Source of the DNA: Escherichia coli
Lineage (GTDB): Bacteria > Pseudomonadota > Gammaproteobacteria > Enterobacterales > Enterobacteriaceae
Direction: 5' to 3' (one strand)
DNA: 64,000 bases
NCBI RefSeq assembly: GCF_045037415.1
Contig: NZ_CP173438.1
Made by a program: the position numbers and the translations under genes. Under the pieces are notes generated by a model. That model did not search any database, had not been told where the DNA came from, and was given only the letters and a program-made list of their open reading frames with translations. Shown here one piece after another: positions 1 through 64,000 of this stretch; positions within the stretch are counted from its first letter, which is position 1; each line of letters starts with the position of its first letter.

Positions 1-245
1 AACGGCAGCAACGTTTCAATCGGATGGTTACCGGTCGAGAACAGTTTTCCGTTATCGGTCGGCAAATAACGTTCGTCCGCGGCGATCACCAGAATTTTAT
101 GTTTACCGCGATACGGTTTTGGATAGTCCACGCCATCAAGATCAGAGACGGGACTCGTATATTGGCTAAGCGAATATTCTGAAGGGAAGAACGCATTATC
201 TTCAGCAATATCGACCTGCGGGTTTTTACTTGTTTGAACAGTCAT
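1..245 (-). CDS. hchA: Hsp31 glyoxalase/chaperone HchA, 5' part only (gene continues beyond window start)
   Basis: Minus-strand ORF with ATG at 243-245; N-terminus [38 protein letters not shown] recognised as HchA. Confidence 0.85.
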
Positions 246-837
246 AGTGTATTCCTTATTGTTGCTTAGTTAGGGTAGTCACTATATTTGCGACTGAGCT
301 GGTCGCTATTTTTAACCAGGCTGAAAAATTGAGTCAATATATCGAAAGCGGTAGTTGGCGGGCATAAGTATGTAATGATGATGCTGCACTGGTGTTGAAT
401 ATTATTCACGCCAAACTTTCCTTATTGAGTAACGTCGTCGCAAGTGGCCTCAATGATTTTAGACCATTATCAGAGGTTTGGGGGCGATGGGGAGAGATTT
501 AGTGCTGTGGAATGTTGTGGTACTGATGAATATTTATATCCCGGATTGGTAGGGAAAAAGTTTTTTTCATGCACTATTTTTGCAAATATTTCTATATGGG
601 AAGCGGTTTTGTTGCGGATTAATTCATAAAGAAATGCATTTGGGTGTTGGCTGGAAGAGACGCTGGTAGATTTTATTGAGCCAGGAGGGGCGGGGTAATG
701 TGCTGTATCGATATGCTTTGGCAATTGCGTGTGCCGCAGATGGAGATGAAATGCCAATAAAAAAGCCTGAGTTCGATGAGGGACGAACTCAGGCTGGTGT
801 TATGTTTTACAGTAACACGCCTCGGCGCGTTGGCTGA

Positions 838-1953
838 TTAGAACTGGTAGACGATACCAACTGCAAACTGGTCATCAGCTGCTGCGCCAGTAATGGCGGC
901 GTCATCTTTATCCAGCATGTTGAATTTGTATGCAGTATAAACGTTCATGTTCTTATTGAAGTAGTACCAGGTACCAACTTCAATGTAGTTCACACGGTCA
1001 GCGTCAACATATCTATGTCCAGGTACACCTTTGATATCTTTACCTTTAGAGTACACATAACCTAAGGACGGACGCAGACCAAAGTCGAATTGGTACTGAA
1101 CAACCGCTTCAAAGTTCTGGGTTTCATTGATAAGTTGATCACGCATTATTGTATTGCCTTCTTGATCGGCAACACCTGTATCAATAGAACCCGGAGTCAT
1201 ATTACGAGTTTCACCGTACATTACAGCTGCGTAGACATTGTTCGCGTCATACTTTGCAGCCAATGACCACAGTTCAGCATTTGAACCGTTTCCATCGGCA
1301 ACTTGATCGTTGGTGCGATCAGATTTGCTATATGCACCAACGATACCAAAACCATTGATGTTATAGTCTACAGACAACGCATAGCCGTCACCATTTTGTT
1401 TCTTAGTGCTACGGTTGCTGTTTTTGCCTTGGTACTGAATCGCAAAATCAAGACCATCAACCAGGCCAAAGAAATCAGAGTTACGGTAGGTTGCAACACC
1501 GTTGGTACGACCGTTCATGAAGTTGTCAGCGGAAGCCCAGGAATCGCCACCCCATTCAACTAACATATCGGTATAAGCTGCGGCATCATAAGCAACACCG
1601 TAGTTACGGCCATAGTCAAATGATCCTAACTCGTTATATTTCAAACCGGCGAAGGTTAAACGGGTTTTTTCTTGGTTTTCACCTTCAGGCTTGCTGGCGT
1701 CGAGGTTGTATTCAAACTGACCGAAACCAGTCAGTTCGCTGGTGATTTGGGTTTCACCTTTAACACCGAAACGAGCATAGGAGGTATCTTCGTTTTCGCT
1801 GTTATTATCATCAGTATTTGACCAGATGCGTTCGCCAACCATCTTGCCGTAAAAATCAACTTTATTGCCATTTTTATTATAAATTTCAGCCGCATTTGCT
1901 GCGCCAGCAACTAATAACGCCGGGACCAGCATTGCCAGAACTTTTCTTTTCAT
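838..1953 (-). CDS. yedS: OmpC/OmpF-family outer membrane porin, intact
   Basis: Signal peptide [21 protein letters not shown], porin-like beta-strand sequence and C-terminal ...AVGIVYQF; sits between hchA and yedR. ORF track start 2022 trimmed to the MKRK ATG. Confidence 0.85.
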
Positions 1954-2262
1954 TATGTATTCCCTTGTGATTATAATCTTCATGAATATATCAATAAGTG
2001 CTGTTATCCAAAAAAAGCACATTTGGATACTATTCTATGAAGTTCATTTTATTTTAAAGATTACATGTAACAAATGTATTTAAAAGATTTCAAAATGTTT
2101 CTAATCTATTTAATATAATTCATAGTTATGAATTCTGAATATAAATATTCACGAATATTATGGATATATATCAATATGTTATGAGTTGATCGAAAAAATA
2201 GGGAGTATCAATGATTGTTGCGCTAAACGGCTGGTGTGATCTCGCGCACATTAATGAAGGCA

Positions 2263-2288
2263 TAAAAAAAAGCCGGCATCATGCCGGC
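2263..2288 (-). terminator. Rho-independent terminator (minus strand)
   Basis: GCCGGCATGATGCCGGC hairpin followed by an 8-nt U-run when read on the minus strand; no protein gene lies upstream of it. Confidence 0.55.
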
Positions 2289-2360
2289 CCAAAAAATATA
2301 AACAAGACGATAAAAGGCTAATAACGGAGGCATGATGACACAGAAAAATAAAAAGGTATA
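2263..2360 (-). ncRNA. Candidate small RNA ending at the orphan terminator (position matches the RseX locus between yedS and yedR)
   Basis: Orphan minus-strand terminator in the yedS-yedR intergenic region; 5' end not determinable from sequence. Confidence 0.3.
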
Positions 2361-2500
2361 ATTGTAATCAGTACCAATATATTGATTGAATGAATTAATA
2401 AAGCCGAAATCAAAGATAAATAACATCGTTCAAATCGATTTTTCCTGTATTCACCGCCGTTGCGCAAAATTTATCTATTTGTTCAAAAAATGATTGAGTC

Positions 2501-2884
2501 TTGACTGGCTCATCCAATGTGGAAAAATGTGACTTTTATCACATAATAGTTCTAAGTCTGAATTTTCCGGGTTATCTCAAAATGGAATACGGTTCGACAA
2601 AGATGGAAGAGAGACTCTCTCGCAGCCCTGGCGGCAAATTGGCTTTGTGGGCTTTCTATACATGGTGTGGCTATTTCGTCTGGGCAATGGCGCGATACAT
2701 CTGGGTGATGAGCCGGATCCCCGATGCCCCCGTGTCGGGATTTGAAAGTGATTTAGGATCTACCGCGGGGAAGTGGTTAGGAGCATTGGTCGGATTTCTG
2801 TTTATGGCCCTGGTTGGTGCCTTGTTAGGCGGCATTGCATGGTACACCCGACCTCGTCCCGCACGTTGCAGACGCTATGAATAA
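2501..2884 (+). CDS. yedR: Inner membrane protein YedR
   Basis: Two hydrophobic segments; conserved position before yedJ-dcm. True start may be the internal MEYGST methionine near 2582. Confidence 0.7.
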   Translation: MTGSSNVEKCDFYHIIVLSLNFPGYLKMEYGSTKMEERLSRSPGGKLALWAFYTWCGYFVWAMARYIWVMSRIPDAPVSGFESDLGSTAGKWLGALVGFLFMALVGALLGGIAWYTRPRPARCRRYE

Positions 2885-2923
2885 AAACTGCTAAGGTTGC
2901 GACTCTTTGGCAACGGAGCGCGT

Positions 2924-3619
2924 ATGGAGTTACAACACTGGCAGGCACAGTTCGATAACTGGTTGAAAAACCATCATCAACATCAGGACGCGGCGCATGA
3001 CTTGTGTCATTTTCGCCGTGTCTGGGCTACGGCACAGAAACTGGCGGCAGATGACGATGTCGATATGCTGGTGATTTTAACCGCCTGTTATTTTCACGAT
3101 ATCGTGACCCTGGCGAAAAATCATCCGCAACGGCAGCGTTCTTCAATCCTGGCGGCAGAAGAGACGCGTCGCCTGCTCCGTGAAGAGTTCGCGCAATTTC
3201 CGGCGGAGAAAATTGAGGCCGTTTGTCATGCCATTGCCGCTCACAGTTTCAGCGCGCAAATCGCCCCCTTAACAACGGAAGCTAAAATCGTCCAGGATGC
3301 GGATCGGCTGGAAGCCCTGGGGGCGATTGGCCTGGCGCGCGTATTTGCCGTTTCAGGGGCATTGGGCTTGGCGCTGTTTGATGGCGAAGATCCGTTCGCA
3401 CAGCATCGCCCGCTTGATGATAAACGCTACGCGCTGGATCATTTCCAGACAAAGTTACTGAAATTACCGCAAACCATGCAAACCGCAAGAGGCAAGCAGC
3501 TGGCACAGCACAACGCGCAATTTTTAGTCGAGTTTATGGCGAAGCTCGGTGCCGAACTGGCGGGGGAGAATGAAGGTATCGATCACAAGGTGATAGATGC
3601 GTTTTCACCCGCTGGCTGA
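2924..3619 (+). CDS. yedJ: HD-domain phosphohydrolase YedJ
   Basis: HD motif (CYFHDI); start set at [10 protein letters not shown]. Confidence 0.85.
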
Positions 3620-3685
3620 GCGCGTGGCCCTAAACGGCAGTAATTATGTTAACCTGTCGGCCATCTCAGATGGCCGGTTAAATCT

Positions 3686-5104
3686 ATGCAGGAAAATATA
3701 TCAGTAACCGATTCATACAGCACCGGGAATGCCGCACAGGCAATGCTGGAGAAACTGCTGCAAATTTATGATGTTAAAACGCTGGTGGCGCAGCTTAATG
3801 GTGTGGGTGAGAATCACTGGAGCGCGGCAATTTTAAAACGTGCGCTGGCGAATGACTCGGCATGGCACCGTTTAAGTGAGAAAGAGTTTGCCCATCTGCA
3901 AACGTTGTTACCCAAACCACCGGAACATCATCCGCATTATGCGTTTCGCTTTATCGATCTATTTGCCGGAATTGGCGGCATCCGTCGCGGTTTTGAATCG
4001 ATTGGCGGACAGTGCGTGTTTACCAGCGAATGGAACAAACATGCTGTACGCACTTATAAAGCCAACCATTATTGCGACCCGGCGACGCATCATTTTAATG
4101 AAGATATCCGCGACATCACCCTCAGTCATCAAGAAGGCGTGAGTGATGAGGCGGCGGCGGAACATATTCGTCAACACATTCCTGAACACGATGTTTTACT
4201 GGCCGGTTTCCCTTGTCAGCCATTTTCGCTGGCTGGCGTATCGAAAAAGAACTCGCTCGGGCGGGCGCACGGTTTTGCCTGCGATACCCAGGGTACGCTG
4301 TTCTTTGATGTGGTGCGCATTATCGACGCGCGTCGTCCGGCGATGTTTGTGCTCGAAAATGTCAAAAACCTGAAGAGTCACGATAAGGGAAAAACGTTCC
4401 GCATCATCATGCAGACGCTGGACGAACTGGGCTATGACGTTGCCGACGCAGCAGATAACGGGCCGGACGATCCGAAAATCATCGACGGTAAACATTTCCT
4501 GCCGCAGCACCGTGAACGCATCGTGCTGGTGGGTTTTCGTCGCGATCTGAATCTGAAAGCCGATTTTACTCTGCGTGATATCAGCGAATGTTTCCCTGCA
4601 CAGCGAGTGACGCTGGCGCAGCTGCTGGACCCGATGGTTGAGGCGAAATATATCCTGACGCCGGTGCTGTGGAAGTACCTCTATCGATATGCGAAAAAAC
4701 ATCAGGCGCGCGGTAACGGCTTCGGTTATGGAATGGTTTATCCGAACAATCCGCAAAGCGTCACCCGTACGCTGTCTGCTCGTTATTACAAGGATGGCGC
4801 GGAAATTTTAATCGACCGCGGCTGGGATATGGCCACGGGTGAGAAAGACTTTGACGATCCGCTGAATCAGCAACATCGTCCACGTCGGTTAACACCTCGT
4901 GAATGCGCGCGCTTAATGGGTTTTGAAGCGCCGGGAGAAGCGAAATTCCGCATTCCGGTTTCGGACACTCAGGCCTATCGCCAGTTCGGTAACTCGGTGG
5001 TCGTGCCGGTCTTTGCCGCGGTGGCAAAACTGCTTGAGCCAAAAATCAAACAGGCGGTGGCGTTGCGTCAGCAAGAGGCACAACATGGTCGACGTTCACG
5101 ATAA
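3686..5104 (+). CDS. dcm: DNA-cytosine C5 methyltransferase Dcm
   Basis: C5-MTase motifs [11 protein letters not shown] and PCQPFS (catalytic Cys), ENV motif; 472 aa. Confidence 0.95.
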
Positions 5105-5555
5105 GGCCACCCGCAGCAAAAATATGCGCGCGATTGCCACGCGTGATACGGCGATTGAGAAGCGCCTCGCCAGTTTGTTAACCGGGCAGGGCCTTGCGTT
5201 TCGCGTTCAGGACGCCAGTCTGCCCGGACGCCCGGATTTTGTCGTTGATGAATATCGCTGCGTGATATTTACCCACGGCTGCTTCTGGCATCATCATCAC
5301 TGCTATCTGTTTAAAGTGCCTGCGACTCGAACCGAGTTCTGGCTGGAGAAGATAGGTAAAAATGTTGAACGCGATCGCCGCGATATCAGTCGCTTGCAGG
5401 AACTCGGCTGGCGCGTACTGATTGTCTGGGAGTGTGCGTTACGTGGGCGCGAGAAGCTTACGGATGCGGCGCTTACCGAGCGTCTGGAAGAGTGGATCTG
5501 CGGCGAAGGTGCCAGCGCGCAGATCGACACGCAGGGGATTCATTTACTCGCTTGA
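5085..5555 (+). CDS. vsr: Very short patch repair endonuclease Vsr
   Basis: [28 protein letters not shown]...; overlaps the dcm 3' end in another frame, the known dcm-vsr arrangement. Confidence 0.95.
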
Positions 5556-6464
5556 TGCATCCTGAATAACTGGCGCGACAACGGGTTTGGCCGGGAAGAG
5601 ATATTTTCCCAACGTGACCAGTACCACCGCGAAGACAATTACGCCGAGCGCCAGCCATTCAATCTTCGACAGCGTTTCGCCACCCAGTCCCGTACCCAGC
5701 AAGACCGCGACCACCGGGTTAACGTAGGCGTAGCTGGTGGCGAGAGCCGGACTGACGTTGCGGATTAAATACATATAAGCGTTAATGGCGATAATCGAAC
5801 CAAACAGCGCCAGATAGCCGACCGCAAGGAAGCCTGAAAGGGAAGGGAGCGCCGTCAGTTTTTCACCCGCAATCATCGACGCAATCATTAACACCACGCC
5901 AGCCGCCAGCATCTCAATCGCACCCGCCATCATCCCTACAGGTAAGGTAATGCGCGAGCCATAAACCGAGCCAAACGCCCAGCTAATCGAGCCGATTAAA
6001 ATCAGAATCGCGCCCCATGGATTGCCGCTTAAGTTTCCACCGCTATTGAGCATGATGATTCCGGCAAGCCCAATGGCGATACCCACCCATTCCAGTTTGC
6101 GCGTTTTAATGCCAAACAGGCGGCTGAAGCACAGGGTAAAAAGGGGCACGGTTGCAACCACTACGGCGGCGATGCCGGAAGGAACATTTTGATGTTCGGC
6201 AACCGTCACCATGCCATTACCGACAGCCAGCAATAACAGGCCAATCAGCGCGGCATTGAGCAGCGGACGTAGCGGGGGAAGTTTGTGTCCGCGCAGTAGC
6301 AAAAATGCCAGCAATAAAATACCGGCTGCCAGGAATCGAACGCCCGCCATCATTAACGGAGGCCAGCTTTCCACGCCAATCCGAATGACAAAATAGGTTG
6401 AGCCCCAAATGATATACAACGCAAACAGCGCGCCAAAAAGCGGTAACAACTGGCGGAAACGCAT
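5544..6464 (-). CDS. yedA: EamA/DMT-family transporter YedA
   Basis: About ten hydrophobic helices, 306 aa, conserved position after vsr. Confidence 0.9.
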   Translation of the reverse strand: MRFRQLLPLFGALFALYIIWGSTYFVIRIGVESWPPLMMAGVRFLAAGILLLAFLLLRGHKLPPLRPLLNAALIGLLLLAVGNGMVTVAEHQNVPSGIAAVVVATVPLFTLCFSRLFGIKTRKLEWVGIAIGLAGIIMLNSGGNLSGNPWGAILILIGSISWAFGSVYGSRITLPVGMMAGAIEMLAAGVVLMIASMIAGEKLTALPSLSGFLAVGYLALFGSIIAINAYMYLIRNVSPALATSYAYVNPVVAVLLGTGLGGETLSKIEWLALGVIVFAVVLVTLGKYLFPAKPVVAPVIQDASSE

Positions 6465-6636
6465 AATCCCTCACGGCTGAAATAAAAAGGTGGTTCATAG
6501 TAAACGTGAAAATCATTCTGCTGGCGAGAGATATAATTGCACTTGATTGTTAAATAAATGTTGACCTGTGAAGCAAGTATCAGAGCTGCCGTTTTTGCTT
6601 CATACTTACACCCTTCAACAATAAAAATGAGAGGGA

Positions 6637-7554
6637 ATGCTTTTGGCCGGGAGTAGTTTACTGACGTTGCTCGATGATATCGCCACACTGCTGGACGATA
6701 TCTCCGTGATGGGCAAACTGGCGGCGAAGAAAACCGCCGGTGTATTAGGGGATGACTTATCGCTCAATGCGCAACAAGTTTCAGGCGTGCGGGCCAACCG
6801 GGAACTTCCCGTGGTCTGGGGCGTGGCGAAAGGTTCGCTGATCAATAAAGTGATTCTGGTGCCGCTGGCGCTGATCATCAGTGCGTTTATCCCGTGGGCG
6901 ATTACGCCACTGTTGATGATTGGCGGCGCGTTTCTCTGCTTTGAAGGGGTAGAGAAAGTGCTGCATATGCTGGAGGCGCGTAAACATAAAGAAGATCCGG
7001 CGCAGAGTCAGCAGCGTCTGGAGAAGCTGGCGGCGCAGGATCCGCTGAAGTTTGAAAAGGACAAAATAAAAGGGGCGATTCGTACCGATTTTATATTGTC
7101 TGCGGAAATCGTCGCCATCACGCTGGGGATTGTGGCAGAAGCGCCGTTGCTTAATCAGGTGCTGGTGCTTTCAGGCATCGCGCTGGTAGTGACCGTGGGC
7201 GTCTACGGTCTGGTAGGGGTTATCGTTAAGATTGATGACCTGGGGTATTGGCTGGCGGAAAAATCCAGCGCGCTGATGCAGGCATTAGGTAAAGGGTTAT
7301 TGATCATTGCGCCCTGGTTGATGAAAGCGTTATCGATTGTCGGCACGCTGGCGATGTTCCTCGTCGGCGGCGGGATTGTGGTACATGGTATTGCGCCGTT
7401 GCATCACGCCATTGAACATTTCGCCGGGCAGCAAAGTGCAGTGGTGGCGATGATATTACCGACTGTTTTAAATCTGATTCTTGGATTTATCATCGGCGGC
7501 ATCGTGGTGCTGGGAGTGAAAGCCGTAGCGAAAATGCGCGGTCAGGCACATTAA
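6637..7554 (+). CDS. yedI: Inner membrane protein YedI
   Basis: 305-aa membrane protein in conserved context. Confidence 0.85.
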
Positions 7555-7632
7555 TACTCGCACAGGCTATTATGCAAAATTCGCCATCTTCAACTAAGGT
7601 GAACAAGTTTCACTCGAAAAAAGGAGGCGAGT

Positions 7633-7815
7633 ATGAGCTTTATGGTTAGTGAGGAAGTTACGGTTAAAGAGGGCGGCCCGCGGATGATTGTCACTGGATA
7701 CTCCAGCGGTATGGTTGAGTGTCGTTGGTATGACGGGTACGGGGTCAAGCGGGAAGCTTTTCATGAAACCGAGCTTGTTCCGGGGGAGGGGAGTCGTTCT
7801 GCGGAAGAAGTTTGA
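7633..7815 (+). CDS. yodC: Small protein YodC
   Basis: 60-aa ORF with RBS AAGGAGG upstream. Confidence 0.7.
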   Translation: MSFMVSEEVTVKEGGPRMIVTGYSSGMVECRWYDGYGVKREAFHETELVPGEGSRSAEEV

Positions 7816-7985
7816 AAGGGTATCATTAACACCAGGCCGGATCACATCCGGCCTGGTGTCCCAATGCCTGCAATGAATGATAGTCGCGTCTTATCATGCC
7901 ACCATTATAAAATTATCGCTGTTTTGCGGTACGCTATCGCCGGGTTATGCCAGAATCATAAAAAAGCAGGTTGGGAGTCGTCAGG

Positions 7986-10603
<2,618 letters not shown>

Positions 10604-10687
10604 TCACATTTCTATTCATAAGTAGCGTTAATCATTCATAGCGCGAATATTTTCTTGTCAGCGAAAAAAATTGCAGATAAGGTGATG

Positions 10688-10774
10688 AACACATCAGATT
10701 TCCTGGTGTAACGAATTTTTTAAGTGCTTCTTGCTTAAGCAAGTTTCATCCCGACCCCCTCAGGGTCGGGATTT
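10688..10774 (+). ncRNA. dsrA: DsrA small regulatory RNA
   Basis: AACACATCAGATTTCCTGGTGTAACGAATTTTTTAAGTGCTTCTTGCTTAAGCAAGTTTCATCCCGACCCCCTCAGGGTCGGGATTT recognised as DsrA, including its terminal hairpin and U-run. Confidence 0.85.
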
Positions 10775-10787
10775 TTTTATTGTGCAT

Positions 10788-11015
10788 TCAACGATTCACT
10801 TCAGAGACGCTGAAGTCATGAATATCCAGTTCGAAGGCATCCGCCAATTCACGCCATGTATGATATTCACGTCCATCGACGCTAACGTGTTCAGAATCGT
10901 TCTGGCTGCGATGAACTTCGCTTTCGCTAATTTCATTGATCGCCGCCAGCAGGGCATCGACATCGACGCTGACCTCACGTTTTGCGGTATCGCTGTACTC
11001 TTTTGCGGTTTTCAT
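10788..11015 (-). CDS. yodD: Stress-induced small protein YodD
   Basis: MKTAKEYSDTAKREVSVDVDALLAAINEISESEVHRSQND...; between dsrA and dsrB. Confidence 0.75.
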   Translation of the reverse strand: MKTAKEYSDTAKREVSVDVDALLAAINEISESEVHRSQNDSEHVSVDGREYHTWRELADAFELDIHDFSVSEVNR

Positions 11016-11087
11016 CATCTTTCCTCGCAACCGTTACTCTGTTGTTGCCGCCAGTCGTTAAGTCCGCCTGGCATCTCTTAAGTATAG

Positions 11088-11366
<279 letters not shown>

Positions 11367-11409
11367 TCTTATTCAGCCTGACTGGTGGGAAACCACCAGT
11401 CAGAATGTG

Positions 11410-12033
11410 TTAGCGCATGTTGACAAAAATACCATTAGTCACATTATCCGTCAGTCGGACGACATGGTAGATAACCTGTTTATTATGCGTTTTGATCTTA
11501 CGTTTAATATTACCTTTATGCGATGAAACGGTCTTGGCTTTGATATTCATTTGGTCGGAGATTTGAATGGTTCCCTGACCTGCCATCCACATTCGCAACA
11601 TACTCGATTCGGTTCGGCTCAATGATAAAGTCGGCATATTTAAAAACGAGGTTATCGTTGTATCTTTTTTCAGAATATCGCCAAGGATATCGTCGAGAGA
11701 TTCCGGTTTAATCGATTTAGAGCTGATCAATAAATTTTTTCTGACCAATAGATATTCATCAAAATGAACATTGGCAATTGCCATAAAAACGATAAATAAC
11801 GTATTGGGATGTTGATTAATGATGTGCTTGATGCGCTGACTGTTAGAAGCATCGTGGATGAAACAGTCCTCATTAATAAACACCACTGAAGGGCGCTGTG
11901 AATCACAAGCTATGGCAAGGTCATCAACGGTTTCAATGTCGTTGATTTCTCTTTTTTTAACCCCTCTACTCAACAGATACCCGGTTAAACCTAGTCGGGT
12001 GTAACTACATAAATCCATAATAATCGTTGACAT
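11410..12033 (-). CDS. rcsA: Colanic acid capsule regulator RcsA (LuxR-type HTH)
   Basis: 207 aa, [31 protein letters not shown]..., C-terminal LuxR HTH. Confidence 0.95.
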
Positions 12034-12322
12034 GGCATACCCTCACTCAATGCGTAACGATAATTCCCCTTACCTGAATATTTCATCATGACTAAACGGA
12101 ACAACATGGGTCACCTAATGCGCCACTCTCGCAATTTTTCAGGCGGACTTACTATCCCGTAAAGTGTTGTATAATTTGCCTGGAATTGTCTTAAAGTAAA
12201 GTAAATGTTGCGATATGTGAGTGAGCTTAAAACAAATATTTCGCTACAGGAGTATCCTGGAAGATGTTCGCAGATATTATTTTTCGGATAATCCTTAGGG
12301 TAGCATGATAAACGTTACGGAA

Positions 12323-13108
12323 TTATATTAATGGTAATTCACTAATAATATCAGCCAGCAAATTAAAAATTTCACTGAATAAATGTTCGCAAAAAGGCGC
12401 AATTAACGGCATTAATGCCGCCATTAAAGAGATGCCGACAGTCAGAGTTAATGGAAATCCAATAACAAAAATGGATAATTGCGGGGCCATACGATTCAGT
12501 AAACCTAATGCCAGATTCAGGGTCAGCAACAGAGTAATGAGCGGTAACGCCAGCATCAGCCCGTTAAGGAAAATCAAACTCCCTGCTTTGGTGAGTGCCA
12601 GAAACGCATTGCTGTTCAACGGTTCGCTACCAATCGGCAGGGTGTGAAAGGTATCGACCAGCAGTGAAATCAACCATAAATGACCGTTAAATGTCAGGAA
12701 CAGCAGTAATGCCAGCATATCCATGATGCGCGCTAAAACGGGCATATTGAGATGGCTGCCAGGATCGACAAATGTCGCAAATGACAGCCCCATTTGCAGA
12801 CCGATAATTTCGCCAGCGGTTCGCACAGCGGCAAAGGCAAATTGCATGGTAAAACCAAGCGCAATGCCGATCAGGATCTGCTGCACGGCCAGCCACAGAG
12901 CAAAGAACGAAAAAACAGGAACATCGTTGGCAGGTAATGATGGGGCAATGGCGAACGTGATCATCATTGCCAGACCCAGTTTTACCCGTTTCGGCACGCT
13001 GCGTTCGCTCAGAATTGGCGCGGTAGAAATGAGCGCCAGCACGCGCAGTAACGGCCAGAAGTACAGGCTTAACCAGGAAAGCCATTGATCGCTTGTTACC
13101 TGCATCAT
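12323..13108 (-). CDS. fliR: Flagellar export apparatus protein FliR
   Basis: 261-aa polytopic membrane protein, last gene of the fliL operon. Confidence 0.95.
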
Positions 13109-13116
13109 TGTACGGC

Positions 13117-13386
13117 CTACCCGATGATATACGGCAGGTTAGTGAACAAGGTGCGGACGTAATCCAGCAACAGATTGAGCATCCACGGTCCGGCAATAAT
13201 AATGGCGATAAATACGGCGATGATTTTTGGAATAAACGACAGCGTCATTTCGTTGATCTGCGTGGCGGCCTGCAAAATACTGATGATAAGACCCGTGACC
13301 AGCGCCACCAGCAACAGTGGGGCAGCCAGTGCCAGCGCGACTTTCATCGCTTCAGTCCCCATCATCATGACCGATTCAGGTGTCAT
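13117..13386 (-). CDS. fliQ: Flagellar export apparatus protein FliQ
   Basis: 89-aa two-TM protein. Confidence 0.95.
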
Positions 13387-13395
13387 TTTGCCTCT

Positions 13396-14133
13396 CTAGC
13401 TGTAAAAGCTCTGCGCCAGCGAACCGACCAGCAATTGCCAGCCATCCACCAGTACAAACAGCATCAGTTTAAAGGGCAGAGCAATGGTGGCTGGGGGAAC
13501 CATCATCATCCCCAATGCCATCAACACGCTGGCAATCACCAGGTCGATAATCAAAAAAGGGATGAAAATCGTGAAGCCTATCTGAAATGCGGTTTTCAAC
13601 TCGCTGGTCACGTAGGCCGGGAGCAAAATGCGCATCGGCACAGCTTCAGGCCCCTGCAACGGGCCGGTATTCGCCAGTCTGGCAAACAACCCTAAATCCG
13701 CCTCGCGGGTCTGACGCAGCATAAACTCACGCAGCGGCTGCGCCCCTTTTTCCAGCGCCTCCTGCATTGAGATTTTCTCTTCGCTGAATGGCTGGTACGC
13801 ATCGACATAAATTTTGTCGATCACTGGCGACATAATAAAAAAGGTCAAAAACAGTGCCAGTCCCAGCAATACCTGGTTAGGTGGCGCGGAGGGCGTTCCC
13901 AGCGCGTTACGCAATAAACCAAAAACAATAATGATGCGGGTGAAACTGGTCATCATCAGTAAAATCGCTGGAATGAACGTCAACGAGGTGATGAACACCA
14001 GCGTCTGCACCGGGAGCGACCAGCTTTGTCCACCGCCAGGTAGCGGCTGGCTGGTGATACCCGGCAGTTGCGCGAAGGCGAGGGGCGTAATCAGCCAGAG
14101 AAGGACCGGTGCGACAGAAAACAAACGACGCAT
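13396..14133 (-). CDS. fliP: Flagellar export apparatus protein FliP
   Basis: 245 aa with signal peptide and conserved FliP sequence. Confidence 0.95.
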
Positions 14134-14501
14134 CAGGATCTCCCGCCACGCTTAAGCAAATTTTTCATGACCGACTGAAAATCGGTCTGCGGTATCTCCT
14201 CCGTTGGTGCTGAAGGGGGAAGTTTATGTAGCAGATTGATTTGCCCTGCGGTAACGCCGAGCACCAGCCGTGCATCTTCCACATCGACCACCACGACCCG
14301 TTCACGCGCGCCCAGCGAAGCACTGGCGCTAATTTTCAGACCGTTAACGCCAGTGCGTTTAGGGGCAAATCCCAGCCGTTTTACCAGCCAGGCGGCAGCG
14401 AGGATCAGGGCAATAATGGCGATGAGTGCGCCGCTCACCTGCAGCAGTGGCGCAGCAGAAACCGGCGCGGAAGATTGCACAGTAGCATGGTTATTCATCA
14501 C
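14133..14501 (-). CDS. fliO: Flagellar protein FliO
   Basis: 122-aa single-TM protein between fliN and fliP. Confidence 0.9.
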
Positions 14502-14914
14502 TAACGGCTCAGGCGGCGCATCCGCTCGGACGGGGTAATGATATCGGTGATCCGCACGCCATATTTATCGGCAACAACCACCACTTCGCCCTGGGCGATT
14601 AAATAACCGTTGATCAGAATATCCAGCGGTTCGCCCGCCAGACCGTCCAGCGCCACGACTGATCCTTGCGTCAGACGCAACAGCTCTTTGATGGTCATCC
14701 GCGTACGGCCCAGCTCGACGGTCAGCTTGACCGGAATATCCATAATCAGGTCGATATCCTGCAACGTTCCGCTGACATCTCCGCCGCCAAATTGCTGGAA
14801 CATTGCGTCGGCAGCGCTTTTTCCGCTGGTTGATTTTTGCTCGCTCAACGCTTCAGCCCACATATCGTCCATTGCGCCGTTGTTGTCATCGGCCGGATTA
14901 TTCATGTCACTCAT
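14501..14914 (-). CDS. fliN: Flagellar motor switch protein FliN
   Basis: 137 aa, C-terminal SpoA-type domain. Confidence 0.95.
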   Translation of the reverse strand: MSDMNNPADDNNGAMDDMWAEALSEQKSTSGKSAADAMFQQFGGGDVSGTLQDIDLIMDIPVKLTVELGRTRMTIKELLRLTQGSVVALDGLAGEPLDILINGYLIAQGEVVVVADKYGVRITDIITPSERMRRLSR

Positions 14915-15915
14915 TTGGGCTGTTCCTCGTTCAGAGAATTTAAAATCGGGTTAATCAAATGTTCTATCCGTAACGCATACTGACCGTTGAGAGTGCCGTA
15001 CTGACTGGTCAGAACCGGGACGCCGTCAACATGGGCGATGATGCGATCGGGTTTTTCTATCGGCAGGACGTCGCCGGGTTTCAGTTTTAAAATCTGCGAC
15101 AGGCGTAGCGAGATATCGGCAAAGTTGGCCACCAGTTCCAGCTGTGAATGCTGCACCTGGCGCACCAGGTTATCGCGCCAGTTCTGATCTTCATTACGCG
15201 AGTTTTCCAGCGGCGGGTTAACCAACAATTCCCGTAGCGGCTCGATCATGCTGAATGGCAGGCAGATATTAAATTCGCCGGTCAGGTTGCCAATCTCCAC
15301 ATGGAACGGCGTGTTAACCACAATGTCGTTCGGCGAGGTGGTGATATTGGTAAATTTCACCTGCATTTCCGAACGCACGTACTCAACTTCCAGCGGATTA
15401 ATCGCTTTCCAGGCGTCGCTATAGCCTTCAAGCGCCAGCTTTAACATGCGGTTGATGACGCGCTGTTCGGTATGAGTAAACTCGCGACCTTCCACTTTGG
15501 TCGGGAAGCGTCCATCGCCGCCAAACAGGTTATCCACGGCGATAAACACCAGGCTCGGCGAGAACACCACCAGCCCTGTGCCGCGCAGCGGTTTAAGGTG
15601 GATAAGGTTCAGGTTGGTCGGCACCGGCAAGTTGCGGGCAAATTCATGGTACGGCTGAATGCGGATGGCCCCGACGGTAATGTCCGGGCTACGGCGCAGC
15701 AGGTTGAACAGCCCCATACGAAAATGGCGGGCAAAGCGCTCATTAATGATTTCCAGCGCCTGCAAACGTTCGCGCACAACCCGTCGTTGGGTATTCGGAT
15801 CGTACGGACGAATGTCACTTTCGCCGCTAACACTGGCTGTCGGTTCGTCTTTGACTTCGCTGTCACCATTCAACAGCGCATCAATTTCAGCTTGAGAAAG
15901 AATACTATCGCCCAT
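14911..15915 (-). CDS. fliM: Flagellar motor switch protein FliM
   Basis: 334 aa starting MGDSILSQAEIDALL; the longer ORF in the track is an upstream extension. Confidence 0.95.
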   Translation of the reverse strand: MGDSILSQAEIDALLNGDSEVKDEPTASVSGESDIRPYDPNTQRRVVRERLQALEIINERFARHFRMGLFNLLRRSPDITVGAIRIQPYHEFARNLPVPTNLNLIHLKPLRGTGLVVFSPSLVFIAVDNLFGGDGRFPTKVEGREFTHTEQRVINRMLKLALEGYSDAWKAINPLEVEYVRSEMQVKFTNITTSPNDIVVNTPFHVEIGNLTGEFNICLPFSMIEPLRELLVNPPLENSRNEDQNWRDNLVRQVQHSQLELVANFADISLRLSQILKLKPGDVLPIEKPDRIIAHVDGVPVLTSQYGTLNGQYALRIEHLINPILNSLNEEQPK

Positions 15916-15919
15916 GTCG

Positions 15920-16384
15920 TTATCGCAGAATAAAAGCGGTATACAGCACGTCGGTGACATCCTGTTTCGGTTGCCCGGCAACAAGCGGGGTGGAAAGTGT
16001 GGTTTTAATCTCGGCAATCAGGTTTTTCTTGCCTTCTTCTGTCGCCAGTACGGCAGCATCCTGACGTGAAAACAGTAACAGCAAGCGACTACGGACTTCC
16101 GGCAAATACTCACTCAGCCGCGAGCGGGTTGCTTCATCTTTCAGTCGCAGGGTTATGCCGATATAAAGCACGCGATCCGCATCGCCCAAATTGACCGTAA
16201 AGGTATCCAGCGCATAGAAGACCGGGGAGGGCACGACGCGTTGCTGCGCTTTGTCGTCAGCGGCAACCTGATGCGAATGCCAGTAGCTGTAACCTGCGCT
16301 GGCACAGGCCGCGAGGGTAATGAATACCAGAATCGGGATCCAAAGCGATCGCTTGCTTTTCTTGCTTATCGCGTAATCAGTCAT
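15920..16384 (-). CDS. fliL: Flagellar basal-body-associated protein FliL
   Basis: 154 aa, single N-terminal TM. Confidence 0.95.
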
Positions 16385-16488
16385 GTGTTGCGGTCTTCCT
16401 GTGTCGCTACTGCTTATCGGCTAATTATCCTGCGTCTTGAGCGCAACAAAGCGGGGAAAAGACGCGGATTACGGTGCTACCTCTGACG

Positions 16489-17616
16489 TTAGGCGAAAAT
16501 ATCAACGCCGCTGTTGCCTGTTACACGCCCTTGTAAAGAGACGGGAACCGGAAGCGTATCGTCGTCTTCCCCCGTCAGAGGTTCATGGTTTGCTGTGCGT
16601 TGGCTTTGCTGTTGCTGGGAAGCGGCCTGCTGCTGACCACTAAAGCTTTCGCCACTAATGTTGCTTTGCCCTAACTGAATGCCACTTTCGGCCAGCTGCG
16701 TACGCAGTACCGGCAGCGCTGCTTCCAGGGCTGCGCGTACGTGCTGATGCGGTGAAATCATCTGGATCTGCGCCTGGTTATCATCCACTTTGAGGGAAAT
16801 TTGCACTTCACCTAAATCCTGTGGGTGCAGACGCAACTCTGCACTTTGTTGCCCCTGGCGGGTGAACAGCGAAATATGCTGGCTTAATGATTGTTGCCAT
16901 TCGTGAGAACCCAGCGGTGCACTCAAAACAGGCGCGGCGACGGTGGGCAGTGGCTGTGTCTGGTGTGGAGTGATTAGCGGGCTGGCGGCAGCAGTCACCG
17001 GCGAAGGTGTGCTGATGACTTCCGCTTTACTCTGGGCTTCTGCTACCAGCGGTGTTAATGGCTGAGCTGGTGTGCCGGGGGCGTCATCAGGCTGTGCTGT
17101 TGTGAGTTGCGCAGAAGTCAGTTTTGTGAAAAGCGTTGGTTTCTCTGCCGGTAACACGGTTGACGGTGCATCAGTCACTTTGGGCGTATTGTCAAAACCC
17201 GGCAACATCGCAAAAAGGGCGCTCAGGCTTGCGGTGACGTCTTCATTAAGATCATCCGCTTTTTCGTCTTTTGTCGTATTTTTGTCAGCCACCGCAGCCA
17301 ACGTCATCGTCTGAGCGGTGGTTAACGGTGTTGATGTGGATTGTTCGTCGTTGATGACAGGCAGTGTTTCATCCACGGGGATCAGTAAATCCGCTTGTTG
17401 CGCGTCGGAAACAATATCGCTGATCAGCGGCTCGCCTTTTGTCGTGGGCTTATCTGTTGCCACCAGCAACTGGGGGGCCGCTTTGTCGGTAGTTGTCTCG
17501 CCTGCTAATGCTTCGCTCAACAACGCGAGAAAATCTTGTGCAGCATCGCTGGCTTTGCCGCCAGGCAATGTGGTGGTGTCAACGTCGGCGGTAATTAAGG
17601 GCGCTAAGCGAATCAT
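16489..17616 (-). CDS. fliK: Flagellar hook-length control protein FliK
   Basis: 375 aa, Pro/Thr/Gln-rich. Confidence 0.95.
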
Positions 17617-18056
17617 TCAGGTTTCCTCATGGCGGCGCGCTGGGCGAACTCATCCATCTTTTTCTGATCGAGGCGGTTTTCTGCAAGCAGTGCCGCCGTG
17701 GATTGCCGTTCCTGCAGTGTCTGCCAGGCCTGCAAACGTTGTTTCTTTTCTCGCCAGCTGTTCAGGGCAATGTCAACTTTCTGCGTCCACTGATTAAGTT
17801 GCTGGCGATGCTGAGTAATGGCTTTTTCCAGCGTCTGGATAAACTGCTGATAGTTGATCCAGCGGTTGCTGGTCATCCCGGCACTCATATCGCTATTGAG
17901 GTTATTGCGATATTCATTCTGATAATCGATCAGCATTTTGAGCTGTTCTTCCGCCTGCTGACATCCGCGACGCATTTCACCCAGCAGGCGCGCGGCATCC
18001 TCTACCTCTTTTTCTGCCAGATCTTTCAGGGTCGCCAGCGCGCCATGTTCTGCCAT
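17613..18056 (-). CDS. fliJ: Flagellar export chaperone FliJ
   Basis: 147-aa coiled-coil protein. Confidence 0.95.
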
Positions 18057-18074
18057 CTGCCGTTATCTCCTGGG

Positions 18075-19447
18075 TTATGACACTGTCGGGAAAATACGCT
18101 CCAGCCCCTGGAGAGACGCTTCCCAGTCCGCGCGTTCAAAAATGCCTTGTTGCAAATAGCCCTCCAGCTGCGGCCACAGGGCGATGGCTTTGTCGAGCAT
18201 CGGATCGCTGCCTTTGGCATACGCGCCGACGCTAACCAGATCTCGGTTACGCTGAAAACTCGACAACAGCTGTTTGAAGGTGCGCACTCGTGCGTAATGT
18301 TGCTCACTGATCAACGCCGTCATTGCGCGGCTGATCGACGCTTCAATATCGATAGCCGGATAGTGCCCGGCTTCCGCCAGTCGGCGAGACAGCACAATGT
18401 GACCGTCGAGGATGGCCCGCGCGGAGTCGGCAATGGGGTCCTGCTGGTCATCGCCCTCGGTGAGCACGGTATAAAACGCGGTAATCGAGCCGCCGCCGCT
18501 AATGCCATTTCCGGCACGCTCGACCAGTGCCGGTAATTTGGCAAACACCGACGGTGGATAACCTTTAGTAGCAGGTGGTTCGCCAATCGCCAGCGCAATT
18601 TCACGCTGGGCCATCGCGTAGCGGGTGAGGGAGTCCATAATCAGCAACACATGCTGACCACGATCGCGAAAATCTTCGGCAATGCGCGTGGCATAGGCGG
18701 CACCTTGCATTCGCAGGAGCGGAGAAACATCCGCCGGAGCGGCAATCACCACTGAGCGTGCACGTCCTTCGGCACCGAGGATATTCTCAATAAAATCTTT
18801 TACTTCGCGCCCACGTTCACCAATCAAACCCACGACAATGACATCGGCGCGGGTGTAACGTGCCATCATCCCCAACAGCACACTTTTACCAACGCCGGAC
18901 CCGGCAAACAGCCCCATACGCTGCCCGCGCCCGACGGTAAGCAGGGCATTGATTGGGCGCACGCCGGTGTCCAGCACATGTTCAATCGGTGTACGTTGCA
19001 ATGGGTTAAATGGCGGGGTAATCAGCGCACCGGTTTCCGTCGTATCGGGGGAGGGGAGGCCATCGAGCGGTTTACCGCTGCCGTCCAGAACACGACCTAA
19101 TAACGCCGGACCGAGCGGCAACTGCTTGCCGCTTTGCAGCCCTTCTGCCGAAATGTTTTTGGCATATACACGCGCGCCGGGCAGGACACCTTCCACTTCC
19201 TCCAGCGGCATTAAAAACAGCCGTTGACCGTTAAAGCCGACGACTTCGCTTTCTACTTCGTGCGTTTTGCTGCCGTTCTGGCGCTCAATGACACAGGTTG
19301 CGCCGAGCGGCAATTGTAATCCGGTGGCTTCCAGCACCAGCCCGGTAGCGCGGGTTAATCGCCCGTAGCGACGTACCGCAGGCAACTGCGCCATTTTGGC
19401 TTCAAAGTTATCTAGCGTGGTTAGCCAGCGAGTCAGGCGCGTGGTCA

Positions 19448-19448
<1 letters not shown>
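18075..19448 (-). CDS. fliI: Flagellum-specific ATPase FliI
   Basis: 457 aa, Walker A GSGVGKS. Confidence 0.97.
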
Positions 19449-22773
<3,325 letters not shown>

Positions 22774-22987
22774 CGCGCACCTCGTGGCTGATTATGGACG
22801 GCGTTATTGGCAAAGTGGAACAAGACTCACTCCCGGGTCAGCAAACTCGAAAAATTGACGCTCCCATTATTTGTGCTTTCGTTTTTTTCTATCCGCCAAT
22901 AAACCCGTTTTTTTGTTGCTATTTAGCGCCTTTGTCTTATTGACTTACTGGTAGGCTTTGCTATCAGAAATTATCCGGGAGACGAAA

Positions 22988-23302
22988 ATGTCAGCGATAC
23001 AGGGGATTGAAGGGGTTATCAGCCAGTTACAGGCTACGGCGATGAGTGCGCGTGCGCAGGAATCACTGCCGCAACCGACCATTAGTTTTGCCGGGCAGCT
23101 GCACGCCGCGCTCGATCGCATAAGCGATACACAAACAGCCGCCCGCACGCAGGCAGAAAAATTCACCCTCGGTGAACCCGGCGTGGCGCTAAACGATGTG
23201 ATGACCGATATGCAAAAAGCCTCAGTTTCTATGCAAATGGGGATTCAGGTGCGTAATAAGCTGGTGGCGGCGTATCAGGAAGTGATGTCCATGCAGGTGT
23301 AG
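22988..23302 (+). CDS. fliE: Flagellar hook-basal body protein FliE
   Basis: 104 aa starting [18 protein letters not shown]; divergent from fliF. Confidence 0.95.
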
Positions 23303-23645
23303 GTTGTGTAACCTGTTGACTATGCTTGTTTAATTATATCCGATCCCACAGCGTGGGGCATGGATGGGCAAACTCACTCAATTTCTGGTTTAAAATGGAT
23401 ACCTGATCCTGGTTGTTTTCTGCCATCCACGATCCGTAAACGCGATAACATGTTTTGTCTTCGCTTTGCTCCCAGGAAGAGTGAACTCTTTCGTTAGCCT
23501 GGGGTTCCTTCTGATCATTATTGTTCCTGCCTTTATCTCTTGCCACGCCAGAGCCCCCTGGATACACATACACCAGGATGAAAACAGTGAGTTGTGTTCA
23601 AACTGTAGTACAATTCTCTCCAGTATGAACAGGAAAGAATATGCT

Positions 23646-23978
23646 ATGAACCCTTATATTTATCTTGGTGGCGCAATACTTGCAGAGGTCATTGGTACAA
23701 CCTTAATGAAGTTTTCAGAGGGGTTTACACGGTTATGGCCCTCTGTTGGCACAATTATTTGCTATTGTGCATCATTCTGGTTATTAGCTCAGACGCTGGC
23801 TTATATACCTACAGGGATTGCTTATGCTATCTGGTCAGGAGTCGGTATCGTTCTGATTAGTTTGCTTTCCTGGGGATTTTTTGGTCAACGACTGGACCTG
23901 CCAGCTATCATAGGCATGATGTTGATTTGTGCCGGTGTGTTAGTCATTAACTTGTTGTCACGAAGTGCACCGCATTAA
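23646..23978 (+). CDS. emrE: Small multidrug resistance (SMR) efflux protein EmrE
   Basis: 110 aa, four TM helices, MNPYIYLGGAILAEVIGTTLMKFSEGF...; essential Glu in TM1. Confidence 0.9.
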   Translation: MNPYIYLGGAILAEVIGTTLMKFSEGFTRLWPSVGTIICYCASFWLLAQTLAYIPTGIAYAIWSGVGIVLISLLSWGFFGQRLDLPAIIGMMLICAGVLVINLLSRSAPH

Positions 23979-24146
23979 AAAATAATTATCCTTGAGATAA
24001 CAGGAATCTGATTTGTGCATATTATGGCTAATGTTCGGGGCACCTTTATAATTATGATTGCATTTGCGCGATCATTGCGCCTTTATGCATAATGAGATCA
24101 AGGCACATCAAATAAAATAACGATAGGTCACAACAATGAGGTTTTT

Positions 24147-24698
24147 ATGAAAAAACTTATCGTTTCAAGTGTATTGGCATTCATAACATTTTCTGCGCAG
24201 GCCGCAGCATTTCAGGTCACTAGTAATGAAATAAAAACAGGAGAGCAACTTACAACGTCTCATGTATTTTCTGGATTTGGGTGTGAAGGTGGTAATACAT
24301 CGCCCTCATTAACCTGGTCTGGTGCTCCTGAAGGCACCAAAAGCTTTGCCGTAACTGTGTATGATCCAGATGCTCCTACAGGCAGTGGATGGTGGCACTG
24401 GACTGTTGCTAATATTCCAGCAACTGTAACATATTTGCCCGCTGATGCAGGAAGACGTGATGGTACAAAACTTCCGACTGGTGCTGTTCAAGGCCGAAAT
24501 GATTTTGGTTATGCAGGATTTGGTGGAGCATGTCCTCCCAAAGGAGATAAACCCCATCATTACCAGTTTAAAGTATGGGCTCTAAAAACTGATAAAATTC
24601 CTGTGGATTCTAATTCCAGCGGAGCGTTAGTTGGTTATATGCTTAATGCCAATAAAATTGCAACCGCTGAGATAACACCAGTTTATGAGATAAAGTAG
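24147..24698 (+). CDS. ybcL: Periplasmic PEBP/RKIP-family protein YbcL
   Basis: Signal peptide MKKLIVSSVLAFITFSAQA; PEBP-like motifs (DPDAP, GWWHW). Confidence 0.85.
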   Translation: MKKLIVSSVLAFITFSAQAAAFQVTSNEIKTGEQLTTSHVFSGFGCEGGNTSPSLTWSGAPEGTKSFAVTVYDPDAPTGSGWWHWTVANIPATVTYLPADAGRRDGTKLPTGAVQGRNDFGYAGFGGACPPKGDKPHHYQFKVWALKTDKIPVDSNSSGALVGYMLNANKIATAEITPVYEIK

Positions 24699-24707
24699 GG
24701 TAAGAGT

Positions 24708-25505
24708 ATGCTGGCAAAAGATAAGACTAACCTAAAGATTGAAGAAATACGGATGCATAAACATCATGAGATTCACAGGGTTAAGCCTCTTATGCCAGCT
24801 TTATGTCGTATCCGTCAGGGAAAAAAAGTTATCAATTGGGAGACGCATAGTCTAACTGTTGATAATAATCAGATAATATTATTTCCCTGTGGATATGAAT
24901 TTTATATTGCGAATTATCCAGAAGCAGGTCTTTATCTTGCAGAAATGCTTTGTTATCCCATTGATCTAATTGAAAAGTTTCAAAAATTTTATGCGATAAC
25001 TGATCAAATTCGTAACACGACAGGTTTCTGCTTACCTCAGAACCCCGAGTTAATATATTGTTGGGAGCAACTAAAAACATCTATTTCCCGAGGCTTCTCA
25101 ACGCAAATTCAGGAACACTTAGCAATGGGCGTTCTACTTTCATTAGGAGCACATCATGTTAATTGTTTACTTTTATCAGATAGTAAACAATCATTAATAA
25201 GTCGTTGTTATAACCTAATGCTATCCGAACCTGGAACAAAATGGACAGCAAACAAGGTAGCGAGATATCTCTACATTTCTGTTTCCACATTGCATCGCCG
25301 TCTGGCAAGCGAGGGAGTAAGTTTTCAAAGTATATTGGACGACGTGAGGTTAAATAATGCGTTGTCTGCTATACAAACGACAGTAAAACCCATCAGCGAG
25401 ATTGCCAGGGAAAATGGTTACAAGTGTCCTTCTCGTTTTACTGAAAGGTTCCATAATCGTTTTAAGATAACACCAAGAGAGCTAAGAAAAGCGTCCAGAG
25501 AGTAA
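24708..25505 (+). CDS. ybcM: AraC-family transcriptional regulator YbcM
   Basis: C-terminal AraC-type HTH; follows ybcL as in the DLP12 prophage. Confidence 0.8.
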
Positions 25506-25829
25506 AAGTATTTTATGAAGGAGCAACAGCATCGATTTTTATTTTGGAAAATAAATACGGCATACTCAACCTATTGGAGTCTGAACAATCCGGTGACTTC
25601 TGCGCTAATCGGGGACGTTTCTAAGCACATATAATTGATACTATCTTCCTCCATCACAATTTCAGAAATGCACGTGTGATTTTTTTGCATCCGGCGTTTG
25701 GACTATGTGGAGCTCAAGAGTGGGAAAGTTACAAGAGGTTGAGGGGATAATTAAAGGGATGCTTATGACATTAGATATCCGGTTAGGTACGGATATCGTT
25801 GTTATTAAATCTAGTTGATACGTTAAGAT

Positions 25830-26186
25830 GCAGCTACTGACAAAATAGCCAGGACTCCACAAAACGCCTTTGTCGTAATACCTGACTGCAATATCTGGTC
25901 GATCTCGTCGCAGTAACCTACTCGATACGCCTTTGAGGCTGTTTACCAGACTGGATATCGCCAGTTTGGGAGGATAGTTAATTAACAAATGGACGTGATC
26001 TGGTCCGCCATCCATTTCAACCCGTTCAGCTTCAAAATCAGCACATACATTTGAAAAGTAAGTGCGTAGTTTTTCTGTCGCGTCATGGTCAAAAATCTGA
26101 CGTCGGTATTTAGTAACGAAGACCAGGTGAACATGCTTCAGGAAAACACAATGCCTTCCGCGTCGGATATCGGTTTCTTTTTTCAT
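25830..26186 (-). pseudogene. tnpA: IS200/IS605 Y1 transposase TnpA, C-terminal region apparently replaced
   Basis: MKKETDIRRGRHCVFLKHVHLVFVTKYRRQIF...HVHLL (HuH motif) ...GYFVSSC; the ORF then continues into unrelated sequence, so the C-terminal catalytic-Tyr region seems missing. Confidence 0.6.
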
Positions 26187-26208
26187 AGGCCAAAGTATGA
26201 TTTGGCCC

Positions 26209-26493
26209 ATGAAACGACTACAGGCATTCAAATTCCGGTTAAGACCAGGTGGTCAACAGGAGCGTGGAATGAGGCGCTTCGCAGGCGCATGTCGTTTCGT
26301 TTTCAATCGTGCTCTGGCGCTTCAGAATGAGAATCATGAGGCCGGTAATAAATACATCCCTTACGGGAAAATGGCTTCCTGGTTGGTTGAGTGGAAAAAT
26401 GCCACTGAAACGCAATGGCTTAAAGATTCGCCCTCACAGCCATTGCAACAGTCACTGAAAGACCCTGAGCGGGCTTACAAAAACTTCTTCCGG
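26209..26493 (+). pseudogene. tnpB: TnpB (IS605 OrfB), N-terminal ~95-aa fragment only
   Basis: MKRLQAFKFRLRPGGQQERGMRRFAGACRFVFNRALA... typical TnpB N-terminus; RuvC-like and Zn-finger regions absent. Confidence 0.65.
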
Positions 26494-26917
26494 CTTCGTC
26501 ACCACGCTCAAACGGTGTGCTACCTATCGCGGCTATAAAAACAGCTTGTCCATCAGCACGATAGATAAAATAAGGCTGCTTTTTGTCGCCTTCTTTTTTC
26601 CACTCAAACCAGCCATCGGCAAAACAGATTGCCCGACCATGTTGCCAGAGCGGTTTAAACATGTGACTGGTTGCGGCAGTTTCTACGCGGGCGTTAATCA
26701 GCGGCGGTTTATCCCACCATCCGGGAGCATATCCCCAGAAAACCGGATCCAGATGAAGGTGTTCATCACGTTCACTGAGCAGAAGGACTTTGGTTCCCGG
26801 CGCGACGTTGTATCTGCCAATAGGTTCGGGATCGTAGGGAATATCGCGTTCAATATCTTCCGCGAGAAACGCGAGGTAATCTTCACGCGTTTGGGATTGG
26901 GCAAAGCGTCCACACAT
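26491..26917 (-). pseudogene. yedK: SRAP-domain protein YedK (abasic-site processing), 3'-truncated at the IS junction
   Basis: N-terminus MCGRFAQSQTREDYLAFLAEDIERDIPYDPEPIGRYNVAPG... with catalytic Cys2; homology ends after about 142 residues, then a short unrelated tail. Confidence 0.7.
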
Positions 26918-27025
26918 AGAAACCTCCTGAGAGCACACTGAAAAGAATAGGAGAGAGGGCGGGTAAAATCTATGTGATAGAGAGGTAACGATGTTCCCGC
27001 TGTGGGCCACAGCGGGAATGAGGGA

Positions 27026-27259
27026 TTACTTCTGAATTAAATAACGAATGGTCGGCCCGTCTTGCTGAATATCCAGCACCGTATAGCCGTGATTACGCGC
27101 ATCCAGTGGAATATTATTGATCGACTGCGGACAGTCGCTCACCACTTCCAGGATCTCCCCTTTTTTTAACTGCGGCATCGCCTCAAGGGTTGCGACTGCC
27201 GGATAAGGGCAGGGTTCACCCACCATATCAAGACGGTAATCAGGAACGATATTTTTCAT
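27026..27259 (-). CDS. yedF: TusA-like sulfurtransferase YedF
   Basis: 77 aa, CPxP motif (GEPCPYP). Confidence 0.9.
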   Translation of the reverse strand: MKNIVPDYRLDMVGEPCPYPAVATLEAMPQLKKGEILEVVSDCPQSINNIPLDARNHGYTVLDIQQDGPTIRYLIQK

Positions 27260-28461
27260 GCGATCTCCTTAGCAGTCTGCGGTGCCGCACGGCGGAAGAA
27301 GCGTTTTTCCCAGCCAATAATCAACATTAGAGCAGCAAACAACAGCAAATATGTCACCAGCAGGCCGCCCATCGGGCCAAAGGTTTTCAGCAGGTTGATT
27401 TTGTCCCAGTCGGTGGCCAGCGCCGGAGCGAAATCATCCCAGTAGTACGCCAGAATCGTTGAGCCGATCACGTTGCCCAGACCGACCCACCAGTAGTGCA
27501 CCTGGCCTTCTACCGCGCGGTACATCCAGCCGGTTTCGCAGCCGCCTGCCAGCACGATGCCAAAACCAAACAGTAAACCACCAATTACCGCGTTTGGTCC
27601 CGCCCACATGATTTTGGGTTCAACGCCTAACTGTACGTAACTGAAGATCCCGATGGCACTTACCGCCATACCGATAATGATTGCTTTCGCCATATGGGTA
27701 CGTCCGGTGATCCACATATCGCGGAACGCCGAAGTAAAGCAGATTTGCGCACGTTCAATCAGTAAACCAAAGCCGACGCCAAACAGCATTGCCAGCCCCA
27801 GTTTGGGCTGGTTCATCGCCGTCAGCAGCGCCCAGCCCAGCATGCCGAAAAAGACCAGCATCCCGAGACGAAAACGACGCCGCGCCTGATCCGGTTTTTG
27901 CGTCAACGGTGAGGCAGCAGAAACTTTCTGCATTTTCACGGGAATACGGAAGATGGGCAGAAGGGTAAAGCGCGCGCCAAACCATGAACCAATGGCAGTG
28001 GCGATGGCAAAGAACCAGGCGTGCAGCGAGAACTGTGGAATTCCGGTAAAGAACGCCGCCAGGTTACAGCCCATTGCCAGACGTGCGCCAAAACCGGCGA
28101 TAATACCGCCAATGATGGCCTGCATAATGCGGATACGGCTGCGCGGCATGCGCAGTTTGACATTGTTGGCCCACAGCGCTGCGGCAAAACAGCCGCCAAA
28201 CATACCGAGGATCATCATTCCGTCGATGCGGGTTAATGGCGATCCTTCCAGATGGATAATTTTAAAATAACCCCACTCTTCAGCATGGACGCCGAACAAC
28301 TGCAGGAGCTGACCGCCCCAACGGGTAAATTCACCCGTGACTGCCCAAAAGGTGCCAGTGATGCCAAAATAGTAAGTGGAGAGAATACCCGCCGCGATGA
28401 CCGCGGGGATGGGCGCCCAGAATTTAATCAACCAGGCGTGTTTGAATTGCTGCCATGACAT
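27256..28461 (-). CDS. yedE: Inner membrane selenium/sulfur-compound transporter YedE
   Basis: 401-aa polytopic membrane protein overlapping yedF. Confidence 0.9.
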   Translation of the reverse strand: MSWQQFKHAWLIKFWAPIPAVIAAGILSTYYFGITGTFWAVTGEFTRWGGQLLQLFGVHAEEWGYFKIIHLEGSPLTRIDGMMILGMFGGCFAAALWANNVKLRMPRSRIRIMQAIIGGIIAGFGARLAMGCNLAAFFTGIPQFSLHAWFFAIATAIGSWFGARFTLLPIFRIPVKMQKVSAASPLTQKPDQARRRFRLGMLVFFGMLGWALLTAMNQPKLGLAMLFGVGFGLLIERAQICFTSAFRDMWITGRTHMAKAIIIGMAVSAIGIFSYVQLGVEPKIMWAGPNAVIGGLLFGFGIVLAGGCETGWMYRAVEGQVHYWWVGLGNVIGSTILAYYWDDFAPALATDWDKINLLKTFGPMGGLLVTYLLLFAALMLIIGWEKRFFRRAAPQTAKEIA

Positions 28462-28644
28462 GAATGTAGCCTCTGAACTCAGAAGGTTTGAAACAAGAGT
28501 CGCGAATCATACACCATGCAAATTTATTTTCGGGGTAATAATTCACAAAAATAATGGTTAGATCAAATTTCTCTCTGAACCTGGAAAGGCTGGCGACATC
28601 AGGGCTTTAATGCCACAATCCTCTTTTCTTCTCATGCAGGACGA

Positions 28645-29061
28645 ATGATGAAAAAACTCGCAATTGCAGGTGCGCTCATGTTGCTGGCGGGCTGTGCCGA
28701 AGTCGAAAACTATAACAATGTCGTGAAAACCCCCGCGCCGGACTGGCTGACGGGTTACTGGCAGACCAAAGGGCCGCAACGTGCGTTGGTCAGTCCGGAA
28801 GCGATAGGCAGCCTCATTGTCACTAAAGAGGGCGATACCCTGGATTGCCGTCAGTGGCAGCGGGTGATTGCCGTGCCGGGTAAGTTGACATTGATGTCTG
28901 ATGATCTCACTAACGTTACCGTAAAACGTGAGCTGTACGAGGTTGAGCGTGACGGTAACACCATTGAGTACGATGGTATGACGATGGAGCGTGTGGATCG
29001 CCCGACGGCAGAGTGTGCCGCCGCGCTGGATAAAGCGCCGTTACCGACGCCACTGCCGTAA
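28645..29061 (+). CDS. yedD: Lipoprotein YedD
   Basis: Lipobox LLAGC, 138 aa. Confidence 0.85.
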   Translation: MMKKLAIAGALMLLAGCAEVENYNNVVKTPAPDWLTGYWQTKGPQRALVSPEAIGSLIVTKEGDTLDCRQWQRVIAVPGKLTLMSDDLTNVTVKRELYEVERDGNTIEYDGMTMERVDRPTAECAAALDKAPLPTPLP

Positions 29062-29094
29062 TGAAATCTCCCCGGCTTGCCGCCGGGGATGGAT

Positions 29095-41413: not shown

Positions 41414-43242
41414 GTGATCAGTTTGACGCAAAAGCGTTTTTAAAAACCGTAACCAGCCAGCCAGGCGTTTATCGCATGTATGATGCTGGTGGTACGGTTA
41501 TCTATGTCGGCAAAGCGAAAGACCTGAAAAAACGGCTTTCCAGCTATTTCCGTAGCAACCTCGCTTCGCGCAAAACCGAAGCGCTGGTCGCCCAGATCCA
41601 GCAAATTGATGTAACGGTTACTCATACAGAAACCGAAGCGCTGTTACTGGAACACAACTACATCAAACTTTATCAGCCGCGTTACAACGTTTTGCTACGC
41701 GATGATAAATCATATCCTTTTATCTTCCTGAGTGGCGATACCCACCCGCGTCTGGCGATGCATCGTGGAGCGAAGCATGCCAAAGGTGAATATTTCGGCC
41801 CGTTCCCGAATGGCTATGCCGTACGTGAAACACTGGCGCTACTGCAAAAGATTTTCCCCATTCGCCAGTGCGAAAACAGTGTTTATCGCAACCGCTCGCG
41901 TCCGTGTCTGCAATATCAGATAGGGCGCTGTCTGGGGCCGTGCGTTGAAGGACTGGTGAGTGAAGAAGAATACGCTCAGCAGGTCGAGTATGTGCGCCTG
42001 TTTTTGTCTGGCAAAGATGATCAGGTGCTTACGCAACTCATTAGTCGTATGGAAACTGCCAGCCAGAATCTGGAGTTTGAAGAAGCGGCGCGGATTCGCG
42101 ACCAAATTCAGGCGGTGCGACGTGTCACCGAAAAACAGTTTGTTTCCAATACCGGCGACGACCTTGACGTTATTGGAGTGGCGTTCGATGCGGGTATGGC
42201 TTGTGTCCACGTATTGTTCATTCGTCAGGGCAAAGTGCTCGGCAGCCGCAGCTATTTCCCGAAAGTGCCTGGCGGTACGGAACTGAGCGAGGTGGTGGAA
42301 ACCTTCGTAGGTCAGTTCTATTTACAAGGCAGCCAGATGCGCACCTTACCGGGTGAGATCCTGCTCGATTTTAATCTTAGCGATAAAACGCTGCTCGCCG
42401 ATTCCCTTTCAGAACTGGCGGGACGCAAGATTAATGTTCAAACCAAACCTCGTGGCGATAGAGCGCGTTATCTGAAACTCGCGCGTACCAATGCGGCGAC
42501 GGCCTTAACCAGCAAACTTTCGCAGCAATCTACCGTTCACCAGCGGCTGACCGCGCTTGCCAGCGTGTTGAAATTGCCGGAAGTGAAGCGGATGGAGTGC
42601 TTTGACATCAGCCATACCATGGGTGAACAAACCGTCGCTTCCTGTGTGGTGTTTGATGCCAACGGCCCGCTGCGTGCGGAGTATCGGCGCTATAACATTA
42701 CTGGCATCACGCCGGGCGATGATTACGCGGCGATGAATCAGGTGCTGCGTCGGCGTTATGGTAAAGCTATCGACGACAGTAAGATCCCGGATGTGATCCT
42801 TATTGACGGCGGCAAAGGCCAGCTTGCGCAGGCGAAAAATGTTTTCGCCGAACTGGATGTCTCATGGGATAAAAATCATCCGCTGCTACTTGGCGTTGCC
42901 AAAGGAGCAGATCGTAAGGCTGGGCTGGAAACGCTGTTCTTTGAGCCGGAAGGTGAGGGATTTAGTTTGCCGCCAGATTCTCCCGCGCTGCATGTTATCC
43001 AGCATATTCGCGATGAATCACACGATCACGCGATTGGCGGGCACCGTAAAAAACGGGCGAAGGTCAAAAATACCAGTTCCCTGGAAACCATTGAAGGCGT
43101 CGGGCCAAAACGTCGGCAAATGTTGTTGAAATATATGGGCGGTTTGCAAGGTTTACGTAACGCCAGCGTCGAGGAAATTGCAAAAGTGCCGGGTATTTCG
43201 CAAGGTCTGGCAGAAAAGATCTTCTGGTCGTTGAAACATTGA
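41410..43242 (+). CDS. uvrC: Excinuclease ABC subunit C UvrC
   Basis: 610 aa, N-terminal GIY-YIG ([24 protein letters not shown]). Confidence 0.97.
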
Positions 43243-43298
43243 TGTCTCTGTAGCAACATAGGGGTAATCTTACTGACAACAGATAGTTACCCGTCATT

Positions 43299-43847
43299 AT
43301 GCAATTTAATATCCCTACGTTGCTTACACTGTTCCGTGTCATCCTTATCCCATTCTTTGTATTGGTCTTTTATTTGCCTGTCACCTGGTCGCCGTTTGCC
43401 GCCGCGCTCATTTTCTGCGTCGCGGCGGTGACTGACTGGTTCGATGGTTTTCTGGCACGCCGCTGGAATCAGAGTACCCGGTTTGGTGCTTTCCTTGACC
43501 CTGTCGCAGATAAAGTTCTCGTGGCTATCGCCATGGTGCTGGTAACCGAGCATTACCACAGCTGGTGGGTGACCTTACCGGCAGCAACGATGATCGCCCG
43601 TGAAATTATTATTTCTGCGCTACGCGAATGGATGGCGGAGTTGGGTAAACGCAGTAGCGTGGCTGTCTCCTGGATTGGAAAAGTGAAAACCACTGCCCAG
43701 ATGGTGGCGTTGGCATGGCTGCTGTGGCGTCCGAATATTTGGGTTGAGTACGCCGGTATTGCACTTTTCTTTGTGGCTGCGGTACTGACTCTGTGGTCAA
43801 TGTTGCAATATTTGAGCGCTGCGCGTGCAGATTTGCTTGATCAGTGA
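43299..43847 (+). CDS. pgsA: CDP-diacylglycerol--glycerol-3-phosphate 3-phosphatidyltransferase PgsA
   Basis: 182 aa, CDP-alcohol phosphatidyltransferase motif. Confidence 0.95.
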
Positions 43848-43998
43848 TCGTTTCGGCGCAATTTTCAGCAAACGATCAAAAGTGGTGAAAAATATCGTTG
43901 ACTCATCGCGCCAGGTAAGTAGAATGCAACGCATCGAACGGCGGCACTGATTGCCAGACGATAATAAAATCAAGTGATTAACTGATTGCTTGATGAAT

Positions 43999-44074
<76 letters not shown>

Positions 44075-44127
44075 GTTTAAAAGGCATCGGCGTCAGCGGA
44101 TGTCTGGCTGAAAGGCCTGAAGAATTT

Positions 44128-44201
44128 GGCGCGTTAACAAAGCGGTTATGTAGCGGATTGCAAATCCGTCTAGTCCGGTTCGACTCCGGAACGCGCCTCC
44201 A
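44128..44201 (+). tRNA. cysT: tRNA-Cys (anticodon GCA)
   Basis: GGCGCGTTAACAAAGCGGTTATGTAGCGGATTGCAAATCCGTCTAGTCCGGTTCGACTCCGGAACGCGCCTCCA. Confidence 0.95.
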
Positions 44202-44213
44202 CTTTTTTCCCGA

Positions 44214-44300
44214 GCCCGGATGGTGGAATCGGTAGACACAAGGGATTTAAAATCCCTCGGCGTTCGCGCTGTGCGGGTTCAAGTCCCGCTCCGGGTACCA
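44214..44300 (+). tRNA. leuZ: tRNA-Leu (anticodon TAA), long variable arm
   Basis: GCCCGGATGGTGGAATCGGTAGACACAAGGGATTTAAAATCCCTCGGCGTTCGCGCTGTGCGGGTTCAAGTCCCGCTCCGGGTACCA. Confidence 0.95.
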
Positions 44301-44343
44301 TGGGAAAGATAAGAATAAAATCAAAGCAATAAGCAGTGTCGTG

Positions 44344-44368
44344 AAACCACCTTCGGGTGGTTTTTTTG
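44344..44368 (+). terminator. Rho-independent terminator after the tRNA cluster
   Basis: AACCACC-TTCG-GGTGGTT hairpin followed by a T-run. Confidence 0.8.
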
Positions 44369-44430
44369 TATCTTCTTTCTCATTTCCGAAGATGCGTCCG
44401 AAGATGATTTTTCTCTGGACGCATCATCAT

Positions 44431-45447
44431 TCATTTTCTCTGGCCACCAACTACGGGCACTACTTTAACTTTCCGGTCATATGCTGCTGTCTGTCGCGGG
44501 TTCTTATGCCCGGAAATTGCTTGCTTCTCTTCCAGGCTGCCTTCCAGATCAGAGATACCTTTTGCTTTCAGATCATGAAATGTGAAGTCTATTTGCAGAT
44601 GAGGATATTTTTCCTGTGCTGCCGCTTTGACATCACGCCAACGAGAGTTAAAACCATCACGGGTATACTTGCCACCGGTAGTTTGATGAATCACAAACAG
44701 GCTACTGATTCCCGTTTTTAATGGCAGAGAACGAGCCAGAGCTATCGCTTTCTGCAGACGAGGCGACCAGGCTTTGATTTGCTTAACGCCGGTTTTTCCC
44801 TGACGAATGTAGATCCCGGAATCGAACAGCTGGTCTTTCTGCAATGAAAGTACATCACTCTGTCTGGCCACGCATAAGTAGGCAATCTCCATTGCTACGC
44901 GAACAACATCAGGAGACACTTCATAAACGGCCTGATATTCTTCATCCGTAATATAACGTTCGCGAGCTTTCTCTTTAAACTGTTTAACTCCCTGACAAGG
45001 ATTCCTCTGAACATAACCTCGTTCATAACCCCAACGGAATACCCGGGACATAAAGCTTTTTTCCCTGTTTGCCTGAGTTCGGCTTGATAAACCGCGTTGA
45101 TCCATATAGCGCCGAATATGTTCAGGTTTGATTTTATCCGGGTCGATCTTCCCGAAGACAGGCAGAACTTTTCCGGAATATTTTGTGTAGTCTTTCCGGG
45201 TTTCGACTGCCAAATCCATAAAATCAGGGGAGGTCATGAATTGTTCCGTGAGCGCCTGAAAAGTATTTCTTTCTTTTTCGTCACCGACCGCTTTTTCATA
45301 TGCCAGCCATACGGCTGATCGTGGTGCATCCAATGCGCACAGGCGTATCGCTTTGTTATCTTTATTCCTGAATTCGTAGGCCGCTTTGCCCTGGTAAACA
45401 CGAGGCGGCATCCAGTTATCTGCTGGGTTCTTTCTCTTTCCGGCCAT
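44431..45447 (-). CDS. int: Phage tyrosine integrase (lambda Int family)
   Basis: C-terminal catalytic region ...HDLKAKGISD...ISGHKNPRQTAAYDRK...; N-terminus MAGKRKNPADNWMPPRVY resembles the lambda Int arm-binding start; start codon ambiguous (45447 or 45477). Confidence 0.85.
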   Translation of the reverse strand: MAGKRKNPADNWMPPRVYQGKAAYEFRNKDNKAIRLCALDAPRSAVWLAYEKAVGDEKERNTFQALTEQFMTSPDFMDLAVETRKDYTKYSGKVLPVFGKIDPDKIKPEHIRRYMDQRGLSSRTQANREKSFMSRVFRWGYERGYVQRNPCQGVKQFKEKARERYITDEEYQAVYEVSPDVVRVAMEIAYLCVARQSDVLSLQKDQLFDSGIYIRQGKTGVKQIKAWSPRLQKAIALARSLPLKTGISSLFVIHQTTGGKYTRDGFNSRWRDVKAAAQEKYPHLQIDFTFHDLKAKGISDLEGSLEEKQAISGHKNPRQTAAYDRKVKVVPVVGGQRK

Positions 45448-45679
45448 TAAATATTGCTCCAAAATCAGGTTCATCATCTTTTCGCGTCGTCACCTCCTGT
45501 AAATTGCGAAATTTTATTGGGTTCATGAAATGGCCCCAGGTTGTTTTTGGGTGTCCGTCAGCCCTTTCCATGAAGAAAATTCCAGCCCGGCGAAGAGCCT
45601 CACATTGCTTTGATTTAAGTGGGCTTCCCGTCAGCTCGACCATTTCTTCTCTGGTGATTATGTCGTGATCGCTTTTCAT
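45416..45679 (-). CDS. xis: Excisionase-like DNA-binding protein (DUF4224-like)
   Basis: ITREEMVELTG...ALRRAGIFF...GHPK motif pattern; overlaps the integrase 5' end as is typical for xis-int. Confidence 0.55.
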   Translation of the reverse strand: MKSDHDIITREEMVELTGSPLKSKQCEALRRAGIFFMERADGHPKTTWGHFMNPIKFRNLQEVTTRKDDEPDFGAIFNGRKEKEPSR

Positions 45680-45869
45680 GGTCTTTCCTCATTATGTAGC
45701 TTATTGCGTCATCTGCCTTCTGGCAGGCACGGGCAATATCAGACTCGGTCAAAGTCTGTTTCCTGACGCTGGCCGACAGTCGACCAATTTTGATATCAAA
45801 TGCGGAGAGCAGAGTTGCTCCCGGTTGCCATCGCAGCATTGTGATCCTCCGGTGTCTGGTGAATCGCAA
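45615..45869 (-). CDS. Hypothetical small prophage protein (uncertain; overlaps the xis-like ORF in another frame)
   Basis: 84-aa ORF only; no recognisable domain. Confidence 0.25.
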   Translation of the reverse strand: MRFTRHRRITMLRWQPGATLLSAFDIKIGRLSASVRKQTLTESDIARACQKADDAISYIMRKDHEKRSRHNHQRRNGRADGKPT

Positions 45870-45888
45870 TGCTAGCGATGGTGAGTTT

Positions 45889-46071
45889 TTATTTCTGATT
45901 AGGCGTAATCAGTTCTTGTGGGGTGAATGCCGATTTCTCCCGAGTGACCTTAATGTTTTCTGGCAGGTGTAGCCCAAGTTCGCAGCGGCTCCGTGCTTCA
46001 ATAATGCCATTGGTACCATCGGCAAGTACCAGGTGAACCGCGTCACCACGCTTTAATGTGAGTTTAAGCAT
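45889..46071 (-). CDS. Hypothetical small prophage protein
   Basis: 60-aa ORF whose stop abuts the downstream gene's start. Confidence 0.4.
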   Translation of the reverse strand: MLKLTLKRGDAVHLVLADGTNGIIEARSRCELGLHLPENIKVTREKSAFTPQELITPNQK

Positions 46072-46640
46072 TAGCGTATCCTCAGTGACCGTTCGCCGCG
46101 TTCCAGATGTGCGCCTGGTACCGGGTTTAATAACTCGGCTGGTGGTGTTTCTCCACGCGCCAGTATTTCGGCGGCAACCGCCTCCGCAGATTCAATCACT
46201 TCTTTAATGGCTCGCTTGTTTGGTGTAATAACCGTTTCTACATCAACAAGTGACACGCCCTCATACTCATCCGGGATCTTATCTTTGCTATCGATAATTA
46301 CCCGGATAGTCCCCTGTGCATCAGTAAATGTGTTTTTTGCGGTTTTCAGTTTATCCAGGCCAGCAGCTTGCAGGCAGGTGAGCATATGCTTTCGAATTGC
46401 TTTTTCCTTGCCTTCAAAGGACGTCTTACGGGTTGCCAGGCGAGACATTTCTTCAGCGCAGGTATTGGCATTGCCCTGTAAATTACGGCAGATGACCATC
46501 ATGGCGTCCAGTTTGTCTCCCAGTTCTCCTTCCATGCCTTCAAGCGTGTCGGCGATCATCTCTGGCGTCAGTTCATCGGCGGTTTCTAACAGGTCAATCA
46601 GACTGGCATATTCTTTTGCAATAGCGATAGCAGTGCTCAT
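46071..46640 (-). CDS. Hypothetical prophage protein (possibly Gp157-like), immediately downstream of the SSAP gene
   Basis: 189-aa acidic helical protein; stop/start overlap with flanking genes suggests one operon. Confidence 0.55.
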   Translation of the reverse strand: MSTAIAIAKEYASLIDLLETADELTPEMIADTLEGMEGELGDKLDAMMVICRNLQGNANTCAEEMSRLATRKTSFEGKEKAIRKHMLTCLQAAGLDKLKTAKNTFTDAQGTIRVIIDSKDKIPDEYEGVSLVDVETVITPNKRAIKEVIESAEAVAAEILARGETPPAELLNPVPGAHLERGERSLRIR

Positions 46641-48853
46641 GCTGTTTGCTCCTGTGCAGCGGTAAGGGCGGCGAGGCGTTCAGTTTTAATGTCGGTGATA
46701 CGGCGCAGACGTGATCCCAGATACGATGAATATTCTTTATCGCCTTTGGTTTCCGCTGCTTTCCTGTGTACATCCACTTCGCGGGCGATGAGGCCAAATA
46801 CCTTGTTTACTTCGTTGGCGGTTACCGCGGCGGCCAGCGTATTGGCAACGTTGATAAGCTTCTCATCCAGTTCCTTACGCAGACGGGTAGCATCTTCCGC
46901 ATTCTCGCTGGCATTCTTGATATCAAACTCAGCTTTATTCCTCTGGCGGTATTCCGGATTGTCGTACAGGCCCATGAAAATATCGGCGCTGAATCCGAGA
47001 GGGGATAGCGCTTTCTTAACAGCATCCGTCCAGGATTTCTTCGGTGCTTCGCCGTCGCTTGTTGGTCCGTATTTAGTGTCGTAGATATAAGGTGTGCATC
47101 CGTAAGCCTCGGACTCACCGCGTACCCCATTCAATATGTACCAGACTCTCACTTTCATGGTGTGGTGCATTTCACATAGGTACCCGCCAACACCGTCTTG
47201 AATCAGATCCCATTCTATTTTTTCACCAACCTGTTTTTTGCGAACTATTGGTGCGCCTTTATCAAAGCGCTCCTCCAGCACCTCTACCCCCCAGCCAATA
47301 CCAAATGGCCCAAATTCGCGAGTCGCTTTCATCGCTATATAAGTGCCGTTGATGGATGTGCCGCCGCCATTCTGAGAGAAAGCACTGGTGAAGCGCTCAT
47401 CGGTTTTGAATACGTTCTTCCACAATGCCAGGTTATCCGTGTCATCTGAGTCCTTTAACTCCGTTTCGATAGCTGAGATTGCATTCTGCCGCTTGTGCTC
47501 TTCGGCATGGATCCGCTCAACCAGCGCGTCAACGTTCTGCACCAGATCCTTTACCTGCTCGCTAAGTTGTTCTTGTGGAGGAGTCTCTTCTGCCAGGGTA
47601 ATAGCTGCAGGTTCCCTCTGTGATACGGCGTTATTTTCAGGTACGTCATACACATGGCGAGGCGTGACAAACTGCTCACGCAACTGCTGCAAACTACGTT
47701 CTCCAGCATTTGCAGCTTCGCTTTTTTCGCCCTGATTTGAGGGTGTTTCTGACATCATCCCATCAATTGAGAATCGTCCGCCGCCGTGGTTGGTGACTTT
47801 TACATCATCCTTGGGTGCTGCTTCCTTTGGCTTCTCTTCAACAGCATTTGCATCACGCTGCCCGTTAGCTTGCAGCCAGTTGTCGATGTGACTGCGCAGG
47901 GATTGTGGGAAGTGGTACGTGTCTTTTGCGGGGGCGCTCTGAATAACACCGAATACTGATGCGCGGTCATAGGCAAGGATCTGATCCGTTGTGCGCAAGG
48001 CCATTGACCAGCGTTTAAAATCTTCCCTGTCCTGACTGATTATTTCGTCTGCCGCTTTCAGGATGCTGGGGGTGATTTTTTCCGGGGCAACAGGTAACAG
48101 GGCGCAGGCAATTTCACGATCCAGAGTGGCGTGAGTCTGTTTGTAAGGACGTGCGGATGCTGTTTCTGGTTTTACCTCCGGCAGCATTTCATCTCGTTTA
48201 CCGGGATTCTCTACCCATTTTTTTATAAATTTGGAGATAGTCCAACTGGTCGGGTTTTGTTCCTGGGTATCGCAACTTGCCAAAATTGCATGTACCAGAT
48301 TATTCAATCCAGCAATATGCATGTACTCGATGGGCTTACACGCCACCATGGCATCAAGAACGATGCGGTTAAACGCGTCAACCTCATCCTCACTGTCAGT
48401 ATCACTGTTATCGAGCATCTCCAGGTATTCACGCGTCTGCACAAGCAATTCACTGTCGACTTCGTTGGCGTCGTGGCTGAACAGCAGAACGGCGGCGAAT
48501 CGTTCACGAGCCGGCAGTTTCATCAGGTCGCTAACCTGTGAGATATCTGCTGAACTGCAATCTGAATCAACAGGAGTGTTAACTACCCATTTTTCGCCAT
48601 CAAAACTGTGTTCTGTGGCAAACGTCTCATCAAACTCACCGACGCCTGGGCGCGGTTGGCCCGGGGCATCTTCCCAGATTTTAGGTTTGAAATAGTTGTC
48701 GCCGTGGTCAGGGTAGGCTTCCCACAATTTGCCGATGATGATGTTCTCGGCAACTTTTTTGTTAGGGGCGGCGATGGCGATGGCCAGCGCCGGGATCGCG
48801 CCGTTTTTGAGCGCGCCTTTTTTCGCTTCTAACAAGCCGTTAAAAATGGTCAT
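46637..48853 (-). CDS. Large recombination protein: unassigned N-terminal region plus C-terminal Rad52/Sak-like single-strand annealing domain
   Basis: C-terminal FGPFGIGWGVEV ... TDAVKKALSPLGFSADIF pattern typical of Rad52-family SSAPs; acidic low-complexity linker mid-protein; 738 aa. Confidence 0.7.
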   Translation of the reverse strand: MTIFNGLLEAKKGALKNGAIPALAIAIAAPNKKVAENIIIGKLWEAYPDHGDNYFKPKIWEDAPGQPRPGVGEFDETFATEHSFDGEKWVVNTPVDSDCSSADISQVSDLMKLPARERFAAVLLFSHDANEVDSELLVQTREYLEMLDNSDTDSEDEVDAFNRIVLDAMVACKPIEYMHIAGLNNLVHAILASCDTQEQNPTSWTISKFIKKWVENPGKRDEMLPEVKPETASARPYKQTHATLDREIACALLPVAPEKITPSILKAADEIISQDREDFKRWSMALRTTDQILAYDRASVFGVIQSAPAKDTYHFPQSLRSHIDNWLQANGQRDANAVEEKPKEAAPKDDVKVTNHGGGRFSIDGMMSETPSNQGEKSEAANAGERSLQQLREQFVTPRHVYDVPENNAVSQREPAAITLAEETPPQEQLSEQVKDLVQNVDALVERIHAEEHKRQNAISAIETELKDSDDTDNLALWKNVFKTDERFTSAFSQNGGGTSINGTYIAMKATREFGPFGIGWGVEVLEERFDKGAPIVRKKQVGEKIEWDLIQDGVGGYLCEMHHTMKVRVWYILNGVRGESEAYGCTPYIYDTKYGPTSDGEAPKKSWTDAVKKALSPLGFSADIFMGLYDNPEYRQRNKAEFDIKNASENAEDATRLRKELDEKLINVANTLAAAVTANEVNKVFGLIAREVDVHRKAAETKGDKEYSSYLGSRLRRITDIKTERLAALTAAQEQTA

Positions 48854-48883
48854 TGGTCTTTCCTCATTACAGGTCAGTGGTTT

Positions 48884-49204
48884 TTAGTAGGGGAGCTCAT
48901 CGGTATCTGGCGTGTATTCGATGCAAAGTAACTGCTGGATTTTGTCATCGATAGCAGCAATACGCTGTTGGGCGTCGGCGACTGTTTTCTGTTTTTGTTC
49001 ACGCAGTTGCTCGACCTGTAAACCGATGATGTCGATTGGCTCGGGCTGGTTAACGGTAATTTCAATTTCGCGGCTTTCCAGAAGGATGTACCTGTCTGGA
49101 AAATTTTTTGACATATCAACAGTCGCAACAAGCAGCTTTTCGTGGCTGAAAGTTGAAGTTGCATAATGAATAAAGAGTGTTACTGGGATGGTGCGCGCTT
49201 CCAT
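48884..49204 (-). CDS. Hypothetical prophage protein
   Basis: 106-aa ORF with perfect RBS CCAAGGAG before the ATG. Confidence 0.55.
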   Translation of the reverse strand: MEARTIPVTLFIHYATSTFSHEKLLVATVDMSKNFPDRYILLESREIEITVNQPEPIDIIGLQVEQLREQKQKTVADAQQRIAAIDDKIQQLLCIEYTPDTDELPY

Positions 49205-49209
49205 AGCGA

Positions 49210-50214
49210 CTCCTTGGTAATGTATACTCAGAGCCGATCAGCGAATATTGATCAGCTTCCATAGCGTCAGTGTCGTTGGTCTTTCCTCATCACAAGTTTG
49301 GTCACTTGTGATAAATCCGAATGGTTTGGTCGCCGTTCGGGGTAACTGGCCCGCCTTGTGCGGGTCTTTTGCTATCTAAAGGGTGCCGGTTACGTTTCCG
49401 GCGTCGTTATGTTTCCATTACGACCGTACAGGGCTGGTCAGGCCCGGGCTGGTCTTTCCTGTTTTGAGCTGGTCAGGCTCATGGTCAACGCTGGTCAGGC
49501 GTGGTACTTCCTCCGGTCTTTCCCTGGTGTCACGCTGCGGGTTTGGCCTCTCCTGTTGGGGACTCAGGCACAGCGATAAAACCTGGCTGTGTGAAAAAAT
49601 GGCCCATCGTGCGGACTGGGCAAAGACTAAACACAGCAAATTGATGATGGGCGCCCGGAATCGAACCGGGTAACGGGCAGGGAGTTCCCGTTAAACACCT
49701 GTTCACCACAACCGGGAGCGCACTCCGCCATTTCAAAATTTAACGACAAAGCTCAAAGTTGAGTCGATGAAGTGCGCTCTCGTGTTGTAGCCAGGACTCT
49801 TCCCTGGTGGTCACACCGTATCGCCTTGATGGTGAATCAATCGCTCATACCTGGCTGTGGCTTGCACATTCCGGCTACCTGCTATGGAGACAACGCGTTA
49901 AGGCTCCGCTTCCATCCAGACCGCTTCGACACATGTGCCATATGCCGGTGAAGTCTTTCCCTCTGTCACCGTGTTGGCGCCGACGCGCAAAATTTGGTGC
50001 CGTCTTTCCGGCTGTCAGAACGTGTTTCTGAACAACTGCCGCTGGGTAAGCGTTGTTGATGAAAGTGACTTTACAATTTGTATTTGTAATGGTCAATGTG
50101 TTTTTAAAAAATAATTTGTAGTTAGGGGCAAAAAAATATTCACTGTGTAAAGGTGTTTTTGTGTTAGGGGAAAGTTGCATGCCAGCAGCGGCTGGCCTGG
50201 AAATTTGAACTGAA
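49210..50214. repeat. About 1-kb prophage noncoding region rich in short direct/inverted repeats (GCTGGTCAGGC and GGTCTTTCC families)
   Basis: No convincing ORF on either strand; GCTGGTCAGGC at 49433, 49468, 49491; TCTTTCCCTGGTG-like units near 49516, 49797, 49953. Confidence 0.6.
50071..50125. promoter_or_regulatory. Operator-like repeats downstream of the repressor gene (OL-like)
   Basis: TTACAATTTGTATTTGTAAT and ATAATTTGTAGTTA, related to the repeats in the cI/cro intergenic region. Confidence 0.4.
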
Positions 50215-50629
50215 CTATTTTGTCTGGTTTTTGGCTTCAAGTAGTTCTTTTAGCAGTAGATCGAAGTGCTCTCTTTTTTCTTTTAGCTCATTGATTAATT
50301 TATTTTTTTCGCTCTCAGGCAGTCCTCTGAATAGTTGCAGTAGAGCCTGTTCTTGCGGGGTTAGTTCTTGATTGTAATTACCCGGGTGTAGTGTGGATTC
50401 ATCCAAATATTCCCCTTCATTCATGAAGAAAAAATGAACAGGGTATCCGGTCACTTTTGCTAGCTTGTCTAATTTATCTTTTCTTGGAGTTACCCCATTA
50501 CACCATGCCTGAACTGATTGAGCCGTAACCCCAATATGGCGAGCTAACTCAGATTGAGAACCAGCCTAAGTCTTTTAGAATCCGTTGTAGTCGGCTAGCA
50601 AAAGCCATGTTTTTCGTTTTTGTGTTCAT
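50215..50629 (-). pseudogene. cI-like XRE-family HTH repressor, disrupted by a +1 frameshift
   Basis: N-terminal stub MNTKTKNMAFASRLQRILKDLGW then stop; the HTH continues SQSELARHIGVTAQSVQAWCNGVTPRKDKL... in the next frame; deleting one T in TGGTTCTC near 50558-50562 restores a single ORF. Confidence 0.7.
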
Positions 50630-50727
50630 ACCGTAAGGATACAAGGTTTAATTGTAGGGAGCATTGCAAATATAATTTGTAATTACAGTTATTGTTTGTA
50701 ATGATGACGCGGACACAAGGAGTCCAT
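50630..50727. promoter_or_regulatory. Divergent immunity promoter/operator region (OR-like) between cI-like and cro-like genes
   Basis: Perfect 10-bp palindrome TGTAATTACA at 50678-50687 plus TTGCAA and TTTGTAAT repeats; TATAAT-like -10 element. Confidence 0.55.
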
Positions 50728-50958
50728 ATGGATAAACAACTGCAAGACAAAATTCTTTCCGTAATGAGTCAATCCGAGTTAGGGCGGCGATTAGGGAAAA
50801 AACCACAAACGGTAAGCCTCTGGTTCAAAGGACGGGTTCCCGGTGAAGAGGTTTTGCGCACATCTGAAGCTCTTGAATGGCGCGTGACCCCTCATGATCT
50901 TAGACCGGATCTTTACCCAAACCCAGATGACAGCTTGCCTAAAACGGAAGCAGCTTAA
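50728..50958 (+). CDS. Cro-like HTH regulator (YdaS-like)
   Basis: MDKQLQDKILSVMSQSELGRRLGKKPQTVSLWFKGRVP HTH; AAGGAG RBS; divergent from the repressor. Confidence 0.7.
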   Translation: MDKQLQDKILSVMSQSELGRRLGKKPQTVSLWFKGRVPGEEVLRTSEALEWRVTPHDLRPDLYPNPDDSLPKTEAA

Positions 50959-51016
50959 CTGTTGGTGAGCCCCAAATCTGATTAAGCGTAATCAATTTTT
51001 AGCGACAGGAGACGCT

Positions 51017-51493
51017 ATGGAAAACCAAGAGGAATTACAAAAAGAGATTTTGACCTGGGCGGCAAGGGCAGGGCAGGAACTCGTCACGATTGAAATCTGC
51101 CGGGCCTGGTTCAGTCAGGGACGCAATGATGAGTTGAGACTACATGAATTTGAGGACGCGGACGGCAACGTGGACTGGAGAGCCATCAACAACAATCGGC
51201 AGAAAATCTTTCGCTGGTTACGTGGCGAGACAACGGCGGCGCGCCGAAAAACTCAGGTGCTGGCCAGTGTGATGAAAGCCGTGCTACCCGCAGAACGGCG
51301 GGCACGTCTGGAGTCGCCGGGCGATCCCGTTTTGCTGGCAACGCTGGCGGCAAAAGAAGGGGTGGAAGCGATTAACGCTGTACATCTCCACTTCGCGCCA
51401 GAGTTAACTATTCAGGAAATTGACGAAGCAATAGCGGCGCTGGTAGCGACGCGAGGAGCAGTGATACGCACTGCGCAAGACCACCATGCATGA
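51017..51493 (+). CDS. Hypothetical early regulatory protein (CII/YdaT-like position)
   Basis: 158-aa ORF with AGGAG RBS following cro-like gene. Confidence 0.5.
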   Translation: MENQEELQKEILTWAARAGQELVTIEICRAWFSQGRNDELRLHEFEDADGNVDWRAINNNRQKIFRWLRGETTAARRKTQVLASVMKAVLPAERRARLESPGDPVLLATLAAKEGVEAINAVHLHFAPELTIQEIDEAIAALVATRGAVIRTAQDHHA

Positions 51494-51532
51494 GCGCCTG
51501 ACCAGCGTTTAACTTATACCGAGGAAAGACCG

Positions 51533-51757
51533 ATGTTAAGACATATTGACCGCATTACCTGGCGTAACGGCTGGCACCTGAATGGACGCCCGGCACATGT
51601 TGCAGAGATCCGCCCCATATTCGATGGCCGCGTCGCAGCTGCACGTTCTGTATGGGAAAAGTACGAAGAAGAAAAAGCGAAACTGCGTGAGCAAAATCTC
51701 TCTGGCGCTGCCTATGAGGCTGGCTGTCGCGTTCTCTCAGAGGCTTTGGGCATATGA
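51533..51757 (+). CDS. Hypothetical small prophage protein
   Basis: 74-aa ORF preceded by the conserved CGCCTGACCAGCG...GAGGAAAGACC motif. Confidence 0.5.
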   Translation: MLRHIDRITWRNGWHLNGRPAHVAEIRPIFDGRVAAARSVWEKYEEEKAKLREQNLSGAAYEAGCRVLSEALGI

Positions 51758-52509
51758 ACATCCTCCCGTTACTTGATAGACCCATAGCCTTCCAGAGAAG
51801 TTTTATCCGTCTTGAAATGGGCGTGACTGCCGCATTGTTTCTGTCGCAGTTGACGTACTGGACAAACAGAACAACTGACGACGGCTGGGTATATAAAACC
51901 CAGGATGAGTGGGAAGAGGAAACAGGGCTTTCACGATACGAGCAGGAGGGCGCGCGCAAAAAACTACGTGGTCTCGGCGTCTTGCTGGAACGTAAACAGG
52001 GCTTGCCTGCCAGGCTGTACTACAAAATCGATAATGATGTGTTGTGCCAGCTACTTACGTCCGCATACAAGGATGCGGAAAAACCACATACAGGTGAGGG
52101 GAAAACCACCAGGCCTGTACGTGGAAAACCAACAAACATTCTTACAGAGAATACTACAGAGATTATTACTGATGGTGAATCGGCTGACGCCGACACCCAA
52201 CAACCTGCCGACCAGAGAATAAATTATCAGGTGATACTCGATACCTATCACGAGATTTTGCCAGAGATGCCACCAGTGAAAATCCTCACTGACGGCAGAA
52301 AAAAACACCTTCGCACTTTCTGGAAAAAATTCAATTTCAATGAGTCCCGTTGGCGGGCCTATCTGGAATTTATCGGTGGCAATTGTCGCTGGATGCTGGA
52401 GGACAGGCCAAATGGCAGGGGAGGATTCTGGCGGCGTAAAAATCTTGATTATCTGATTACCGAACGCTGCTATGTTTCGGTCAAGGAAGAACGCGCAAAT
52501 GATAAATAA
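51754..52509 (+). CDS. Phage replication initiation protein (O-like / replisome organiser)
   Basis: N-terminal winged-helix-like region and conserved phage C-terminus (...GGFWRRKNLDYLI); immediately precedes the helicase. Confidence 0.65.
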   Translation: MNILPLLDRPIAFQRSFIRLEMGVTAALFLSQLTYWTNRTTDDGWVYKTQDEWEEETGLSRYEQEGARKKLRGLGVLLERKQGLPARLYYKIDNDVLCQLLTSAYKDAEKPHTGEGKTTRPVRGKPTNILTENTTEIITDGESADADTQQPADQRINYQVILDTYHEILPEMPPVKILTDGRKKHLRTFWKKFNFNESRWRAYLEFIGGNCRWMLEDRPNGRGGFWRRKNLDYLITERCYVSVKEERANDK

Positions 52510-53914
52510 CGCGATTGCACTGTACAGCGTTGACGCAGAACAGGCTGTTCTGGGCTGTCTGATGCTGAATACCGACCACGACAGAACCAATGCGGTATTT
52601 GCGTTACTGAAACCGGAAACGTTTTATATCAATGCGCATCAGGTTATCTACCGGGAGATCAAAGGATTATTTCAAGCTGATAAACCAACTGACCTGATAA
52701 CACTGACCGAACTGATGGAATCGAAGGGGCTGTATGAGCGCGTGGGGGGATTCGCATACCTGGCTGAAATGAGTAAGGCGGCGATTCCGGCCTCAATGGT
52801 CAACTACGCGAAAATTGTACGTGAAAAAGCCATTCTTCGTTATGCCGTGGAAAAGTTGAATTCTTGTCTGGAGATTATGATCCAGCCTGCAGATATGACT
52901 GCTACTGACAGGATCACCGCCGTTCAGCAAGTGATTGGGCAGGTGGCCGAACATTCCCGTACCGGGCATAAGGGCGGTTTGCGTCCGGCAAGTGAAGTCG
53001 TCGATGACTGGATAGATGACCTTGAGCGCCGTTTCAATGATCCAGCACATGCAGCCGGACTAACGCTCGGAATCGAAAGCCTTGATCGCTTAATGGCACC
53101 AAAGCAGGCGTTAAGAGGTTCATTGGTCGTTATTGGTGCCCGGCCAAAAATGGGCAAGACAGCCGCGTTTAATAAAATTGCGGTGCATTTTGCTCTGAAT
53201 CATCGTTTGCCGACGCTGGTATTTAGCCTGGAAATGACTGACAGAAGTCTCATTGAACGCATGGTTGCGCAGGAAGCAAAGGTCAATTCGGAGATTTTTT
53301 ATCTTGGCCCTAACGATGAATCTGAATTGAGTCTCGCAATAGCAAAGGCGGGGGAGATTGCCGAATCCAACATGATGATTGACAGCACGGCAGGTGTAAC
53401 CCTTGCGCATATTGTCGCTGAATGTCGAAAAGTTAAACGGATGCGTGGCTCGGTTGGCCTGGTGGCAATTGACTATTTGACGCTGATGAAGACCGAATCG
53501 GCAGAGCGTAGGGATATTGCGTATGGCGATATCACAACCGGTTTGAAGAACCTGGCAAAAGAGCTGGATTGTGTTGTGGTCCTGCTGACGCAACTCAACC
53601 GAAAGCTTGAAGAACGTGCCGATAAGCGGCCTAACCCGAGCGACAGTAAAGATACCGGGCAGATCGAACAAGATTGCGATGTCTGGATTGGCCTCTATCG
53701 TGATGCTGTTTATAACGAAAATGCCGACCCAAATCTCATGGAAATGTTGCTACGTCTGAACCGCGAAGGACCATCGGGAACAGCCTATGCCCTGATGAAA
53801 AATGGCTCAGTTATTGATATCAGCGATGAGGAGGTTTATCGCCTTACCAACGACCGCTCAGAAAAAAATAAACGTTATTCCCGTAGCGATAATTCTCGCA
53901 CAAATGAATTTTAA
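52499..53914 (+). CDS. Replicative DNA helicase, DnaB family (phage-encoded)
   Basis: DnaB N-terminal domain (AEQAVLGCLML...), Walker A GARPKMGKTA, RecA-like core. Confidence 0.9.
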   Translation: MINNAIALYSVDAEQAVLGCLMLNTDHDRTNAVFALLKPETFYINAHQVIYREIKGLFQADKPTDLITLTELMESKGLYERVGGFAYLAEMSKAAIPASMVNYAKIVREKAILRYAVEKLNSCLEIMIQPADMTATDRITAVQQVIGQVAEHSRTGHKGGLRPASEVVDDWIDDLERRFNDPAHAAGLTLGIESLDRLMAPKQALRGSLVVIGARPKMGKTAAFNKIAVHFALNHRLPTLVFSLEMTDRSLIERMVAQEAKVNSEIFYLGPNDESELSLAIAKAGEIAESNMMIDSTAGVTLAHIVAECRKVKRMRGSVGLVAIDYLTLMKTESAERRDIAYGDITTGLKNLAKELDCVVVLLTQLNRKLEERADKRPNPSDSKDTGQIEQDCDVWIGLYRDAVYNENADPNLMEMLLRLNREGPSGTAYALMKNGSVIDISDEEVYRLTNDRSEKNKRYSRSDNSRTNEF

Positions 53915-53952
53915 CCACGCCTGACCAGCGTGAAATAACCGAGGAAAGACCA

Positions 53953-54363
53953 ATGACCACCACTCCAGGCAAATTAGAGTACCCGTCGGACAAAGGACAC
54001 ATAGACGACGGTAAAAACTATCTCGACGTCATTTTGTGGAATATGAACGTCGGGCCACGTGCGCGCACTCGCGCGGTTTTTGTGCCAAGACCTAAAGCAG
54101 GCAATTTTTCAACCCCTGCTAAGCCTGCCCGTCAGGCATCCGTAGCCGCAGCGCCAGCAGTGAAACGTAAGGGCAAAACGCACACCGGGATCGCGATTCG
54201 CAGAAATGGTGAGCGGCAAGTGAAACTCCACGAAACAGCGACAACCTGGTGTGCCTCACCGCATGAAACTTACGACAAGATAACCGGGCAGCGCATTGGC
54301 GCGCCTGGTCGCTGCCGCCTGCTGCTGAGTTCCATCACTCCGATAGCAAAGAAAGGGGCGTGA
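53953..54363 (+). CDS. Hypothetical prophage protein
   Basis: 136-aa ORF preceded by the conserved intercistronic motif. Confidence 0.5.
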   Translation: MTTTPGKLEYPSDKGHIDDGKNYLDVILWNMNVGPRARTRAVFVPRPKAGNFSTPAKPARQASVAAAPAVKRKGKTHTGIAIRRNGERQVKLHETATTWCASPHETYDKITGQRIGAPGRCRLLLSSITPIAKKGA

Positions 54364-54364
54364 T

Positions 54365-54601
54365 ATGGCCGGGCAATCAGATTACCTGCCGCCCGGCTTA
54401 CCACACAACCGCGCCAAATGGCCCCAGGAATACCAGCTTAAAGAGCACTACGACATGCGAGCGGCGGCGCTGATCCGCCAACTCTTTGAGAAACGTATTC
54501 CGAGGGGAAGCGTGATTGAGCAAATCGGAATGACGCCAGATACGTACCGGGAATTTTTCAGAGAGCGTCTGAACTACTGGAGAGGGGTGATGGAACAATG
54601 A
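54365..54601 (+). CDS. Hypothetical prophage protein
   Basis: 78-aa ORF, start abuts upstream stop. Confidence 0.45.
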   Translation: MAGQSDYLPPGLPHNRAKWPQEYQLKEHYDMRAAALIRQLFEKRIPRGSVIEQIGMTPDTYREFFRERLNYWRGVMEQ

Positions 54602-54909
54602 AATACAAACGGTGGGTGCGTGCGGAAGTCGTAATCATCAAACAATGTGCGGGCAGCATGACAGTTGAACGTATAGGGCAGCTTATTGGCAGAACCGGTG
54701 CAGCGGTACGCACAAAAGCGCGCGAGCTGAAAATCTGTATGTATCTGCGGGGTAATTATCACCAGTCAGTGAAATACCTCCAGGAAGATATCGAGCTGGC
54801 AAGGGAATTACATCAGTCGGGTATTAATCGCCAGGATATCGCAGAAAAACTCGAAATGCCGATCGGAGCGGTGAATCAGTTTGTTTATTTTGAGCGGAGA
54901 ATTTCATGA
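54598..54909 (+). CDS. Hypothetical prophage protein with HTH-like segments
   Basis: 103-aa ORF; stop/start overlaps on both sides. Confidence 0.45.
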   Translation: MKYKRWVRAEVVIIKQCAGSMTVERIGQLIGRTGAAVRTKARELKICMYLRGNYHQSVKYLQEDIELARELHQSGINRQDIAEKLEMPIGAVNQFVYFERRIS

Positions 54910-55130
54910 AAGAACTTTTTCTTGCATTTGTGCCCCGGTTTATTAATGACCAGATCGCACTGACTGATAATGGTGAACAATATGAAATTGCCTGCAGCAT
55001 GGTGGATGTGAATCCTGGCGAACGGTATGACGCGATGTGTGACCTGAAAATATTTACCTGGCTGGGTTGGGCTATTCCGTGTGGAGAACCAACCAATATT
55101 CGTCCGTTTGAGAGCAGGGAGGCTGTATGA
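54906..55130 (+). CDS. Hypothetical prophage protein
   Basis: 74-aa ORF. Confidence 0.4.
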   Translation: MKELFLAFVPRFINDQIALTDNGEQYEIACSMVDVNPGERYDAMCDLKIFTWLGWAIPCGEPTNIRPFESREAV

Positions 55131-55317
55131 GTGAATTGAAAATACGTCGCAAGGCAATAGCACGCGTTAAAAATCTATTACCAGTGCCTGTCAAATATCG
55201 TTTTTGTGGTGGGAATGTACGGATTGGTACGGATGTATGGTGATTGCGGAGTGACGTAAAACGAATCGTTGTGGGTGTAATATCGTCAATATCATTGGTT
55301 TCCCGGAGGGAAAGGAC

Positions 55318-55539
55318 ATGTTTGGCGATAAACTGGAGTTACCACGGAACGGGCGGATAGTGCTCTATATTTCAGATTACAAAGTAACCCGGGCTGAGGT
55401 GTTGGAACCGGAAAAACATCTGGTCACGTTACCGGACATTATTGAGTTGTATAAGCGGGTCGGATATGTGGACTTGCATCGCGATGATGTTCCCGTTGAG
55501 TGTATGGAATGTGAACACCGGAGGTTTGAAGTTGATTGA
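55318..55539 (+). CDS. Hypothetical prophage protein
   Basis: 73-aa ORF with GGAGG-like RBS. Confidence 0.45.
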   Translation: MFGDKLELPRNGRIVLYISDYKVTRAEVLEPEKHLVTLPDIIELYKRVGYVDLHRDDVPVECMECEHRRFEVD

Positions 55540-55763
55540 ATTGACTTAGAAAAAGTCCGGGGCTATAGTTTCCGCGCAGCCGCAAAATCGGTTGCCGGGA
55601 TTGGCGTCCCGGATATCTAAGTGACGCATAGCCGCGTTAGCGGTTTTTTTATGTGTTAGGCACGGCCACATTCGCATTATGGTGGGCTGTGTGGGGGCTT
55701 CTGTGGAAGCGCCGGGTTCACTTAGCCGGTTACGCCAACCCTGCACAGCTCACCACCAGATGA

Positions 55764-56600
55764 TTGGCGTCGCTGGTGGTGATGAAAAAAACACTAAGTG
55801 AGGCCACTGCGATGACAGTCCAAATATCTGCGGAATCCCTTTCTCCGCTACATCATAACCAACTTCCCGTCATCACTACTGAATTGCTTGCCAGTTTGTA
55901 TGGCACGGAAGTAAATGGTATCCAGCAAAACTTCAAGCGCAACATCGCCAGATTTGTCGTAGGAAAGCATTTTTTTAAGCTGGAAGGTAATGAATTACGC
56001 GACTTCAAAAACAGACTGACAGATAGTCAGTCAGTTGCTAAACATACCCGATCCCTCATTCTCTGGACAGAACGCGGCGCAGCTCGCCATGCCAAAATGC
56101 TGGAAACAGAACAGGCCTGGGAAGTTTTCGAAAAGCTGGAAGATTGTTATTTTAGCCAGCGTCCAGAGAGGCGGAGTACAACTACCGATGACCGTACTCC
56201 CTTGCGTGATGCCGTTAATATACTGGTCGGCAAGAAAGGCATGATGTATCCCGATGCCTACACCATGATTCATCAACGCTTCGCCGTCTCTCACATAGAA
56301 CAACTGTCACAGACGCAAATGTTAGAGGCGATTGAATACATCCACTGCCTGCTACTCGATGAAAATCACCCAACCATTCCAGATTTTTCTTTTATCACCA
56401 CTATCAAAAATGGAAAAGTGACCGGGATGCGCCATGTTGCCAAAGGCGAACATCTGATGACCTTTGACGCTTTCAAAGAGATCGCTGAGCGGGCAGGGTA
56501 TCTGGTGATCCACAGCGACAATCTGCGAAGTATGACACTGGATAAATTGATGGTAATGGGGAAAAAGTCGGCTATATCCGTTGCTAATTCAGCATTTTGA
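55764..56600 (+). CDS. ORF6N/KilA-N-domain protein (antirepressor-like)
   Basis: N-terminal ...LPVITTELLASLYGTEVNGIQQNFKRNIARFVVGKHFFKLEGNELRDF... pattern; start codon uncertain. Confidence 0.6.
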   Translation: MASLVVMKKTLSEATAMTVQISAESLSPLHHNQLPVITTELLASLYGTEVNGIQQNFKRNIARFVVGKHFFKLEGNELRDFKNRLTDSQSVAKHTRSLILWTERGAARHAKMLETEQAWEVFEKLEDCYFSQRPERRSTTTDDRTPLRDAVNILVGKKGMMYPDAYTMIHQRFAVSHIEQLSQTQMLEAIEYIHCLLLDENHPTIPDFSFITTIKNGKVTGMRHVAKGEHLMTFDAFKEIAERAGYLVIHSDNLRSMTLDKLMVMGKKSAISVANSAF

Positions 56601-56628
56601 CAGGTTGTTTGGGGCGGAAATACTCTAT

Positions 56629-56696
56629 TTGCGCTTAAAAAGGTATTTGACCACGACCAGCACGAGACCGAATACCTCTGTCAAAGTACCGCCCAT
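56629..56696. repeat. Direct repeat copy 1 (68 bp): 3'-end remnant of a membrane-protein gene
   Basis: 63 of 68 positions identical to 60051-60118; minus strand encodes a 23-codon remnant MGGTLTEVFGLVLVVVKYLFKRK preceded by a stop. Confidence 0.85.
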
Positions 56697-56774
56697 ATAA
56701 AACAGTTACATATGCACTTGATGACTAAGCTGGCACCAGGTTAACACCTGGCGCCAGCTTGAAGGAGACTTCAG

Positions 56775-57698
56775 TTATTGGTTTCTGAGGAAAGCGATTC
56801 TTGAAAGGGTCATTTGCGTCTGGCAGTCGACCATTTTCTTGACTTCAGCATCTGTTCCCTGCATTGAAACTTTACCGCACATAGCATCCTTAGTTTTGAT
56901 CCACTGACGCTGAGAAGGCAGCAAATCTTTTTTCTTCGCCGGGGTTAACTTGCTCCAGACGGTACTCAAATCAGAGTCGGCATTCGCAAATGCCATTCGG
57001 GACTGATCAAGGTTGTCAGCTTTTTGCGGCTGAAGTTGTGCCTGTCTCTCTATTTGCTTCTCCGCCTCATACTTAGCCTGTTCTTGCGCCCTGAGTTGCA
57101 CCTGTTGTTCCGCTTCAATTTGACTCTGTTGGGCATCCTTAGCCTGCTGGATTTTCTGCTGCTCAACGATCGGGGTGATAATGGAAAGCGATGTCAGTAA
57201 AGCGGCGCCCACTGATATCGGATTATCAGTAGAGGTTTTTACAAAAACGTTTTTCTGATCGTCGGTCGCCTGCACGGTGTAGGTGATACGTTTTGAAAAG
57301 GCGTTTGCGTTGTTCTCCAAAAACAGGCTTTCCATTTGCTTATCGAGATTACGATTAAAATTCTTTCTGTAAGCATCTGAAAGCTGGACGTACTCGTTCG
57401 CAGATAGAGTCATCGTCACGGTCCCTTCACAAGTTTTCATTGTGCTGCCCGTGTCACTTGATGTTGTGGAGATCTCAGAGATGGCTAGTTTGATCTTGTC
57501 CAGTGTGCTTCGTTTGGTCTGATTAGTGACATCAGGGTATTTATCGACCTGTTCAGAGAGTCCTTCATAAGCAGATTTTTTTAATAAATCCATGAGAGCT
57601 GACTGGGTTATTTCCGAAGAACAACCGATCTCATCTTTTTTGTTATCACAGCCTGTAAGGGCAATGGCGAGTAAGAGTACTGAGTATTTTAATCTCAT
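56775..57698 (-). CDS. Prophage lipoprotein with LprI/DUF1311-like C-terminal region
   Basis: Lipobox LTGC after signal peptide MRLKYSVLLLAIA; Gln-rich coiled-coil middle; C-terminal two-Cys region ...WIKTKDAMCGK...MVDCQTQMTLSRIAFL. Confidence 0.65.
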   Translation of the reverse strand: MRLKYSVLLLAIALTGCDNKKDEIGCSSEITQSALMDLLKKSAYEGLSEQVDKYPDVTNQTKRSTLDKIKLAISEISTTSSDTGSTMKTCEGTVTMTLSANEYVQLSDAYRKNFNRNLDKQMESLFLENNANAFSKRITYTVQATDDQKNVFVKTSTDNPISVGAALLTSLSIITPIVEQQKIQQAKDAQQSQIEAEQQVQLRAQEQAKYEAEKQIERQAQLQPQKADNLDQSRMAFANADSDLSTVWSKLTPAKKKDLLPSQRQWIKTKDAMCGKVSMQGTDAEVKKMVDCQTQMTLSRIAFLRNQ

Positions 57699-58885
57699 GA
57701 ATTCCCTTTAGAGTAAGGATTGGTTTTTAAGACGCGGTCTGTAATCAGTCCCGAGAGCTACAGTAAACAACGCTGAGCACTGAACGCATCACAGGTAAGG
57801 TAAAAGGTGATATCGGCAAAGGCTGTGAAACCTTTAATTCAACAGATGGGAACGGTATGCGCAGGATCCTGTAACGACGCTCCCAAAACCGGAAACCTGT
57901 AAGGCATGTTTTCGCTGCTGAACTTAATATACGAACCTGCACTATCATGAACATATTTTATATCGTTATACCCCGAGTGATTGTGCCCGGCAATGGATAG
58001 TGTCCTGGAGGAACTATTTCTACTGTAAAAGGTAGATATTTAATTTCAGTTTTGAATTATTCCCTGCTGTTAATAACAATGGCTGTATATGGCACCGAGT
58101 AGGCATTTTTTCGCTTACTGAAGGGCAGCTGTGAGCGAGGAACAGACTTTCCCTACTTCGTTGAGAGTACACCTAGTACAATCAAGGCTAAATGATAAAA
58201 ATATACAAAATATCATATTTATGATATATATAATGGCATTAATCTTATTCTTGGATTACGTTGAAAGGGTAATATTATATTTGTGTAACATAGTTTAGAT
58301 AACAATGCCGTTATGGGGGGGGAAAGACATTTCAACATATTAGCTTTGTATCTAACGCTCATGTAGATCTCGATTTTGAACTTAAAGAACAATTATTTTT
58401 TAGAGAGCAAGGTATTTTTGGGGAACAAAAACATAAAGTAATGGAGAGAGGAGAATGTATCAAAAAATCATCGATTTAATTTAGATTGTCCGTATAGTTG
58501 GGGGTAAGTCGAATCGCTGGGCTACATGGAATATTGTGTCAAGTAAAAATATATTTCAATCTTGCAATAACCGATTGTTGAAAATAATGTCAAATCTTAA
58601 TGGTGAATGGGGAGAATATAATAAACATGAGTCGATATTATGCAAATGGATTTAAATATTTTATACCCGAAGACATAGGGTTTCGAGAGTTCGATGAGAC
58701 TACTTTGAATGCTTTCGAATTTGCTGGCTAAAACATATAGGTTATATCTTACATCTGTTTGTAATGGAGCGTAGATGCGACAAGCTACACCATAATAATC
58801 ATATTATGATATATTGTTAAGTTGTTATGGCATTAAATAAAATTATGTCATTTTGTTAACCAAGCAAGAATCAAAGGACTTTTAG

Positions 58886-59584
58886 ATGGGTACGGCATTA
58901 ATTTCAAGCTTTATTAGTGGTGCAATAGCTATAATCTCTATTGCTATATCTACTTATAATCAGAATAGAATAAACAAGCTCAATGAATCACTGGATGTAA
59001 GGAGAAAACATCAGTACTATATTGAACCGTTAATTCGCTCAGCTTCAGACTTACAAAGCCGTATTTATAATATATTAGAATTGGGGTTCATTGAAGAGTT
59101 TTATCATAATGGGAATAAGCGCCAACAAGATTATGTTATCAACAATACTGTTTTTCTTTTTTCCCAGTTTTTTGCATGGACAGAAGCTGCCCGCATAGAC
59201 ATTCAATACCTTAGCCTAGAAAAAAATAAAAAAATGAGGGAGTTTATTAGATTACAGAACAATATTAACTCATTAATCCAAACAGACGTCTTTGGTCAGT
59301 ATTTTATGTTTTTCATAGGAGAGCAGAGAGCTATTGCAGAAAAGATGCTGATATCAACAGATACTGGATTTGATTGCATAGGTTACGGCAGTTTCACAAA
59401 GGAAAATTGCTTTATCAATGAGCCATTTTTTTTAGATTTAAACAATGAAGTGATAAATATGACAAGAGATATCGGAATTTATAAAGAAAGGCTAATCAGA
59501 ATACAGCACGCGTTAATCGATTTAATTAATTTTCTTGATCCTGGCATGATTCGATTTGACGGAAAAAAATATGGAAAAATATAA
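58886..59584 (+). CDS. Hypothetical single-pass membrane protein (232 aa), AT-rich foreign-looking gene
   Basis: N-terminal TM helix MGTALISSFISGAIAIISIAISTY then ~200-aa soluble region with no recognisable motif; AAAGGA RBS. Confidence 0.6.
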   Translation: MGTALISSFISGAIAIISIAISTYNQNRINKLNESLDVRRKHQYYIEPLIRSASDLQSRIYNILELGFIEEFYHNGNKRQQDYVINNTVFLFSQFFAWTEAARIDIQYLSLEKNKKMREFIRLQNNINSLIQTDVFGQYFMFFIGEQRAIAEKMLISTDTGFDCIGYGSFTKENCFINEPFFLDLNNEVINMTRDIGIYKERLIRIQHALIDLINFLDPGMIRFDGKKYGKI

Positions 59585-59769
59585 CCCAGATGATTCGTAT
59601 CAAGGTAAGTTGCTATATGTATCAATTTAATTATGGTTGGGTGAAATTTATGTTAATAGTAGCGGAGGGTTAGTTAAAATATGCTCTCAGTGATTTTTGG
59701 ATAGTTCTTTTATTTATCATTGAAAGTAAATATGTATAGCTTCAAGATTTACAAGTGAATCTGTTTATT

Positions 59770-59801
59770 GACAGTCCGCTTATGGCACAGAGCGGACTGT
59801 C
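59770..59801 (+). terminator. Hairpin, possible terminator of the 232-aa gene
   Basis: Inverted repeat GACAGTCCGC...GCGGACTGTC; weak downstream T-run. Confidence 0.4.
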
Positions 59802-60046
59802 ATATTAAATTTGGCTCCACGCCATAGATGTGTCAGCTCATATCTTATCTAATACACACAATAACTTTCTCATTCTTGGAGAATTATTTTTTTAAGGGTA
59901 GGTGTTGACGTTAGAGCAAAAGAATGGTGATTTTTTTGATGTGTATTACGTTGGAACTGATGGGAATAACTATCTGTTTTCAACGCACTGCTAATTTATC
60001 AAGGCCCTTTGATCAGGGCCTTCGAAAGACTGTTGGACCGAGAGAG

Positions 60047-60652
60047 TTACTTGCGTTTAAAAAGGTATTTTGTCACGACCAGCACGAGGCCGAATACCTC
60101 TGTCAAAGTACCGCCCATGTACAACTGTAGTGTTAAATCCTCAAATTCCAGCTTACCTGCGCCGTCGGCAATAAATACACCATTCATTATCAGAAGTTGG
60201 AAAGCAAGGATAATCAGGAACCATTTCCCGTATCGTTTTTTTAGAGCGATTTCTGCTTCAAAATCTTTGTTGTTGAGTTGTTTGCGCTCATGCTCGGTAT
60301 CAAGTGAATTCACCTGTTTCACAGATGTGAACTCGGTCAAGATTTTACTCTCAGTACGGGTGACTTGTTGAGAGGGTGTAGCAGTTGGAATTCTTTTGCT
60401 AGACGCAGCTACAGCCATTTTGCGAGCTTCGGCAGCTCTTTTTCTGGCTATTCCGCGAATACGGACAGCCGTTTTTTTGGGGGCGTGCGAAACCTTTGGC
60501 TGAGGTGAAGCTTCGTCAGGAGACTGAACCGGAGTTTCATCGTCCTCCGGCTCAACCTCTTCTGCTAACTGACGGTGTAGGTTGAGGGAATCCTTCAGTC
60601 TGCGTGCTACTTCCTGTTTGAAACGGCTGTTAAAATCGTCATCCGATGGCAT
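60047..60652 (-). CDS. Hypothetical membrane protein: charged, disordered N-terminal region plus C-terminal two-TM hairpin
   Basis: WFLIILAFQLLIMNGVFIA and GGTLTEVFGLVLVVTKYLF hydrophobic segments; start 10 nt after the upstream stop. Confidence 0.65.
   Translation of the reverse strand: MPSDDDFNSRFKQEVARRLKDSLNLHRQLAEEVEPEDDETPVQSPDEASPQPKVSHAPKKTAVRIRGIARKRAAEARKMAVAASSKRIPTATPSQQVTRTESKILTEFTSVKQVNSLDTEHERKQLNNKDFEAEIALKKRYGKWFLIILAFQLLIMNGVFIADGAGKLEFEDLTLQLYMGGTLTEVFGLVLVVTKYLFKRK
60051..60118. repeat. Direct repeat copy 2 (68 bp): authentic 3' end of the 201-aa membrane-protein gene
   Basis: Encodes C-terminus ...QLYMGGTLTEVFGLVLVVTKYLFKRK of ORF 60047-60652. Confidence 0.85.
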
Positions 60653-60661
60653 TTTAAAGCG

Positions 60662-61150
60662 TTACCCCAACCTCAAGTTCTTTAAACGATAAGTCATCGC
60701 ATCGTCAGATACGCCAAAATAATGCGCCATTATATAACTTGGTTGACCGTCAGCGTGCAGTTTTCTGACCTCATCTACCGGCATCAGAAGTTCTGCTGCG
60801 AACTTGTTTGCAAAAATTTCATCAGGATGCGTTCCGGCGCTTGCGGTTTCGCCACGTAAATCAACGTACTCATATTCATCGCTATGCGATGCTTGCCGGG
60901 CGATGTAATGCCCCAACTCATGCCCACATGAAAAACGTTGACGAACTTTGTTGTCATCACTGTTTAGAAAGATCGCTGGATCTTGATCTTTTTGTTTAAT
61001 CAGTGCGCCAGAAACTTTCCCAGGAAGATCGGTAATAAAAACATCTAATCCCATGTCGTGAGCAATTTTCGCTGGATCAACAGGGAAACCACGCCCGCAC
61101 CAGAACGTGTCCAGCACTCGCCGGGCGTGCTCTCTTGGGTTGGTAGCCAT
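60662..61150 (-). CDS. ImmA/IrrE-family Zn-metallopeptidase (COG2856-like)
   Basis: HEXXH motif in SCGHELGHYIA; 162 aa; GGAGG RBS. Confidence 0.75.
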   Translation of the reverse strand: MATNPREHARRVLDTFWCGRGFPVDPAKIAHDMGLDVFITDLPGKVSGALIKQKDQDPAIFLNSDDNKVRQRFSCGHELGHYIARQASHSDEYEYVDLRGETASAGTHPDEIFANKFAAELLMPVDEVRKLHADGQPSYIMAHYFGVSDDAMTYRLKNLRLG

Positions 61151-61526
61151 AGCTCCTCCAGTTACTGCATTACGATTATTGGTTGAAATATAGACAGCAT
61201 GTTCCGTACCACATTCCTGTAAAAGTGCAAATTCTGCACTTCTGGTACGATATTAACTGTTAGTAGTAAAGTCTTCCAGATAAATCACTTTAAAATCTTG
61301 TGAATTGCTTGCTTTTTACGCTGTATTGTGGATGGTTCAATGTTTCCAGTAAAAACATACATGATAATCATGAGTTTAGTGTTTTTTTAGGCGTCTATAT
61401 GTTTCTGGAAAATACAGGTCTAACCTGATCTTATCGTTGAGATTTTTTGTACTCAGTATGCGTGAACGATTCGACCAGGTGACTGTGTACGTGAAGAAGA
61501 CCGCCCTTAATATTTTAAATGTGCAA

Positions 61527-61542
61527 CCCCTCAGAAGAGGGG
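61527..61542 (-). terminator. Hairpin downstream of the 77-aa gene, possible terminator
   Basis: CCCCTC-AGAA-GAGGGG followed on the minus strand by an A/T-rich tract. Confidence 0.4.
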
Positions 61543-61548
61543 CTACTC

Positions 61549-61782
61549 TCACTTCTGCAGTATCTCGCCAATACCTGCCAGATTCTCGTCCATCTTGTCA
61601 CCGTTTTCGATAAGGATGGAGTTGAGCCGATTCAGTTGCATAGCAATTTCAAGTTTGATTAAGGTATCCACCGATACACCAGTTTCTTTTGCTAACTTAG
61701 TAAGAGCCGCAGCTCGATTGGCTAAATTAAAATCATCGAACTCATAACGACTTCTGCACGGCTGGTTGCCTAACGTACCCAT
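61549..61782 (-). CDS. Hypothetical small prophage protein
   Basis: 77-aa ORF with GAGGA RBS. Confidence 0.5.
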   Translation of the reverse strand: MGTLGNQPCRSRYEFDDFNLANRAAALTKLAKETGVSVDTLIKLEIAMQLNRLNSILIENGDKMDENLAGIGEILQK

Positions 61783-62025
61783 AGTGATTCCTCATGATAT
61801 AAAGACCCAACAATATAAATTACCAGGCACATCATAAGATAGGGTTCCAGCCCATATTTTCAAATATTTGCAAGTATCACCGTTCAGTCTAAAAAGTTGG
61901 ATGATGATTTAACGAGCCATAACAAAACCCTGCCTCGGAGGTTTTTTCTTTTTTATAGAACTCAGCGGCGTGAAAACGAATAATAAATTGTGCAAATAGT
62001 GCAGTTTTTATTATTCGAGGTAATT

Positions 62026-62667
62026 ATGAAAACCTTCTATGAGGACTGGCCTGAAACTTTCGTTAGCCGGTTAGATATGTTACGGGCGTTGGATGATCGC
62101 GGTTCGACCCGGAGGCTCTATCTTGAACGGACCGGGGCAATATTTGACGCTCTGGCAGAAGAGATACGTACAGTCGTTGCCGGGCATCCTGAAATCGACG
62201 TGAGTGAACTTGATATCGGGCCGCTGTATCGCTATTACAAACGTGGAGAAAAGGGGAATCCGCTGGCTGACTTACTTATTGAGTTGGCTCCACCAACTTG
62301 TGAACGGGTTCGTATATCTCCTGAAGTGTACATAATCCCGTATCTGTTTTTTGCACTGTTGATAGCGCAAGGCGCTGACAACGATGCCCGCGATTTTTTC
62401 AATATGATGATGCGACCGTTAATCATCGCCTACCGTTTCAAACAACTGGCGCGATACCTGGGAACAAAGGGCGGAGGACGACCACAGCACAGATTAAAAA
62501 GCGAAGCCATTGAACTGGCTGATCGTTTTTTTACTGAAAACCCGACAGCGCCATTATCGCGTGGCGTGCAATACATATCCGGTATTTTTGTGGCGAAATA
62601 CTCTGACCCACCTGCAGCGTCGACGATTAGAAAATGGTTAATTCCAATTTACAGGAGTGATAAATAA
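62026..62667 (+). CDS. Hypothetical prophage protein
   Basis: 213 aa from MKTFYEDWPETF with GAGG RBS; no recognisable motif. Confidence 0.55.
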   Translation: MKTFYEDWPETFVSRLDMLRALDDRGSTRRLYLERTGAIFDALAEEIRTVVAGHPEIDVSELDIGPLYRYYKRGEKGNPLADLLIELAPPTCERVRISPEVYIIPYLFFALLIAQGADNDARDFFNMMMRPLIIAYRFKQLARYLGTKGGGRPQHRLKSEAIELADRFFTENPTAPLSRGVQYISGIFVAKYSDPPAASTIRKWLIPIYRSDK

Positions 62668-62818
62668 TGACCATAAACGGTTTAATCCCCTATAAAACCG
62701 TTTAATAAAATTCACGACGTGAATATAATTGTTCATTATTCCCTCATTGTATTTGGCGTTATGACAAATGCCATAAAATACTGTATAAATATACAGGTTG
62801 TGGCATTGGGGGGAAGAC

Positions 62819-62998
62819 ATGAATATTCAAGAATCTATAGGCGAACTACCGGAAACATGCCGGGCTGTTATCAAGCGTAAGGACGGACACATCGTTGGTG
62901 TGCGTGTTCTGACCGATGATGAGCGGATTGCCAGCCTGATGGCGTTTCTCGAGTTGGCAGAAATAGCTGGATATACTATTACACCCCCTGACGCGTAA
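62819..62998 (+). CDS. Hypothetical small prophage protein
   Basis: 59 aa from MNIQESIGELPE. Confidence 0.4.
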   Translation: MNIQESIGELPETCRAVIKRKDGHIVGVRVLTDDERIASLMAFLELAEIAGYTITPPDA

Positions 62999-63075
62999 AA
63001 CACGGTATAATATCGGTGCTGGATTGAACACCCGGCATCATTTTCTGAACACTGCCGCGCCACCTGGAGTTAACC

Positions 63076-63672
63076 ATGGCGCAGCATTCATTTATCAGGG
63101 TATCCGGCGGTTCGCTAATACCCGCGACACCAGACACGCAACGCTGGTTGACTGAACGAGTCAAACCAGGTGCTGTTGTGTATGCAGATTTCAAACAGGC
63201 GCGTAATCCCGCGTTTCATCGTAAATTTTTCTCACTTCTCAACCTGGGCTTTGATTACTGGCATCCGTCCGGAGGGGCTATTTCTCCTGCGGAGCGCGAA
63301 CTGGTTCACGGCTACGTTAAGTTACTGGCGTATTACGGTGGACACGGTGATGTCATGGCAGAGCTGGCTGATCAGTATCTTCTCGATGAGTCGGAAAAGC
63401 GCGCGGGGAGTATCAGTGCGGTGAAGTCGTTCGAGGCGTTTCGCGCATGGGCGATTATGGAAGCTGGGTTTTATGACGTTCATCAGATGCCAGACGGCAG
63501 TTTGATGCGCGTACCTCGTTCAATCTCGTTTGCAGCGATGGACGATCTTGAGTTCGGTCAACTGTATTCAGCCGTTTTAGATGTGCTGTGGAATTATATT
63601 TTGTTCCGCACATTTGCCTCTCAGGAGGCCGCTGAAAATGCCGCCGCGCAGCTGCTGGATTACACATCATGA
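63076..63672 (+). CDS. Conserved lambdoid-phage protein of unknown function
   Basis: 198-aa ORF with GGAG RBS. Confidence 0.55.
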   Translation: MAQHSFIRVSGGSLIPATPDTQRWLTERVKPGAVVYADFKQARNPAFHRKFFSLLNLGFDYWHPSGGAISPAERELVHGYVKLLAYYGGHGDVMAELADQYLLDESEKRAGSISAVKSFEAFRAWAIMEAGFYDVHQMPDGSLMRVPRSISFAAMDDLEFGQLYSAVLDVLWNYILFRTFASQEAAENAAAQLLDYTS

Positions 63673-63962
63673 AAAAAATCGACCTGAGAAAAGCTGCACG
63701 CAGTCGCGCTTGTACTGTGCGTATCCCCGGTGTGTGCAATCACAATCCTGAAACCAGCGTACTGGCTCATTATCGTCTCGCCGGAACGTGCGGCACAGCC
63801 ATCAAACCTCACGATATGCAGGGCGCTATCGCCTGCAGTGCGTGTCACGATGCCATCGACGGACGTACAAAAACGGATTACGAGCACGACTCATTGTTGT
63901 TGATGCACGCTGAGGGAGTTTTCAGAACACTGGCTATCTGGCGCGATGAGGAGTTTATCTGA
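63669..63962 (+). CDS. Cys-rich lambdoid-phage protein (putative Zn-binding)
   Basis: Paired cysteines at CTVRIPGVC and CSACHD; start overlaps upstream stop. Confidence 0.5.
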   Translation: MKKIDLRKAARSRACTVRIPGVCNHNPETSVLAHYRLAGTCGTAIKPHDMQGAIACSACHDAIDGRTKTDYEHDSLLLMHAEGVFRTLAIWRDEEFI

Positions 63963-64000
63963 TGAGTAACGAGTATTTATTGGAATATACCCGCATAAAA

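Follow-up and report, generated by a model that had tools for sequence, protein, structure and literature searches.

What is a sequence that looks like the T arm of a tRNA doing in an untranslated region of an Escherichia coli prophage? The 23-mer CCCGGTTCGATTCCGGGCGCCCA lies at 49648-49670 on the minus strand of the window, as we call the whole stretch of 64,000 nucleotides of E. coli DNA that was analyzed, and had been described in an earlier note as a T-stem/T-loop followed by the tail CGCCCA in a noncoding region. The description was accurate, and RefSeq annotates no gene at this place. The 23-mer is present in a single copy in the 64-kb window, where its expected number by chance is 0.00 even with 3 mismatches allowed (100 dinucleotide-preserving shuffles). 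Similarly, its 11-nt T-loop core GGTTCGANTCC was found twice in 64 kb, in a genuine tRNA-Cys and at the site of the motif, versus 0.07 copies expected. The hairpin CCCGG-UUCGAUU-CCGGG, termed P3 in the following, has the features of a T arm, that is a stem of 5 bp (CCCGG/CCGGG), a 7-nt loop of the type UUCRANY and the G53-C61 pair, and CGCCCA follows directly on its 3' side.

This hairpin is neither a tRNA gene nor a tRNA pseudogene. With default settings, ARAGORN reported tRNA-Gly, tRNA-Cys and tRNA-Leu at 43999-44300 as the only tRNAs of the window and, in a search of 931 nt, the Rfam tRNA model (RF00005) gave no match at E ≤ 10, which agrees with the earlier failure to fold a complete cloverleaf at the site. 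In the same 931-nt search, the tRNA-Sec model reached 19.3 bits at the motif (E = 0.58), compared to a gathering score of 47. When the relaxed mode suggested by the earlier note was applied, ARAGORN at 80% thresholds called a 'tRNA-Val' at 49646-49723. However, this setting produced 37 calls in the window and 32-39 in shuffled windows, and the call therefore carries no weight. A gene or pseudogene was thus rejected by both ARAGORN settings and by both Rfam models. The tail CGCCCA, which had been regarded as acceptor-like, forms a bulged helix of 6 bp with UGUGGUG, located about 55 nt upstream, and the 7-bp acceptor stem with accompanying D and anticodon arms was not encountered; there is no D arm, and the second hairpin (P2), when compared to an anticodon arm, has a 7-bp stem and a 9-nt loop. 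Also, alignment to tRNA 3' halves was performed with a set of 838 tRNAs from retrieved loci. The 17-nt T arm of P3 occurs exactly in 2 of them, whereas for T arm plus tail no tRNA came closer than 5 mismatches, all located within the tail, which thus matches no acceptor in this set. A real tRNA at the equivalent position was found in none of 134 related loci, and a scan of genome contigs detected no tRNA gene carrying the P3 arm plus its upstream context. Taken as a tRNA or as an attachment site, the motif essentially has neither a tRNA-like score nor a match to a tRNA 3' end. The alternative wording of the earlier note, a tRNA-like RNA element, fails for a tRNA but holds in a limited sense, as the motif is a hairpin of a structured RNA that is kept by compensatory changes and abuts a closing helix. 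What it shares with tRNA is a canonical T stem-loop that directly adjoins the closing helix, in the way that T arm and acceptor stem adjoin in a tRNA; unlike tRNA, the prophage element lacks a D arm, an anticodon arm of normal geometry, CCA and a significant model score.

The motif forms a real RNA hairpin that is conserved and belongs to the early-leftward leader transcript of the prophage. A promoter scan located a PL-like sigma-70 promoter (TTGACC, 17-nt spacer, TAAAGT) at 50068-50096 on the minus strand, beside a cI-like repressor gene; the annotation places repressor and cro-like genes at 50215-50607 (minus strand) and beyond, and an inverted repeat, TTACAAATACAAATTGTAA, operator-like in appearance, overlaps the promoter. 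An untranslated leader of about 850 nt (49205-50060, minus strand) without any RefSeq gene precedes the first open reading frame (ORF) of the leftward early operon, which starts at 49204. The leader is 82% identical to that of phage BUCT708 across its whole length and, while the promoter block has diverged between relatives, the leader that follows it has been conserved. In the relatives V2 and V3 the same layout is found, namely promoter, leader and then AGGAGTCGCT-ATG, such that three lineages have one and the same context from the promoter to the first ORF. Directly 5' of the tRNA-like module, GAGAGCGCACU (49771-49781) and AGUGCGCUCCC (49714-49724), which are complementary at 10 of 11 positions, are predicted to form a long-range helix (49714-49781, minus strand) that would enclose an insert of about 46 nt. 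Both strands of this putative helix are conserved in BUCT708, V2 and V3, and in other phage contigs the same pair folds into a simple hairpin that lies downstream of RprA-like modules. The junction described below occupies the interval between the putative GGAGUGCGCUCCC helix and an RprA-like module. The prophage is lambdoid and possesses Q but no N, and its first PL ORF encodes an acidic protein (phrog_2479) without an arginine-rich motif, such that an N-like protein from this ORF was rejected. About 8% of the complete E. coli genomes (447-472 of 5426), among them ST131 isolates, contain the element.

Within the leader, P3 (49654-49670, minus strand) is one of three helices of a junction of about 63 nt, composed of the closing helix P1, UG(U)GGUG/CGCCCA, of the 7-bp hairpin P2 and of P3 itself. 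The 5' strand of P1, UGUGGUG, is located at 49704-49710 (minus strand) and pairs with the 3' strand CGCCCA at 49648-49653, which is contiguous with P3. P2 (UAACGGG, loop AACUCCCUG, CCCGUUA; 49671-49693, minus strand) was present in all folds. Across 5 variants, every cell of P2 and of P3 is paired, and 87% of the P1 cells are paired, with a change from U.G to U-A in V2. The register of P1 is ambiguous, as an alternative one (GGUG/CGCC plus UGGUG/CAUCA) corresponds to the minimum-free-energy fold; homologous GUGGUG/C(G/A)CCAC helices are obtained in the minimum-free-energy folds of the subfamilies S4, S5 and S9 and are also present in the STnc100 consensus.

In V2, 3 of the 7 pairs of P2 have changed on both sides (GAGCUGG/CCAGCUU) and P3 shows one double change from C-G to U-A with an identical loop, and with these four two-sided compensatory changes both hairpins remain 100% paired. 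Comparison of the window with V2 gave identities of 78% for the TLS block, 79% for the RprA-like block, 28% for the middle of the leader and 51% for the downstream part; on this comparison the junction is a conservation island in otherwise diverged leaders. In V3, the sequence from CGCCCA onward is replaced by CGCUACACC..., and CGCCCA therefore marks a module boundary. The pattern of substitutions indicates that P2 and P3 have been kept by selection at the RNA level, as judged from three lineages in all and essentially from one diverged comparison, that with V2. The covariation still relies on three lineages because the patterns employed in searches for variants were either too loose or too narrow: the T-loop variant pattern GGTGAAN{20,50}GGTTCGATTCC retrieved mostly real phage tRNAs, a scan of genome contigs yielded E. 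whittamii and chance matches only, and a metagenome scan gave, among the matches listed, chance matches and additional copies of V1 and V2 only.

These comparisons make it highly improbable that the match is a chance resemblance in a GC-rich hairpin, or an element that acts in protein coding or at the DNA level. Mechanical ORFs do overlap the site (49383-49673, plus strand; 49530-49736, minus strand) and the isolated module has an unremarkable fold energy (z = -0.8). However, the chance expectations given above are close to zero for the 11-nt core and zero for the 23-mer, no RefSeq gene is present, and a frame-breaking 1-nt indel in the P2 loop together with the module swap in V3 separates the lineages and hence disfavors a coding role. 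As the downstream terminator is strand-specific and the changes are compensatory, an element at the RNA level is indicated.

The earlier note had also considered the motif a possible relic of an ancestral attachment site, and this reading lacks support. The prophage has integrated beside glyW-cysT-leuZ, downstream of an intact leuZ and the 3'ETS-leuZ terminator, and the T arm and acceptor of leuZ, GCGGGTTCAAGTCCCGCTCCGGGTACCA, are unrelated in sequence to the motif. Neither an integrase nor a direct repeat was found near the motif, which occupies the same internal position of the leader in three independent prophage lineages. Sequence of leuZ/3'ETS, absence of a tRNA at the 134 loci and the 838 tRNA 3' ends all led to rejection of an attachment-site relic. 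More generally, the hairpin could be a functionless and decaying leftover of a tRNA gene, or of an attachment site derived from a tRNA, within the phage early region. Its T arm sequence is perfect and tRNA genes can occur in phage early operons beside homologous noncoding blocks; in phage P1, the block homologous to window positions 49776-49881 is located 93 nt downstream of a tRNA-Ile in the ban operon. Nevertheless, such a remnant is quite unlikely, given a tRNA score that is not significant, a tail without acceptor match among the 838 tRNAs, an intact insertion site and the lack of a tRNA at equivalent sites of the 134 loci; furthermore, the hairpin sits where the STnc100 core has a conserved hairpin (see below) and belongs to a conservation island, and the covariation in P2 and P3 largely refutes that it is functionless.

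Downstream of the junction, a single-stranded linker of 8 nt (UCAUCAAU; 49640-49647, minus strand) runs into AUUUGCUG and thereby into a module resembling the 3' end of the small RNA RprA (49594-49639, minus strand), which was recognized by the Rfam RprA model and by blastn to rprA and is terminator-like. It consists of the seed UUGCUGUGUUUAGUCUUU (49622-49639), the terminator hairpin GCCCAGUCCGCACGAUGGGC (49602-49621) and a U-run (49594-49599). In blastn, 49590-49639 (minus strand) is 86% identical over 50 nt to the annotated 3' end of E. coli rprA, and the conserved RprA 3' domain, AUUGCUGUGUGUAGUCUUUGCC plus terminator, is present. The RprA model (RF00034) scored 37.4 bits at the module (E = 0.01 locally), which is below its gathering score of 70, and 41-62 bits at related loci. 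RprA is matured by RNase E at GA|AUU to a 3' species of about 50 nt (PMC5222698), and AUUUGCUG is the counterpart of this site in the alignment to rprA, such that by analogy RNase E may cleave the prophage RNA at the linker/AUUUGCUG. Like RprA, the module has the conserved AUUGCUGUGUGUAGUCUUUGCCC stretch, terminator hairpin and U-tail, and it starts at the position of the RNase E cut. In contrast, the tRNA-like junction stands where RprA has its 5' 60%, including the stem-loops and the region pairing with rpoS, csgD and hdeD; the RprA 5' stem-loops and rpoS-pairing region are absent in the window, where the 5' part aligns only nominally. In addition, one seed base differs (U in the prophage, G in RprA), and the prophage element lies inside the PL leader, whereas RprA is transcribed from its own Rcs-controlled promoter; the only promoter-like site for the module is PL, about 350 nt upstream.

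The RprA-like module is unannotated in RefSeq and GenBank records, its blastn search against GenBank phages returned, with this short query, few matches within the E-value limit and none that was informatively annotated, and no paper in the literature library that was searched mentions such a module in prophages. Complementarity exists between the seed GUCUUU(G)CC and the over-represented motif GGAAAGAC, which forms the ribosome-binding site (RBS) of four prophage genes and occurs in 5 copies in the leader. Duplex energies of the seed with the start regions of 57 prophage genes were no better than those of 300 shuffled seeds (p ~0.5) and GGAAAGAC does not covary with seed variants, leaving an anti-RBS role of the seed unsupported.

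The junction was also compared with the small RNA STnc100. Although the STnc100 model (RF02076) had no match at E ≤ 10 in the window sequence, the relative L032, which has the 26-nt 5' flank GAGUGCGCUUCCGGUUGUGGUGAAU and the RprA-like 3' end in common with the window, passes with 48.9 bits (gathering score 47), and the layout and 5' flank of the window match those of L032 and of the STnc100 consensus. In STnc100, and putatively also in the window, where the register is ambiguous and 87% of the P1 cells pair, a closing helix UGGUG(AA)...C(A/G)CCA surrounds hairpins, the last of which is a 5-bp GC hairpin that abuts the 3' strand. STnc100 and PasD are prophage-borne small RNAs in Salmonella and pathogenic E. 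coli, and the element studied here is prophage-borne as well. However, STnc100 contains about four hairpins (~110 nt) with the terminal loop AGGCA, whereas the window element contains two (~50 nt) with the terminal loop UUCGAUU, and STnc100 is located downstream of stx or late genes (PMC12370729) and not in a PL leader. At the position of P3, STnc100, S7 and S9 carry hairpins with the loop AGGCA and S4, S6 and BUCT708 hairpins with other loops. The published PasA, PasB and PasD fragments and probes of enteropathogenic E. coli are unrelated to the element, the sole relevant link being PasD/STnc100.

Also, junction and RprA-like module can occur without each other. BUCT708-type phages keep the RprA-like module behind a different, shorter hairpin without a T-loop, and the T-loop is therefore dispensable for the general function of the module. 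Conversely, V3 retains the junction but has neither the RprA-like module nor its terminator, so that the role of the junction cannot consist solely in the maturation of an RprA-like small RNA. RprA-like 3' modules were detected in at least 120 viral contigs and in at least 9 upstream contexts, and related phage contigs contain 42 distinct variants of the RprA-like hairpin with covarying distal stems.

The prophage, with Q and without N, might employ the junction as a cis-acting antitermination RNA similar to put of HK022, which would allow read-through of the RprA-like terminator 50 nt downstream. The put RNA of HK022 is a two-stem-loop RNA of about 65-70 nt (PMC9378689) in the early leader of a lambdoid phage that likewise lacks N, and the junction, with about 63 nt, two stem-loops and a position just upstream of an intrinsic terminator in the PL leader of a phage whose first PL ORF is acidic, is of comparable design. 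Homology to put was rejected, as the junction has no sequence similarity to putL or putR and no second copy in the rightward operon; moreover, unlike putL, it is some way from the promoter (about 350 nt), and B-type relatives possess the terminator without the junction, V3 the junction without the terminator. An antitermination role is accordingly very unlikely.

A bona fide C4 RNA with its a1b1 target is encoded by the same prophage at 55563-55760, 6 kb from the hairpin. The C4 model (RF01695) gave no match at the hairpin itself. The C4 RNA of P1/P7 and the CI RNA of P4 resemble the junction in having a closing helix and two hairpins, the second of which is T-arm-like, and in their location in phage immunity or leader regions, but the closing helix of the junction is much shorter and no a/b target repeats were identified. 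C4 and CI RNAs are reportedly processed by RNase P. The junction might be a functional tRNA mimic in which P3 stacked on P1 serves as an acceptor/T-arm minihelix that recruits tRNA enzymes to cut the leader and set free the RprA-like small RNA; on this account the 5' side would be the target of RNase P and the 3' trailer that of RNase E, with TruB or TrmA possibly acting on the T-loop, in parallel to the step from leuZ to 3'ETS-leuZ or to the RNase P-matured immunity RNAs. The T stem-loop cannot be told from real T arms, P3 directly adjoins the closing helix in the fashion of a tRNA, the T-loop in V2 is unchanged despite the changed stem, the 19.3-bit alignment of the tRNA-Sec model spans a full pseudo-cloverleaf, and the second hairpin of the prophage's own C4 RNA (CCGG-GUUCACUUAG-CCGG) is T-arm-like within the same topology of a closing helix plus two hairpins. 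Furthermore, RNase E frees 3'ETS-leuZ from the precursor of a tRNA (PMC5222698). These similarities are opposed by a closing helix of just 6 bp that is bulged and ambiguous in register, by the lack of a D arm and of an NCCA-like 3' end, by scores at noise level, by the hairpins without T-loop at the same position in sister lineages and by V3, where the junction occurs without the small-RNA module; seven unchanged loop bases at about 22% lineage divergence have a chance of about 15%. A functional mimic hence appears rather doubtful.

We slightly favor the explanation that the hairpin is P3 of a junction of about 63 nt in the PL leader which represents a reduced STnc100-type core placed 5' of an RprA-like module and which has a structural or processing role. 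Most likely, the junction is a structural or processing module of the prophage leader or of a small RNA, and its T-loop is most probably a stable tertiary-structure motif rather than part of a decoding tRNA. On infection or induction, transcripts from PL would either end at the RprA-like terminator or continue beyond it. In cis, the folded junction may insulate the downstream seed from mispairing, act as a barrier to 5'-to-3' scanning by RNase E and place the single-stranded, AU-rich linker for cleavage. RNase E cleavage would then release an RprA-like small RNA of about 50 nt that presumably binds Hfq, by analogy with RprA. The presumed biogenesis, in which a structured upstream RNA precedes first an AU-rich site for RNase E and then a small RNA made of seed and terminator, would resemble that of 3'ETS-leuZ and of StxS, a small RNA formed by early termination and RNase E processing of a phage leader (PMC7547250); this is an analogy only, without any sequence relationship to the prophage element.

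By itself the hairpin is a minor curiosity, and more can be learned from its context. RNase E-matured RprA, which is the most conserved part of a core small RNA of enterobacteria, is a portable seed-plus-terminator module in many temperate phages, which fuse it to interchangeable 5' domains such as STnc100-like cores, short PL leaders and the 3' ends of ORFs. The prophage element is also a tractable case for the modular building of small RNAs, and for whether tRNA enzymes read T-loop hairpins in non-tRNA transcripts. If expressed, an RprA look-alike from about 8% of complete E. coli genomes could enter the Hfq network during induction, and if the junction were a tRNA mimic, the phage would tap the host RprA regulon directly. 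In the broadest version, which we regard as unlikely, the junction is a working acceptor/T-arm mimic that borrows host tRNA maturation (RNase P, RNase E and possibly TruB/TrmA) and carves a copy of mature RprA from the leader on induction, and mature RprA is itself one of the phage-borne 3' small-RNA modules. In that event, mature RprA would belong to a large, mobile, phage-borne family, and the core gene rprA may have been assembled from a phage module.

The minus-strand 23-mer CCCGGTTCGATTCCGGGCGCCCA (49648-49670) occurs once within the 64-kb window and was absent from shuffled sequences, even when three mismatches were allowed. Its T-loop core GGTTCGANTCC is present in two copies in the 64 kb (0.07 expected), of which one is part of the true tRNA-Cys (44177) and the other part of the motif. 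A chance match can therefore be dismissed, and the description of the motif in the earlier note as a T-stem and T-loop with an acceptor-like tail on the minus strand is accurate. ARAGORN detected no tRNA at the motif, its calls in the window being the tRNA-Gly, tRNA-Cys and tRNA-Leu at 43999-44300. The 931-nt noncoding region was also scanned with Rfam models at high sensitivity: the tRNA model gave no match at E≤10, and the tRNA-Sec model reached 19.3 bits (E=0.58; gathering score 47), imposing a pseudo-cloverleaf on 49646-49726. When ARAGORN was relaxed to 80% of its thresholds, a 'tRNA-Val' was called on the same span, but in this mode shuffled copies of the window yielded 32-39 calls, as against 37 for the window itself. 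A tRNA gene or tRNA pseudogene is ruled out by the negative ARAGORN and Rfam tRNA searches and by relaxed calls at the rate of shuffled DNA. On comparison with 838 tRNAs extracted from all loci collected for the analysis, the 17-nt T arm was found identically in two; the T arm together with the tail had at least five mismatches to the best tRNA, located in the tail.

The window is E. coli chromosome, with 100% identity to strain SK1144 and many other strains, and carries between leuZ and yecA a prophage of about 42.7 kb, whose early region is of lambdoid type and which encodes a Q antiterminator and a contractile tail. The prophage is inserted after the intact 3'ETS-leuZ small-RNA sponge and terminator (44301-44368, plus strand) and its integrase gene starts about 60 nt beyond them; the phage therefore integrated past the terminator of the tRNA operon rather than within leuZ. 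The motif is neither a tRNA nor a tRNA pseudogene, nor is it a relic of an attachment site; of the two origins previously proposed, the attachment-site relic is not supported and the tRNA-like RNA element is supported in part. On the minus strand, a cI-like repressor gene (50215-50607) is followed by a putative PL-like promoter (TTGACC-17-TAAAGT, 50096-50068), about 850 nt without a gene, and a leftward early operon for a 106-aa protein, a 738-aa exonuclease, Gp157, a DUF4224 protein and the integrase. The motif lies within this PL leader, some 350-410 nt from the putative transcription start. The 751-nt noncoding region was present in 472 of 5426 complete genomes, every copy being chromosomal and unannotated.

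Within the leader, the T-arm-like hairpin (P3, 49654-49670, minus strand) directly follows a 7-bp hairpin (P2, 49671-49693, minus strand) without a gap, and the tail CGCCCA (49648-49653, minus strand) can pair with UG(U)GGUG (49704-49710, minus strand). This helix, P1, would close a three-way junction around P2 and P3. In minimum-free-energy folds P2 and P3 were robust and the closing helix was present in a slightly shifted register. IMG/VR, GTDB genomes and metagenomes were scanned with sequence patterns, which revealed three lineages with the T-loop hairpin, namely V1 (the window type), V2 (L065, L126, L270) and V3 (L130, L135, L125 and, from E. whittamii, L263), which are alike in their arrangement of promoter, leader and first ORF. 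Between the window and V2, identity amounts to 78% in the junction block and 79% in the RprA-like block, versus an unalignable 28% in the mid-leader. Among five distinct variants the P2 and P3 cells were 100% paired, with four two-sided compensatory changes that, all stemming from V2, are in effect one evolutionary comparison; the UUCGAUU loop was unchanged throughout, and P1 was 87% paired. In slid controls, pairing fell to 37-51%. The motif belongs to a noncoding RNA module of the prophage early leader that is both conserved and structured. A put-like antiterminator role of this junction has no specific support and is very improbable.

Phage BUCT708 is 82% identical to the whole leader and retains both flanks and the RprA-like module, the latter with compensatory changes in its terminator stem, but a shorter unrelated hairpin replaces P2-P3. 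V3 possesses the same junction, followed from the P1 3' strand on by other sequence without an RprA-like module, and therefore junction and RprA-like module are separable units. BUCT708 (vB_SmeS_BUCT708, OM816834.1) was deposited as a Stenotrophomonas phage; its early region is 71-82% identical to the E. coli prophage leader, including the enterobacterial RprA-like sequence, and its recorded host looks doubtful.

Other parts of the leader are also conserved. Its start (49986-50044, minus strand), CAACAACGCUUACCCAGCGGCAGUUGUUCAGAAACACGUUCUGACAGCC, is found in all relatives and resembles a boxA-like CGCUUA plus hairpin, i.e. a nut-like site; the first ORF is not N-like. A block of about 170 nt (49776-49947, minus strand) is kept at 70-77% in the epsilon15-like podoviruses SPN1S, phiV10 and TL-2011b, in mEp390, in Klebsiella and Enterobacter phages, and in P1/P7, where tRNA-Ile and ban flank it; in the epsilon15 record, an RNase III site is annotated next to its counterpart. 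The distal GC-rich hairpin GACCCGCACAAGGCGGGCC (49348-49366) is almost invariant in BUCT708 and V3, and has a terminator-like U-run on the plus strand only, antisense to the leader.

Beyond the 3' end of the acceptor-like tail, the leader continues after 8 nt with UUGCUGUGUUUAGUCUUUGCCCAGUCCGCACGAUGGGCCAUUUUUU. RprA was the sole notable Rfam match in the region (37.4 bits versus a gathering score of 70), its alignment being near-perfect across the 3' 50 nt, and blastn gave 86% identity over 50 nt between annotated rprA and the leader. RNase E cuts RprA between GA and AUU to yield a species of about 50 nt (Chao et al., 2017, PMC5222698), with which the rprA-like part of the leader coincides exactly. 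The motif is immediately followed on its 3' side by a copy of mature RprA.

The pattern TTGCTGTGTNTAGTCTTNGCCC was detected in at least 120 viral contigs (IMG/VR, L003-L122). Among the matches listed, at least nine unrelated upstream contexts precede the module: short PL leaders (about 110 nt), multi-hairpin cores resembling STnc100, the ends of various ORFs (3') with CCCCUGAAUCAUCCA before the module, and others. Some loci are short PL-to-terminator units of about 150 nt that look like stand-alone small RNAs. The modules listed comprise 42 distinct terminator hairpins with covarying distal stems; the seed invariance in this set is determined by the search pattern and therefore cannot count as independent evidence. 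Across nine representative loci, all modules gave a sub-threshold RprA match (41-62 bits). The module was without annotation in GenBank phage records, and our literature search found no mention of it in prophages.

One of the nine loci, L032, passes the STnc100 gathering score (48.9 versus 47). In the STnc100 consensus, the closing helix is gcaUGGUG...CACCAugC, and the last hairpin, CCGGG-AGGCA-CCCGG, abuts the 3' strand of that helix. The flank GAGUGCGCU(U/C)CCGGUUGUGGUGAA is common to L032 and the window, and a GUGGUG/C(G/A)CCAC closing helix also appears in the folds of subfamilies S4, S5 and S9. Consensus layout, shared flank and folds would therefore place the T-arm-like hairpin at the terminal-hairpin position of an STnc100-type core, and the T-loop is probably a minority variant of the loop in that hairpin. 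STnc100 is prophage-borne and related to PasD (bioRxiv 10.64898/2026.05.13.724894; PMC12370729). The element appears to be a new form of RNAs already known, in which a prophage small-RNA core of STnc100 type carries a 3' module of RprA type.

As the main alternative reading, the junction might truly mimic a tRNA and attract RNase P, RNase E or enzymes that modify T-loops, by analogy with leuZ and its 3'ETS and with C4 and CI RNAs; a bona fide C4, whose second hairpin is T-arm-like, is encoded 6 kb away. With a short and bulged closing helix, tRNA scores at noise level and non-T-loop hairpins in sister lineages, we consider such mimicry unlikely. That C4 belongs to a tandem at 55563-55760 (plus strand) of isrK (80.4 bits, gathering 50), C4 antisense RNA (75.2, gathering 45) and c4-a1b1 target (52.9, gathering 46.7), together an antisense control unit of the P1/P7 immI type within this prophage; it lies upstream of an ORF6N-domain gene that may encode an antirepressor.

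If the junction is a structural or processing module, as we favor, PL transcripts of infection or induction would fold it, and RNase E might then cut the AU-rich linker, as in RprA. Alternatively, transcripts would end at the RprA-like terminator; either route would release an Hfq-type small RNA. There is a precedent in StxS, a small RNA that a phage transcript yields through early termination and RNase E processing (PMC7547250). The sequence GGAAAGAC, complementary to the RprA-like seed GUCUUU(G)CC, occurs in 11 copies (1.5 expected), all on the transcribed strand of prophage operons, including 45681, 48856, 49279, 49452, 49516, 49953 and 50002 (minus strand) and 51523, 53943 and 58321 (plus strand). 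As GAGGAAAGACC(N)ATG it forms the ribosome-binding site of four genes, and five copies in the PL leader lack a start codon; pairing with the seed was not enriched across 57 start regions in a shuffle test. The portable 'mature RprA' module on phages is more noteworthy than the hairpin, which by itself is of modest interest.

Follow-up and report, generated by a model that had tools for sequence, protein, structure and literature searches.

The repressor and Cro of phage lambda share operators, and the start sites of the lambda PR and PRM promoters lie 82 bp apart; the operators of phage 434 are 14 bp long and carry ACAA...TTGT ends. In the Gifsy phages, induction leaves the repressors uncleaved, and small antirepressors under LexA control take them off the DNA; one such repressor, GtgR, binds the Gifsy-2 right operator and is released from it by an antirepressor (Lemire et al., 2011; PMC3121763). 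In CP-933P, footprints of PaaR2 and YdaS have been mapped at PRM and PR, PL is likewise furnished with operators, and the repressor mRNA is leaderless, so that paaR2 joins lambda cI as a precedent for a leaderless repressor transcript (Jurenas et al., 2021; PMC8630535); a further account of this switch is given by Prolic-Kalinsek et al. (2023; PMC9986795).

Here we compare with these systems an immunity region found in a window of 64,000 nucleotides, the whole stretch of E. coli DNA that was analyzed. Repeats lying on both sides of a repressor gene in this window are very probably the operators of a prophage lysogeny switch, lambda-style in its arrangement and Gifsy-like in type. Judged by its sequence, the immunity region is an ordinary lambdoid one of the Gifsy / YdaS-YdaT kind, and the result leaves our understanding of such switches unchanged. 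It does provide an operator and promoter map for a leuZ prophage present in about 8% of complete E. coli genomes (448/5426), and this map tells homoimmune prophages (the E. coli, Salmonella, and Klebsiella relatives with a TACAA dyad) from heteroimmune ones and supplies targets for reporter, EMSA, and CRISPRi work on prophage induction.

As in lambda, the repressor and cro genes are divergent, three intergenic dyads lie where two putative back-to-back promoters can be drawn, a single weak site would cover the repressor's own promoter, the same dyad recurs at a putative PL past the repressor, the repressor mRNA is probably leaderless, and the module is exchangeable. Unlike in lambda, the repressor is a 137-aa protein without an S24 domain, the operator sequence is unrelated, and the two sites termed a and b below abut, their centers 19 bp apart as against 24 and 23 bp in lambda; moreover, OL shows only a strong and a weak site, a YdaS-type protein serves as Cro, and the cII analogue is of the YdaT type. 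Gifsy-1, -2, and -3 (GfoR, GtgR/GftR, GfhR) share with this locus a homologous short repressor without a cleavage domain, a conserved PL leader sequence, and a LexA box with a small ORF to the right of the replication genes, but their operator motifs differ, making them heteroimmune, and the LexA box here has no dinI beside it. CP-933P, with its PaaR2, YdaS, and YdaT proteins, displays the same order of a YdaS-type Cro and a YdaT-type cII analogue, as well as intergenic operators, which in CP-933P were footprinted, a leaderless repressor, and PL operators past the repressor operon, all of these being putative here; in addition, the YdaT dyad between ydaS and ydaT of CP-933P has a counterpart at 50978-95. 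The two differ in that the CP-933P operator consensus is GTTTAGTAA, present as four 18-bp repeats, and in that no toxin-antitoxin genes follow the repressor in the window. The RacR-YdaS-YdaT region of the Rac prophage is alike in having a small repressor of the same class, which faces a ydaS-ydaT operon and, in Rac, binds the intergenic region (PMC5700373; PMC5700377).

Prophage context and repressor class

The window is E. coli chromosome with DsrA, rseX, and a tRNA-Gly/Cys/Leu cluster (43999-44300), and a lambdoid prophage is integrated beside the tRNA-Leu gene (leuZ). The order of genes in SK1144 is integrase, early-left operon, and HTH repressor on the minus strand, followed on the plus strand by a 76-aa regulator, a YdaT-family gene, replication genes, and DnaB. 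Among complete E. coli genomes, 414 carry a 1-kb stretch around the repeats at 99% identity or above; matches of any level bring the number to 448, and in these the prophage stretch is always chromosomal. Many of the strains among the matches are human isolates. When the immunity region was compared at the DNA level with 50,697 phage records, the module was absent, and the only match was one of 62 bp to the PL leader in two Stenotrophomonas phage records. A first protein search produced seven relatives, while a viral contig search produced ten identical copies and one 66%-identical relative and thus added little diversity. At the gathering threshold, Rfam reports nothing in 49100-51100; an RprA-like match obtained at a relaxed E-value scores 37 bits against a gathering score of 70 and was treated as chance.

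The cro analogue (50728..50958, plus strand) encodes a 76-aa HTH protein of the YdaS family (Pfam YdaS_toxin, PHROG 35), while Pfam and PHROGs assign the cII analogue to the YdaT family ('CII-like activator'). Facing cro, and separated from it by 98 bp, is the repressor gene (50215..50629, minus strand), which when intact encodes 137 aa made up of an XRE/434-type HTH domain and a C-terminal helical hairpin. Although the SK1144 annotation lists a 130-aa 'helix-turn-helix domain-containing protein' on the minus strand, WP_000853106, the start is most likely the upstream in-frame ATG at 50629, which adds 7 N-terminal residues, as this codon is conserved and in frame in all lineages and the N-terminal peptide MN(T/K)K..N is conserved as well, with Leu replacing the second Met in the Salmonella repressor. 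Just past the repressor stop lies an inverted repeat (50171..50206, minus strand; core GCCAGC-AGCG-GCTGGC) that is a candidate for a weak terminator; it is without a clear T-run, and the terminator scan made no call at this hairpin.

Several lines of evidence bear on the class of repressor encoded. Firstly, Pfam assigns only HTH_3 / HTH families to the intact protein and detects no S24 peptidase domain in it. Secondly, the protein aligns with the Gifsy-1/2 repressors at 33% identity over residues 10-137, or 93% of its length (tblastn, E 5e-11), and alignment reveals a C-terminal motif, LLxLFxxLPExEK, common to both. Thirdly, an AlphaFold (AF2) model with a pLDDT of 80 displays a five-helix HTH domain, a disordered linker (residues 69-90), and the C-terminal helical hairpin. 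[quoted passage not shown] The short length, the HTH-only Pfam profile, and the hairpin of the AF2 model exclude a self-cleaving repressor of the lambda CI/LexA kind. By its size, its full-length homology, and its lack of a cleavage motif, the protein is assignable from sequence to the Gifsy-type non-cleavable class (GfoR/GtgR). The first-pass annotation had described a lambda-type immunity region, and this description holds for the layout but not for the repressor, which is a short Gifsy-type HTH protein without an S24 domain rather than a self-cleaving one of the lambda CI type.

Since the repressor has no self-cleavage domain, induction would be expected to depend on an antirepressor, as it does in Gifsy phages. 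The window has a single LexA box (62781-96), which lies ahead of a 59-aa ORF at 62820-62999 that belongs to PHROG 340, a family which also matches the C-terminus of a 262-aa Ant protein encoded behind C4/isrK antisense RNA matches. Both the 59-aa ORF and the Ant protein are candidate antirepressors; compared with Gifsy phage records, Gifsy antirepressors included, the 59-aa ORF has no detectable similarity.

A 17-bp dyad around the repressor gene

The repeats that had first drawn attention to the region are real, and every string quoted for them was located in the window where it had been placed. TGTAATTACA, a perfect 10-bp palindrome, occupies 50678..50687 and is the sole exact copy in the 64-kb window; TTTGTAAT occurs at 50083, 50676, and 50695; ATAATTTGTA occurs at 50111 and 50672 and nowhere else in the 64 kb; and four of the six window copies of ATTTGTA fall in 50076-50681. 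The left-hand repeats, at 50071-50124, are found 91-144 bp downstream of the repressor stop codon (50215-50217), in agreement with the distance at which they had been described.

Taken alone, the palindrome TGTAATTACA is unremarkable and carries no weight: the window contains 68 perfect 10-bp palindromes, and shuffles of the AT-rich repressor-cro intergenic region (66% A+T) contain at least one with a probability of about 0.14. The repeat family, on the other hand, is far beyond chance. Its unit is a 17-bp dyad, TRCAR-N7-YTGYA, with the core TACAA-N7-TTGTA and a half-site of about TACAAATA. Exact matches to this pattern number four in 64 kb, and all four fall within 629 bp around the repressor (50072-50700), three of them between the repressor and cro and one downstream of the repressor, 127 bp from its stop codon, within the spacer of a putative leftward promoter. 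Allowing one mismatch abolishes any enrichment (23 found in the 64-kb window versus 29.6 expected), so that the signal lies in exact matches alone.

The sites scored with the degenerate pattern are the ones from which it was drawn up, a circularity which leave-one-out and right-to-left tests reduce only partly. For the latter, a symmetrized weight matrix built from the three right-hand sites only was compared with 200 shuffled windows, and the left-hand dyad, OL1, emerged as the top match in the rest of the window, at 20.9 bits versus a maximum of 19.2 in the shuffles. In leave-one-out scoring, site a, site b, and OL1 each rank first of about 64,000 positions, while site c ranks fourth and a further left-hand site, OL2, ranks third to fifth; neither site c nor OL2 is significant by sequence score alone. 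The set thus consists of three strong sites (a, b, OL1) and two weak ones (c, OL2).

The dyad and its presumed reader recall phage 434, the repressor of which contributes the closest solved HTH and the operators of which carry ACAA...TTGT ends in the same orientation; the sites of the Klebsiella phage ST16-OXA48phi5.1 (L010), ACAAGAAAAACTTGT, resemble 434 OR1. Here, however, the arrangement is ACAA-N7-TTGT, one bp longer than ACAA-N6-TTGT, which gives an odd length and a base pair at the center. The recognition helices also differ (TAQSVQAW here versus TQQSIEQL in 434), the two C-terminal domains share no relationship, and the repressor of 434, unlike the one here, cleaves itself. A 14-bp operator of the 434 type, ACAA-N6-TTGT, is excluded, as all sites here are ACAR-N7-YTGT or a TGCA variant of it (15-bp core, 17 bp with the outer T/A).

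What, then, is the palindrome? It marks the junction of two abutting 17-bp operators, joining the right half-site of site a (…TTTGTA) to the left one of site b (TACAG…) across a gap of 2 bp (AT). The same anatomy admits a second register, TTTGTAAT|ATTACAAA, in which the half-sites stand tail to tail and which might be the binding unit, possibly for Cro/YdaS, with the 17-bp register being read by the repressor. Alternating half-sites always yield a second symmetry of this sort, TGTAATTACA is indeed perfect both in the window and in the Salmonella relative L003, and two overlapping repeat classes have been reported for the footprinted region of CP-933P (PMC8630535). In three other relatives (L005, L006, L009), however, the junction is TGCATTTACA, which is not palindromic, despite an identical repressor HTH and a conserved Cro HTH. 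In addition, sites c and OL1 stand alone and exist in the TACAA-N7-TTGTA register only, and dimers of 434-type HTH proteins, to which the repressor is related by sequence, bind ACAA...TTGT in the outward orientation. We consequently reject the 10-bp palindrome as the operator, though it had been correctly recorded as present, and hold the tail-to-tail register to be very unlikely.

Putative promoter overlaps, relatives, and module exchange

The positions of the 17-bp dyads relative to putative promoters can be described from left to right. A putative PL (50068..50096, minus strand) is composed of a -35 element, TTGACC (50096-50091), a 17-bp spacer, and a -10 element, TAAAGT (50073-50068), and it is the only minus-strand promoter-like match returned by a consensus promoter scan in 49150-50800; its start is placed by inference near 50061. 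OL1, the strong dyad TACAATTTGTATTTGTA (50072..50088; an exact pattern match), sits in the putative PL spacer and overlaps the PL -10, covering about -11 to -27. OL2, the weak site TTAAAAAATAATTTGTA (50104..50120), has one good half-site and lies upstream of the PL -35, its center 32 bp from that of OL1.

Between the repressor and cro, the weak, OR3-like site c, TACAAGGTTTAATTGTA (50640..50656), and the strong, OR2-like site a, TGCAAATATAATTTGTA (50665..50681), and OR1-like site b, TACAGTTATTGTTTGTA (50684..50700), are each exact pattern matches. The putative PR (50677..50705, plus strand) has a -35 of TTGTAA (50677-82), 17 bp, and a -10 of either AATGAT (50700-05, after TGT) or TAATGA (50699-04), an assignment that would set its start near 50712. 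Site a covers this -35, while site b fills the spacer and overlaps the -10. An alternative PR, TTTAAT-18-TATAAT (50647-50676; TATAAT at 50671-76), can also be drawn, and under either reading RNA polymerase would be kept out by repressor occupying sites a and b. On the other strand, a putative PRM -10, TATCCT (50636..50641, minus strand), is followed by the repressor ATG exactly 6 nt on. Site c spans -11 to -27 of this putative PRM, and site a is centered about -44 from its start. Both PR and PRM fall below the thresholds of the consensus promoter scan and were read by eye and from conservation; the starts so placed are about 83 bp apart.

Relatives of the repressor with 65-87% identity occur in Salmonella, Klebsiella, and one metagenome, and in each the HTH region is identical to that of the window; the Cro HTH is nearly invariant in these homoimmune relatives as well. 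Their repressor-cro intergenic regions align with that of the window and retain all three dyads, and across five lineages the dyad arms and slots are kept, those of site c in all relatives. Variation is seen in the 6 nt ahead of the ATG and in the 5 bp that separate site c from site a; this 5-bp spacer and the sequence past site b vary most, but the homoimmune relatives are so similar that conservation extends over the entire intergenic region and sets arms apart from spacers only weakly. Site a of L009 is a perfect 8+1+8 palindrome, TGCAAATATTATTTGCA, site b of L006 is TACAAATATTGTTTGTA and is near-identical in L005 and L009, and GTAATNAT in the PR region is conserved in relatives. At PRM, TATCCT is invariant in five of five lineages, whereas the next 6 nt all differ (TACGGT, TGGGCT, AGCGTC, ACAGCT, GACACC), and no Shine-Dalgarno sequence precedes the repressor ATG in any of the five. 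An invariant TATCCT-N6-ATG with a variable 6 nt and no Shine-Dalgarno sequence is the signature of a leaderless mRNA, and the repressor transcript is probably of this kind, with +1 at 50629.

To the left, the relatives possess an extra 157-aa gene past the repressor, followed by a strong terminator. About 95 bp beyond that gene, a dyad lies inside a conserved GGTCAA…TAGAGT/TAGATT promoter, GGTCAA corresponding to the PL -35 and TAGAGT/TAGATT to its -10, and TTAAAA…ATTTGTA comes next. OL1 is kept at the same place in L003, L005, and L006, as is the TTAAAA...ATTTGTA of the OL2 slot.

Heteroimmune relatives provide a second comparison, one which the first-pass annotation had proposed as a check on its operator reading. 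E. coli TUM13936 (L024) matches the window at 95-96% identity up to 49993, at every base over 50018-50061, and at 96% from 50976 onward, but is unrelated or only weakly similar inside 50062-50975, which delimits an exchangeable immunity module (50062..50975) comprising OL/PL, repressor, OR, and cro. The left edge of the swapped module, where homology resumes at 50061, coincides with the predicted PL start. Within its module, L024 encodes a repressor of 131 aa that is another protein with a shared architecture, and a Cro that is unrelated, its HTH included; TACAA dyads are absent, and TAAC-N4-GTTA occurs three times in its 5.1-kb locus, in two OR slots and in the OL2 slot, which holds its best OL dyad. 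Similarly, the Klebsiella phage introduced above, with a repressor 42% identical, displays the same geometry with TACAAG-N5-CTTGTA in OR and OL, and phage SPN3UB has its own, different word, ATTAAATTTGA, common to OR and OL; for Gifsy-2, an operator motif was not cleanly definable from words common to OR and OL. In heteroimmune prophages the motif is thus swapped along with the repressor/cro module, and the sites follow the module as operators should. With module and dyad both replaced between flanks of 95-96% identity, the comparison favors operators, and together with the 17-bp dyads, the divergent repressor and cro, and the site in PL it supports the OR/OL-like reading originally offered.

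The same exchange weighs upon the notion that no specific regulator recognizes the repeats and that they reflect either chance resemblance or common promoter elements in AT-rich DNA. The high A+T content of the region, the palindromes seen in 14% of its shuffles, the overlap of sites with -10/-35-like sequences, and the lack of enrichment once a mismatch is allowed would all agree with it; the confinement of exact dyads to the immunity region, the first rank of held-out sites among about 64,000 positions, and a matrix from OR that places OL1 above every shuffle would not. As the motif of L024 changes with the repressor/cro module while the promoter framework and the flanks stay, we regard an origin by chance as extremely unlikely.

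Covariation is less able to tell which protein reads the sites. Like the repressor, Cro contains an HTH, and in L024 it has been exchanged along with the sites, a pattern that cannot separate the two proteins; in the window, only Cro is intact. The sites might, then, be bound mainly by Cro/YdaS alone, by YdaT, or by a host factor. Yet repressor and Cro share operators in every studied system of this layout, namely lambda and CP-933P, with GtgR known to act on OR in Gifsy-2, a YdaT-type dyad exists separately at 50978-95, and a site in PL is in keeping with the role of a lysogenic repressor. Binding mainly by a protein other than the HTH repressor is, on balance, quite improbable, and the HTH repressor is retained as the principal reader in what follows.

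A proposed switch and its frameshifted repressor

What the sequences show are the sites with their clustering and conservation, their replacement along with the repressor/cro module, and the protein families. From these we infer binding, the precise promoters and where they start, activation, the sequence in which sites fill, and the route of induction, and these can be combined into the following scheme. A dimer of the 137-aa 434-type HTH repressor would bind each 17-bp dyad, and the YdaS-type Cro most likely binds the same dyad. Occupancy of sites a and b would turn off cro, ydaT, and the replication genes. From its position relative to the repressor start, site a could at the same time activate the weak PRM that would yield the leaderless repressor mRNA, and the weak site c over PRM could either limit repressor synthesis or allow Cro to shut PRM off. 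At the left, the recombination/early-left operon would be silenced through OL1 in PL, together with the weak OL2.

In the window itself, the repressor gene contains an extra A (50559/50560) relative to SK1144 and to the majority of the 448 E. coli genomes, so that the reading frame of the 137-aa form is lost beyond residue 23. The window and SK1144, compared over 17 kb, differ by two substitutions and two single-base indels, and the extra A is one of these indels; it may be either a real mutation or an assembly error. With its gene frameshifted, the repressor cannot occupy the sites, which are thus orphaned in the window. Should the frameshift be real and the prophage persist, the operators would go unused by the repressor, and the switch might rest in a stable, Cro(YdaS)-occupied 'anti-immune' state or else be silenced by another factor, a scenario we consider unlikely. 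If true, it would represent a lambdoid switch that in nature has become fixed in its alternative state while the host survives; in Rac, by contrast, K-12 does not survive the loss of RacR, whereas here a strain carries a frameshifted repressor. The same extra A is also carried by strain UID2309220015 (L002).

Repressor frameshift and the right edge of the immunity module

Relative to the intact allele of E. coli strain SK1144 and to most of 448 E. coli genomes, the repressor gene of the prophage (minus strand) carries an extra A at 50559-50560, a one-base insertion that frameshifts the repressor such that the sole long open reading frame left in the gene is missing the HTH. Both cro and ydaT are intact. 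The extra A, which may represent either a real mutation or an assembly error, is also present in at least one other assembly (L002, UID2309220015). Additionally, the inserted A falls within the first hexamer of a plus-strand promoter-like match inside the repressor gene (TTGAGA-16-TAGAAT, 50554-50581; 10/12, the top score in the region), the spacer of which would be 15 bp in the intact allele; this match is probably due to chance.

CTGATTAAGCGTAATCAA (50978-50995), a putative YdaT operator downstream of the cro stop and ahead of the ydaT start, marks where the exchangeable immunity module ends on the right. The footprinted YdaT operator of CP-933P, TTGATT-N6-AATCAA, occupies the same location, and CTGATTAAGCGTAATCAA, which differs from it by one mismatch, is the only match in the window at that stringency.

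The putative PL leader and the gene-less stretch

A conserved leader beginning with CATCAACAAC (50000-50061, minus strand) corresponds to the first ~62 nt of the transcript of PL, the putative leftward promoter. Its hairpin reads AACAAC...GTTGTT in the window and GACAAC...GTTGTC in Gifsy-2 and the Klebsiella phage phi5.1, a compensatory change; a boxB-like sequence, GCCG-GAAAGA-CGGC, follows. The leader is common to heteroimmune relatives, with an 89% match in two 'Stenotrophomonas' phage records, and may contribute to antitermination or stability.

A gene-less stretch of ~860 bp separates PL from the first leftward gene and is filled by five copies of GGAAAGAC and three of GCCTGACCAGC. GGAAAGAC occurs 11 times in the window (1.8 expected), a number reached in none of 100 shuffles; all 11 copies (45190-58328, dense in 49279-50009) are within the prophage and are oriented in the sense of local transcription. 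Specifically, four copies are followed after 1-2 nt by a start codon, as in GAGGAAAGACCnATG, at 51523 and 53943 and, on the minus strand, at 48856 and 45681, and two of these four are preceded by CCTGACCAGCG. Relatives L003 and L006, which share the operator motif, contain six to seven copies. Such copies could represent sequences associated with starts or with gene junctions, or the decayed remains of junctions. Directly before one copy, a G-run (ggggggg) differs from SK1144 by a single G at 58315, a difference that could be explained by a homopolymer error or by variability of the tract.

A tRNA-like remnant (~49647-49729, minus strand) comprises a T-arm, CCCGGTTCGATTCCGGG, followed by CGCCCATCA, and is not called by ARAGORN. 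Overlapping it at 49592-49702 is an RprA-like Rfam match that stays below threshold (37 bits versus a gathering score of 70).

An additional gene in relatives and candidate antirepressors

In the Salmonella and Klebsiella relatives L003-L008, an additional gene of 157 aa, with no Pfam match, directly follows the repressor, between it and the OL operators, and is succeeded by a strong terminator. This gene, absent from the E. coli prophage in the window, occupies the position of rex in lambda; in L005, a SieB gene is also found nearby.

Two loci encode candidate antirepressors. Firstly, the segment 62779-62999 comprises TACTGTATAAATATACAGGT, the window's only LexA box of the form CTGT-N8-ACAG, and, 22 nt downstream of it, a 59-aa open reading frame that is a candidate small SOS-controlled antirepressor. 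The product of this frame shows no detectable similarity to the Gifsy antirepressors and belongs to PHROG 340; residues 197-238 of the 262-aa Ant protein are matched by this PHROG as well. Secondly, at 55563-56600, Rfam matches to c4-a1b1, isrK and C4 antisense RNA are located directly upstream of an ORF6N/Ant anti-repressor gene, and this region is a putative P1 immI-like antisense control of a candidate antirepressor within a lambdoid prophage.

Follow-up and report, generated by a model that had tools for sequence, protein, structure and literature searches.

The prophage immunity repressor gene at 50215..50629 on the minus strand of the window, the 64,000-nucleotide stretch of E. coli DNA analysed here, is split by a +1 nt insertion, and the extra base is very probably an assembly error at a methylation motif rather than the mark of a dead repressor. 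This interpretation is based on the coincidence of the insertion with the motif, its recurrence in three independent assemblies, and the near-universal presence of the unshifted allele in other genomes. The underlying gene is an ordinary prophage repressor that is already annotated. A first-pass annotation of the same DNA had set three explanations side by side: a genuinely inactivated repressor, a sequencing error in a run of T residues, and ribosomal slippage.

The split reading frame and its alleles

The splitting of the gene is evident both from its reading frames and from alignment with homologues. Reading-frame analysis identifies an N-terminal stub of 26 codons followed by a TGA stop (50549..50629, minus strand), which starts at the ATG at 50629-50627, encodes MNTKTKNMAFASRLQRILKDLGWFSI, and ends with the TGA at 50551-50549. 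The C-terminal frame (50215..50565, minus strand), which encodes the remaining part of the helix-turn-helix (HTH) and a helical C-terminal domain, stays open between 50565 and the stop at 50217-50215, with the translation (AG)SQSELARHIGVTAQSVQAWCNGV...KNQTK, also given as SQSELARHIGVTAQSVQAWCNGVTPRKDKLDKLAKVTGYPVHFFFMNEGEY...KNQTK. This frame has no usable start, with neither an ATG nor a GTG upstream of the HTH recognition helix. Its first ATG or GTG is the GTG at 50454, which rules out internal re-initiation as a way of producing a functional HTH. The stub and the C-terminal open reading frame lacking an ATG, both described in the first-pass annotation, are therefore present on the minus strand as reported.

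On the minus strand the junction reads TGGTTCTC at 50563-50556, and removing one T from it produces an uninterrupted protein of 137 amino acids, or of 130 amino acids from the ATG at 50608, the start that PGAP uses for the protein WP_000853106.1. The earlier proposal that the HTH becomes continuous once a single T is removed is borne out by this repaired protein: a Pfam HTH_3 match at residues 14-65 (E = 7.9e-12) spans the junction, and the N-terminal DNA-binding domain of the 434 repressor aligns with the repaired HTH across it (E = 4.5e-5). Comparison with intact homologues, which the first-pass annotation had called for, was made by alignment and gives exactly one extra base in the window relative to the intact alleles. 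The unshifted allele has a single T at the site (TGGTCTC) and reads ...GGC TGG TCT CAA TCT GAG..., and the supposed T-run is not a homopolymer at all.

A search of 5,426 complete E. coli genomes finds the locus in 436, which match the 661 bp around the gene at 95-100% identity. Searching with a 54-nt probe able to seed only across the insertion, we found the extra base in just three of these genomes, A1.S1.126 (Poland), UID2309220015 (Thailand), and Esc14, with the remaining 433 lacking it. The window is E. coli ST131 DNA, and the ST131 references EC958 and JJ1886, which are among the strains that match it, are not among the insertion carriers. In most genomes with the locus, PGAP annotates the intact 130-aa "helix-turn-helix domain-containing protein" WP_000853106.1, and the unshifted protein cluster is found on >1,000 contigs; in the public carriers, PGAP calls only a 63-aa "hypothetical protein" remnant (WP_015675078.1).

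Close relatives place the insertion on more than one background. Over 64 kb, strain Ecol_AZ146 differs from the window by the extra base and two SNPs, one private to each. At position 50123 the window has a private T, with G in all 436 matching complete genomes. The insertion is found with both alleles of a SNP at 46310, T in the window and A1.S1.126 and C in UID2309220015 and Esc14, and is therefore not a simple clonal marker; strains with the intact allele also occur on both SNP backgrounds. Among 12 contigs retrieved through truncated-repressor ORF products, none has this insertion. These contigs show loss of a C at CC 50593-50594, gain or loss of a T in the T6 run at 50429-50434, a GAACC form of the site, or N-gaps (two scaffolds). 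GAACC at the repressor site, a -1 error, is the reading of two assemblies, and the GAACC, GGAACC, and GAAACC forms of this site are absent from the RefSeq complete genomes. The assemblies and metagenome contigs with other repressor frameshifts may include some real mutations and some low-coverage errors.

The Eco31I motif and the origin of the extra base

The frameshift falls exactly on a methylation motif. The unshifted allele is GAGACC on the plus strand, or GGTCTC on the coding strand, and the window has GAGAACC at 50556..50562 (plus strand), which is the same hexamer with one extra A/T. In the ST131 strain EC958, 100% of GAGACC sites carry m6A, as GAG(m6A)CC, and GGT(m5C)TC is predicted on the opposite strand; methylation is by M1/M2.EcoMI, and EcoMI is identical to Eco31I (PMC4659465). 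The inserted A:T pair falls at the methylated A and C of this Eco31I/EcoMI motif, that is, at its methylated A:T/C:G position. An EcoP1-type motif, AGACC, was also considered and was dropped because the ST131 methylome gives GAGACC, the Eco31I/EcoMI motif (PMC4659465). Eco31I hexamers occur only three times in the window, accounting for 18 of 64,000 bases (0.028%). The second site, GGTCTC at 51970..51975 (plus strand), and the third, GAGACC at 56664..56669 (plus strand), are both normal in the window, with the third reading GGAACC in the public assembly Esc14.

Sequence differences in the three public carriers concentrate on the same motif. With Ecol_AZ146 as the reference, and over a span of 104 kb that consists of the window's 64 kb and the next 40 kb, the carriers show 36 difference events. 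Fifteen of the 36 lie on 11 Eco31I sites that make up 0.085% of the positions compared (binomial p = 4e-37), and each carrier genome is altered at 4 to 7 of the 11. It is not credible that 15 real mutations would have fallen on 11 restriction sites in strains that are otherwise a handful of SNPs apart. The altered sites take the forms GAGACC>GAGAACC, GGTCTC>GGTTCTC, GAGACC>GGAACC, GAGACC>GAAACC, and GGTCTC>GGTTTC. A +1 change like that in the window (GAGACC>GAGAACC or GGTCTC>GGTTCTC) is found at three other sites in the carriers, and as a result the PGAP label "frameshifted" is attached to both the major capsid protein and the S49 head protease. Homopolymer indels in G7 and A8 runs account for several of the other differences, and an indel at 50902 in the cro gene of A1.S1.126 adjoins GATC and TAGACC, with no true Eco31I site there.

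The RefSeq "complete" ST131 assemblies NZ_OZ369269.1, NZ_CM142692.1, and NZ_CP146588.1 contain systematic mis-calls at Eco31I sites, and two of them have homopolymer indels as well. In these three assemblies PGAP reports frameshifts in the major capsid protein, S49 peptidase, tail sheath, and endolysin (TIGR02594), and the repressor is split.

Methylation-induced consensus errors have been documented for nanopore sequencing (PMC11610573), and the combination of motif-locked errors and homopolymer indels in the carriers is consistent with errors of this type from native-DNA nanopore reads. Like the published errors, those described here fall on a strain-specific methylated motif, are repeated at many of its copies in independent assemblies, and occur alongside homopolymer indels. 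The published errors are mostly purine/purine and pyrimidine/pyrimidine substitutions, whereas here the motif also gives single-base insertions and deletions, which result in false frameshifts (PMC11610573). The motif-specific errors also serve as indirect evidence for EcoMI in the three carrier genomes.

In the explanation that we favour, the true sequence would be the unshifted allele, encoding the 130/137-aa repressor. Modified bases distort the nanopore signal, and GGTCTC/GAGACC has m6A in one strand and, as predicted, m5C in its complement; the consensus at the motif comes out as GAGAACC, GGAACC, GAAACC, or GAACC. By analogy with the public carriers, the window's assembly would have been made from native-DNA nanopore reads, with the same error present. 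Of the earlier suggestion of a sequencing error, the error itself is thus favoured by the evidence, with the Eco31I/EcoMI methylation motif rather than a T-run as its cause.

Some observations count against an assembly error. Elsewhere in the window, both remaining Eco31I sites and every homopolymer are clean, so that an assembly from nanopore reads would have to be well polished, with only this site failing. A single leftover error here is plausible because the repressor site is wrong in all three of the error-prone assemblies. In addition, the private G>T change at 50123 is only 437 bp from the frameshift, and the chance of two private changes falling so close together is ~1.4%. This closeness hints weakly at genuine selection acting on the immunity region, and it is heavily outweighed by the coincidence with the motif.

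If the insertion were instead real, the repressor would be inactivated and the prophage would be defective, deregulated, or Cro-locked ("anti-immune"), with the SNP at 50123 possibly compensating for the loss. The sequence as given is indeed frameshifted, and different frameshifts of the repressor gene occur in other contigs; those in the T6 run and at CC make a damaged repressor in nature not impossible, although some may themselves be errors. The 50123 SNP lies in an OL-like repeat at 50107-50124 that mirrors the OR repeat at 50668-50685, and the T brings the left repeat nearer to the OR copy (TAGTGA becomes TAGTTA, compared with TAATTA). The related Rac repressor RacR matters for cell viability (PMC5700377, PMC5700373), and compensation would therefore be expected if the repressor were lost. 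However, a genuine mutation would need to have struck one of the three Eco31I hexamers in 64 kb and to have copied exactly the error form found at other such sites in three error-laden assemblies. The prophage also appears to be complete in relatives, where replication, Q, lysis, head, and tail genes are all present, and a null repressor should therefore be lethal or strongly counter-selected. No other disabling change is found in the 20 kb of prophage within the window. It would be more interesting if a pandemic clone had lost the immunity of a complete-looking prophage, but the evidence points the other way: with the unshifted allele near-universal and the site on a methylation motif, the genuinely inactivated repressor of the first-pass annotation becomes a minority reading that we regard as improbable.

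In a more elaborate form of this idea, the insertion would be recurrent and the Eco31I site in the repressor gene genuinely prone to mutation, perhaps as a result of damage and repair while the restriction site is doubly methylated or, for a time, unmethylated. Loss of the repressor would then have arisen repeatedly among ST131 sublineages, which would owe their survival to changes in the operators, 50123 G>T being one example, and the prophage would be left Cro-locked. We consider this scenario very improbable, more so than a simple mutation.

Decoding of the frameshift by recoding, in which a programmed +1 ribosomal frameshift or transcriptional slippage would give the full-length repressor, is effectively refuted. 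Its one point in favour is that a +1 shift anywhere before the TGA at 50551-50549 would restore the protein. The site has no slippery motif, and none of UUA, GGC, UGG, UUC, UCA, and AUC re-pairs in the +1 frame. No run in GGC UGG UUC UCA AUC UGA exceeds two, and TT is much shorter than polymerase slippage requires. The shifted arrangement also lacks conservation, the insertion being absent from 433 of the 436 complete genomes with the locus and from the protein cluster on >1,000 contigs. The frameshift site of prfB is CUU UGA C with an upstream Shine-Dalgarno stimulator; from a reading of the sequence, AUC UGA G is unlike this site and the upstream stimulator is absent.

An assembly error at the methylation motif, which remains our preferred explanation, calls for caution with other genomes. 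Strains with Eco31I-type methylation, including ST131, yield false frameshifts at GGTCTC/GAGACC in long-read assemblies. In the public carriers these false frameshifts split the repressor, major capsid protein, and head protease, and would be read as a "defective prophage" or as a "pseudogene".

The prophage and its structured RNA candidate

The prophage is lambdoid and complete-looking. It is integrated beside a tRNA-Gly/Cys/Leu cluster, next to tRNA-Leu and downstream of pgsA, with its integrase encoded at 44431-45477 (minus strand) and a leftward operon that contains genes for a 738-aa exonuclease-family protein and a 106-aa ORF. A Cro/YdaS-like HTH gene (50728..50958, plus strand; phrog_35, with Pfam YdaS_toxin on homologues) is divergent from the repressor and is followed by a YdaT family/CII-like gene (51017..51493, plus strand; phrog_163, CII-like activator; see also PMC9986795), and then, further rightward, by an O-like replication gene and DnaB. 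In the annotation of relatives, Q, holins, endolysin, terminase, a lambda-like head, and a contractile tail lie beyond the window. A putative OR-like operator region (50662..50703, no strand assigned) lies between the repressor gene and the cro-like gene, in the form of a near-palindrome whose half-sites are of the TTGTAATTACA type. On the other side of the repressor, a sigma-70-like promoter (TTGACC, 17 nt, TAAAGT) together with copies of the OR repeat (50068..50124, minus strand) would constitute a PL/OL-like region, which includes the private SNP at 50123.

An unannotated gap of ~1 kb (49205-50214) separates the repressor from the leftward genes and contains a conserved structured-RNA candidate at 49791-49947 (minus strand), which lies on the strand of PL transcription, where it would belong to the leader of the PL-like operon. 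At least 120 IMG/VR contigs contain an exact copy of its invariant 22-mer, GGTAGCCGGAATGTGCAAGCCA, which has no match in the literature searched. Support for seven helices comes from aligning 29 representatives with pairwise identities of <80%: compensatory double changes occur at 14 of 31 predicted pairs, and 96.5% of cells are paired, compared with 32-42% when the partners are slid. The covariation score of 0.308, compared with 0.04-0.08 in the slid controls, was reached by none of 500 shuffles, and the candidate has no match in Rfam 15 even at E <= 10. In 69 of 122 loci the gene just upstream of the element, and in the same orientation, encodes an HTH repressor. SPN1S-like phages, about 30-38 of them, have the element between terL and portal, in antisense orientation to these two genes. 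One idea, suggested by the lack of an N-like ORF, is that the element could be a cis-acting leader or antitermination RNA of the early-left operon.

Other features were observed along the window. An anti-repressor gene (phrog_4792, ORF6N/Ant) at 55812-56600 is preceded by C4/isrK-type antisense RNA elements. Rfam matches above the gathering score at 55563-55760 (plus strand) comprise c4-a1b1 (55563-55615), isrK (55576-55650), and C4 antisense RNA (55675-55760), and together these elements form a P1/P7 immI-like antisense-RNA control module before the ORF6N/Ant gene. A near-consensus LexA box, TACTGTATAAATATACAGGT, in which CTGT-N8-ACAG is perfect, is located at 62779-62798 (plus strand), 20 nt upstream of a 59-aa ORF at 62819-62998 (plus strand). 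The product of this ORF has a phrog_340 match in common with the C-terminal part of Ant (residues 213-254) and is a candidate for a small Gifsy-type antirepressor under SOS control. Between the replication and Q regions, the gene for an ImmA/IrrE-family metallopeptidase (60662-61150, minus strand) is followed by the gene for a 201-aa phrog_5346 protein, and the two (60047-61150) may be a moron or defence-type pair. The segment at ~23100-26920, from fliE to yedF, contains emrE, ybcL, ybcM, an IS200/IS605 transposase, and truncated HTH and SOS-response-peptidase genes in the annotation of relatives, and looks like a small decayed mobile-element remnant.

The repressor family and related systems

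The repaired repressor belongs by its sequence with the Gifsy/DicA-type repressors, which are without a cleavage domain, and not with the lambda cI type. The repressors of Gifsy-1 and Gifsy-2 are 33% identical to it over 93% of its length (E = 5e-11, tblastn). The NCBIfam DicA model (NF007257) aligns from end to end, with residues 6-136 on model positions 2-132 of 135, and scores 72.6 bits against a curated cutoff of 101, so that by NCBI's rule the protein is not a member of the DicA family. A megablast comparison of the immunity region with a phage collection gave no match, and only distant protein matches were found.

In its genomic position, its role, and its N-terminal HTH, the repressor resembles lambda cI, 434, and LexA-type repressors. 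Unlike the autocleavable repressors of the lambda cI/LexA type, whose C-terminal Peptidase_S24 domain has a Ser/Lys dyad and an Ala-Gly cleavage site, it gives no Peptidase_S24 match in a Pfam scan, and at 130-137 aa it is too short to hold such a domain. The description of the gene as "cI-like" in the first-pass annotation is consequently apt for position and role and wrong for family, given the missing S24 autocleavage domain and the likeness to Gifsy.

The arrangement around the repressor also resembles that of DicA in the Qin prophage and RacR-YdaS-YdaT in the Rac prophage of E. coli K-12, in which the repressor is divergent from a YdaS-like Cro that is followed by a YdaT/CII-like gene. 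Unlike the DicA and RacR modules, which lie in cryptic remnants, the module described here is in a complete-looking prophage.

The Gifsy repressors GfoR and GtgR are not cleaved on induction, and are inactivated instead by small antirepressors under LexA control (Lemire et al. 2011, PMC3121763). The repressor described here is like GfoR and GtgR in its size of ~130-140 aa, its N-terminal HTH, and its lack of an S24 peptidase domain, although the likeness is distant. The prophage has a LexA-box-like site upstream of a small ORF, of 59 aa, outside the immunity region, and it also encodes the larger Ant protein. The Ant gene, the C4/isrK elements, and the LexA-like box with its 59-aa ORF are consistent with a repressor of the Gifsy-type non-cleavable class, in which antirepressor binding displaces the repressor from DNA, and by analogy with Gifsy the 59-aa ORF is a candidate antirepressor acting on a repressor that may itself be non-cleavable.

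Follow-up and report, generated by a model that had tools for sequence, protein, structure and literature searches.

A direct-repeat scar, a separate AT-rich module and interchangeable cargo at a probable defence hotspot in a lambdoid prophage of Escherichia coli ST131

INTRODUCTION

Lambdoid phages carry morons and mosaic 'novel joints', as set out in the Hendrix/Juhala model. The elements e14 and phage 21 at icd are integrative and bring a replacement gene 3′ end with them; their signature is a diverged duplicate of that end. Defence hotspots have been described in prophages and satellites (PMC9122126, PMC9519451), and Z/fun is a recognised, second defence locus of P2 (PMC9519451). A transmembrane (TM) protein accompanies the UG1 (DRT type 1) and UG5 reverse transcriptase (RT)-nitrilases (PMC9226505).

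The 64-kb stretch of DNA analysed here (the window) represents a lambdoid prophage carried by the pandemic E. coli clone ST131. It contains an accessory slot located between the replication genes (helicase/ORF6N region) and the Q antiterminator gene, and no description of this slot or of its border sequences was found in the searchable literature. Within it 3.4 kb is bounded by two direct copies of a gene 3′ end. We consider it probable that the locus is a hotspot with three layers: an old scar, a separate AT-rich module and repeats that recombine with each other.

RESULTS

The direct repeat and its two copies

The backbone features and the repeat are as follows.

55563–55760, plus strand: isrK/C4-type antisense RNA with a1b1 targets (Rfam isrK 80 bits, C4 75 bits, c4-a1b1 53 bits)
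55764–56600, plus strand: ORF6N-domain antirepressor gene (phrog_4792 anti-repressor, E 1.5e-165; RefSeq annotation)
56626–56706, minus strand: repeat copy 1, the orphan 3′ end (residues ~175–201) of an allele related to the 201-aa gene; a pseudogene scar
59872–60046, minus strand: region downstream of the 201-aa gene, with a hairpin at 60001–60022
60047–60652, minus strand: 201-aa protein gene (phrog_5346; family alignment)
60048–60128, minus strand: repeat copy 2, the functional 3′ end of the 201-aa gene
60662–61150, minus strand: ImmA/IrrE (Peptidase_M78) metallopeptidase, 162 aa (PADLOC capP, E 2.4e-25; phrog_87)

The antirepressor gene, for which RefSeq places the start at 55812, is the backbone gene next to the scar on its left. 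The isrK/C4-type RNA is positioned upstream of it, and its isrK, C4 and c4-a1b1 scores all exceed the Rfam gathering scores.

Comparison within the window reproduces the identity of 63/68 between 56629–56696 and 60051–60118 given in the preliminary description, and the ungapped similarity extends to 81 nt (56626–56706 against 60048–60128; 72/81 = 89%). This includes a perfect 29-nt core, CCGAATACCTCTGTCAAAGTACCGCCCAT. A search of the window with a 60-nt core of copy 1, allowing up to three mismatches, recovered nothing beyond the query itself (0 matches expected from shuffles), and a tblastn search with the tail peptide over the 64 kb returns exactly two copies. The 81-nt repeat is restricted to one prophage family, being present in 455 of 5426 genomes at no more than three places per genome; it is not a dispersed element. 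No relative was found with the same gene content lacking the repeat.

Copy 2 is the real 3′ end of the 201-aa gene, as first described. In the protein a variable linker joins a conserved N-terminal helix to two C-terminal TM helices, and there is no match in Pfam. The protein closes with the near-invariant tail LTLQLYMGGTLTEVFGLVLVVTKYLFKRK, which is the best-conserved part of the family in the alignment; the repeat is thus taken from a conserved gene end, as had been proposed. Copy 1 is the orphan remnant that had been recognised behind a stop codon. Read on the minus strand it gives LFYMGGTLTEVFGLVLVVVKYLFKRK between two stops, with 23 codons counted from an ATG and an in-frame TAA three codons upstream. 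Over these codons it differs from copy 2 by synonymous changes and a single altered codon (T194V), T194 being retained by copy 1 in the relatives. The remnant carries a 1-nt deletion in relatives L003, L004 and L008, and so copy 1 is not under coding selection. It is a decaying orphan of an allele related to the 201-aa gene.

An origin of the repeats from a transposon, IS or MITE was rejected; they are 89% identical gene sequence and not a target-site duplication, and a transposase is absent. The repeats might alternatively resemble attL and attR, left by a site-specific integrative element that entered at the 3′ end of the 201-aa gene, brought a replacement end and then lost its integrase. 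Such elements classically leave a diverged duplicate of a gene 3′ end in which the differences are mostly synonymous, and in other prophages the pair of ImmA and two-TM genes lies within 25–35 nt of the 3′ end of an integrase gene. Those loci, however, have one copy of the tail, with a normal terminator separating the convergent genes. In the window neither an integrase nor an excisionase gene is present between or beside the repeats, and the inner end of the remnant adjoins an unrelated hairpin, where homology stops. We regard this origin as highly improbable.

The 201-aa gene is consistently paired with an ImmA/IrrE peptidase gene upstream of it, and prophages of E. coli and Klebsiella contain the same pair. 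Across species the nucleotide sequence of the tail is not conserved. In one relative (L005) the region at 59872–60046 is duplicated along with the tail.

The segment between the repeats

Between the copies lie a lipoprotein gene, a 1187-nt intergenic region and a gene for a 232-aa protein, in agreement with the content first reported. The left part comprises:

56729–56758, no strand: hairpin with a 13-bp stem, separating the scar from the LprI gene 3′ end (read from the sequence)
56775–57698, minus strand: LprI-family (lysozyme inhibitor, DUF1311) lipoprotein gene, 307 aa (RefSeq product name; phrog_5094)
57699–58117, no strand: region upstream of the LprI gene, 42% GC, common to relatives

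The preliminary description treated the whole segment as AT-rich. This holds for 58128–59867, the sole AT-rich part (32.2% GC, compared with 44–49% for its flanks), and fails for 56707–58127, where the 44.3% GC is comparable to that of the flanks (46–49%). The noncoding DNA between the two genes is likewise AT-rich only in part, with 758 nt at 32% GC and 429 nt at 42% GC.

The same division is seen in related prophages. Relatives with differing cargo show 94–97% conservation from copy 1 through the hairpin and the LprI gene to the region upstream of that gene, and most of the related prophages with other cargo retain 56707–58117. The LprI gene, encoding a protein with the lipobox LTGC, is found in most related prophages and is 94–97% identical in L003, L004, L005, L008 and L009. 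The hairpin at 56729–56758 is kept in L003–L005, and possibly acts as a bidirectional terminator. The match of the relatives to the window ends at 58099–58134, so that cargo divergence begins ~1.4 kb inside copy 1, and the AT-rich part has borders and an origin of its own. The copies do not enclose a single 3.4-kb cassette, and the idea of one inserted module bounded by the repeats is not upheld.

Alternative cargo in related prophages

At least six sets of cargo occupy the slot among the relatives, and include:

slot of L003 and L010: HNH, PD-T4-3 and others
slot of L004, L008 and L009: a GIY-YIG set
slot of L005: a DUF262 NsnA-like protein
slot of L047 and L029: a methyltransferase and a SMEK protein
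slot of L022: four other genes

The AT-rich module is absent from all of these (L003–L005, L008–L010, L022, L029 and L047). The defence matches in the slot cargo are PD-T4-3 (E 5.7e-138) and an NsnA/PD-T4-2_A-like protein (E 4.6e-41). With conserved flanks and interchangeable cargo that includes validated defence genes, the locus is a prophage defence hotspot, and most of the accessory genes of the slot are probably anti-phage.

A natural deletion between the repeats

In one sublineage, represented by GPEC172, the same prophage is present with the 3.4 kb precisely gone, leaving an intact hybrid 201-aa gene. A synthetic deletion junction is matched there in one piece with 100% coverage, and the neighbouring protein accessions are those of the ST131 prophage. 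The junction is chimeric, copy-1-like outside and copy-2-like inside, with the crossover within the 29-nt core. The hybrid protein is encoded on at least 24 other contigs, always in the same context. The repeats therefore do recombine, and this aspect of the proposed exchange at a gene end stands, together with the presence of other cargo in relatives.

The preliminary description looked to related prophages for empty sites and alternative cargo. Other cargo was found; the only empty site, with flanks 99.8–99.9% identical to the window, is best read on that account as a secondary deletion and not as the ancestral state. The opposite polarity would make GPEC172 ancestral, the tail copy of a circular donor having crossed once with the conserved tail of an intact 201-aa gene, in a Campbell-type event by which the whole 3.4 kb entered and two hybrid direct repeats arose. 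Such an insertion, a possible founding event, would be the observed deletion run in reverse: the empty form is the precise reciprocal, down to the copy-1-like outside and copy-2-like inside of its junction, the repeats (29-nt core) are long enough for RecA or Red, and the tail is the best-conserved part of the protein family. The empty form, however, occurs only in a prophage almost identical to that of the window, in 1 of 445 matching complete genomes, and copy 1 and the LprI gene are present at 94–97% identity in relatives that lack the AT-rich part and have other cargo. Moreover base composition and P2 homology (see below) divide the segment in two, and the lack of nucleotide conservation of the tail across species means that it is not a general landing pad. 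Such an insertion thus appears quite improbable, and we retain the reading of the empty site as a deletion.

The AT-rich module and its 232-aa protein

The right part of the segment and its borders comprise:

58118–58159, minus strand: inner ~40 nt of a ~100-nt hairpin element, a partial copy in inverted orientation at the left module border (nhmmer E 1.2e-5; junction alignment with relatives and P2-EC58)
58128–59856, plus strand: AT-rich one-gene module, ~32% GC, also found in the Z/fun slot of P2-like phages
58886–59584, plus strand: gene for the 232-aa protein ('lysogenic protein'), with an N-terminal TM helix and a helical bundle
59764–59871, plus strand: full copy of the element at the right slot border (nhmmer E 9e-29), including a hairpin at 59769–59802

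Identity of 86–87% links the module to AJ512683 (P2-EC58 'Z-region, ORF1') and to a P2-like prophage, that of EC-107, in which the tail sheath gene FI and the tail-fibre assembly gene G flank it. Missing from close relatives and of deviant base composition, the module is probably a moron. A terminator scan places the terminator-like hairpin 59769–59802 inside the right-hand element copy. A promoter scan was at the level of chance, with 13 sites found and 11.5 expected from shuffles.

The 232-aa protein has no sequence match in Pfam, NCBIfam or the PDB. Its AF2 model has a pLDDT of 87, and a PDB fold search found no informative match. It matches PADLOC RTasTM (E 1.8e-5), and when 10 other family members were included the RTasTM models PDLC03799/PDLC03013 matched 11/11, with E values from 1.8e-5 to 1e-10. 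By this remote homology the protein is classed as a solo homologue of the DRT1/UG5 RT-associated membrane protein. Membership of a DRT type 1/UG5 system was rejected, the homology to the TM component being present but an adjacent RT(-nitrilase) gene absent; no reverse transcriptase or nitrilase gene was found in the locus, nor beside the distant 232-aa homologues examined. These homologues are single genes adjoining SIR2-HerA and TA genes. The genes for the LprI lipoprotein and the membrane-anchored 232-aa protein would most likely be expressed in the lysogen and protect it, with the 232-aa protein as a putative membrane effector acting in abortive infection or superinfection exclusion.

The hairpin element at the module borders

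Both junctions between the module and the backbone appear to fall in inverted copies of the ~100-nt element, the left copy being partial. The nhmmer support for the left copy comes from a profile built with the homologous P2 copy included, and its diverged outer part (~58083–58117) was matched only by eye. The element is that annotated as the 'left inverted repeat' in the GenBank records of P2-EC30/46/48/53/58/67. In P2 and Wphi it is present after gene G. The junction of cargo and backbone is at 59774/59775 in at least eight related loci. With regard to integron-type gene cassettes, in which an attC-like site lies behind each ORF and an IntI integrase and attI are present, the pattern in L010 and L022 is of a gene followed by the hairpin element, and the loci examined showed no integron integrase. 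Copies in type B and type D relatives are weak at best, so the element is not a universal cargo border.

We considered whether the AT-rich module might be a non-autonomous, transposon-like or cassette unit with ~100-nt inverted ends, mobilised by a recombinase in trans and so brought in by a dedicated site-specific mechanism in place of homologous crossover between phages. Across 1785 E. coli genomes the element has 2100 locations, some of them on the chromosome next to small foreign genes. P2-like phages, IMG/VR contigs and further prophages contain inverted pairs 1.5–2.2 kb apart, with accessory genes (often one gene) between them. The conserved junction, at the same base in at least eight loci, and the left and right inverted repeats annotated in the six P2-EC records also point this way. 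Against it, no linked recombinase or transposase was found, and the 101-aa 'transposase' beside the nanQ copy of the element has no Pfam or NCBIfam family support. No target-site duplications were identified. In P2-like phages the element is constant in the slot backbone whatever the cargo, which fits crossover in flanking homology. Its structural conservation is limited to a 6-bp hairpin stem with little covariation, as expected of a terminator. A mobile unit is therefore an unlikely explanation, and we prefer exchange by crossovers within the bordering copies.

DISCUSSION

The history that we favour is inferred by parsimony over about ten relatives, and is not a dated phylogeny. An early non-homologous join would have brought the hairpin and the LprI gene, with the variable slot behind them, into or beside a module of ImmA/IrrE and two-TM-protein genes. 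The join would have orphaned the last ~27 codons of one allele, giving copy 1, and a second, slightly different allele would have provided the intact gene that ends in copy 2. Later a one-gene moron, consisting of the 232-aa gene, ~760 nt of upstream DNA and a putative terminator, may have been exchanged between the lambdoid slot and the Z/fun slot of P2-like phages, with both crossovers inside the inverted copies of the element bordering both slots. Since the two tails repeat in direct orientation and share a core of 29 identical nt, deletion of the 3.4 kb is possible; homologous recombination, presumably by RecA or a phage recombinase, would generate the hybrid gene. The preliminary description is thus borne out for the repeat and its recombination, and set aside for the single cassette.

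The analysis offers a concrete route by which one ST131 prophage may have gained its accessory cargo, and the deletion allele shows that this cargo can be lost cleanly, repeat-mediated deletion rebuilding an intact gene. A widespread, uncharacterised single-gene family, found in two unrelated phage families at recognised defence hotspots, is flagged as a testable defence candidate. A low-copy hairpin element is common to the borders of the P2-like and lambdoid hotspots. It is conceivable, if doubtful, that this element is more than a terminator and serves as a dedicated recombination site, through which single-gene defence cassettes could move among unrelated phage families (P2-like myoviruses at the Z/fun slot, lambdoid phages at their hotspots) and to chromosomal sites. 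The 232-aa gene of ST131 would then be one cassette caught in two phage families, and the movement of defence genes between phage families would be explained. Integron attC sites would offer a loose analogy to such a phage-borne cassette system. Current concepts are unchanged, since hotspots, morons and mosaic scars are already well known, and what the locus displays is phage mosaicism of a common type, instructive in a few of its details.

Like morons and novel joints, the locus has deviant base composition, a terminator-like hairpin of its own, some genes opposite to the phage operon, material absent from close relatives and a gene fragment as the scar of a non-homologous join. It differs in that the scar forms a direct repeat with an intact gene, and in the natural, precise deletion documented here. 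With the Z/fun slot of P2 (AJ512676–AJ512685) it shares the 232-aa gene and upstream DNA (86–87%), the right inverted-repeat element and AT-rich foreign cargo, but the host is lambdoid, the slot lies between replication genes and Q instead of the tail genes G/FI, and the left repeat is only partly retained. As in prophage and satellite hotspots, fixed backbone borders enclose swappable cargo with PD-T4-3, nuclease or DUF262 proteins, although the cargo of the window is not a named system. As with e14 and phage 21 at icd, an intact gene is accompanied, within a few kb and in direct orientation, by a diverged second copy of its 3′ end; here there is no integrase, and the duplicate borders a hotspot inside a prophage and not a chromosomal element. 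Finally, the 232-aa protein resembles the UG1/UG5 RTasTM proteins in remote homology over most of its length, similar size and an N-terminal TM helix, but is encoded alone, with no RT or nitrilase gene nearby.

The direct repeat and its origin

The preliminary description gave the identity of the direct repeats as 63/68, and this count is exact. The ungapped similarity extends over 81 nt, of which 72 are identical, with a perfect core of 29 nt; no such match is expected by chance. The features of the segment are as follows.

56626-56706, copy 1 of the 81-nt repeat
56775-57698 (-), LprI gene, encoding a 307-aa lipoprotein
58118-58159, border element, partial inverted copy (inner ~40 nt)
58886-59584 (+), gene of the 232-aa cargo protein
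59764-59871, border element (~100 nt), with a conserved terminator-like hairpin at 59769-59802
60047-60652 (-), ORF of the 201-aa protein
60048-60128, copy 2 of the 81-nt repeat

The genes between the copies match the earlier description. Copy 2 is the genuine 3′ end of the 201-aa ORF, while copy 1 is an orphan, the minus strand of which reads LFYMGGTLTEVFGLVLVVVKYLFKRK. The tail peptide occurs at only two places in the 64-kb window. Over 23 codons the copies differ mostly by synonymous changes together with one altered codon, indicating that copy 1 is derived from a related functional allele and not by duplication in situ. The remnant has a 1-nt deletion in relatives, and is thus a decaying scar. 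The 81-nt repeat is found in 455 genomes, at no more than three places in each, exclusively within this prophage family; the alternative that it is a widespread dispersed element is therefore rejected.

E. coli ST131 chromosomes, among them EC958 and JJ1886, match the 5.5 kb around the repeats at 100% identity, and this sequence is present at ≥80% coverage in 402 of the 5426 complete E. coli genomes. In EC958 it belongs to a lambdoid prophage integrated next to tRNA-Leu/pgsA, with the replication genes on one side of the locus and the Q antiterminator gene on the other. A scan for tRNA and tmRNA found none. Searching 55500-62000 against Rfam (E ≤ 1) gave no match in the repeats or the AT-rich noncoding DNA, only isrK/C4. 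The latter matches (isrK, 80 bits; C4 antisense RNA, 75 bits; c4 a1b1 targets, 53 bits) fall at 55563-55760, directly 5′ of the ORF6N antirepressor gene, with which they form a P1/P7 immI-like antisense-controlled antirepressor module in a lambdoid prophage.

A composite segment with interchangeable cargo

The 3.4 kb had been taken as a single AT-rich cassette bounded by the repeats. The AT-rich character holds for 58128-59867 (32% GC) and not for 56707-58127, which at 44% GC resembles the flanks. Relatives with 93-97% backbone identity retain copy 1 with its left neighbour (ORF6N or a different one), the hairpin, the LprI gene and ~400 nt upstream of it, and part from the window sequence only at 58099-58134, beyond which they carry different cargo. 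The 3.4 kb is therefore not one repeat-bounded insert. In most relatives the variable cargo begins ~1.4 kb inward of copy 1 on the left and ends ~0.2 kb short of copy 2 on the right. The preliminary description had proposed a search of related prophages for alternative cargo, and such cargo was found, as tabulated below.

Table. Alternative cargo at the slot in related prophages
Cargo: carriers
GIY-YIG set: S42, GF43, APEC20/16
HNH, PD-T4-3 and other genes: CFSAN061769, E24377A
DUF262 NsnA-like protein: LCP30S3_I5
Methyltransferase and SMEK protein: ECO21, IMG/VR contig L029
Four other genes, replacing most of LprI and the AT-rich module: locus L022 (both flanks 99% identical to the window)

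The alternative cargo includes validated or candidate defence genes, with matches to PD-T4-3 (E 5.7e-138) and to an NsnA/PD-T4-2_A-like protein (E 4.6e-41), and the locus is thus a diversity hotspot of the defence type.

In ECO21 (L047 7488-7575 and 12627-12848) the LprI gene is absent and copy 1 is reduced to 12 nt abutting an inverted border element, while the right side has lost 147 nt by a deletion that joins 59958 to 60105, within the tail region; together these show repeated rearrangement at the tail copies. LCP30S3_I5 has two orphan tails (L005 5792-6081 and 10936-11177; residues 177-201 and 174-201), both accompanied by 150-240 nt of the sequence downstream of the gene, and has no intact 201-aa or ImmA gene. 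These remnants are cut at almost the same codon as copy 1 of the window.

The AT-rich module in P2-like phages

The sequence from 58128 to 59856 is 86-87% identical to AJ512683 ('P2-EC58 proviral Z-region, ORF1') and to the EC-107 P2-like prophage. There the module occupies the Z/fun slot, with the tail sheath gene FI on one side and the tail-fibre assembly gene G on the other. Vassallo et al. (PMC9519451) report the fun locus to be a second defence-enriched locus of P2-like phages. Between the two versions the coding part is ~95% identical, and the 760 nt upstream ~80%, with indels. In the set of complete E. coli genomes, the sole lambdoid carrier of the module is the near-clonal ST131-type prophage (408 genomes, ≥99% identity), and about a dozen genomes have it in P2 context.

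Two variants were observed within the module. A G8 homopolymer at 58315-58322, in the AT-rich upstream region, is the sole difference from SK1144 (G9) over 2.3 kb, and among the ST131 genomes listed that are identical elsewhere the tract is 1 nt longer in about half; this could be phase variation or a homopolymer sequencing error. In a few ST131 genomes (S9, MSB1_4E) an IS1 copy interrupts the module (window 57950-60046), the matches in S9 and MSB1_4E being split into two pieces lying ~780 bp further apart.

The border element

The border element at the right end of the module is the one that the GenBank feature annotation of six Z-region records (P2-EC30, 46, 48, 53, 58 and 67) labels 'left inverted repeat'. 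The records reportedly go back to the 2004 paper of Nilsson et al. in Mol Biol Evol. The element lies 3′ of gene G in many P2-like phages, P2 and Wphi included, and an inverted copy stands at the opposite side of the P2 slot. Of the 5426 E. coli genomes, 1785 contain similar sequences, at 2100 places in all, a dispersed distribution of low copy number; the copies often form inverted pairs around accessory genes. One chromosomal copy lies beside a small foreign gene adjoining nanQ, and a copy in another prophage beside an integrase-proximal accessory gene. Inverted pairs 1.5-2.2 kb apart surround accessory genes in IMG/VR contigs and FDAARGOS_1297, and in E24377A and L022 copies stand between successive cargo genes. 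Among the copies located are those at L020 2994-3093, L021 2994-3094 and 1318-1397, and L010 2929-7024.

At the left border of the module stands the partial inverted copy at 58118-58159 (nhmmer E 1.2e-5), and in junction alignments the sequence changes from lambdoid-type to P2-type within it. On the right, homology to P2 continues up to 59856, and in at least eight loci the homology of lambdoid relatives with other cargo sets in at 59774/59775. The two junctions of the module thus both lie inside copies of the element, and their positions fit an exchange of cargo that would proceed by crossover in shared border sequences. A dedicated site-specific mechanism is a minority possibility, since no recombinase was linked to the element in the loci examined and its consensus folding conserves only one 6-bp stem with weak covariation. 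For the latter reason no claim of a structured RNA is made.

The 'transposase' annotated beside the nanQ-adjacent copy in strain H15 (L020 2704-3009) was rejected as such. It is a 101-aa ORF with no Pfam or NCBIfam support, located between yhcG′ and nanQ with the border element 3′ of it, and is probably a mis-annotated small foreign gene.

Precise deletion through the repeats

A synthetic junction, in which copy 1 was joined to the sequence following copy 2, was searched against complete genomes and matched one, GPEC172, as a single piece over 100% of its length. GPEC172 carries the same prophage, with neighbouring proteins of identical accessions and an intact 201-aa gene, but lacks the 3.4 kb. 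The junction is copy-1-like as far as the 29-nt core and copy-2-like beyond. At least 24 other contigs also encode the hybrid protein (WP_134241516.1), in the same context in all, so the GPEC172 form is not an assembly artefact. A Campbell-type insertion is formally possible as the founding event. The GPEC172 flanks are 99.8-99.9% identical to the window, whereas the arrangement of copy 1 and LprI is common to relatives at 93-97%, and the parsimonious reading of these sequences is that GPEC172 would be a secondary deletion.

The repeat observation is confirmed. Of its interpretation, recombination at a conserved gene end stands, given the precise loss of 3.4 kb that left a hybrid gene in GPEC172; insertion of the 3.4 kb as one unit does not.

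The 201-aa protein and its ImmA/IrrE partner

Neither Pfam nor NCBIfam gave a match to the 201-aa protein, and tblastn against 50,697 phage records left it unmatched. Its family is small and confined to Enterobacterales. The N-terminal half is variable; the C-terminal ~90 residues are predicted to form two TM helices, and the final 29 of them are near-invariant in Escherichia, Klebsiella, Enterobacter, Salmonella, Serratia, Cronobacter and Plesiomonas. A 162-aa ImmA/IrrE peptidase always precedes it. The invariant tail and constant partner identify the repeat as the best-conserved part of a mobile two-gene module, in which the partner of the peptidase is not an HTH repressor. The mobility follows from the presence of the pair in other lambdoid prophages of E. 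coli and Klebsiella oxytoca (L038-L046), where it occupies the integrase end, is convergent with int and shares a terminator with it.

A reading of the tail as an att site was rejected: no second tail copy lies within 8 kb of the integrase-adjacent pairs in the E. coli and Klebsiella prophages, and a plain terminator separates int from the convergent two-TM gene. In APEC20/16 (L004 8277-8648) the 201-aa gene is annotated as 123 aa, though the DNA of the full gene is 97.7% identical; the tblastn match is split over two frames, so the gene is frameshifted in that strain.

The 232-aa cargo protein

The 232-aa protein has no sequence match in Pfam, NCBIfam or the PDB (the last by family profile), and Foldseek against the PDB returned only non-significant helical-bundle matches. 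A literature search for WP_000536231 gave no match. Among the 50,697 phage records tblastn matched P2-EC58 alone. The family comprises at least 290 proteins of ~230-260 aa across Proteobacteria and metagenomes, the distant homologues being encoded by single genes beside SIR2-HerA, ORC/Cdc6-like ATPase and toxin-antitoxin genes. The AlphaFold model (pLDDT 87) has an N-terminal TM helix running into a helical bundle. All 11 family members tested match the PADLOC 'RTasTM' models (E 1.8e-5 to 1e-10). RTasTM appears to be the membrane protein associated with UG1 (DRT1) and UG5 RT-nitrilases (PMC9226505); no RT gene was found near the family genes in the loci examined. From the RTasTM homology and the position in two defence hotspots we infer that the 232-aa protein is a candidate membrane effector in phage defence or exclusion.

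Comparison with known hotspots

Three details of the locus are of use: a documented precise deletion mediated by repeats, a cargo module common to P2-like and lambdoid phages via a common border element, and the carriage by ST131 of the 232-aa gene, a candidate for defence. The locus adds one more case to the prophage hotspots that bear a mosaic scar.

What the first reader, a model, noticed from the sequence alone, without database searches (positions are those of the whole stretch)
56775..57698. Prophage lipoprotein with LprI/DUF1311-like C-terminus
Lipobox signal, Gln-rich coiled-coil middle and a two-cysteine C-terminal region resembling the LprI-type fold. Prophage-encoded envelope lipoproteins often act in superinfection exclusion; here it is cargo inside the repeat-bounded cassette.
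Basis: partly seen in the sequence, partly recalled or inferred. Interest (0 to 1): 0.45.

Follow-up and report, generated by a model that had tools for sequence, protein, structure and literature searches.

The report
Flagella-regulated prophage lipoprotein, ScwA relative
A gene carried by an E. coli prophage encodes a membrane-anchored periplasmic protein related to the Salmonella cell-wall regulator ScwA, and it appears to be switched on by the host's flagellar sigma factor, so it is more likely a motility-linked cell-wall factor than a phage-exclusion or lysozyme-inhibitor protein.

Summary
Window 56775-57698 (-) is a 307-aa ORF with a lipobox (LTG-C17), a Gln-rich helix and a C-terminal two-cysteine domain. 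That domain passes Pfam's LprI/DUF1311 cut-off (30.8 vs 22 bits) and superposes on the DUF1311 crystal structure 3GI7. RefSeq already names it 'lysozyme inhibitor LprI family protein'.

The name is doubtful. The protein has no MliC domain. It is collinear across both domains and all four cysteines with Salmonella ScwA, which gives no lysozyme resistance but alters MltD levels.

The N-terminal domain has no Pfam model. It defines about 220 lipoprotein clusters.

The gene is a self-contained 1.2-kb unit of 5' region, CDS and hairpin. The unit sits in prophages of E. coli and Enterobacter and in the chromosomes of Citrobacter, Pantoea and Yersinia. About 120 E. coli genomes carry a type I-E CRISPR spacer identical to its first 32 nt.

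The main new point is a sigma-28 (FliA) promoter, TAAAGGTT-N11-GCCGATAT, about 110 nt upstream. It is the best FliA site in the window, scoring above the window's own fliD, fliA, fliC and fliL promoters. It is conserved at the same offset in 42 related loci.

Best reading: a flagellar-regulon periplasmic lipoprotein acting on peptidoglycan-cleaving enzymes. Superinfection exclusion has no support.

The parts
56775..57698 (-). CDS of the 307-aa lipoprotein, stop codon included. Identical to RefSeq WP_001237642.1, 'lysozyme inhibitor LprI family protein'.
57648..57698 (-). Signal peptide and lipobox (aa 1-17, L14-T15-G16-C17). The mature N-terminus is C-D-N-K-K, with Asp at +2.
   Evidence: 89 of 92 family members have a lipobox. 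The Asp+2 rule is quoted from PMC6469965.
57228..57629 (-). N-terminal alpha+beta domain (aa 24-157). C26 and C90 are invariant, with a T78-x-S-x-D82 motif and a Q143-x-T-D-D147 motif. No Pfam model covers it.
57033..57221 (-). Gln-rich polar helix (aa 160-222). It is a spacer of variable length: 56-90 residues between anchor motifs in orthologues, and one E. coli variant carries an 8-aa duplication.
56787..57026 (-). C-terminal DUF1311/LprI three-helix domain (aa 225-304) with C274 and C292.
57809..57836 (-). Sigma-28 (FliA) type promoter, TAAAGGTT-N11-GCCGATAT-C. The -10 element ends about 111 nt before the ATG.
   Evidence: Reference sites come from PMC4183435 Table 2.
57699..57927 (-). Conserved 5' region (promoter, about 105-nt leader, Shine-Dalgarno) that travels with the gene in prophages and chromosomes.
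56728..56759 (-). Perfect 14-bp hairpin 16 nt after the stop codon (-33 kcal/mol for the 81-nt fold, z -5.4). There is no U tract. It marks the end of the block shared with Citrobacter.
56626..56706 (.). Left copy of the 81-nt direct repeat. It is a remnant of the 3' end of a gene like the 201-aa ORF.
60048..60128 (.). Right copy of the 81-nt direct repeat. It is the 3' end of the intact 201-aa ORF, 60047-60652 (-).
57664..57698 (+). Protospacer (57667-57698) plus its ATG PAM (57664-57666). It is matched 32/32 by a type I-E CRISPR spacer present in about 120 complete E. coli genomes.

Best explanation
The locus is a self-contained, horizontally mobile single-gene unit: a sigma-28 promoter, a leader of about 105 nt, the CDS and a hairpin. 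In this genome it rides as a moron in the nin region of a prophage integrated next to tRNA-Leu. It encodes a Sec/Lgt/LspA-type lipoprotein facing the periplasm, probably held in the inner membrane by Asp at +2. The protein has three parts. A cystatin/NTF2-like alpha+beta domain lies close to the membrane and probably carries a C26-C90 disulfide. A stiff polar Gln-rich helix of variable length follows. A DUF1311 three-helix domain, probably with a C274-C292 disulfide, sits at the far end. The protein is the lipid-anchored, long-spacer relative of Salmonella ScwA. I propose that it is transcribed by FliA-RNA polymerase together with late flagellar genes such as motAB, fliC and the che genes. I further propose that, like ScwA and the DUF1311 proteins used as immunity proteins against periplasmic cell-wall toxins, it binds or stabilises peptidoglycan-cleaving enzymes and so adjusts cell-wall remodelling in motile cells. 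Shown here: the ORF, the lipobox, the domain matches, the homology to ScwA, the mobility, and the strength and conservation of the promoter motif. Inferred: lipidation and inner-membrane location, FliA dependence in vivo, and the peptidoglycan-enzyme target.
For: Domains: PF07007 scores 30.8 bits against a cut-off of 22, and 3GI7 matches with probability 1.0. The AF2 models have pLDDT 82.6 and 88.4.
ScwA homology: BLASTP is collinear over 304 columns, E 3e-10, with all four cysteines aligned. The N-domain profile against ScwA gives hhalign probability 89.7%, E 1.9e-6. ScwA is periplasmic, confers no lysozyme resistance, raises MltD levels and lyses cells when overproduced (PMC7933661).
DUF1311 proteins neutralising periplasmic cell-wall toxins: Etsi4 rescues Etse4 toxicity (PMC12981562). 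LprI-domain genes lie downstream of lysozyme-like T6SS effectors in Pantoea (PMC9796082).
Promoter: the pattern occurs once in 64 kb with 0 expected. The PWM score of 21.6 bits ranks first of 127,946 positions, above the window's own fliD, fliA, fliC and fliL promoters. It is conserved at 104-115 nt from the ATG in E. coli, Citrobacter, Enterobacter, Pantoea and Yersinia, even where the flanks have diverged.
Mobility: the same 1.2-kb block lies in the Citrobacter chromosome and in Enterobacter prophages. It occurs in 38 IMG/VR loci with no conserved partner gene.
A link between lytic transglycosylases and flagella exists elsewhere: H. pylori lacking MltD has paralysed flagella (summarised in PMC3961634).
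Against: No experiment exists on this protein. Identity to ScwA is only 21%, and ScwA's own mechanism is unknown because direct binding to MltD has not been shown. scwA and the more distant family members lack the sigma-28 motif, so regulation and function may have diverged. No biochemical activity has been demonstrated for an isolated DUF1311 domain. Some FliA-bound sites in E. coli drive no detectable regulation (PMC4183435), although those are mostly intragenic. The +2 residue varies among close orthologues (D, N or G), and the Asp+2 rule is not absolute (PMC6469965), so membrane assignment is uncertain. No peptidoglycan hydrolase gene is consistently adjacent.
Confidence: 0.42

Rival explanations
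1. It is an orphan immunity protein. The DUF1311 domain neutralises an incoming periplasmic muramidase-type toxin, such as a T6SS effector like Etse4, the Pantoea lysozyme-like effectors, or a phage lysin acting from without. This would protect the lysogen in bacterial warfare.
For: DUF1311/LprI-domain proteins act as, or are inferred to be, T6SS immunity proteins. Orphan immunity genes are common cargo. The protein is targeted to the periplasm. One Enterobacter prophage that carries the orthologue also carries the lysozyme inhibitor Ivy.
Against: No effector gene lies next to the gene in any of about 50 loci examined. Similarity to Etsi4 is marginal: BLASTP E 0.12, and Etsi4 itself falls below the Pfam cut-off. 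A sigma-28 promoter is not what one expects for constitutive immunity. This reading also does not explain the conserved N-terminal domain or the spacer.
Confidence: 0.15
2. It is a superinfection-exclusion lipoprotein. It would block adsorption or DNA entry of competing phages. Because it is co-expressed with flagella, the targets could be flagellotropic phages.
For: The gene is prophage cargo transcribed against the surrounding phage genes. The protein is an envelope lipoprotein. The neighbouring genes look like defence or accessory cargo: a capP-like ImmA/IrrE protein and a weak RTasTM-like match. The sigma-28 promoter would couple expression to a phage receptor.
Against: There is no similarity to Cor, Llp, TrbK, Sie or any PADLOC model. 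Close orthologues with the same promoter are stable chromosomal genes at one fixed locus in all four Citrobacter places shown (the protein is indexed in 1006 blocks of the collection), and are also chromosomal in Pantoea and Yersinia. No sequenced phage isolate carries the gene.
Confidence: 0.1
3. It is a genuine inhibitor of animal (c-type) lysozyme, as the database name says, and helps the lysogen survive in the host.
For: The Pfam and PGAP names say so. M. tuberculosis LprI inhibits lysozyme (cited). Carriage is concentrated in human ST131-type isolates.
Against: The protein has no MliC domain, and MliC is the part of LprI reported to be sufficient for lysozyme resistance (PMC7933661). The homologue ScwA gave no lysozyme phenotype. 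No Ivy, PliC or PliG fold was found.
Confidence: 0.07
4. It is a passenger with no current role in E. coli. A mobile unit was picked up by recombination and is drifting.
For: The neighbourhood is a mosaic bounded by repeats. IS insertions and deletions occur nearby. A cluster of truncated 259-aa alleles lacks most of the DUF1311 domain.
Against: The intact gene is at least 99% identical in about 430 complete genomes. Both domains, the four cysteines and the promoter are strongly conserved across genera.
Confidence: 0.1

Closest known systems
ScwA (SL1344_0490) of Salmonella Typhimurium (Cestero et al. 2021, PMC7933661)
   Same: The two-domain order is the same: an N-terminal alpha+beta domain with two Cys and a C-terminal PF07007 domain with two Cys. 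All four cysteines align. BLASTP gives E 3e-10 over the full length, and the N-domain profile gives hhalign probability 89.7%. Both are periplasmic and both are stand-alone genes.
   Different: ScwA has an ordinary signal peptide rather than a lipobox and a short linker instead of the Gln-rich helix of about 60 residues. It has no sigma-28 motif upstream. Identity is only 21%. ScwA sits at a fixed chromosomal site between copA and ybaP and is not phage-borne.
LprI (Rv1541c) of M. tuberculosis, the source of the name of Pfam PF07007
   Same: Both are lipoproteins containing a PF07007/DUF1311 domain.
   Different: LprI carries an additional MliC domain, to which the lysozyme inhibition is attributed. 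The window protein has none and has a different partner domain.
DUF1311-type T6SS immunity proteins: Etsi4 of EHEC and the orphan LprI-domain genes of the Pantoea hcp island
   Same: They are periplasmic proteins built on the DUF1311 fold that counteract toxins targeting the cell wall.
   Different: They are small single-domain proteins (Etsi4 is 149 aa) encoded next to their effector. Pairwise similarity to the window protein is not significant (E 0.12). No effector lies nearby here.
Single-domain DUF1311 proteins: E. coli YecT and P. putida PP0307 (PDB 3GI7)
   Same: The fold of the C-terminal domain is the same. YecT matches PF07007 at 64.8 bits and lies next to flhE in K-12.
   Different: They have no N-terminal domain, no spacer and no lipobox. 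Their functions are unknown.
flxA of the Qin prophage of E. coli K-12
   Same: It is a prophage gene with no known role in motility that is transcribed from a FliA promoter (TAAAGATT-N11-GCCGATAG; PMC4183435). It is a precedent for phage cargo wired into the flagellar regulon.
   Different: The protein is unrelated. The resemblance concerns regulation only.
Phage exclusion lipoproteins (Cor, Llp) and plasmid entry-exclusion TrbK
   Same: They are lipoproteins encoded by mobile elements.
   Different: They are small outer-membrane proteins without DUF1311. The only hit is sub-threshold and limited to the signal peptide (TrbK E 0.089, 12.8 bits against a cut-off of 23).

Membership tests
Pfam PF07007 (LprI / DUF1311) | The HMM score reaches the gathering threshold | tested here: met
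   30.8 bits against a cut-off of 22, E 4.1e-7, aa 225-304
Pfam PF07007 (LprI / DUF1311) | Conserved cysteine pair and helical fold of a solved member | tested here: met
   C274 and C292 are invariant. Foldseek against 3GI7 gives probability 1.00 and TM 0.65.
Functional lysozyme inhibitors of the LprI/MliC type | Presence of an MliC (PF09864) or other known inhibitor domain | tested here: not met
   No such Pfam hit even at E 10, and no such structural match
Functional lysozyme inhibitors of the LprI/MliC type | Inhibits lysozyme or confers lysozyme tolerance | not testable with these tools
   The homologue ScwA showed no such phenotype (PMC7933661)
ScwA family | Collinear homology over both domains with four conserved cysteines | tested here: met
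   BLASTP E 3e-10 with C26/C30, C90/C100, C274/C237 and C292/C259 aligned. hhalign 89.7%.
ScwA family | Soluble periplasmic protein with a signal peptidase I signal | tested here: not met
   The window protein has the lipobox LTGC. ScwA has ...AVSYAG/LFD with no lipobox.
ScwA family | Controls levels of MltD and other peptidoglycan enzymes | not testable with these tools
   Needs tagged-enzyme immunoblots as in PMC7933661
Bacterial lipoproteins | Positively charged n-region, hydrophobic h-region and an [LVI][ASTVI][GAS]C lipobox | tested here: met
   MRLK-YSVLLLAIA-LTGC. 89 of 92 family members have a lipobox.
Bacterial lipoproteins | Inner-membrane retention signal (Asp at +2, no adjacent basic residue) | tested here: inconclusive
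   The mature end is C-D-N-K-K: Asp at +2, Asn at +3, Lys at +4. Orthologues have D, N or G at +2. The rule is taken from PMC6469965.
FliA (sigma-28) regulon, class 3-type promoters | TAAAGTTT-N11-GCCGATAA-like motif, correctly oriented upstream of the gene | tested here: met
   TAAAGGTT-N11-GCCGATAT scores 21.6 bits, rank 1 in the window and within the range of mapped sites. It is conserved in 42 loci.
FliA (sigma-28) regulon, class 3-type promoters | FliA-dependent transcription in vivo | not testable with these tools
   Needs RNA-seq or 5' RACE in wild type against a fliA mutant
T6SS immunity proteins | Encoded next to a cognate effector | tested here: not met
   No effector or T6SS gene lies in any flank
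Phage morons (lysogenic-conversion cassettes) | Own promoter and terminator-like end, orientation independent of phage operons, and the same unit found in other backbones | tested here: met
   Sigma-28 promoter. Hairpin without a U tract. The gene lies on the opposite strand to its neighbours. The same block occurs in two prophage backbones and in chromosomes.
Known anti-phage defence or exclusion systems | Match to a PADLOC model or to an exclusion-lipoprotein family | tested here: not met
   No PADLOC hit. TrbK and VirB7 hits are sub-threshold and confined to the signal peptide.

The most novel reading that the evidence does not exclude
The protein is a horizontally mobile, phage-transmissible accessory part of the flagellar regulon. 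It would be an inner-membrane-anchored 'ruler' lipoprotein made with the stator and filament genes. Its DUF1311 head would capture or stabilise lytic transglycosylases of the MltD type, or other cell-wall enzymes, at the peptidoglycan layer. That would condition the wall around new basal bodies for stator anchoring. Acquiring the prophage would then change the motility or envelope behaviour of the lysogen. This would also give DUF1311 its first defined cellular role.
Probability: 0.15. Interest if true: 0.7.

Novelty: new variant of a known kind. Interest (0 to 1): 0.48.

Why it matters
PF07007/DUF1311 proteins are widely annotated as 'lysozyme inhibitors' on the strength of one mycobacterial protein, and that protein's activity lies in a different domain. 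This locus shows an enterobacterial subfamily with a second, undescribed lipoprotein domain and a full-length relationship to ScwA. It also has a strong, conserved FliA promoter, and the whole unit moves between chromosomes and prophages of pandemic ST131-type E. coli. If FliA dependence and a peptidoglycan-enzyme target are confirmed, three things would follow. A misleading annotation carried by at least the several hundred complete E. coli genomes seen here would be corrected. A new non-flagellar, or cryptically flagellar, member would join the sigma-28 regulon. There would also be an example of a prophage plugging cargo into host motility control. The exact CRISPR spacer match is a rare case of an E. 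coli type I-E spacer with an identifiable target.

Tried and rejected
(1) Tae3/Tai3 idea. I considered that the prophage's TIGR02594 endolysin and this protein might form an effector/immunity-like pair. The PDB sequence search found nothing for either protein. The literature assigns Tai3 to DUF3828, not DUF1311. I dropped the idea.

(2) Spanin or lysis role. I rejected this because the gene is on the opposite strand, far from the lysis cassette, and has chromosomal orthologues.

(3) Sigma-70 promoter. The consensus scan found none in the conserved 5' region, and manual inspection found only poor hexamers.

(4) RNA element in the leader or cassette. Rfam gave only chance-level hits. The leader fold is not unusual (z -0.33).

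(5) Isolated phages. Neither megablast nor tblastn against 50,697 phage genomes found a match. BFVD structures gave nothing significant.

(7) Retrieving ScwA. The exact-pattern scan of genome contigs returned only a 452-bp contaminant contig. Two homologue searches returned only fragments, and the contigs encoding the fragment all break inside the gene. A primer-derived 30-mer scan of metagenome contigs finally gave the full gene.

(8) Contexts of distant family members. The contigs were short or held housekeeping genes and were uninformative.

(9) The 224-aa gene downstream of the Enterobacter orthologue is unrelated to the 201-aa ORF here.

Full report
OBSERVATION. The ORF is real. It runs from 56775 to 57698 on the minus strand, has an ATG start and encodes 307 aa, with AAGGGA six nt upstream as a Shine-Dalgarno sequence. 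The N-terminus, MRLKYSVLLLAIALTG-C17, is a textbook lipoprotein signal. The C-terminal 80 residues match Pfam PF07007 (LprI/DUF1311) at 30.8 bits, above the curated cut-off of 22. In an AlphaFold model (pLDDT 82.6) these residues form three helices that match the DUF1311 crystal structure 3GI7 with Foldseek probability 1.00. The middle is Gln-rich (17 of 53 residues) and modelled as a single 63-residue helix. It has no heptad periodicity, so 'coiled coil' is not supported. RefSeq already annotates the identical protein (WP_001237642.1) as 'lysozyme inhibitor LprI family protein' in more than 430 complete E. coli genomes, many of them ST131. PHROGs lists it as family 5094 of unknown function.

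CLOSEST CHARACTERISED RELATIVE. Cestero et al. (PMC7933661) described Salmonella ScwA. It is a 275-aa periplasmic protein with a C-terminal LprI domain and four conserved cysteines. It gives no lysozyme resistance, raises MltD levels, affects other peptidoglycan enzymes, and lyses cells when overproduced. They also note that M. tuberculosis LprI has an MliC domain that is sufficient for lysozyme resistance. I recovered scwA from a metagenome contig using a primer sequence from their supplement. BLASTP against the window protein is collinear over 304 columns (21% identity, E 3e-10) and aligns all four cysteines. The N-domain profile matches ScwA with hhalign probability 89.7%, E 1.9e-6. The window protein is therefore a ScwA homologue. 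It differs in having a lipid anchor instead of a cleaved signal peptide and a long polar spacer. It has no MliC domain, so the database name 'lysozyme inhibitor' rests on no tested feature.

CONTEXT AND MOBILITY. The gene lies in a prophage integrated beside tRNA-Gly/Cys/Leu. It sits between the replication module with an ORF6N gene and the Q antiterminator, and it is on the strand opposite to its phage neighbours. An 81-nt direct repeat (89% identical) brackets 3.3 kb. The right copy is the 3' end of a 201-aa ORF and the left copy is a remnant. Inside the bracket are the lipoprotein unit and an AT-rich block (31% GC) with a 232-aa ORF. DNA homology to the Citrobacter freundii chromosome covers only about 56729-57930, that is, the 5' region, the CDS and a 14-bp hairpin. 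In Citrobacter the gene stands alone between the fec operon and an MFS transporter gene. In Pantoea, Yersinia and Morganella it also stands alone, at different chromosomal sites. In Enterobacter it occupies the equivalent slot of different lambdoid prophages. IMG/VR holds 38 loci on two backbones with no conserved partner gene. No isolated phage genome encodes it. The AT-rich ORF and the lipoprotein unit also occur separately in other strains.

About 120 complete E. coli genomes match the query only at a sequence annotated as CRISPR. The nine such genomes listed have no other match to the query and so lack the gene. In the one array inspected (strain 7/2, beside cas2e and iap) this is a type I-E spacer identical 32/32 to the first 32 nt of the CDS. 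The protospacer is preceded by ATG, which from my own knowledge is an interference-proficient I-E PAM. E. coli has therefore met this gene on invading DNA.

REGULATION. The one element conserved across all close orthologues, even where Pantoea flanks have diverged, is TAAAG(G/A/T)T-N12-GCCGATA. This is the sigma-28 (FliA) promoter form, TAAAGTTT-N11-GCCGATAA. The pattern occurs once in the 64-kb window with 0 expected by chance. It lies at the same offset in 42 fetched loci. I built a weight matrix from 23 ChIP-seq-mapped E. coli FliA sites (Fitzgerald et al. 2014, PMC4183435 Table 2). The site at 57809-57836 (-) scores 21.6 bits, the best of 127,946 positions in the window. The next four hits are the window's own fliD, fliA, fliC and fliL promoters, which serve as internal positive controls. 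Among the leave-one-out scores of the mapped sites, it falls between yhjH and flxA. Orthologous sites score 16.8-24.8 bits at 104-115 nt from the ATG. Morganella is weak at 7.5 bits. scwA and the distant family members have none. FliA dependence in vivo remains an inference. A precedent exists in flxA of the Qin prophage. Two loose leads point the same way. A 329-aa 'LprI-family protein' lies beside the acquired flagellar cluster 2 of C. koseri (PMC13268207). The single-domain DUF1311 gene yecT lies next to flhE in K-12. I found no paper that links LprI-family proteins with FliA.

MECHANISM. The following is shown: an exported lipoprotein signal, two disulfide-type domains separated by a polar helix, homology to ScwA, a portable transcription unit, and a top-scoring conserved sigma-28 motif. 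The following is inferred. (a) Asp at +2 retains the protein in the inner membrane (rule from PMC6469965). The +3 Asn, the +4 Lys and the variation among orthologues weaken this. (b) The N domain sits at the membrane, since only eight residues separate C17 from C26, and the helix, about 95 A long if fully helical, holds the DUF1311 head out towards the peptidoglycan. (c) The head binds or stabilises peptidoglycan-cleaving enzymes. The basis for (c) is threefold. ScwA changes MltD levels. DUF1311 proteins neutralise periplasmic cell-wall toxins. Lytic transglycosylase activity is needed for motor function in at least one species. I give this reading 0.42.

RIVALS. The alternatives are an orphan T6SS immunity protein (0.15), a superinfection-exclusion protein (0.10), a true lysozyme inhibitor (0.07) and a drifting passenger (0.10). 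Each is argued in its own entry. The exclusion idea lacks any sequence support. It is also weakened by the stable chromosomal orthologues that carry the same promoter.

NOVELTY AND LIMITS. The protein family and its annotation exist already. The following are new here: the full-length link to ScwA, the delineation of an undescribed N-terminal lipoprotein domain, the recognition of a 1.2-kb unit shared by chromosomes and prophages, the CRISPR spacer match, and above all the FliA promoter. I rate it a new variant of a known kind. Nothing here tests function directly. The AF2 models come from shallow alignments of 10-20 sequences. Disulfide pairing is inferred from domain membership and not measured. 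The truncated 259-aa allele cluster may be real or may be a homopolymer sequencing artefact.

Noticed in passing
window 57664-57698; L012 1506-1537 (NZ_CP023820.1): About 120 complete E. coli genomes match the gene only at a CRISPR-annotated site, and the nine listed lack the gene. In the one array inspected (strain 7/2) it is a type I-E spacer identical 32/32 to the first 32 nt of the lipoprotein CDS. The protospacer has an ATG PAM.
   Followed up: partly
window 58886-59584 (+), inside the AT-rich block at about 57950-60000 (GC about 0.31): A 232-aa ORF with no Pfam hit and a weak PADLOC match to RTasTM, a DRT-associated membrane protein (E 1.8e-5). Some genomes annotate it as 'lysogenic protein'. 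In other strains it occurs without the lipoprotein gene.
   Followed up: partly
window 60047-61150 (-): A 201-aa ORF with a C-terminal hydrophobic tail lies directly downstream of an ImmA/IrrE (Peptidase_M78) gene. That gene matches the PADLOC capP model at 2.4e-25. The pair may be a defence-regulator or accessory module in the prophage.
   Followed up: no
window 16413-16440 (-), 32910-32937 (-), 33011-33038 (+), 34275-34302 (+): The window contains the fli region. The FliA weight matrix recovers the fliL, fliD, fliC and fliA promoters as hits 2-5, which validates the matrix.
   Followed up: yes
L006 4178-4591 (Enterobacter prophage): One Enterobacter prophage that carries the orthologue also carries an Ivy (PF08816) lysozyme-inhibitor gene about 2.4 kb away.
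   Followed up: no
L009-L011 (Morganella morganii): The Morganella orthologue lies 300 nt downstream of the yfhM (alpha-2-macroglobulin)-pbpC operon, which is a periplasmic defence and peptidoglycan-repair pair. Its sigma-28 motif is weak (7.5 bits).
   Followed up: partly
P0071 and P0002 (E. coli alleles of the window protein): A cluster of 166 sequences ends at residue 259, just after an A-run in the DNA, and lacks both DUF1311 cysteines. Another allele has an 8-aa duplication (EQQVQLRA) in the linker. Whether the truncation is real or a sequencing artefact is unresolved.
   Followed up: partly
L068 4973-5461 (E. coli K-12 yecT): The single-domain DUF1311 gene yecT (PF07007, 64.8 bits) lies convergent with flhE at the end of the flhBAE operon. 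About 30 nt upstream it has only a weak ACGATAAC-like -10 element.
   Followed up: partly
L013 (NZ_AEVT01000030.1, labelled Vibrio sinaloensis): A 452-bp contig of a Vibrio assembly is the Salmonella scwA-ybaP junction, so it is probably contamination. Separately, several Salmonella draft assemblies break at the same point inside scwA (L014-L017).
   Followed up: no
H47, H48, H50; L056: IS1 and IS3 insertions occur in this prophage region in some strains. One IS1-associated deletion joins the lipoprotein gene directly to the baseplate genes.
   Followed up: partly

Follow-up and report, generated by a model that had tools for sequence, protein, structure and literature searches.

A decayed nuclease-like gene in P2-type cargo within an AT-rich noncoding gap of an Escherichia coli ST131 prophage

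The Z/fun slot is a well-known variable cargo locus of P2-like phages (PMC9122126; bioRxiv 10.1101/2024.10.15.618418). The nearest described counterpart of the locus analyzed here is the Z region of P2-EC58 (AJ512683), which shares with it the same leader, an ORF for a 232-aa "lysogenic protein", the flanking inverted repeats, and six deletions within the leader. The two differ in position, as the P2-EC58 region lies between the P2 genes FI (tail sheath) and G (tail-fibre assembly), whereas the segment under study lies between a gene for an LprI-family lipoprotein and a 201-aa gene. In the GenBank record of P2-EC58, the leader is treated as promoter DNA and the pseudogene that it contains is unrecognized. 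A broader parallel is provided by prophage morons and their decay, for which Juhala 2000 and Cumby 2012 are cited in PMC9122126 and 10.1101/2024.10.15.618418. Like a moron, the unit described here is an AT-rich accessory unit in a prophage, closed by a terminator-like hairpin and presumed to have its own promoter, and one of its members has been lost by mutation; it differs in that its donor phage type can be identified from co-transferred backbone DNA, and is otherwise nothing unusual.

The gap examined here spans positions 57699-58885 (1187 bp) of the window, the entire 64,000-nucleotide stretch of E. coli DNA that was analyzed (NZ_CP173438.1), and is flanked by the LprI-family lipoprotein gene (56775-57698, minus strand) and the 232-aa gene. 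The prophage that contains the locus is lambdoid, with the replication genes on one side of the locus and the gene for the Q antiterminator on the other, and positions 56500-60200 are 100% identical to E. coli ST131 chromosomes (EC958, JJ1886, and approximately 400 others). The preliminary description had reported about 1.2 kb without a coding gene, and this was borne out: the longest ORF in any frame encodes 69 aa (57745-57954, minus strand), and the RefSeq/PGAP annotation of identical ST131 genomes is silent across the gap. It is the largest unannotated gap in 21.7 kb of EC958 inspected, where a second gap of about 1 kb is also present. The AT-richness attributed to the whole gap holds for its right two thirds (31.8% GC at 58128-58885) and fails for the left part (42.4% GC at 57699-58127), the window average being 49.0%; the low-GC tract continues past the gap, through the 232-aa gene, to approximately 59860.

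This gap consists of two unrelated pieces, the AT-rich one coming from a P2-like phage, and it is noncoding because these two pieces were joined and the larger one is a dead gene. Very probably, the gap is to be explained as the spacer of the LprI gene followed by a piece of P2 cargo with a dead nuclease-like gene, next to a 232-aa gene that is under selection. Approximately one third of the gap can be shown to be a pseudogene; what is left consists mostly of the old upstream region of that pseudogene or of DNA located upstream of either flanking gene. The left 0.4 kb is the conserved upstream spacer of LprI, forming one fixed arm of a cargo hotspot in the lambdoid ST131 prophage, and the right 0.76 kb is the first part of a 1.73-kb AT-rich segment copied from a P2-like Z/fun slot. 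In the proposed course of events, the original cargo would have been a tandem of a gene for a protein of approximately 150 aa with a restriction-endonuclease fold and a gene for a 232-aa membrane protein; the former probably decayed before the divergence of the ST131 and P2-EC58 copies, and the latter has stayed under selection. The dead gene would now serve only as spacer DNA, together with whatever promoter may drive the 232-aa gene.

The left arm (57699 to approximately 58107, minus strand, 42% GC) is a constant spacer upstream of the LprI gene, and is found with 98% identity next to LprI in related prophages, extending up to position 58107 in CFSAN061769 (L003) and up to 58099 in S42 (L004). 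Past this arm, the gene content of the CFSAN061769 and S42 prophages is quite unlike that of the window, with HNH and GIY-YIG nucleases among the genes present. Because the arm is kept in prophages with differing cargo, it represents the unchanging side of a cargo hotspot. The arm differs at 8 of 409 positions, a level of divergence close to the 24 of 924 found in the LprI coding sequence, and the LprI promoter and 5' region are presumably located within it. A translated search for gene remnants, as had been proposed earlier, located the dead gene in the right part and no detectable remnant in the left 429 bp, every open stretch of which was compared to Pfam with no match. Protein searches with the left 429 bp returned only ORF calls from the same locus, and comparison to phage genomes gave no DNA match; a "GHNHSGY" metallophosphatase-like motif on the minus strand of this part was apparent only and was dismissed as a false lead. 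Conservation together with LprI is the sole explanation reached for these 429 bp.

The AT-rich piece begins a 1.73-kb segment (58128-59856, plus strand) that is colinear with, and 86.2% identical to, the P2-EC58 Z region (AJ512683; L001 227-1956) over 1741 aligned positions. The same identity and colinearity hold for DNA of a P2-like prophage of E. coli EC-107 (L005), where the genes for the tail sheath and for tail-fibre assembly flank it; identity to a third variant (L006-L008), which is found in yet another context, is approximately 74%. The final 83 bp (59774-59856, plus strand) are a remnant of P2 backbone, corresponding to the spacer just after the tail-fibre-assembly gene G in P2; they match the genomes of 31 P2-like phages, among them P2 (NC_070905 15364-15446), where the match ends 3 nt from the stop codon of gene G, and the records of P2-EC30 and P2-EC53 label the same sequence "left inverted repeat". 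As this backbone DNA is attached to it, the segment was copied from a P2-type Z/fun slot into the lambdoid prophage. In the window, the segment does not lie between FI and G; since its flanks are lambdoid and only 83 bp of the G-proximal spacer are present, it is former P2 cargo rather than a P2 locus. Both gene families of the segment are typical cargo of the Z/fun hotspot: an intact nuclease-like gene adjoins the tail-fibre-assembly gene in two P2-like prophages (L071/L072), as does a homologue of the 232-aa gene in Providencia (L010). The cargo of the window, in contrast, is no longer in a P2 slot, and it took 83 bp of P2 backbone along.

Conserved structured sites, here termed L and R, are located exactly at the cargo boundaries; their counterparts in AJ512683 are the "right inverted repeat" (L) and the "left inverted repeat" (R). 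The R hairpin (59769-59802, plus strand, with the core GTCCGCTTATGGCACAGAGCGGAC at 59774-59797) is terminator-like, has a 13-bp stem (-13.8 kcal/mol with DNA parameters) and one mismatch to the family consensus, and was the only element to stand out in a scan for promoter and terminator consensus sequences. The L motif (GGCAGCTGTGAGCGAGGAACAGAC, 58124-58147, plus strand), at the left edge of the imported segment, is degenerate, and its stem no longer pairs; it is homologous to the P2-EC58 "right inverted repeat" (L001 217-245) and to motifs in P2, the CFSAN061769 prophage, L019, and L022, and the L stem of P2-EC58 shows a compensatory change from C-G to T-A. L and R are inverted relatives of one 24-nt hairpin (a 7-bp stem, GTCCGCT/AGCGGAC, with a 10-nt loop) and bracket Z/fun in P2, the P2-EC58 cargo, and, in E. 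coli TA054, a stretch of the chromosome in which the nuclease-like gene is present and intact. A possible degenerate copy of R (GGCTGTATATGGCACCGAGTAGGC, 58083-58106, plus strand) is located at the end of the constant arm, so that the arm ends exactly in the linker between this copy and the L motif; the match is by itself not above chance. In S42, the corresponding sequence (GGCTCTATATGGCACCGAGCGGAC) departs from the R consensus at 7 positions, and an L-like motif comes after it.

The boundary hairpin is not simply P2 backbone, as only 1 of the 40 exact copies in other genomes adjoins P2 genes. These 40 stretches were obtained by an exact-pattern scan of one genome per species, nearly all of them in Enterobacterales, with 1-2 per genome. 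In 12 of 44 copies, the inverted partner follows within 70 nt of the hairpin; such R-L doublets split an AT-rich island of Trabulsiella into two cassettes and separate cassettes in L069. This pattern fits cassette exchange at the hairpins, and it fits homologous recombination at shared terminators equally well. That R (GTCCGCT-TCTGGCACAG-AGCGGAC) and its inverted relative L, which adjoin each other as R-L doublets wherever cargo between them is absent, constitute a dedicated exchange site, in an integron-like cassette system without a known integrase, appears unlikely, and by eye the hairpins do not resemble the attC sites of integrons or the dif sites of Xer recombination. A study by Nilsson, Karlsson & Haggard-Ljungquist (2004, Mol Biol Evol 21:1, cited in PMC9122126) reportedly deals, to go by its title, with site-specific recombination at variable P2 loci, and the new part of an exchange site would be its breadth only, namely the non-P2 contexts and the cassette arrays. 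Were this reading true, such sites would allow AT-rich accessory-gene cassettes to travel among P2-like phages, lambdoid prophages, and islands in the chromosomes of Enterobacterales.

The dead gene within the P2-derived piece was identified by tblastn and mapping of its lesions as a pseudogene (58313-58731, plus strand) of a family of approximately 150-aa proteins with a PD-(D/E)xK fold. An intact member, P0121, matched the gap with E = 2.5e-22 over residues 7-151 (58321-58713, with in-frame stops), and the DNA of the window copy is colinear with three intact genes; the decayed gene remnants suspected in the preliminary description are thus a single gene that aligns over its full length to intact proteins. 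The window copy has deletions of 2, 11, 26, 1, 2, and 1 nt after positions 58467, 58492, 58544, 58580, 58625, and 58713, respectively, and, with the tract of eight G residues present in the window, its start codon is out of frame. Its real frames end at 58366 with eight G or at 58479 with nine G, and no uninterrupted frame of approximately 150 codons is present. Because of the six frame-breaking deletions and the out-of-frame start, the window copy was classified as a pseudogene rather than a member gene of the family. Decay is also evident in the loss of catalytic residues, as the motif FDLGC...VECK of the intact family, containing D60, E71, and K73, has become FNLDC...VGGK. The 34-codon ORF (58627-58731) that had been singled out earlier is real, and starts at an internal ATG of a 43-aa ORF (58600-58731, plus strand; MSRYYANGFKYFIPEDIGFREFDETTLNA) that is the C-terminal remnant of the pseudogene; the 43-aa ORF aligns to residues ~122-151 of intact proteins (...CQYYINRFKHLIPAGVELWEYDEVVMSA), and the 34-codon ORF aligns to ...YYINRFKHLIPAGVELWEYDE... 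of these proteins. Pfam searches with the ORF fragments and with the reconstructed protein gave no match.

Members of the intact family, cited here from P0121, P0123, P0125, P0129, and others, were found in Yersinia, Dickeya, E. coli, Vibrio, Nitrosomonas, and many metagenomes. They share an alpha-beta-beta-beta-alpha-beta core with an invariant D...E-x-K signature (D60, E71, K73), and the FDLGC...VECK motif is present in 50 of 50 homologues. The family has a PD-(D/E)xK restriction-endonuclease-like fold and comprises putative nucleases, the fold having been tested on an intact relative; its neighbours in fold space include the XisH-like protein 2okf, AF1548 (1y88), CdiA-CT toxins, and NgoMIV. 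Searches with intact relatives against Pfam, NCBIfam, and PADLOC returned no significant family, and a sequence search of the PDB returned nothing. The intact relatives thus share the core and the D...E-x-K signature with small stand-alone PD-(D/E)xK nucleases; in contrast, the window copy retains only N...G-G-K and can no longer encode the fold. Intact members occur singly, in chromosomal islands, in a defence-island-like region of E. coli TA054, and in P2-like prophages. An obligate pairing of the nuclease-like gene with the 232-aa gene was considered and ruled out, as each is found alone in most contexts.

Comparison of the three variants provides a relative chronology for this decay. All six deletions of the window copy are common to P2-EC58, so the nuclease-like gene would have been dead before the ST131 and P2-EC58 copies split. 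The P2-EC58 copy is more decayed than that of the window, with four extra indels and five premature stops. The L006 copy contains a single 1-nt deletion, which suggests that the tandem arrangement is older than the decay; in L006, the gene would have died independently and recently. A conceptual protein of 150 aa, made by joining the open L006 ORFs of 63 and 61 aa, retrieved >1,500 intact proteins of approximately 150 aa with identities of up to 87% and 100% coverage, and alignment and translation of the three variants showed protein-like conservation across shifting frames. Between the dead ST131 and P2-EC58 copies, pN/pS over codons 56-155 is 0.68, compared to 0.66-0.75 for off-frame controls and about 0.18-0.2 for intact genes. 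Upstream of the pseudogene, positions 58148-58312 (plus strand) are the old upstream region of the nuclease-like gene, 88-94% conserved with P2-EC58, and contain a palindrome, ATATCATA-TT-TATGATAT (58212-58229), beside a TATAAT; from 58270 onward, the sequence is homologous to DNA upstream of an intact family gene (L017).

The second member of the cargo, the 232-aa gene (58886-59584, plus strand; phrog_5606), is intact and still under purifying selection, with a dN/dS of 0.12-0.25 between variants. Its product, named "lysogenic protein" by NCBI, has >290 homologues, and its AlphaFold model (pLDDT 86) consists of an N-terminal membrane helix followed by a helical bundle, for which a fold search gave generic helical-bundle matches only. 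Synonymous divergence between ST131 and P2-EC58 is higher in the pseudogene (0.45) than in the 232-aa ORF (0.16), from which the two may have partly separate histories. The region just upstream of the 232-aa gene (58732-58885, plus strand) contains a Shine-Dalgarno sequence, AAAGGA (58873-58878), to which the RBS annotated in AJ512683 maps and which is kept in all three variants, as well as a candidate promoter (58814-58843) that is a consensus match only and a palindrome, ATCATA-T-TATGAT (58799-58811). The -35 and -10 signals annotated in P2-EC58 correspond to window positions 58652-58657 and 58676-58681, inside the pseudogene.

These features of the leader bear on two other explanations of the gap, in which its DNA would act as RNA or as a regulatory zone. 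Upstream ncRNAs occur in some defence systems, certain types of defence reverse transcriptase are reported to use ncRNAs, and the 232-aa protein weakly resembles RTasTM, a membrane partner of defence reverse transcriptases (PADLOC, E = 1.8e-5); the 758-nt leader might accordingly be read as a long structured 5' UTR or a separate ncRNA controlling the 232-aa gene, a reading in line with its colinearity in three diverged variants and with the two related palindromes at 58212-58229 and 58799-58811. However, no reverse transcriptase is located nearby, indels of 1-26 nt have been tolerated, distant 232-aa homologues have short and unrelated upstream regions of 180-360 nt, and old protein coding, evident from the full-length alignment to intact proteins, explains the pattern of conservation. 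Rfam 15 gave no match in the gap even at E <= 1, the two matches in 56500-60500 being chance hits to eukaryotic families outside the gap (E 0.26-0.58); no tRNA or tmRNA was found near it, and a search for tandem repeats of the type III antitoxin kind yielded trivial short runs only. Control by an RNA is therefore highly improbable, and neither of the findings that would have told against decayed remnants, an intact gene or a structured RNA filling the gap, was made, a pseudogene being present instead. Low GC is typical of horizontally acquired, H-NS-bound DNA in E. coli, and with 32% GC in its AT-rich part as compared to 49% for the window, and with -35/-10 signals annotated inside the AT-rich region in AJ512683, the gap could be pictured as mainly an H-NS-silenced promoter zone in which the gene-like fragments are coincidental. 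This is scarcely credible: a match of E = 2.5e-22 is no coincidence, the annotated -10 is not conserved (TAGAAT in P2-EC58, TAGGGT in the window), and a consensus scan found 10 promoter-like sites, compared to 11.1 expected from shuffled sequence. Silencing, the other possibility raised in the preliminary description, is better regarded as an added property than as an alternative, because it is compatible with pseudogene status; it is reasonable to suppose that the leader may act as promoter or UTR for the 232-aa gene and that H-NS may silence this AT-rich DNA.

The remaining alternative concerns the start of the pseudogene, where a poly-G tract of 8 G (58315-58322, plus strand) begins at the G of the ATG (58313-58315). 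Homopolymer contingency loci mediate phase variation in Neisseria, Haemophilus, and Campylobacter, and the tract resembles them in extending from the last base of the start codon and in varying from G7 to G10 among near-clonal genomes, as the only difference in otherwise identical 1.36-kb stretches of the sampled ST131 genomes. Nine G residues put the ATG in frame with a 55-aa N-terminal remnant ORF ending at 58479 (MGGGKTFQHISFVSNAHVDLDFELKEQLFFREQGIFGEQKHKVMERGECIKKSSI; PHROG family phrog_7353), which might be a living small protein switched on and off by slippage in the tract. Among 408 ST131-type complete genomes, 184 have G8, as derived from three identity-band counts, and by subtraction about 10 would have G7, about 195 G9 (approximately 48%, in frame), and about 19 G10. 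The ORF is open, with 9 G, in most short-read assemblies; G9 is also present in five of five contigs of metagenome origin, one of them viral, and in-frame products are on record for G9 on 891 contigs, G6 on 46, and G12 on 2. Over codons 6-55, pN/pS between ST131 and P2-EC58 is 0.21, against an off-frame baseline of approximately 0.7; counted on 18 changes (9 synonymous and 9 nonsynonymous), this would be a weak hint of residual constraint.

Several observations nevertheless make such a switch very unlikely. The same stretch in P2-EC58 and EC-107 contains three premature stops and two frameshifts, although the 232-aa gene is intact there; the catalytic core of the fold is missing from the 55-aa peptide; the ORF goes uncalled by PGAP even with 9 G; and the selection signal rests on 18 substitutions. 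Long-read homopolymer error could produce much of the G8/G9 split in complete genomes, and near-identical genomes apparently from one series (Esc10/15/18 versus Esc16) have lengths of this stretch that differ by 1 nt, probably in the tract. The tract is evidently unstable, and some of the G8 calls in long-read genomes, perhaps including that of this window, may be homopolymer errors. In contrast to homopolymer contingency loci, the tract is located in a gene that is already dead downstream, and sequencing error is here inseparable from biology.

The gap thus stems from the ordinary decay of prophage cargo rather than from any new element. This removes a false lead, since the AT-rich gap, found in an ST131 prophage that is widespread, conceals no gene and no new RNA, and it corrects the record of the P2-EC58 Z region, where a dead gene had been annotated solely as promoter sequence. 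The segment provides a concrete case in which accessory cargo of a P2-type phage was transferred to a lambdoid prophage and has retained some backbone DNA of its donor. It is the 232-aa membrane protein, and not its old neighbour, whose gene selection has kept in 412 of 5,426 complete E. coli genomes (approximately 8%).

The slot between the LprI lipoprotein gene and the gene pair encoding a 201-aa protein and an ImmA/IrrE-type metallopeptidase (window ~58100-60025) is a cargo hotspot in the window's prophage family, and it corresponds to positions 4410-7600 and 4400-6500 in the related prophages of strains CFSAN061769 (L003) and S42 (L004), respectively. In other E. coli strains, the hotspot holds HNH, GIY-YIG, and hypothetical genes instead of the P2-derived segment (58128-59856). 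The adjoining pair is kept in related prophages. The 162-aa metallopeptidase (60662-61150, minus strand) matches the PADLOC capP model (E = 2.4e-25) and is followed by the 201-aa protein gene in the same orientation (60047-60652, minus strand), whose product could be assigned to no family. The LprI gene, the gap (57699-58885), and the imported segment are enclosed by an 81-nt direct repeat with copies 89% identical. The right copy (60048-60128) makes up the 3′-terminal part of the 201-aa gene, and the left copy (56626-56706) is a fragment that lies between the genes for ORF6N and LprI. This fragment is also found in prophages with other cargo, and the repeat was probably left behind by recombination at the hotspot. 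The ~170 bp extending from the end of the P2-derived segment to the terminator of the 201-aa gene (59857-60024) had no match in any compared locus.

Within the imported segment, synonymous-site divergence between the ST131 prophage and phage P2-EC58 is 0.45 for the pseudogene (58313-58731) versus 0.16 for the adjacent 232-aa ORF (58886-59584), which points either to synonymous-site constraint in the latter or to the two halves having a mosaic history. Purifying selection acts on the 232-aa "lysogenic protein", a conserved helical bundle with a membrane anchor that is common across Enterobacterales and beyond. The sole hint of its function is a weak PADLOC match to RTasTM, a membrane protein that partners defence reverse transcriptases; no such enzyme is encoded near the 232-aa gene.

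At the start of the pseudogene lies a poly-G tract (58315-58322; 8 G in the window), the first G of which is the last base of the gene's ATG. Across ST131 genomes identical otherwise, tract length ranges from 7 to 10 G (about 45% with 8 G and 48% with 9 G), and each of the five metagenome-derived contigs carries 9 G, the length at which a 55-aa remnant ORF (phrog_7353) is in frame. This variation could come from true slippage, from homopolymer errors in long reads, or from a combination of the two. A pair of related palindromes rich in AT may be operator sites for some regulator: ATATCATA-TT-TATGATAT (58212-58229) lies upstream of the pseudogene, and ATCATA-T-TATGAT (58799-58811) precedes the 232-aa gene by about 75 nt. 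The counterpart of the latter is likewise a perfect palindrome in L006, a diverged variant of the segment.

A conserved 24-nt hairpin (GTCCGCT, a 10-nt loop, and AGCGGAC) and its inverted relative flank AT-rich cargo in P2-like phages, the window's lambdoid prophage (58124-58147 and 59774-59797), and Enterobacterales chromosomal islands. Positions of such motifs in the compared loci are 7382-7440 in L003, 911-925 and 2501-2583 in L030, 3856-3870 and 6774-6797 in L022, and 3287, 5485, and 8265 in L069. Where the hairpin and its relative are adjacent, these R-L doublets form dividers between neighbouring cassettes. The boundary hairpins may serve as a recombination site or as shared terminators.

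What the first reader, a model, noticed from the sequence alone, without database searches (positions are those of the whole stretch)
58886..59584. Orphan 232-aa single-pass membrane protein inside the cassette
Single N-terminal TM helix followed by a ~200-aa domain with no motif I recognise. It has its own RBS, an AT-rich upstream region and a downstream hairpin, and it is embedded in prophage cargo. That is the typical look of single-gene abortive-infection or exclusion proteins, but function is unassigned.
Basis: inference. Interest (0 to 1): 0.6.

Follow-up and report, generated by a model that had tools for sequence, protein, structure and literature searches.

The report
Stand-alone relative of RT-defence membrane protein
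This prophage gene is real and encodes a membrane-anchored protein whose only studied relatives are the membrane partner of a reverse-transcriptase anti-phage system. Here it stands alone in slots where phages keep anti-phage genes, so it is a good but untested candidate for a one-gene phage defence.

Summary
The ORF at 58886-59584 (+) is real, under purifying selection, and has a ribosome-binding site, one N-terminal transmembrane helix and a conserved downstream hairpin. It is the only conserved ORF in a 1.73-kb AT-rich cassette (58128-59856).

It is not an orphan. It is WP_000536231, 91-93% identical to ORF1 ("putative lysogenic protein") of the phage P2-EC58 Z-region, and belongs to PHROG 5606. 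Its family has about 825 clusters at 50% identity, spanning Proteobacteria, Cyanobacteria and Actinobacteria, with fold-level relatives in fungi.

The main new result is a remote but reproducible homology to the "1TM" protein (PADLOC RTasTM, also called Drt1b) of the experimentally validated RT-nitrilase + 1TM defence system. The evidence is 11 of 11 HMM top hits, hhalign probability 96% (E 2e-9), and the same size and order of secondary-structure elements.

No reverse transcriptase or any other conserved partner lies beside it in 68 genomic loci. The same cassette fills the P2 fun(Z) phage-exclusion slot. In sister lambdoid prophages its slot holds other cargo, such as a GIY-YIG nuclease.

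Best reading: an autonomous membrane-anchored anti-phage protein acting by abortive infection or exclusion. This is inferred and untested. Defence neighbours are seen in some lineages but not in cyanobacteria. Interest is moderate (0.55), and I class it as a new variant of a known kind.

The parts
58128..59856 (.). AT-rich (about 32% GC) single-gene mobile cassette, shared at 86% nucleotide identity with the Z-region of P2-EC58 and of a P2-like prophage
58873..58878 (+). Shine-Dalgarno-like AAAGGA, 7 nt upstream of the ATG
   Evidence: read; the P2-EC58 record annotates a ribosome-binding site at the equivalent position
58886..59584 (+). CDS of 232 aa (WP_000536231; 'lysogenic protein' family, PHROG 5606); dN/dS 0.25 against the P2 copies
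58892..58954 (+). Codons for residues 3-23: a single Ser/Gly/Ala-rich transmembrane helix, predicted N-out/C-in
   Evidence: AlphaFold2 helix 2-65
59009..59584 (+). Codons for residues 42-232: cytoplasmic helical-bundle domain with a small beta-hairpin. Residues 42-187 (59009-59446) align to the RT-associated 1TM protein. Conserved motifs: DLQSRIYNI, NNTVFxxxQFFAWTExxR, GEQRAIxE, CIGYGxF, LQHALIDLxxFLDP
59769..59802 (+). Terminator-like hairpin with a 13-bp stem, conserved in the P2 copies (the only difference is in the loop); the U-tract is weak

Best explanation
The gene encodes an autonomous, prophage-carried, inner-membrane-anchored anti-phage protein. It is a stand-alone relative of the 1TM protein (RTasTM/Drt1b) of RT-nitrilase defence systems.

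Shown by computation:
- One conserved ORF sits in a 1.73-kb AT-rich cassette that moves between the P2 fun(Z) slot and a variable cargo slot of an ST131 lambdoid prophage.
- The protein has one Ser/Gly/Ala-rich transmembrane helix (N-out/C-in), a charged helical stalk of variable length, and a roughly 170-residue cytoplasmic helical bundle.
- The bundle has a nearly invariant polar and aromatic core (R59, Y83, T88, Q94, W98, R103, E146, Q147, G151, Y167) that is shared with the RT-associated clade.
- It has no conserved gene partner.

Inferred:
- It is expressed in the lysogen.
- The cytoplasmic domain senses an infection cue.
- Activation makes the transmembrane helices associate and compromise the membrane, aborting the infection. 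Alternatively, it blocks an early membrane step of infection.
For: Homology to a validated defence component:
- PADLOC RTasTM is the top hit for the query (E 1.8e-5) and for 10 of 10 diverse family members (E 2e-4 to 1e-10).
- The cloned 1TM protein of the RT-nitrilase + 1TM system (Rousset 2022, Table S2A) matches those models end to end (E 5e-164). It aligns to the family profile with hhalign probability 95.6-96.2% and E 1e-8 to 2e-9.
- The AlphaFold2 models of both proteins have the same order of secondary-structure elements.
- True RTasTM genes overlap the 3' end of an RVT_1 gene.

Autonomy:
- No recurrent neighbour and no reverse transcriptase were found in 68 genomic loci.
- It is the only conserved ORF in the cassette.

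Location:
- The cassette sits in the P2 fun(Z) slot.
- The slot alternates with GIY-YIG nuclease or SMEK-domain cargo in sister prophages.
- Elsewhere its neighbours include SIR2-HerA, a type IV restriction enzyme, a Mokosh-like helicase, a SIR2_2 operon, nSTAND-SIR2 and toxin-antitoxin genes.

Selection: dN/dS is 0.25, and the CDS is more conserved than its flanks.

Not a structural or housekeeping phage protein: there is no BFVD fold match, and the PHROG family has unknown function.
Against: - There is no experiment on this family.
- The function of Drt1b itself is unknown, and most DRT1 operons lack it (PMC13275509). Calling it an 'effector' is an assumption in the literature.
- Of 10 tightly linked same-strand neighbours in cyanobacteria and actinobacteria, only one had a weak PADLOC hit. 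Two of the three also scanned against Pfam are housekeeping genes, YchF GTPase and glycogen debranching enzyme, and the third matched nothing.
- Where partners or fusions exist, they are enzymes: nitrilase, SIR2, trypsin-like protease. That fits a sensor or adaptor role as well as an effector role.
- A single transmembrane helix needs oligomerisation to form a pore, and this was not modelled.
- The promoter is not established.
Confidence: 0.45

Rival explanations
1. It is a membrane-tethered sensor or adaptor that needs an enzyme partner encoded elsewhere, for example a reverse transcriptase, SIR2 or a protease. It does nothing on its own.
Against: No recurrent neighbour was found in 68 loci. 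The co-resident reverse transcriptases are of unrelated types and have their own effector. None lies within about 12 kb of the gene in the ST131 prophage. The cassette moves as a single gene.
Confidence: 0.15
2. It is a superinfection-exclusion protein. It blocks DNA entry or another early membrane step without killing the cell.
For: It is an inner-membrane protein carried by prophages. It occupies the slot of Fun(Z), which blocks T5. The transmembrane helix sequence is conserved, which is compatible with binding a host membrane protein.
Against: Only 2-4 residues are predicted to face the periplasm. The family is abundant in non-phage contexts and has fold relatives in fungi. Its homologue works alongside a cytoplasmic RT-nitrilase.
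Confidence: 0.15
3. It is a non-defence accessory membrane protein, for example one involved in envelope or stress physiology, or a lysogenic-conversion factor. It merely hitch-hikes in phage cargo slots.
For: It is common in filamentous cyanobacteria and Streptomyces next to housekeeping genes. It has fold-level relatives in fungi. Its prophage neighbour is an LprI-family lipoprotein, an envelope function.
Against: It is homologous to a component of a validated defence system. Its position is not syntenic even within phyla. Two copies occur in one Streptomyces genome. It recurs in known exclusion or defence slots.
Confidence: 0.2
4. It is a chance or decaying ORF with no function.
For: None beyond the absence of annotation.
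Against: The probability of the ORF arising by chance is 1.7e-9. dN/dS is 0.25. There are 23 invariant columns across 33 homologues that are 35-85% identical. The AlphaFold2 model is confident (pLDDT 86). The gene is intact in about 424 E. coli genomes.
Confidence: 0.02

Closest known systems
1TM protein of RT-nitrilase systems (PADLOC RTasTM PDLC03013/PDLC03799; Drt1b of DRT type 1; TM clusters 85/1858 of Mestre et al. 2022; protein 2 of pFR76 in Rousset et al. 2022)
   Same: Same length (229 vs 232 aa). Same architecture: N-terminal Ser-rich transmembrane helix, charged stalk, helical bundle with a beta-hairpin. Shared invariant core: R, Y..T, Q..W..R, EQ..IG, C..Y..F. hhalign probability 96%. 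Both are carried in phage or satellite cargo hotspots.
   Different: About 21% identity. The HMM score is 22 bits, against 405-541 bits for true members. No reverse transcriptase gene is adjacent, whereas true members overlap the 3' end of one. The DLQS part of the DLQSR motif is specific to this family; only the arginine is shared. This family is far larger: at least 290 clusters at 90% identity against 29.
P2-EC58 Z-region ORF1, 'putative lysogenic protein' (CAD54907; PHROG 5606)
   Same: Same protein family and same cassette. Protein identity is 91% full-length by BLASTP, or 93% over residues 23-232 by tblastn. The cassette is 86% identical over 1.73 kb, including the hairpin.
   Different: It is carried in the P2 Z slot rather than in a lambdoid prophage. 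No function was ever assigned to it.
P2 Fun(Z), the T5-exclusion and lysogenic-conversion gene
   Same: Occupies the same slot between genes G and FI, on the strand opposite to the FI gene, and is non-essential cargo.
   Different: Fun(Z) is 528 aa. The P2 genome, which is in the phage collection, gave no tblastn match. It is an analogue by position only.
Transmembrane effectors of other defence systems (retron Ec48 effector, SLATT, CBASS/Pycsar TM effectors, Hailong HalA)
   Same: The proposed mode of action is similar: a membrane protein that aborts infection. HalA is the analogy suggested for Drt1b in PMC13275509.
   Different: No PADLOC model other than RTasTM matched. This protein has a single transmembrane helix. 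There is no evidence of a nucleotide or DNA ligand.

Membership tests
'Lysogenic protein' family (P2-EC58 ORF1; PHROG 5606) | Full-length sequence match to the family profile or founding member | tested here: met
   phrog_5606 E 7e-163 over residues 1-232 of 232. 92.9% identity to the P2-EC58 ORF1 locus (AJ512683; product CAD54907) over residues 23-232.
RTasTM / Drt1b (RT-nitrilase-associated 1TM protein) | Strong full-length match to the RTasTM HMMs | tested here: not met
   22 bits, E 1.8e-5, partial match (residues 71-204). A true member scores 405-541 bits end to end. It is a remote homologue, not a member.
RTasTM / Drt1b | Gene lies immediately downstream of, and is co-transcribed with, a UG1/UG5 RT-nitrilase gene | tested here: not met
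   No reverse transcriptase within about 12 kb of the gene in the matching JJ1887 prophage record, in the P2 slots or in 68 genomic loci. True members overlap an RVT_1 gene.
RTasTM / Drt1b | About 230 aa, with a single N-terminal transmembrane helix followed by a helical cytoplasmic domain | tested here: met
RTasTM / Drt1b | Required for, or contributes to, phage defence | not testable with these tools
   Reported for DRT1 of Gao 2020, as cited in 10.64898/2025.12.16.694600. Not known for this protein.
P2 Fun(Z) | Sequence similarity to Fun(Z) | tested here: not met
   tblastn against 50,697 phage records hit only P2-EC58. P2 (AF063097) is in that collection.
P2 Fun(Z) | Located between genes G and FI, on the strand opposite to FI | tested here: met
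   Met for the 87%-identical copy in L003 (one search compared). The window copy itself lies in a lambdoid prophage.
Known TM effectors (SLATT, retron Ec48 effector, CBASS TM effectors) | HMM match | tested here: not met
   No such PADLOC hit at E <= 1
Phage structural, lysis or Sie proteins | Match to an annotated PHROG or a viral fold | tested here: not met
   Only PHROGs of unknown function matched. No BFVD match at E <= 0.001.

The most novel reading that the evidence does not exclude
The 'lysogenic protein' family is an ancient, self-sufficient membrane sensor-executioner module. It is widespread in Proteobacteria, filamentous Cyanobacteria and Actinobacteria, with relatives in fungi. RT-nitrilase (DRT1/UG5), SIR2 and protease systems recruited it secondarily. 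If so, the solo gene in P2 and ST131 prophages is an unrecognised single-gene immune system, and it explains what Drt1b does.
Probability: 0.3. Interest if true: 0.75.

Novelty: new variant of a known kind. Interest (0 to 1): 0.55.

Why it matters
If the solo protein defends on its own, it adds a very compact one-gene system to the catalogue. It is carried by about 8% of complete E. coli genomes, including the prophage of the pandemic ST131 clone, and by P2-like phages.

It would also give a simple handle on the unknown role of Drt1b in DRT1/UG5 systems. The same conserved pocket and transmembrane helix could be studied without the 1000-aa reverse transcriptase.

Finally, it would suggest that the RT-associated clade (29 clusters) is a derived offshoot of a much larger stand-alone family that reaches filamentous bacteria and fungi.

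Tried and rejected
- Pfam and NCBIfam: no match for the query.
- PDB sequence profile: nothing below E 0.3.
- BFVD: no viral fold match.
- Rfam on the cassette: nothing meaningful.
- Promoter scan: no better than chance.
- Small ORFs upstream (58131-58298, 58219-58392, 58600-58731), considered as a possible antitoxin or partner: not conserved as ORFs in the P2 copy.
- A HEPN-like R-x5-H motif (R202..H208): considered and rejected, because H208 is N or R in many homologues.
- Search for an adjacent reverse transcriptase among large neighbouring ORFs: none found. They were instead a type IV restriction enzyme, a Mokosh-like helicase and a HEAT/ARM protein.
- Search for any recurrent neighbour: none found.
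- A trans-acting reverse transcriptase partner in P2-like phages: the types are inconsistent, Abi-P2 in one and retron Ec48 in the other.
- Plasmids: only three weak actinomycete hits.
- Literature searches for the accession and the family name: nothing functional.

Full report
**Observation**

- AAAGGA lies 7 nt upstream of the ATG.
- With the local base composition, 8.3% of random codons would be stops. The chance of 232 open codons is 1.7e-9.
- The region is an AT-rich island of about 32% GC, against 45-50% on either side.
- The only hydrophobic stretch is residues 3-23. It is preceded by 2-4 neutral or acidic residues and followed by a basic stretch, in the query and in nearly all of 33 aligned homologues. 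This predicts the N-terminus outside and the C-terminus in the cytoplasm.
- Homologues with N-terminal extensions carry a signal-peptide-like segment before the transmembrane helix (P0138 and P0160), which fits that topology.
- A 13-bp hairpin at 59769-59802 (dG -23.8 kcal/mol, z -5.6) lies about 185 nt after the stop codon.
- Promoter-like hexamers are no more frequent than in shuffled sequence, so an own promoter is plausible but not shown.

**Identity and mobility**

- The window matches a lambdoid prophage of E. coli ST131 strains such as JJ1887. There the gene is WP_000536231, annotated 'hypothetical protein'. It lies between ORF6N/LprI genes and an ImmA/IrrE gene, upstream of DUF1367/DUF1364/Q.
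- 424 of 5426 complete E. coli genomes carry it. 402 of them have the whole 4.7-kb arrangement.
- The protein is 93% identical over residues 23-232 (91% full-length) to ORF1, 'putative lysogenic protein', of the phage P2-EC58 Z-region.
- In that prophage the gene sits alone between the tail-sheath gene FI and the tail-fibre assembly gene G, on the opposite strand. In phage P2 the same position holds fun(Z), annotated 'cloned gene blocks growth of T5'.
- Within the shared block the CDS is 89-99% identical, while the flanks are 70-84% identical. dN/dS is 0.25.
- No other ORF in the block is conserved.

The unit is therefore a single-gene cassette that has moved between two unrelated temperate phage types.

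**The slot is variable**

- In sister lambdoid prophages the interval between LprI and the TM-protein/ImmA-IrrE pair holds other genes. Strain CD09 has a GIY-YIG nuclease plus two small ORFs.
- In strain YZMc3-1, LprI and the cassette are both replaced by a SMEK-domain protein and a 450-aa protein.
- An 81-nt direct repeat (56626-56706 and 60048-60128, 89% identical) brackets LprI plus the cassette. This suggests acquisition by recombination.

**Family**

- The query has no Pfam or NCBIfam match. It belongs to PHROG 5606, of unknown function.
- A word-indexed search found 290 clusters at 90% identity. An exhaustive search found 825 representatives at 50% identity, 441 of them below E 1e-10. 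Most are 230-270 aa.
- 33 aligned members (35-85% identical to the query) share 23 invariant positions in five motifs.
- AlphaFold2 gives a confident model (pLDDT 86, pTM 0.79). It has a long N-terminal helix (2-65) containing the transmembrane segment and a charged stalk, then a helical bundle with a small beta-hairpin at 155-164.
- Foldseek against AFDB50 finds 176 matches below E 1e-3. All are uncharacterised. They include fungal proteins from Aspergillus, Hortaea, Jaapia, Dissophora and a Mycena 'putative lysogenic protein'.

**Key result: homology to the RT-associated 1TM protein**

- PADLOC's RTasTM (DRT) model is the top hit for the query (E 1.8e-5). It is also the top hit for all ten diverse family members tested, with E from 2e-4 to 1e-10. 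One of these covers profile positions 14-202 of 229.
- To identify that model, I took the sequence of 'Protein 2, 1 TM' of the validated 'RT-nitrilase + 1TM' system (plasmid pFR76, E. coli E101) from Table S2A of Rousset et al. 2022 (PMC9122126). It matches both RTasTM models end to end (E 5e-164 and 1e-122).
- hhalign of my family profile gives probability 95.6% (E 1.1e-8) against that single protein, and 96.2% (E 2.4e-9, 130 columns) against a profile of 13 of its homologues.
- Positions invariant in both families are R59, Y83, T88, Q94, W98, R103, E146, Q147, G151 and Y167.
- AlphaFold2 of the RT-associated protein (pLDDT 85) has the same order of elements: transmembrane and stalk helix, three helices, beta-hairpin, three helices (one search compared).
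- True RTasTM genes overlap the 3' end of a roughly 957-aa RVT_1 gene in P4-like satellites.
- That clade has only 29 clusters, all in Enterobacterales.

**What the literature says about the RT-associated protein**

- It accompanies a minority of UG1 and UG5-large RT-nitrilases (PMC9226505).
- It is called a 'transmembrane effector' in PMC9122126.
- Its deletion is reported to compromise DRT1 defence (Gao 2020, as cited in 10.64898/2025.12.16.694600).
- Most drt1 operons lack drt1b, and its mechanism is unknown. A Hailong-like channel has been suggested (PMC13275509).

**Genomic context of the solo family**

- Among 68 loci from distinct species, clustering of all neighbours within 5 kb found no recurrent partner and no reverse transcriptase.
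- Five large neighbouring ORFs were tested. They included a type IV restriction enzyme (1206 bits), a Mokosh-like helicase and a HEAT/ARM protein, but no reverse transcriptase.
- Other contexts:
  - SIR2-HerA immediately upstream, in a Lysobacteraceae genome.
  - A DUF6884-SIR2_2-deoxyribosyltransferase operon.
  - nSTAND-CHASE2 plus SIR2_2.
  - Toxin-antitoxin genes.
  - An ORC/CDC6-like ATPase.
  - A P2-like remnant in Providencia, again beside the tail-fibre assembly gene.
- Some members are fused to a C-terminal trypsin-like serine protease. The GDSGS motif is visible, and there are weak NAL1_N and S64 Pfam hits.
- Against a general defence-island association:
  - Of ten tightly linked same-strand neighbours in cyanobacteria and actinobacteria, only one gave a weak PADLOC hit.
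  - Two of the three scanned against Pfam are housekeeping genes, YchF GTPase and glycogen debranching enzyme.
  - My sampling was neither unbiased nor exhaustive.

**Mechanism**

The fact that the gene usually stands alone means the protein must work by itself. Its architecture is a conserved, small-residue-rich transmembrane helix, a variable-length stalk, and a cytoplasmic bundle with an invariant polar and aromatic core.

This fits a sensor coupled to a membrane-active helix. The cytoplasmic domain would bind an infection cue and drive association of the transmembrane helices. That would compromise the membrane and abort the infection.

All of this is inference. The steps actually shown are the gene, its topology prediction, its homology, its autonomy and its locations.

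The alternatives are:
- an adaptor that needs an enzyme partner in trans;
- non-lethal exclusion at the membrane;
- a non-defence membrane function.

I weight them at 0.15, 0.15 and 0.20, against 0.45 for the autonomous anti-phage reading.

**Novelty**

The protein itself has been in databases since the P2-EC58 Z-region record (AJ512683), but without a function. I found no paper that links it to Drt1b/RTasTM or tests it.

It fails the membership tests for RTasTM, both on score and on reverse-transcriptase adjacency. It is best described as a stand-alone sister family, that is, a new variant of a known kind.

The finding is directly testable with one small clone.

Noticed in passing
window 60047-61150 (- strand): An ImmA/IrrE metallopeptidase (162 aa, HEXXH motif) hits the PADLOC CapP model at E 2.8e-25. 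It is followed 9 nt downstream by a 201-aa protein with a C-terminal transmembrane helix that matches no family. This pair is conserved in sister prophages that lack the cassette. It may be a separate regulatory or defence module.
   Followed up: partly
window 57667-57699 (start of the LprI gene, - strand); also window about 60910-60944: A type I-E CRISPR spacer in E. coli 50579417, and in several other strains, matches the 5' end of the LprI-family gene perfectly. A second array, in strain JX21CE8, matches the ImmA/IrrE gene over 35 nt. E. coli CRISPR arrays therefore hold spacers against this prophage.
   Followed up: partly
window 56626-56706 and 60048-60128: An 81-nt direct repeat (89% identical) brackets the LprI gene plus the cassette. 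The right copy is the 3' end of the 201-aa membrane-protein gene. It is probably a recombination scar from cargo exchange.
   Followed up: partly
L097 (E. coli CD09) and L098 (E. coli YZMc3-1), same prophage slot: Alternative cargo occupies the same slot: a GIY-YIG nuclease plus two small ORFs in one strain, and a SMEK-domain protein plus a 450-aa protein in the other. This lambdoid position is a variable cargo hotspot.
   Followed up: partly
P0123, P0138 (L095: Desulforapulum autotrophicum): These family members are fused at the C-terminus to a trypsin-like serine protease of about 320 aa (GDSGS motif; weak NAL1_N and Peptidase_S64 hits).
   Followed up: partly
L010-L012 / L028 (Colwellia MAG): A family member is the first gene of a tight apparent operon with DUF6884, SIR2_2 and a nucleoside 2-deoxyribosyltransferase-like gene, separated by gaps of 8-13 nt. 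This may be an undescribed multi-gene system.
   Followed up: no
AFDB50 hits: Fungal proteins of the same length and fold (Aspergillus niger, Hortaea werneckii, Jaapia, Mycena, Dissophora) match at 23-29% identity and Foldseek E about 1e-10. One is fused to a ubiquitin-like protease domain. Together with the abundance in filamentous cyanobacteria and actinomycetes, the distribution resembles that of conflict or cell-death modules.
   Followed up: no
[not shown]
   Followed up: partly
window 55764-56600 (+): The ORF6N-domain protein (Rha/antirepressor-like) upstream of the slot hits the PADLOC candidate family PDC-S05 at E 1e-9.
   Followed up: no
H2, E. coli MSB1_4E (NZ_LR890693): In one genome the match to the query region 58500-59900 is split into two pieces, and an IS1 transposase is annotated there alongside the 'lysogenic protein' gene.
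   Followed up: no
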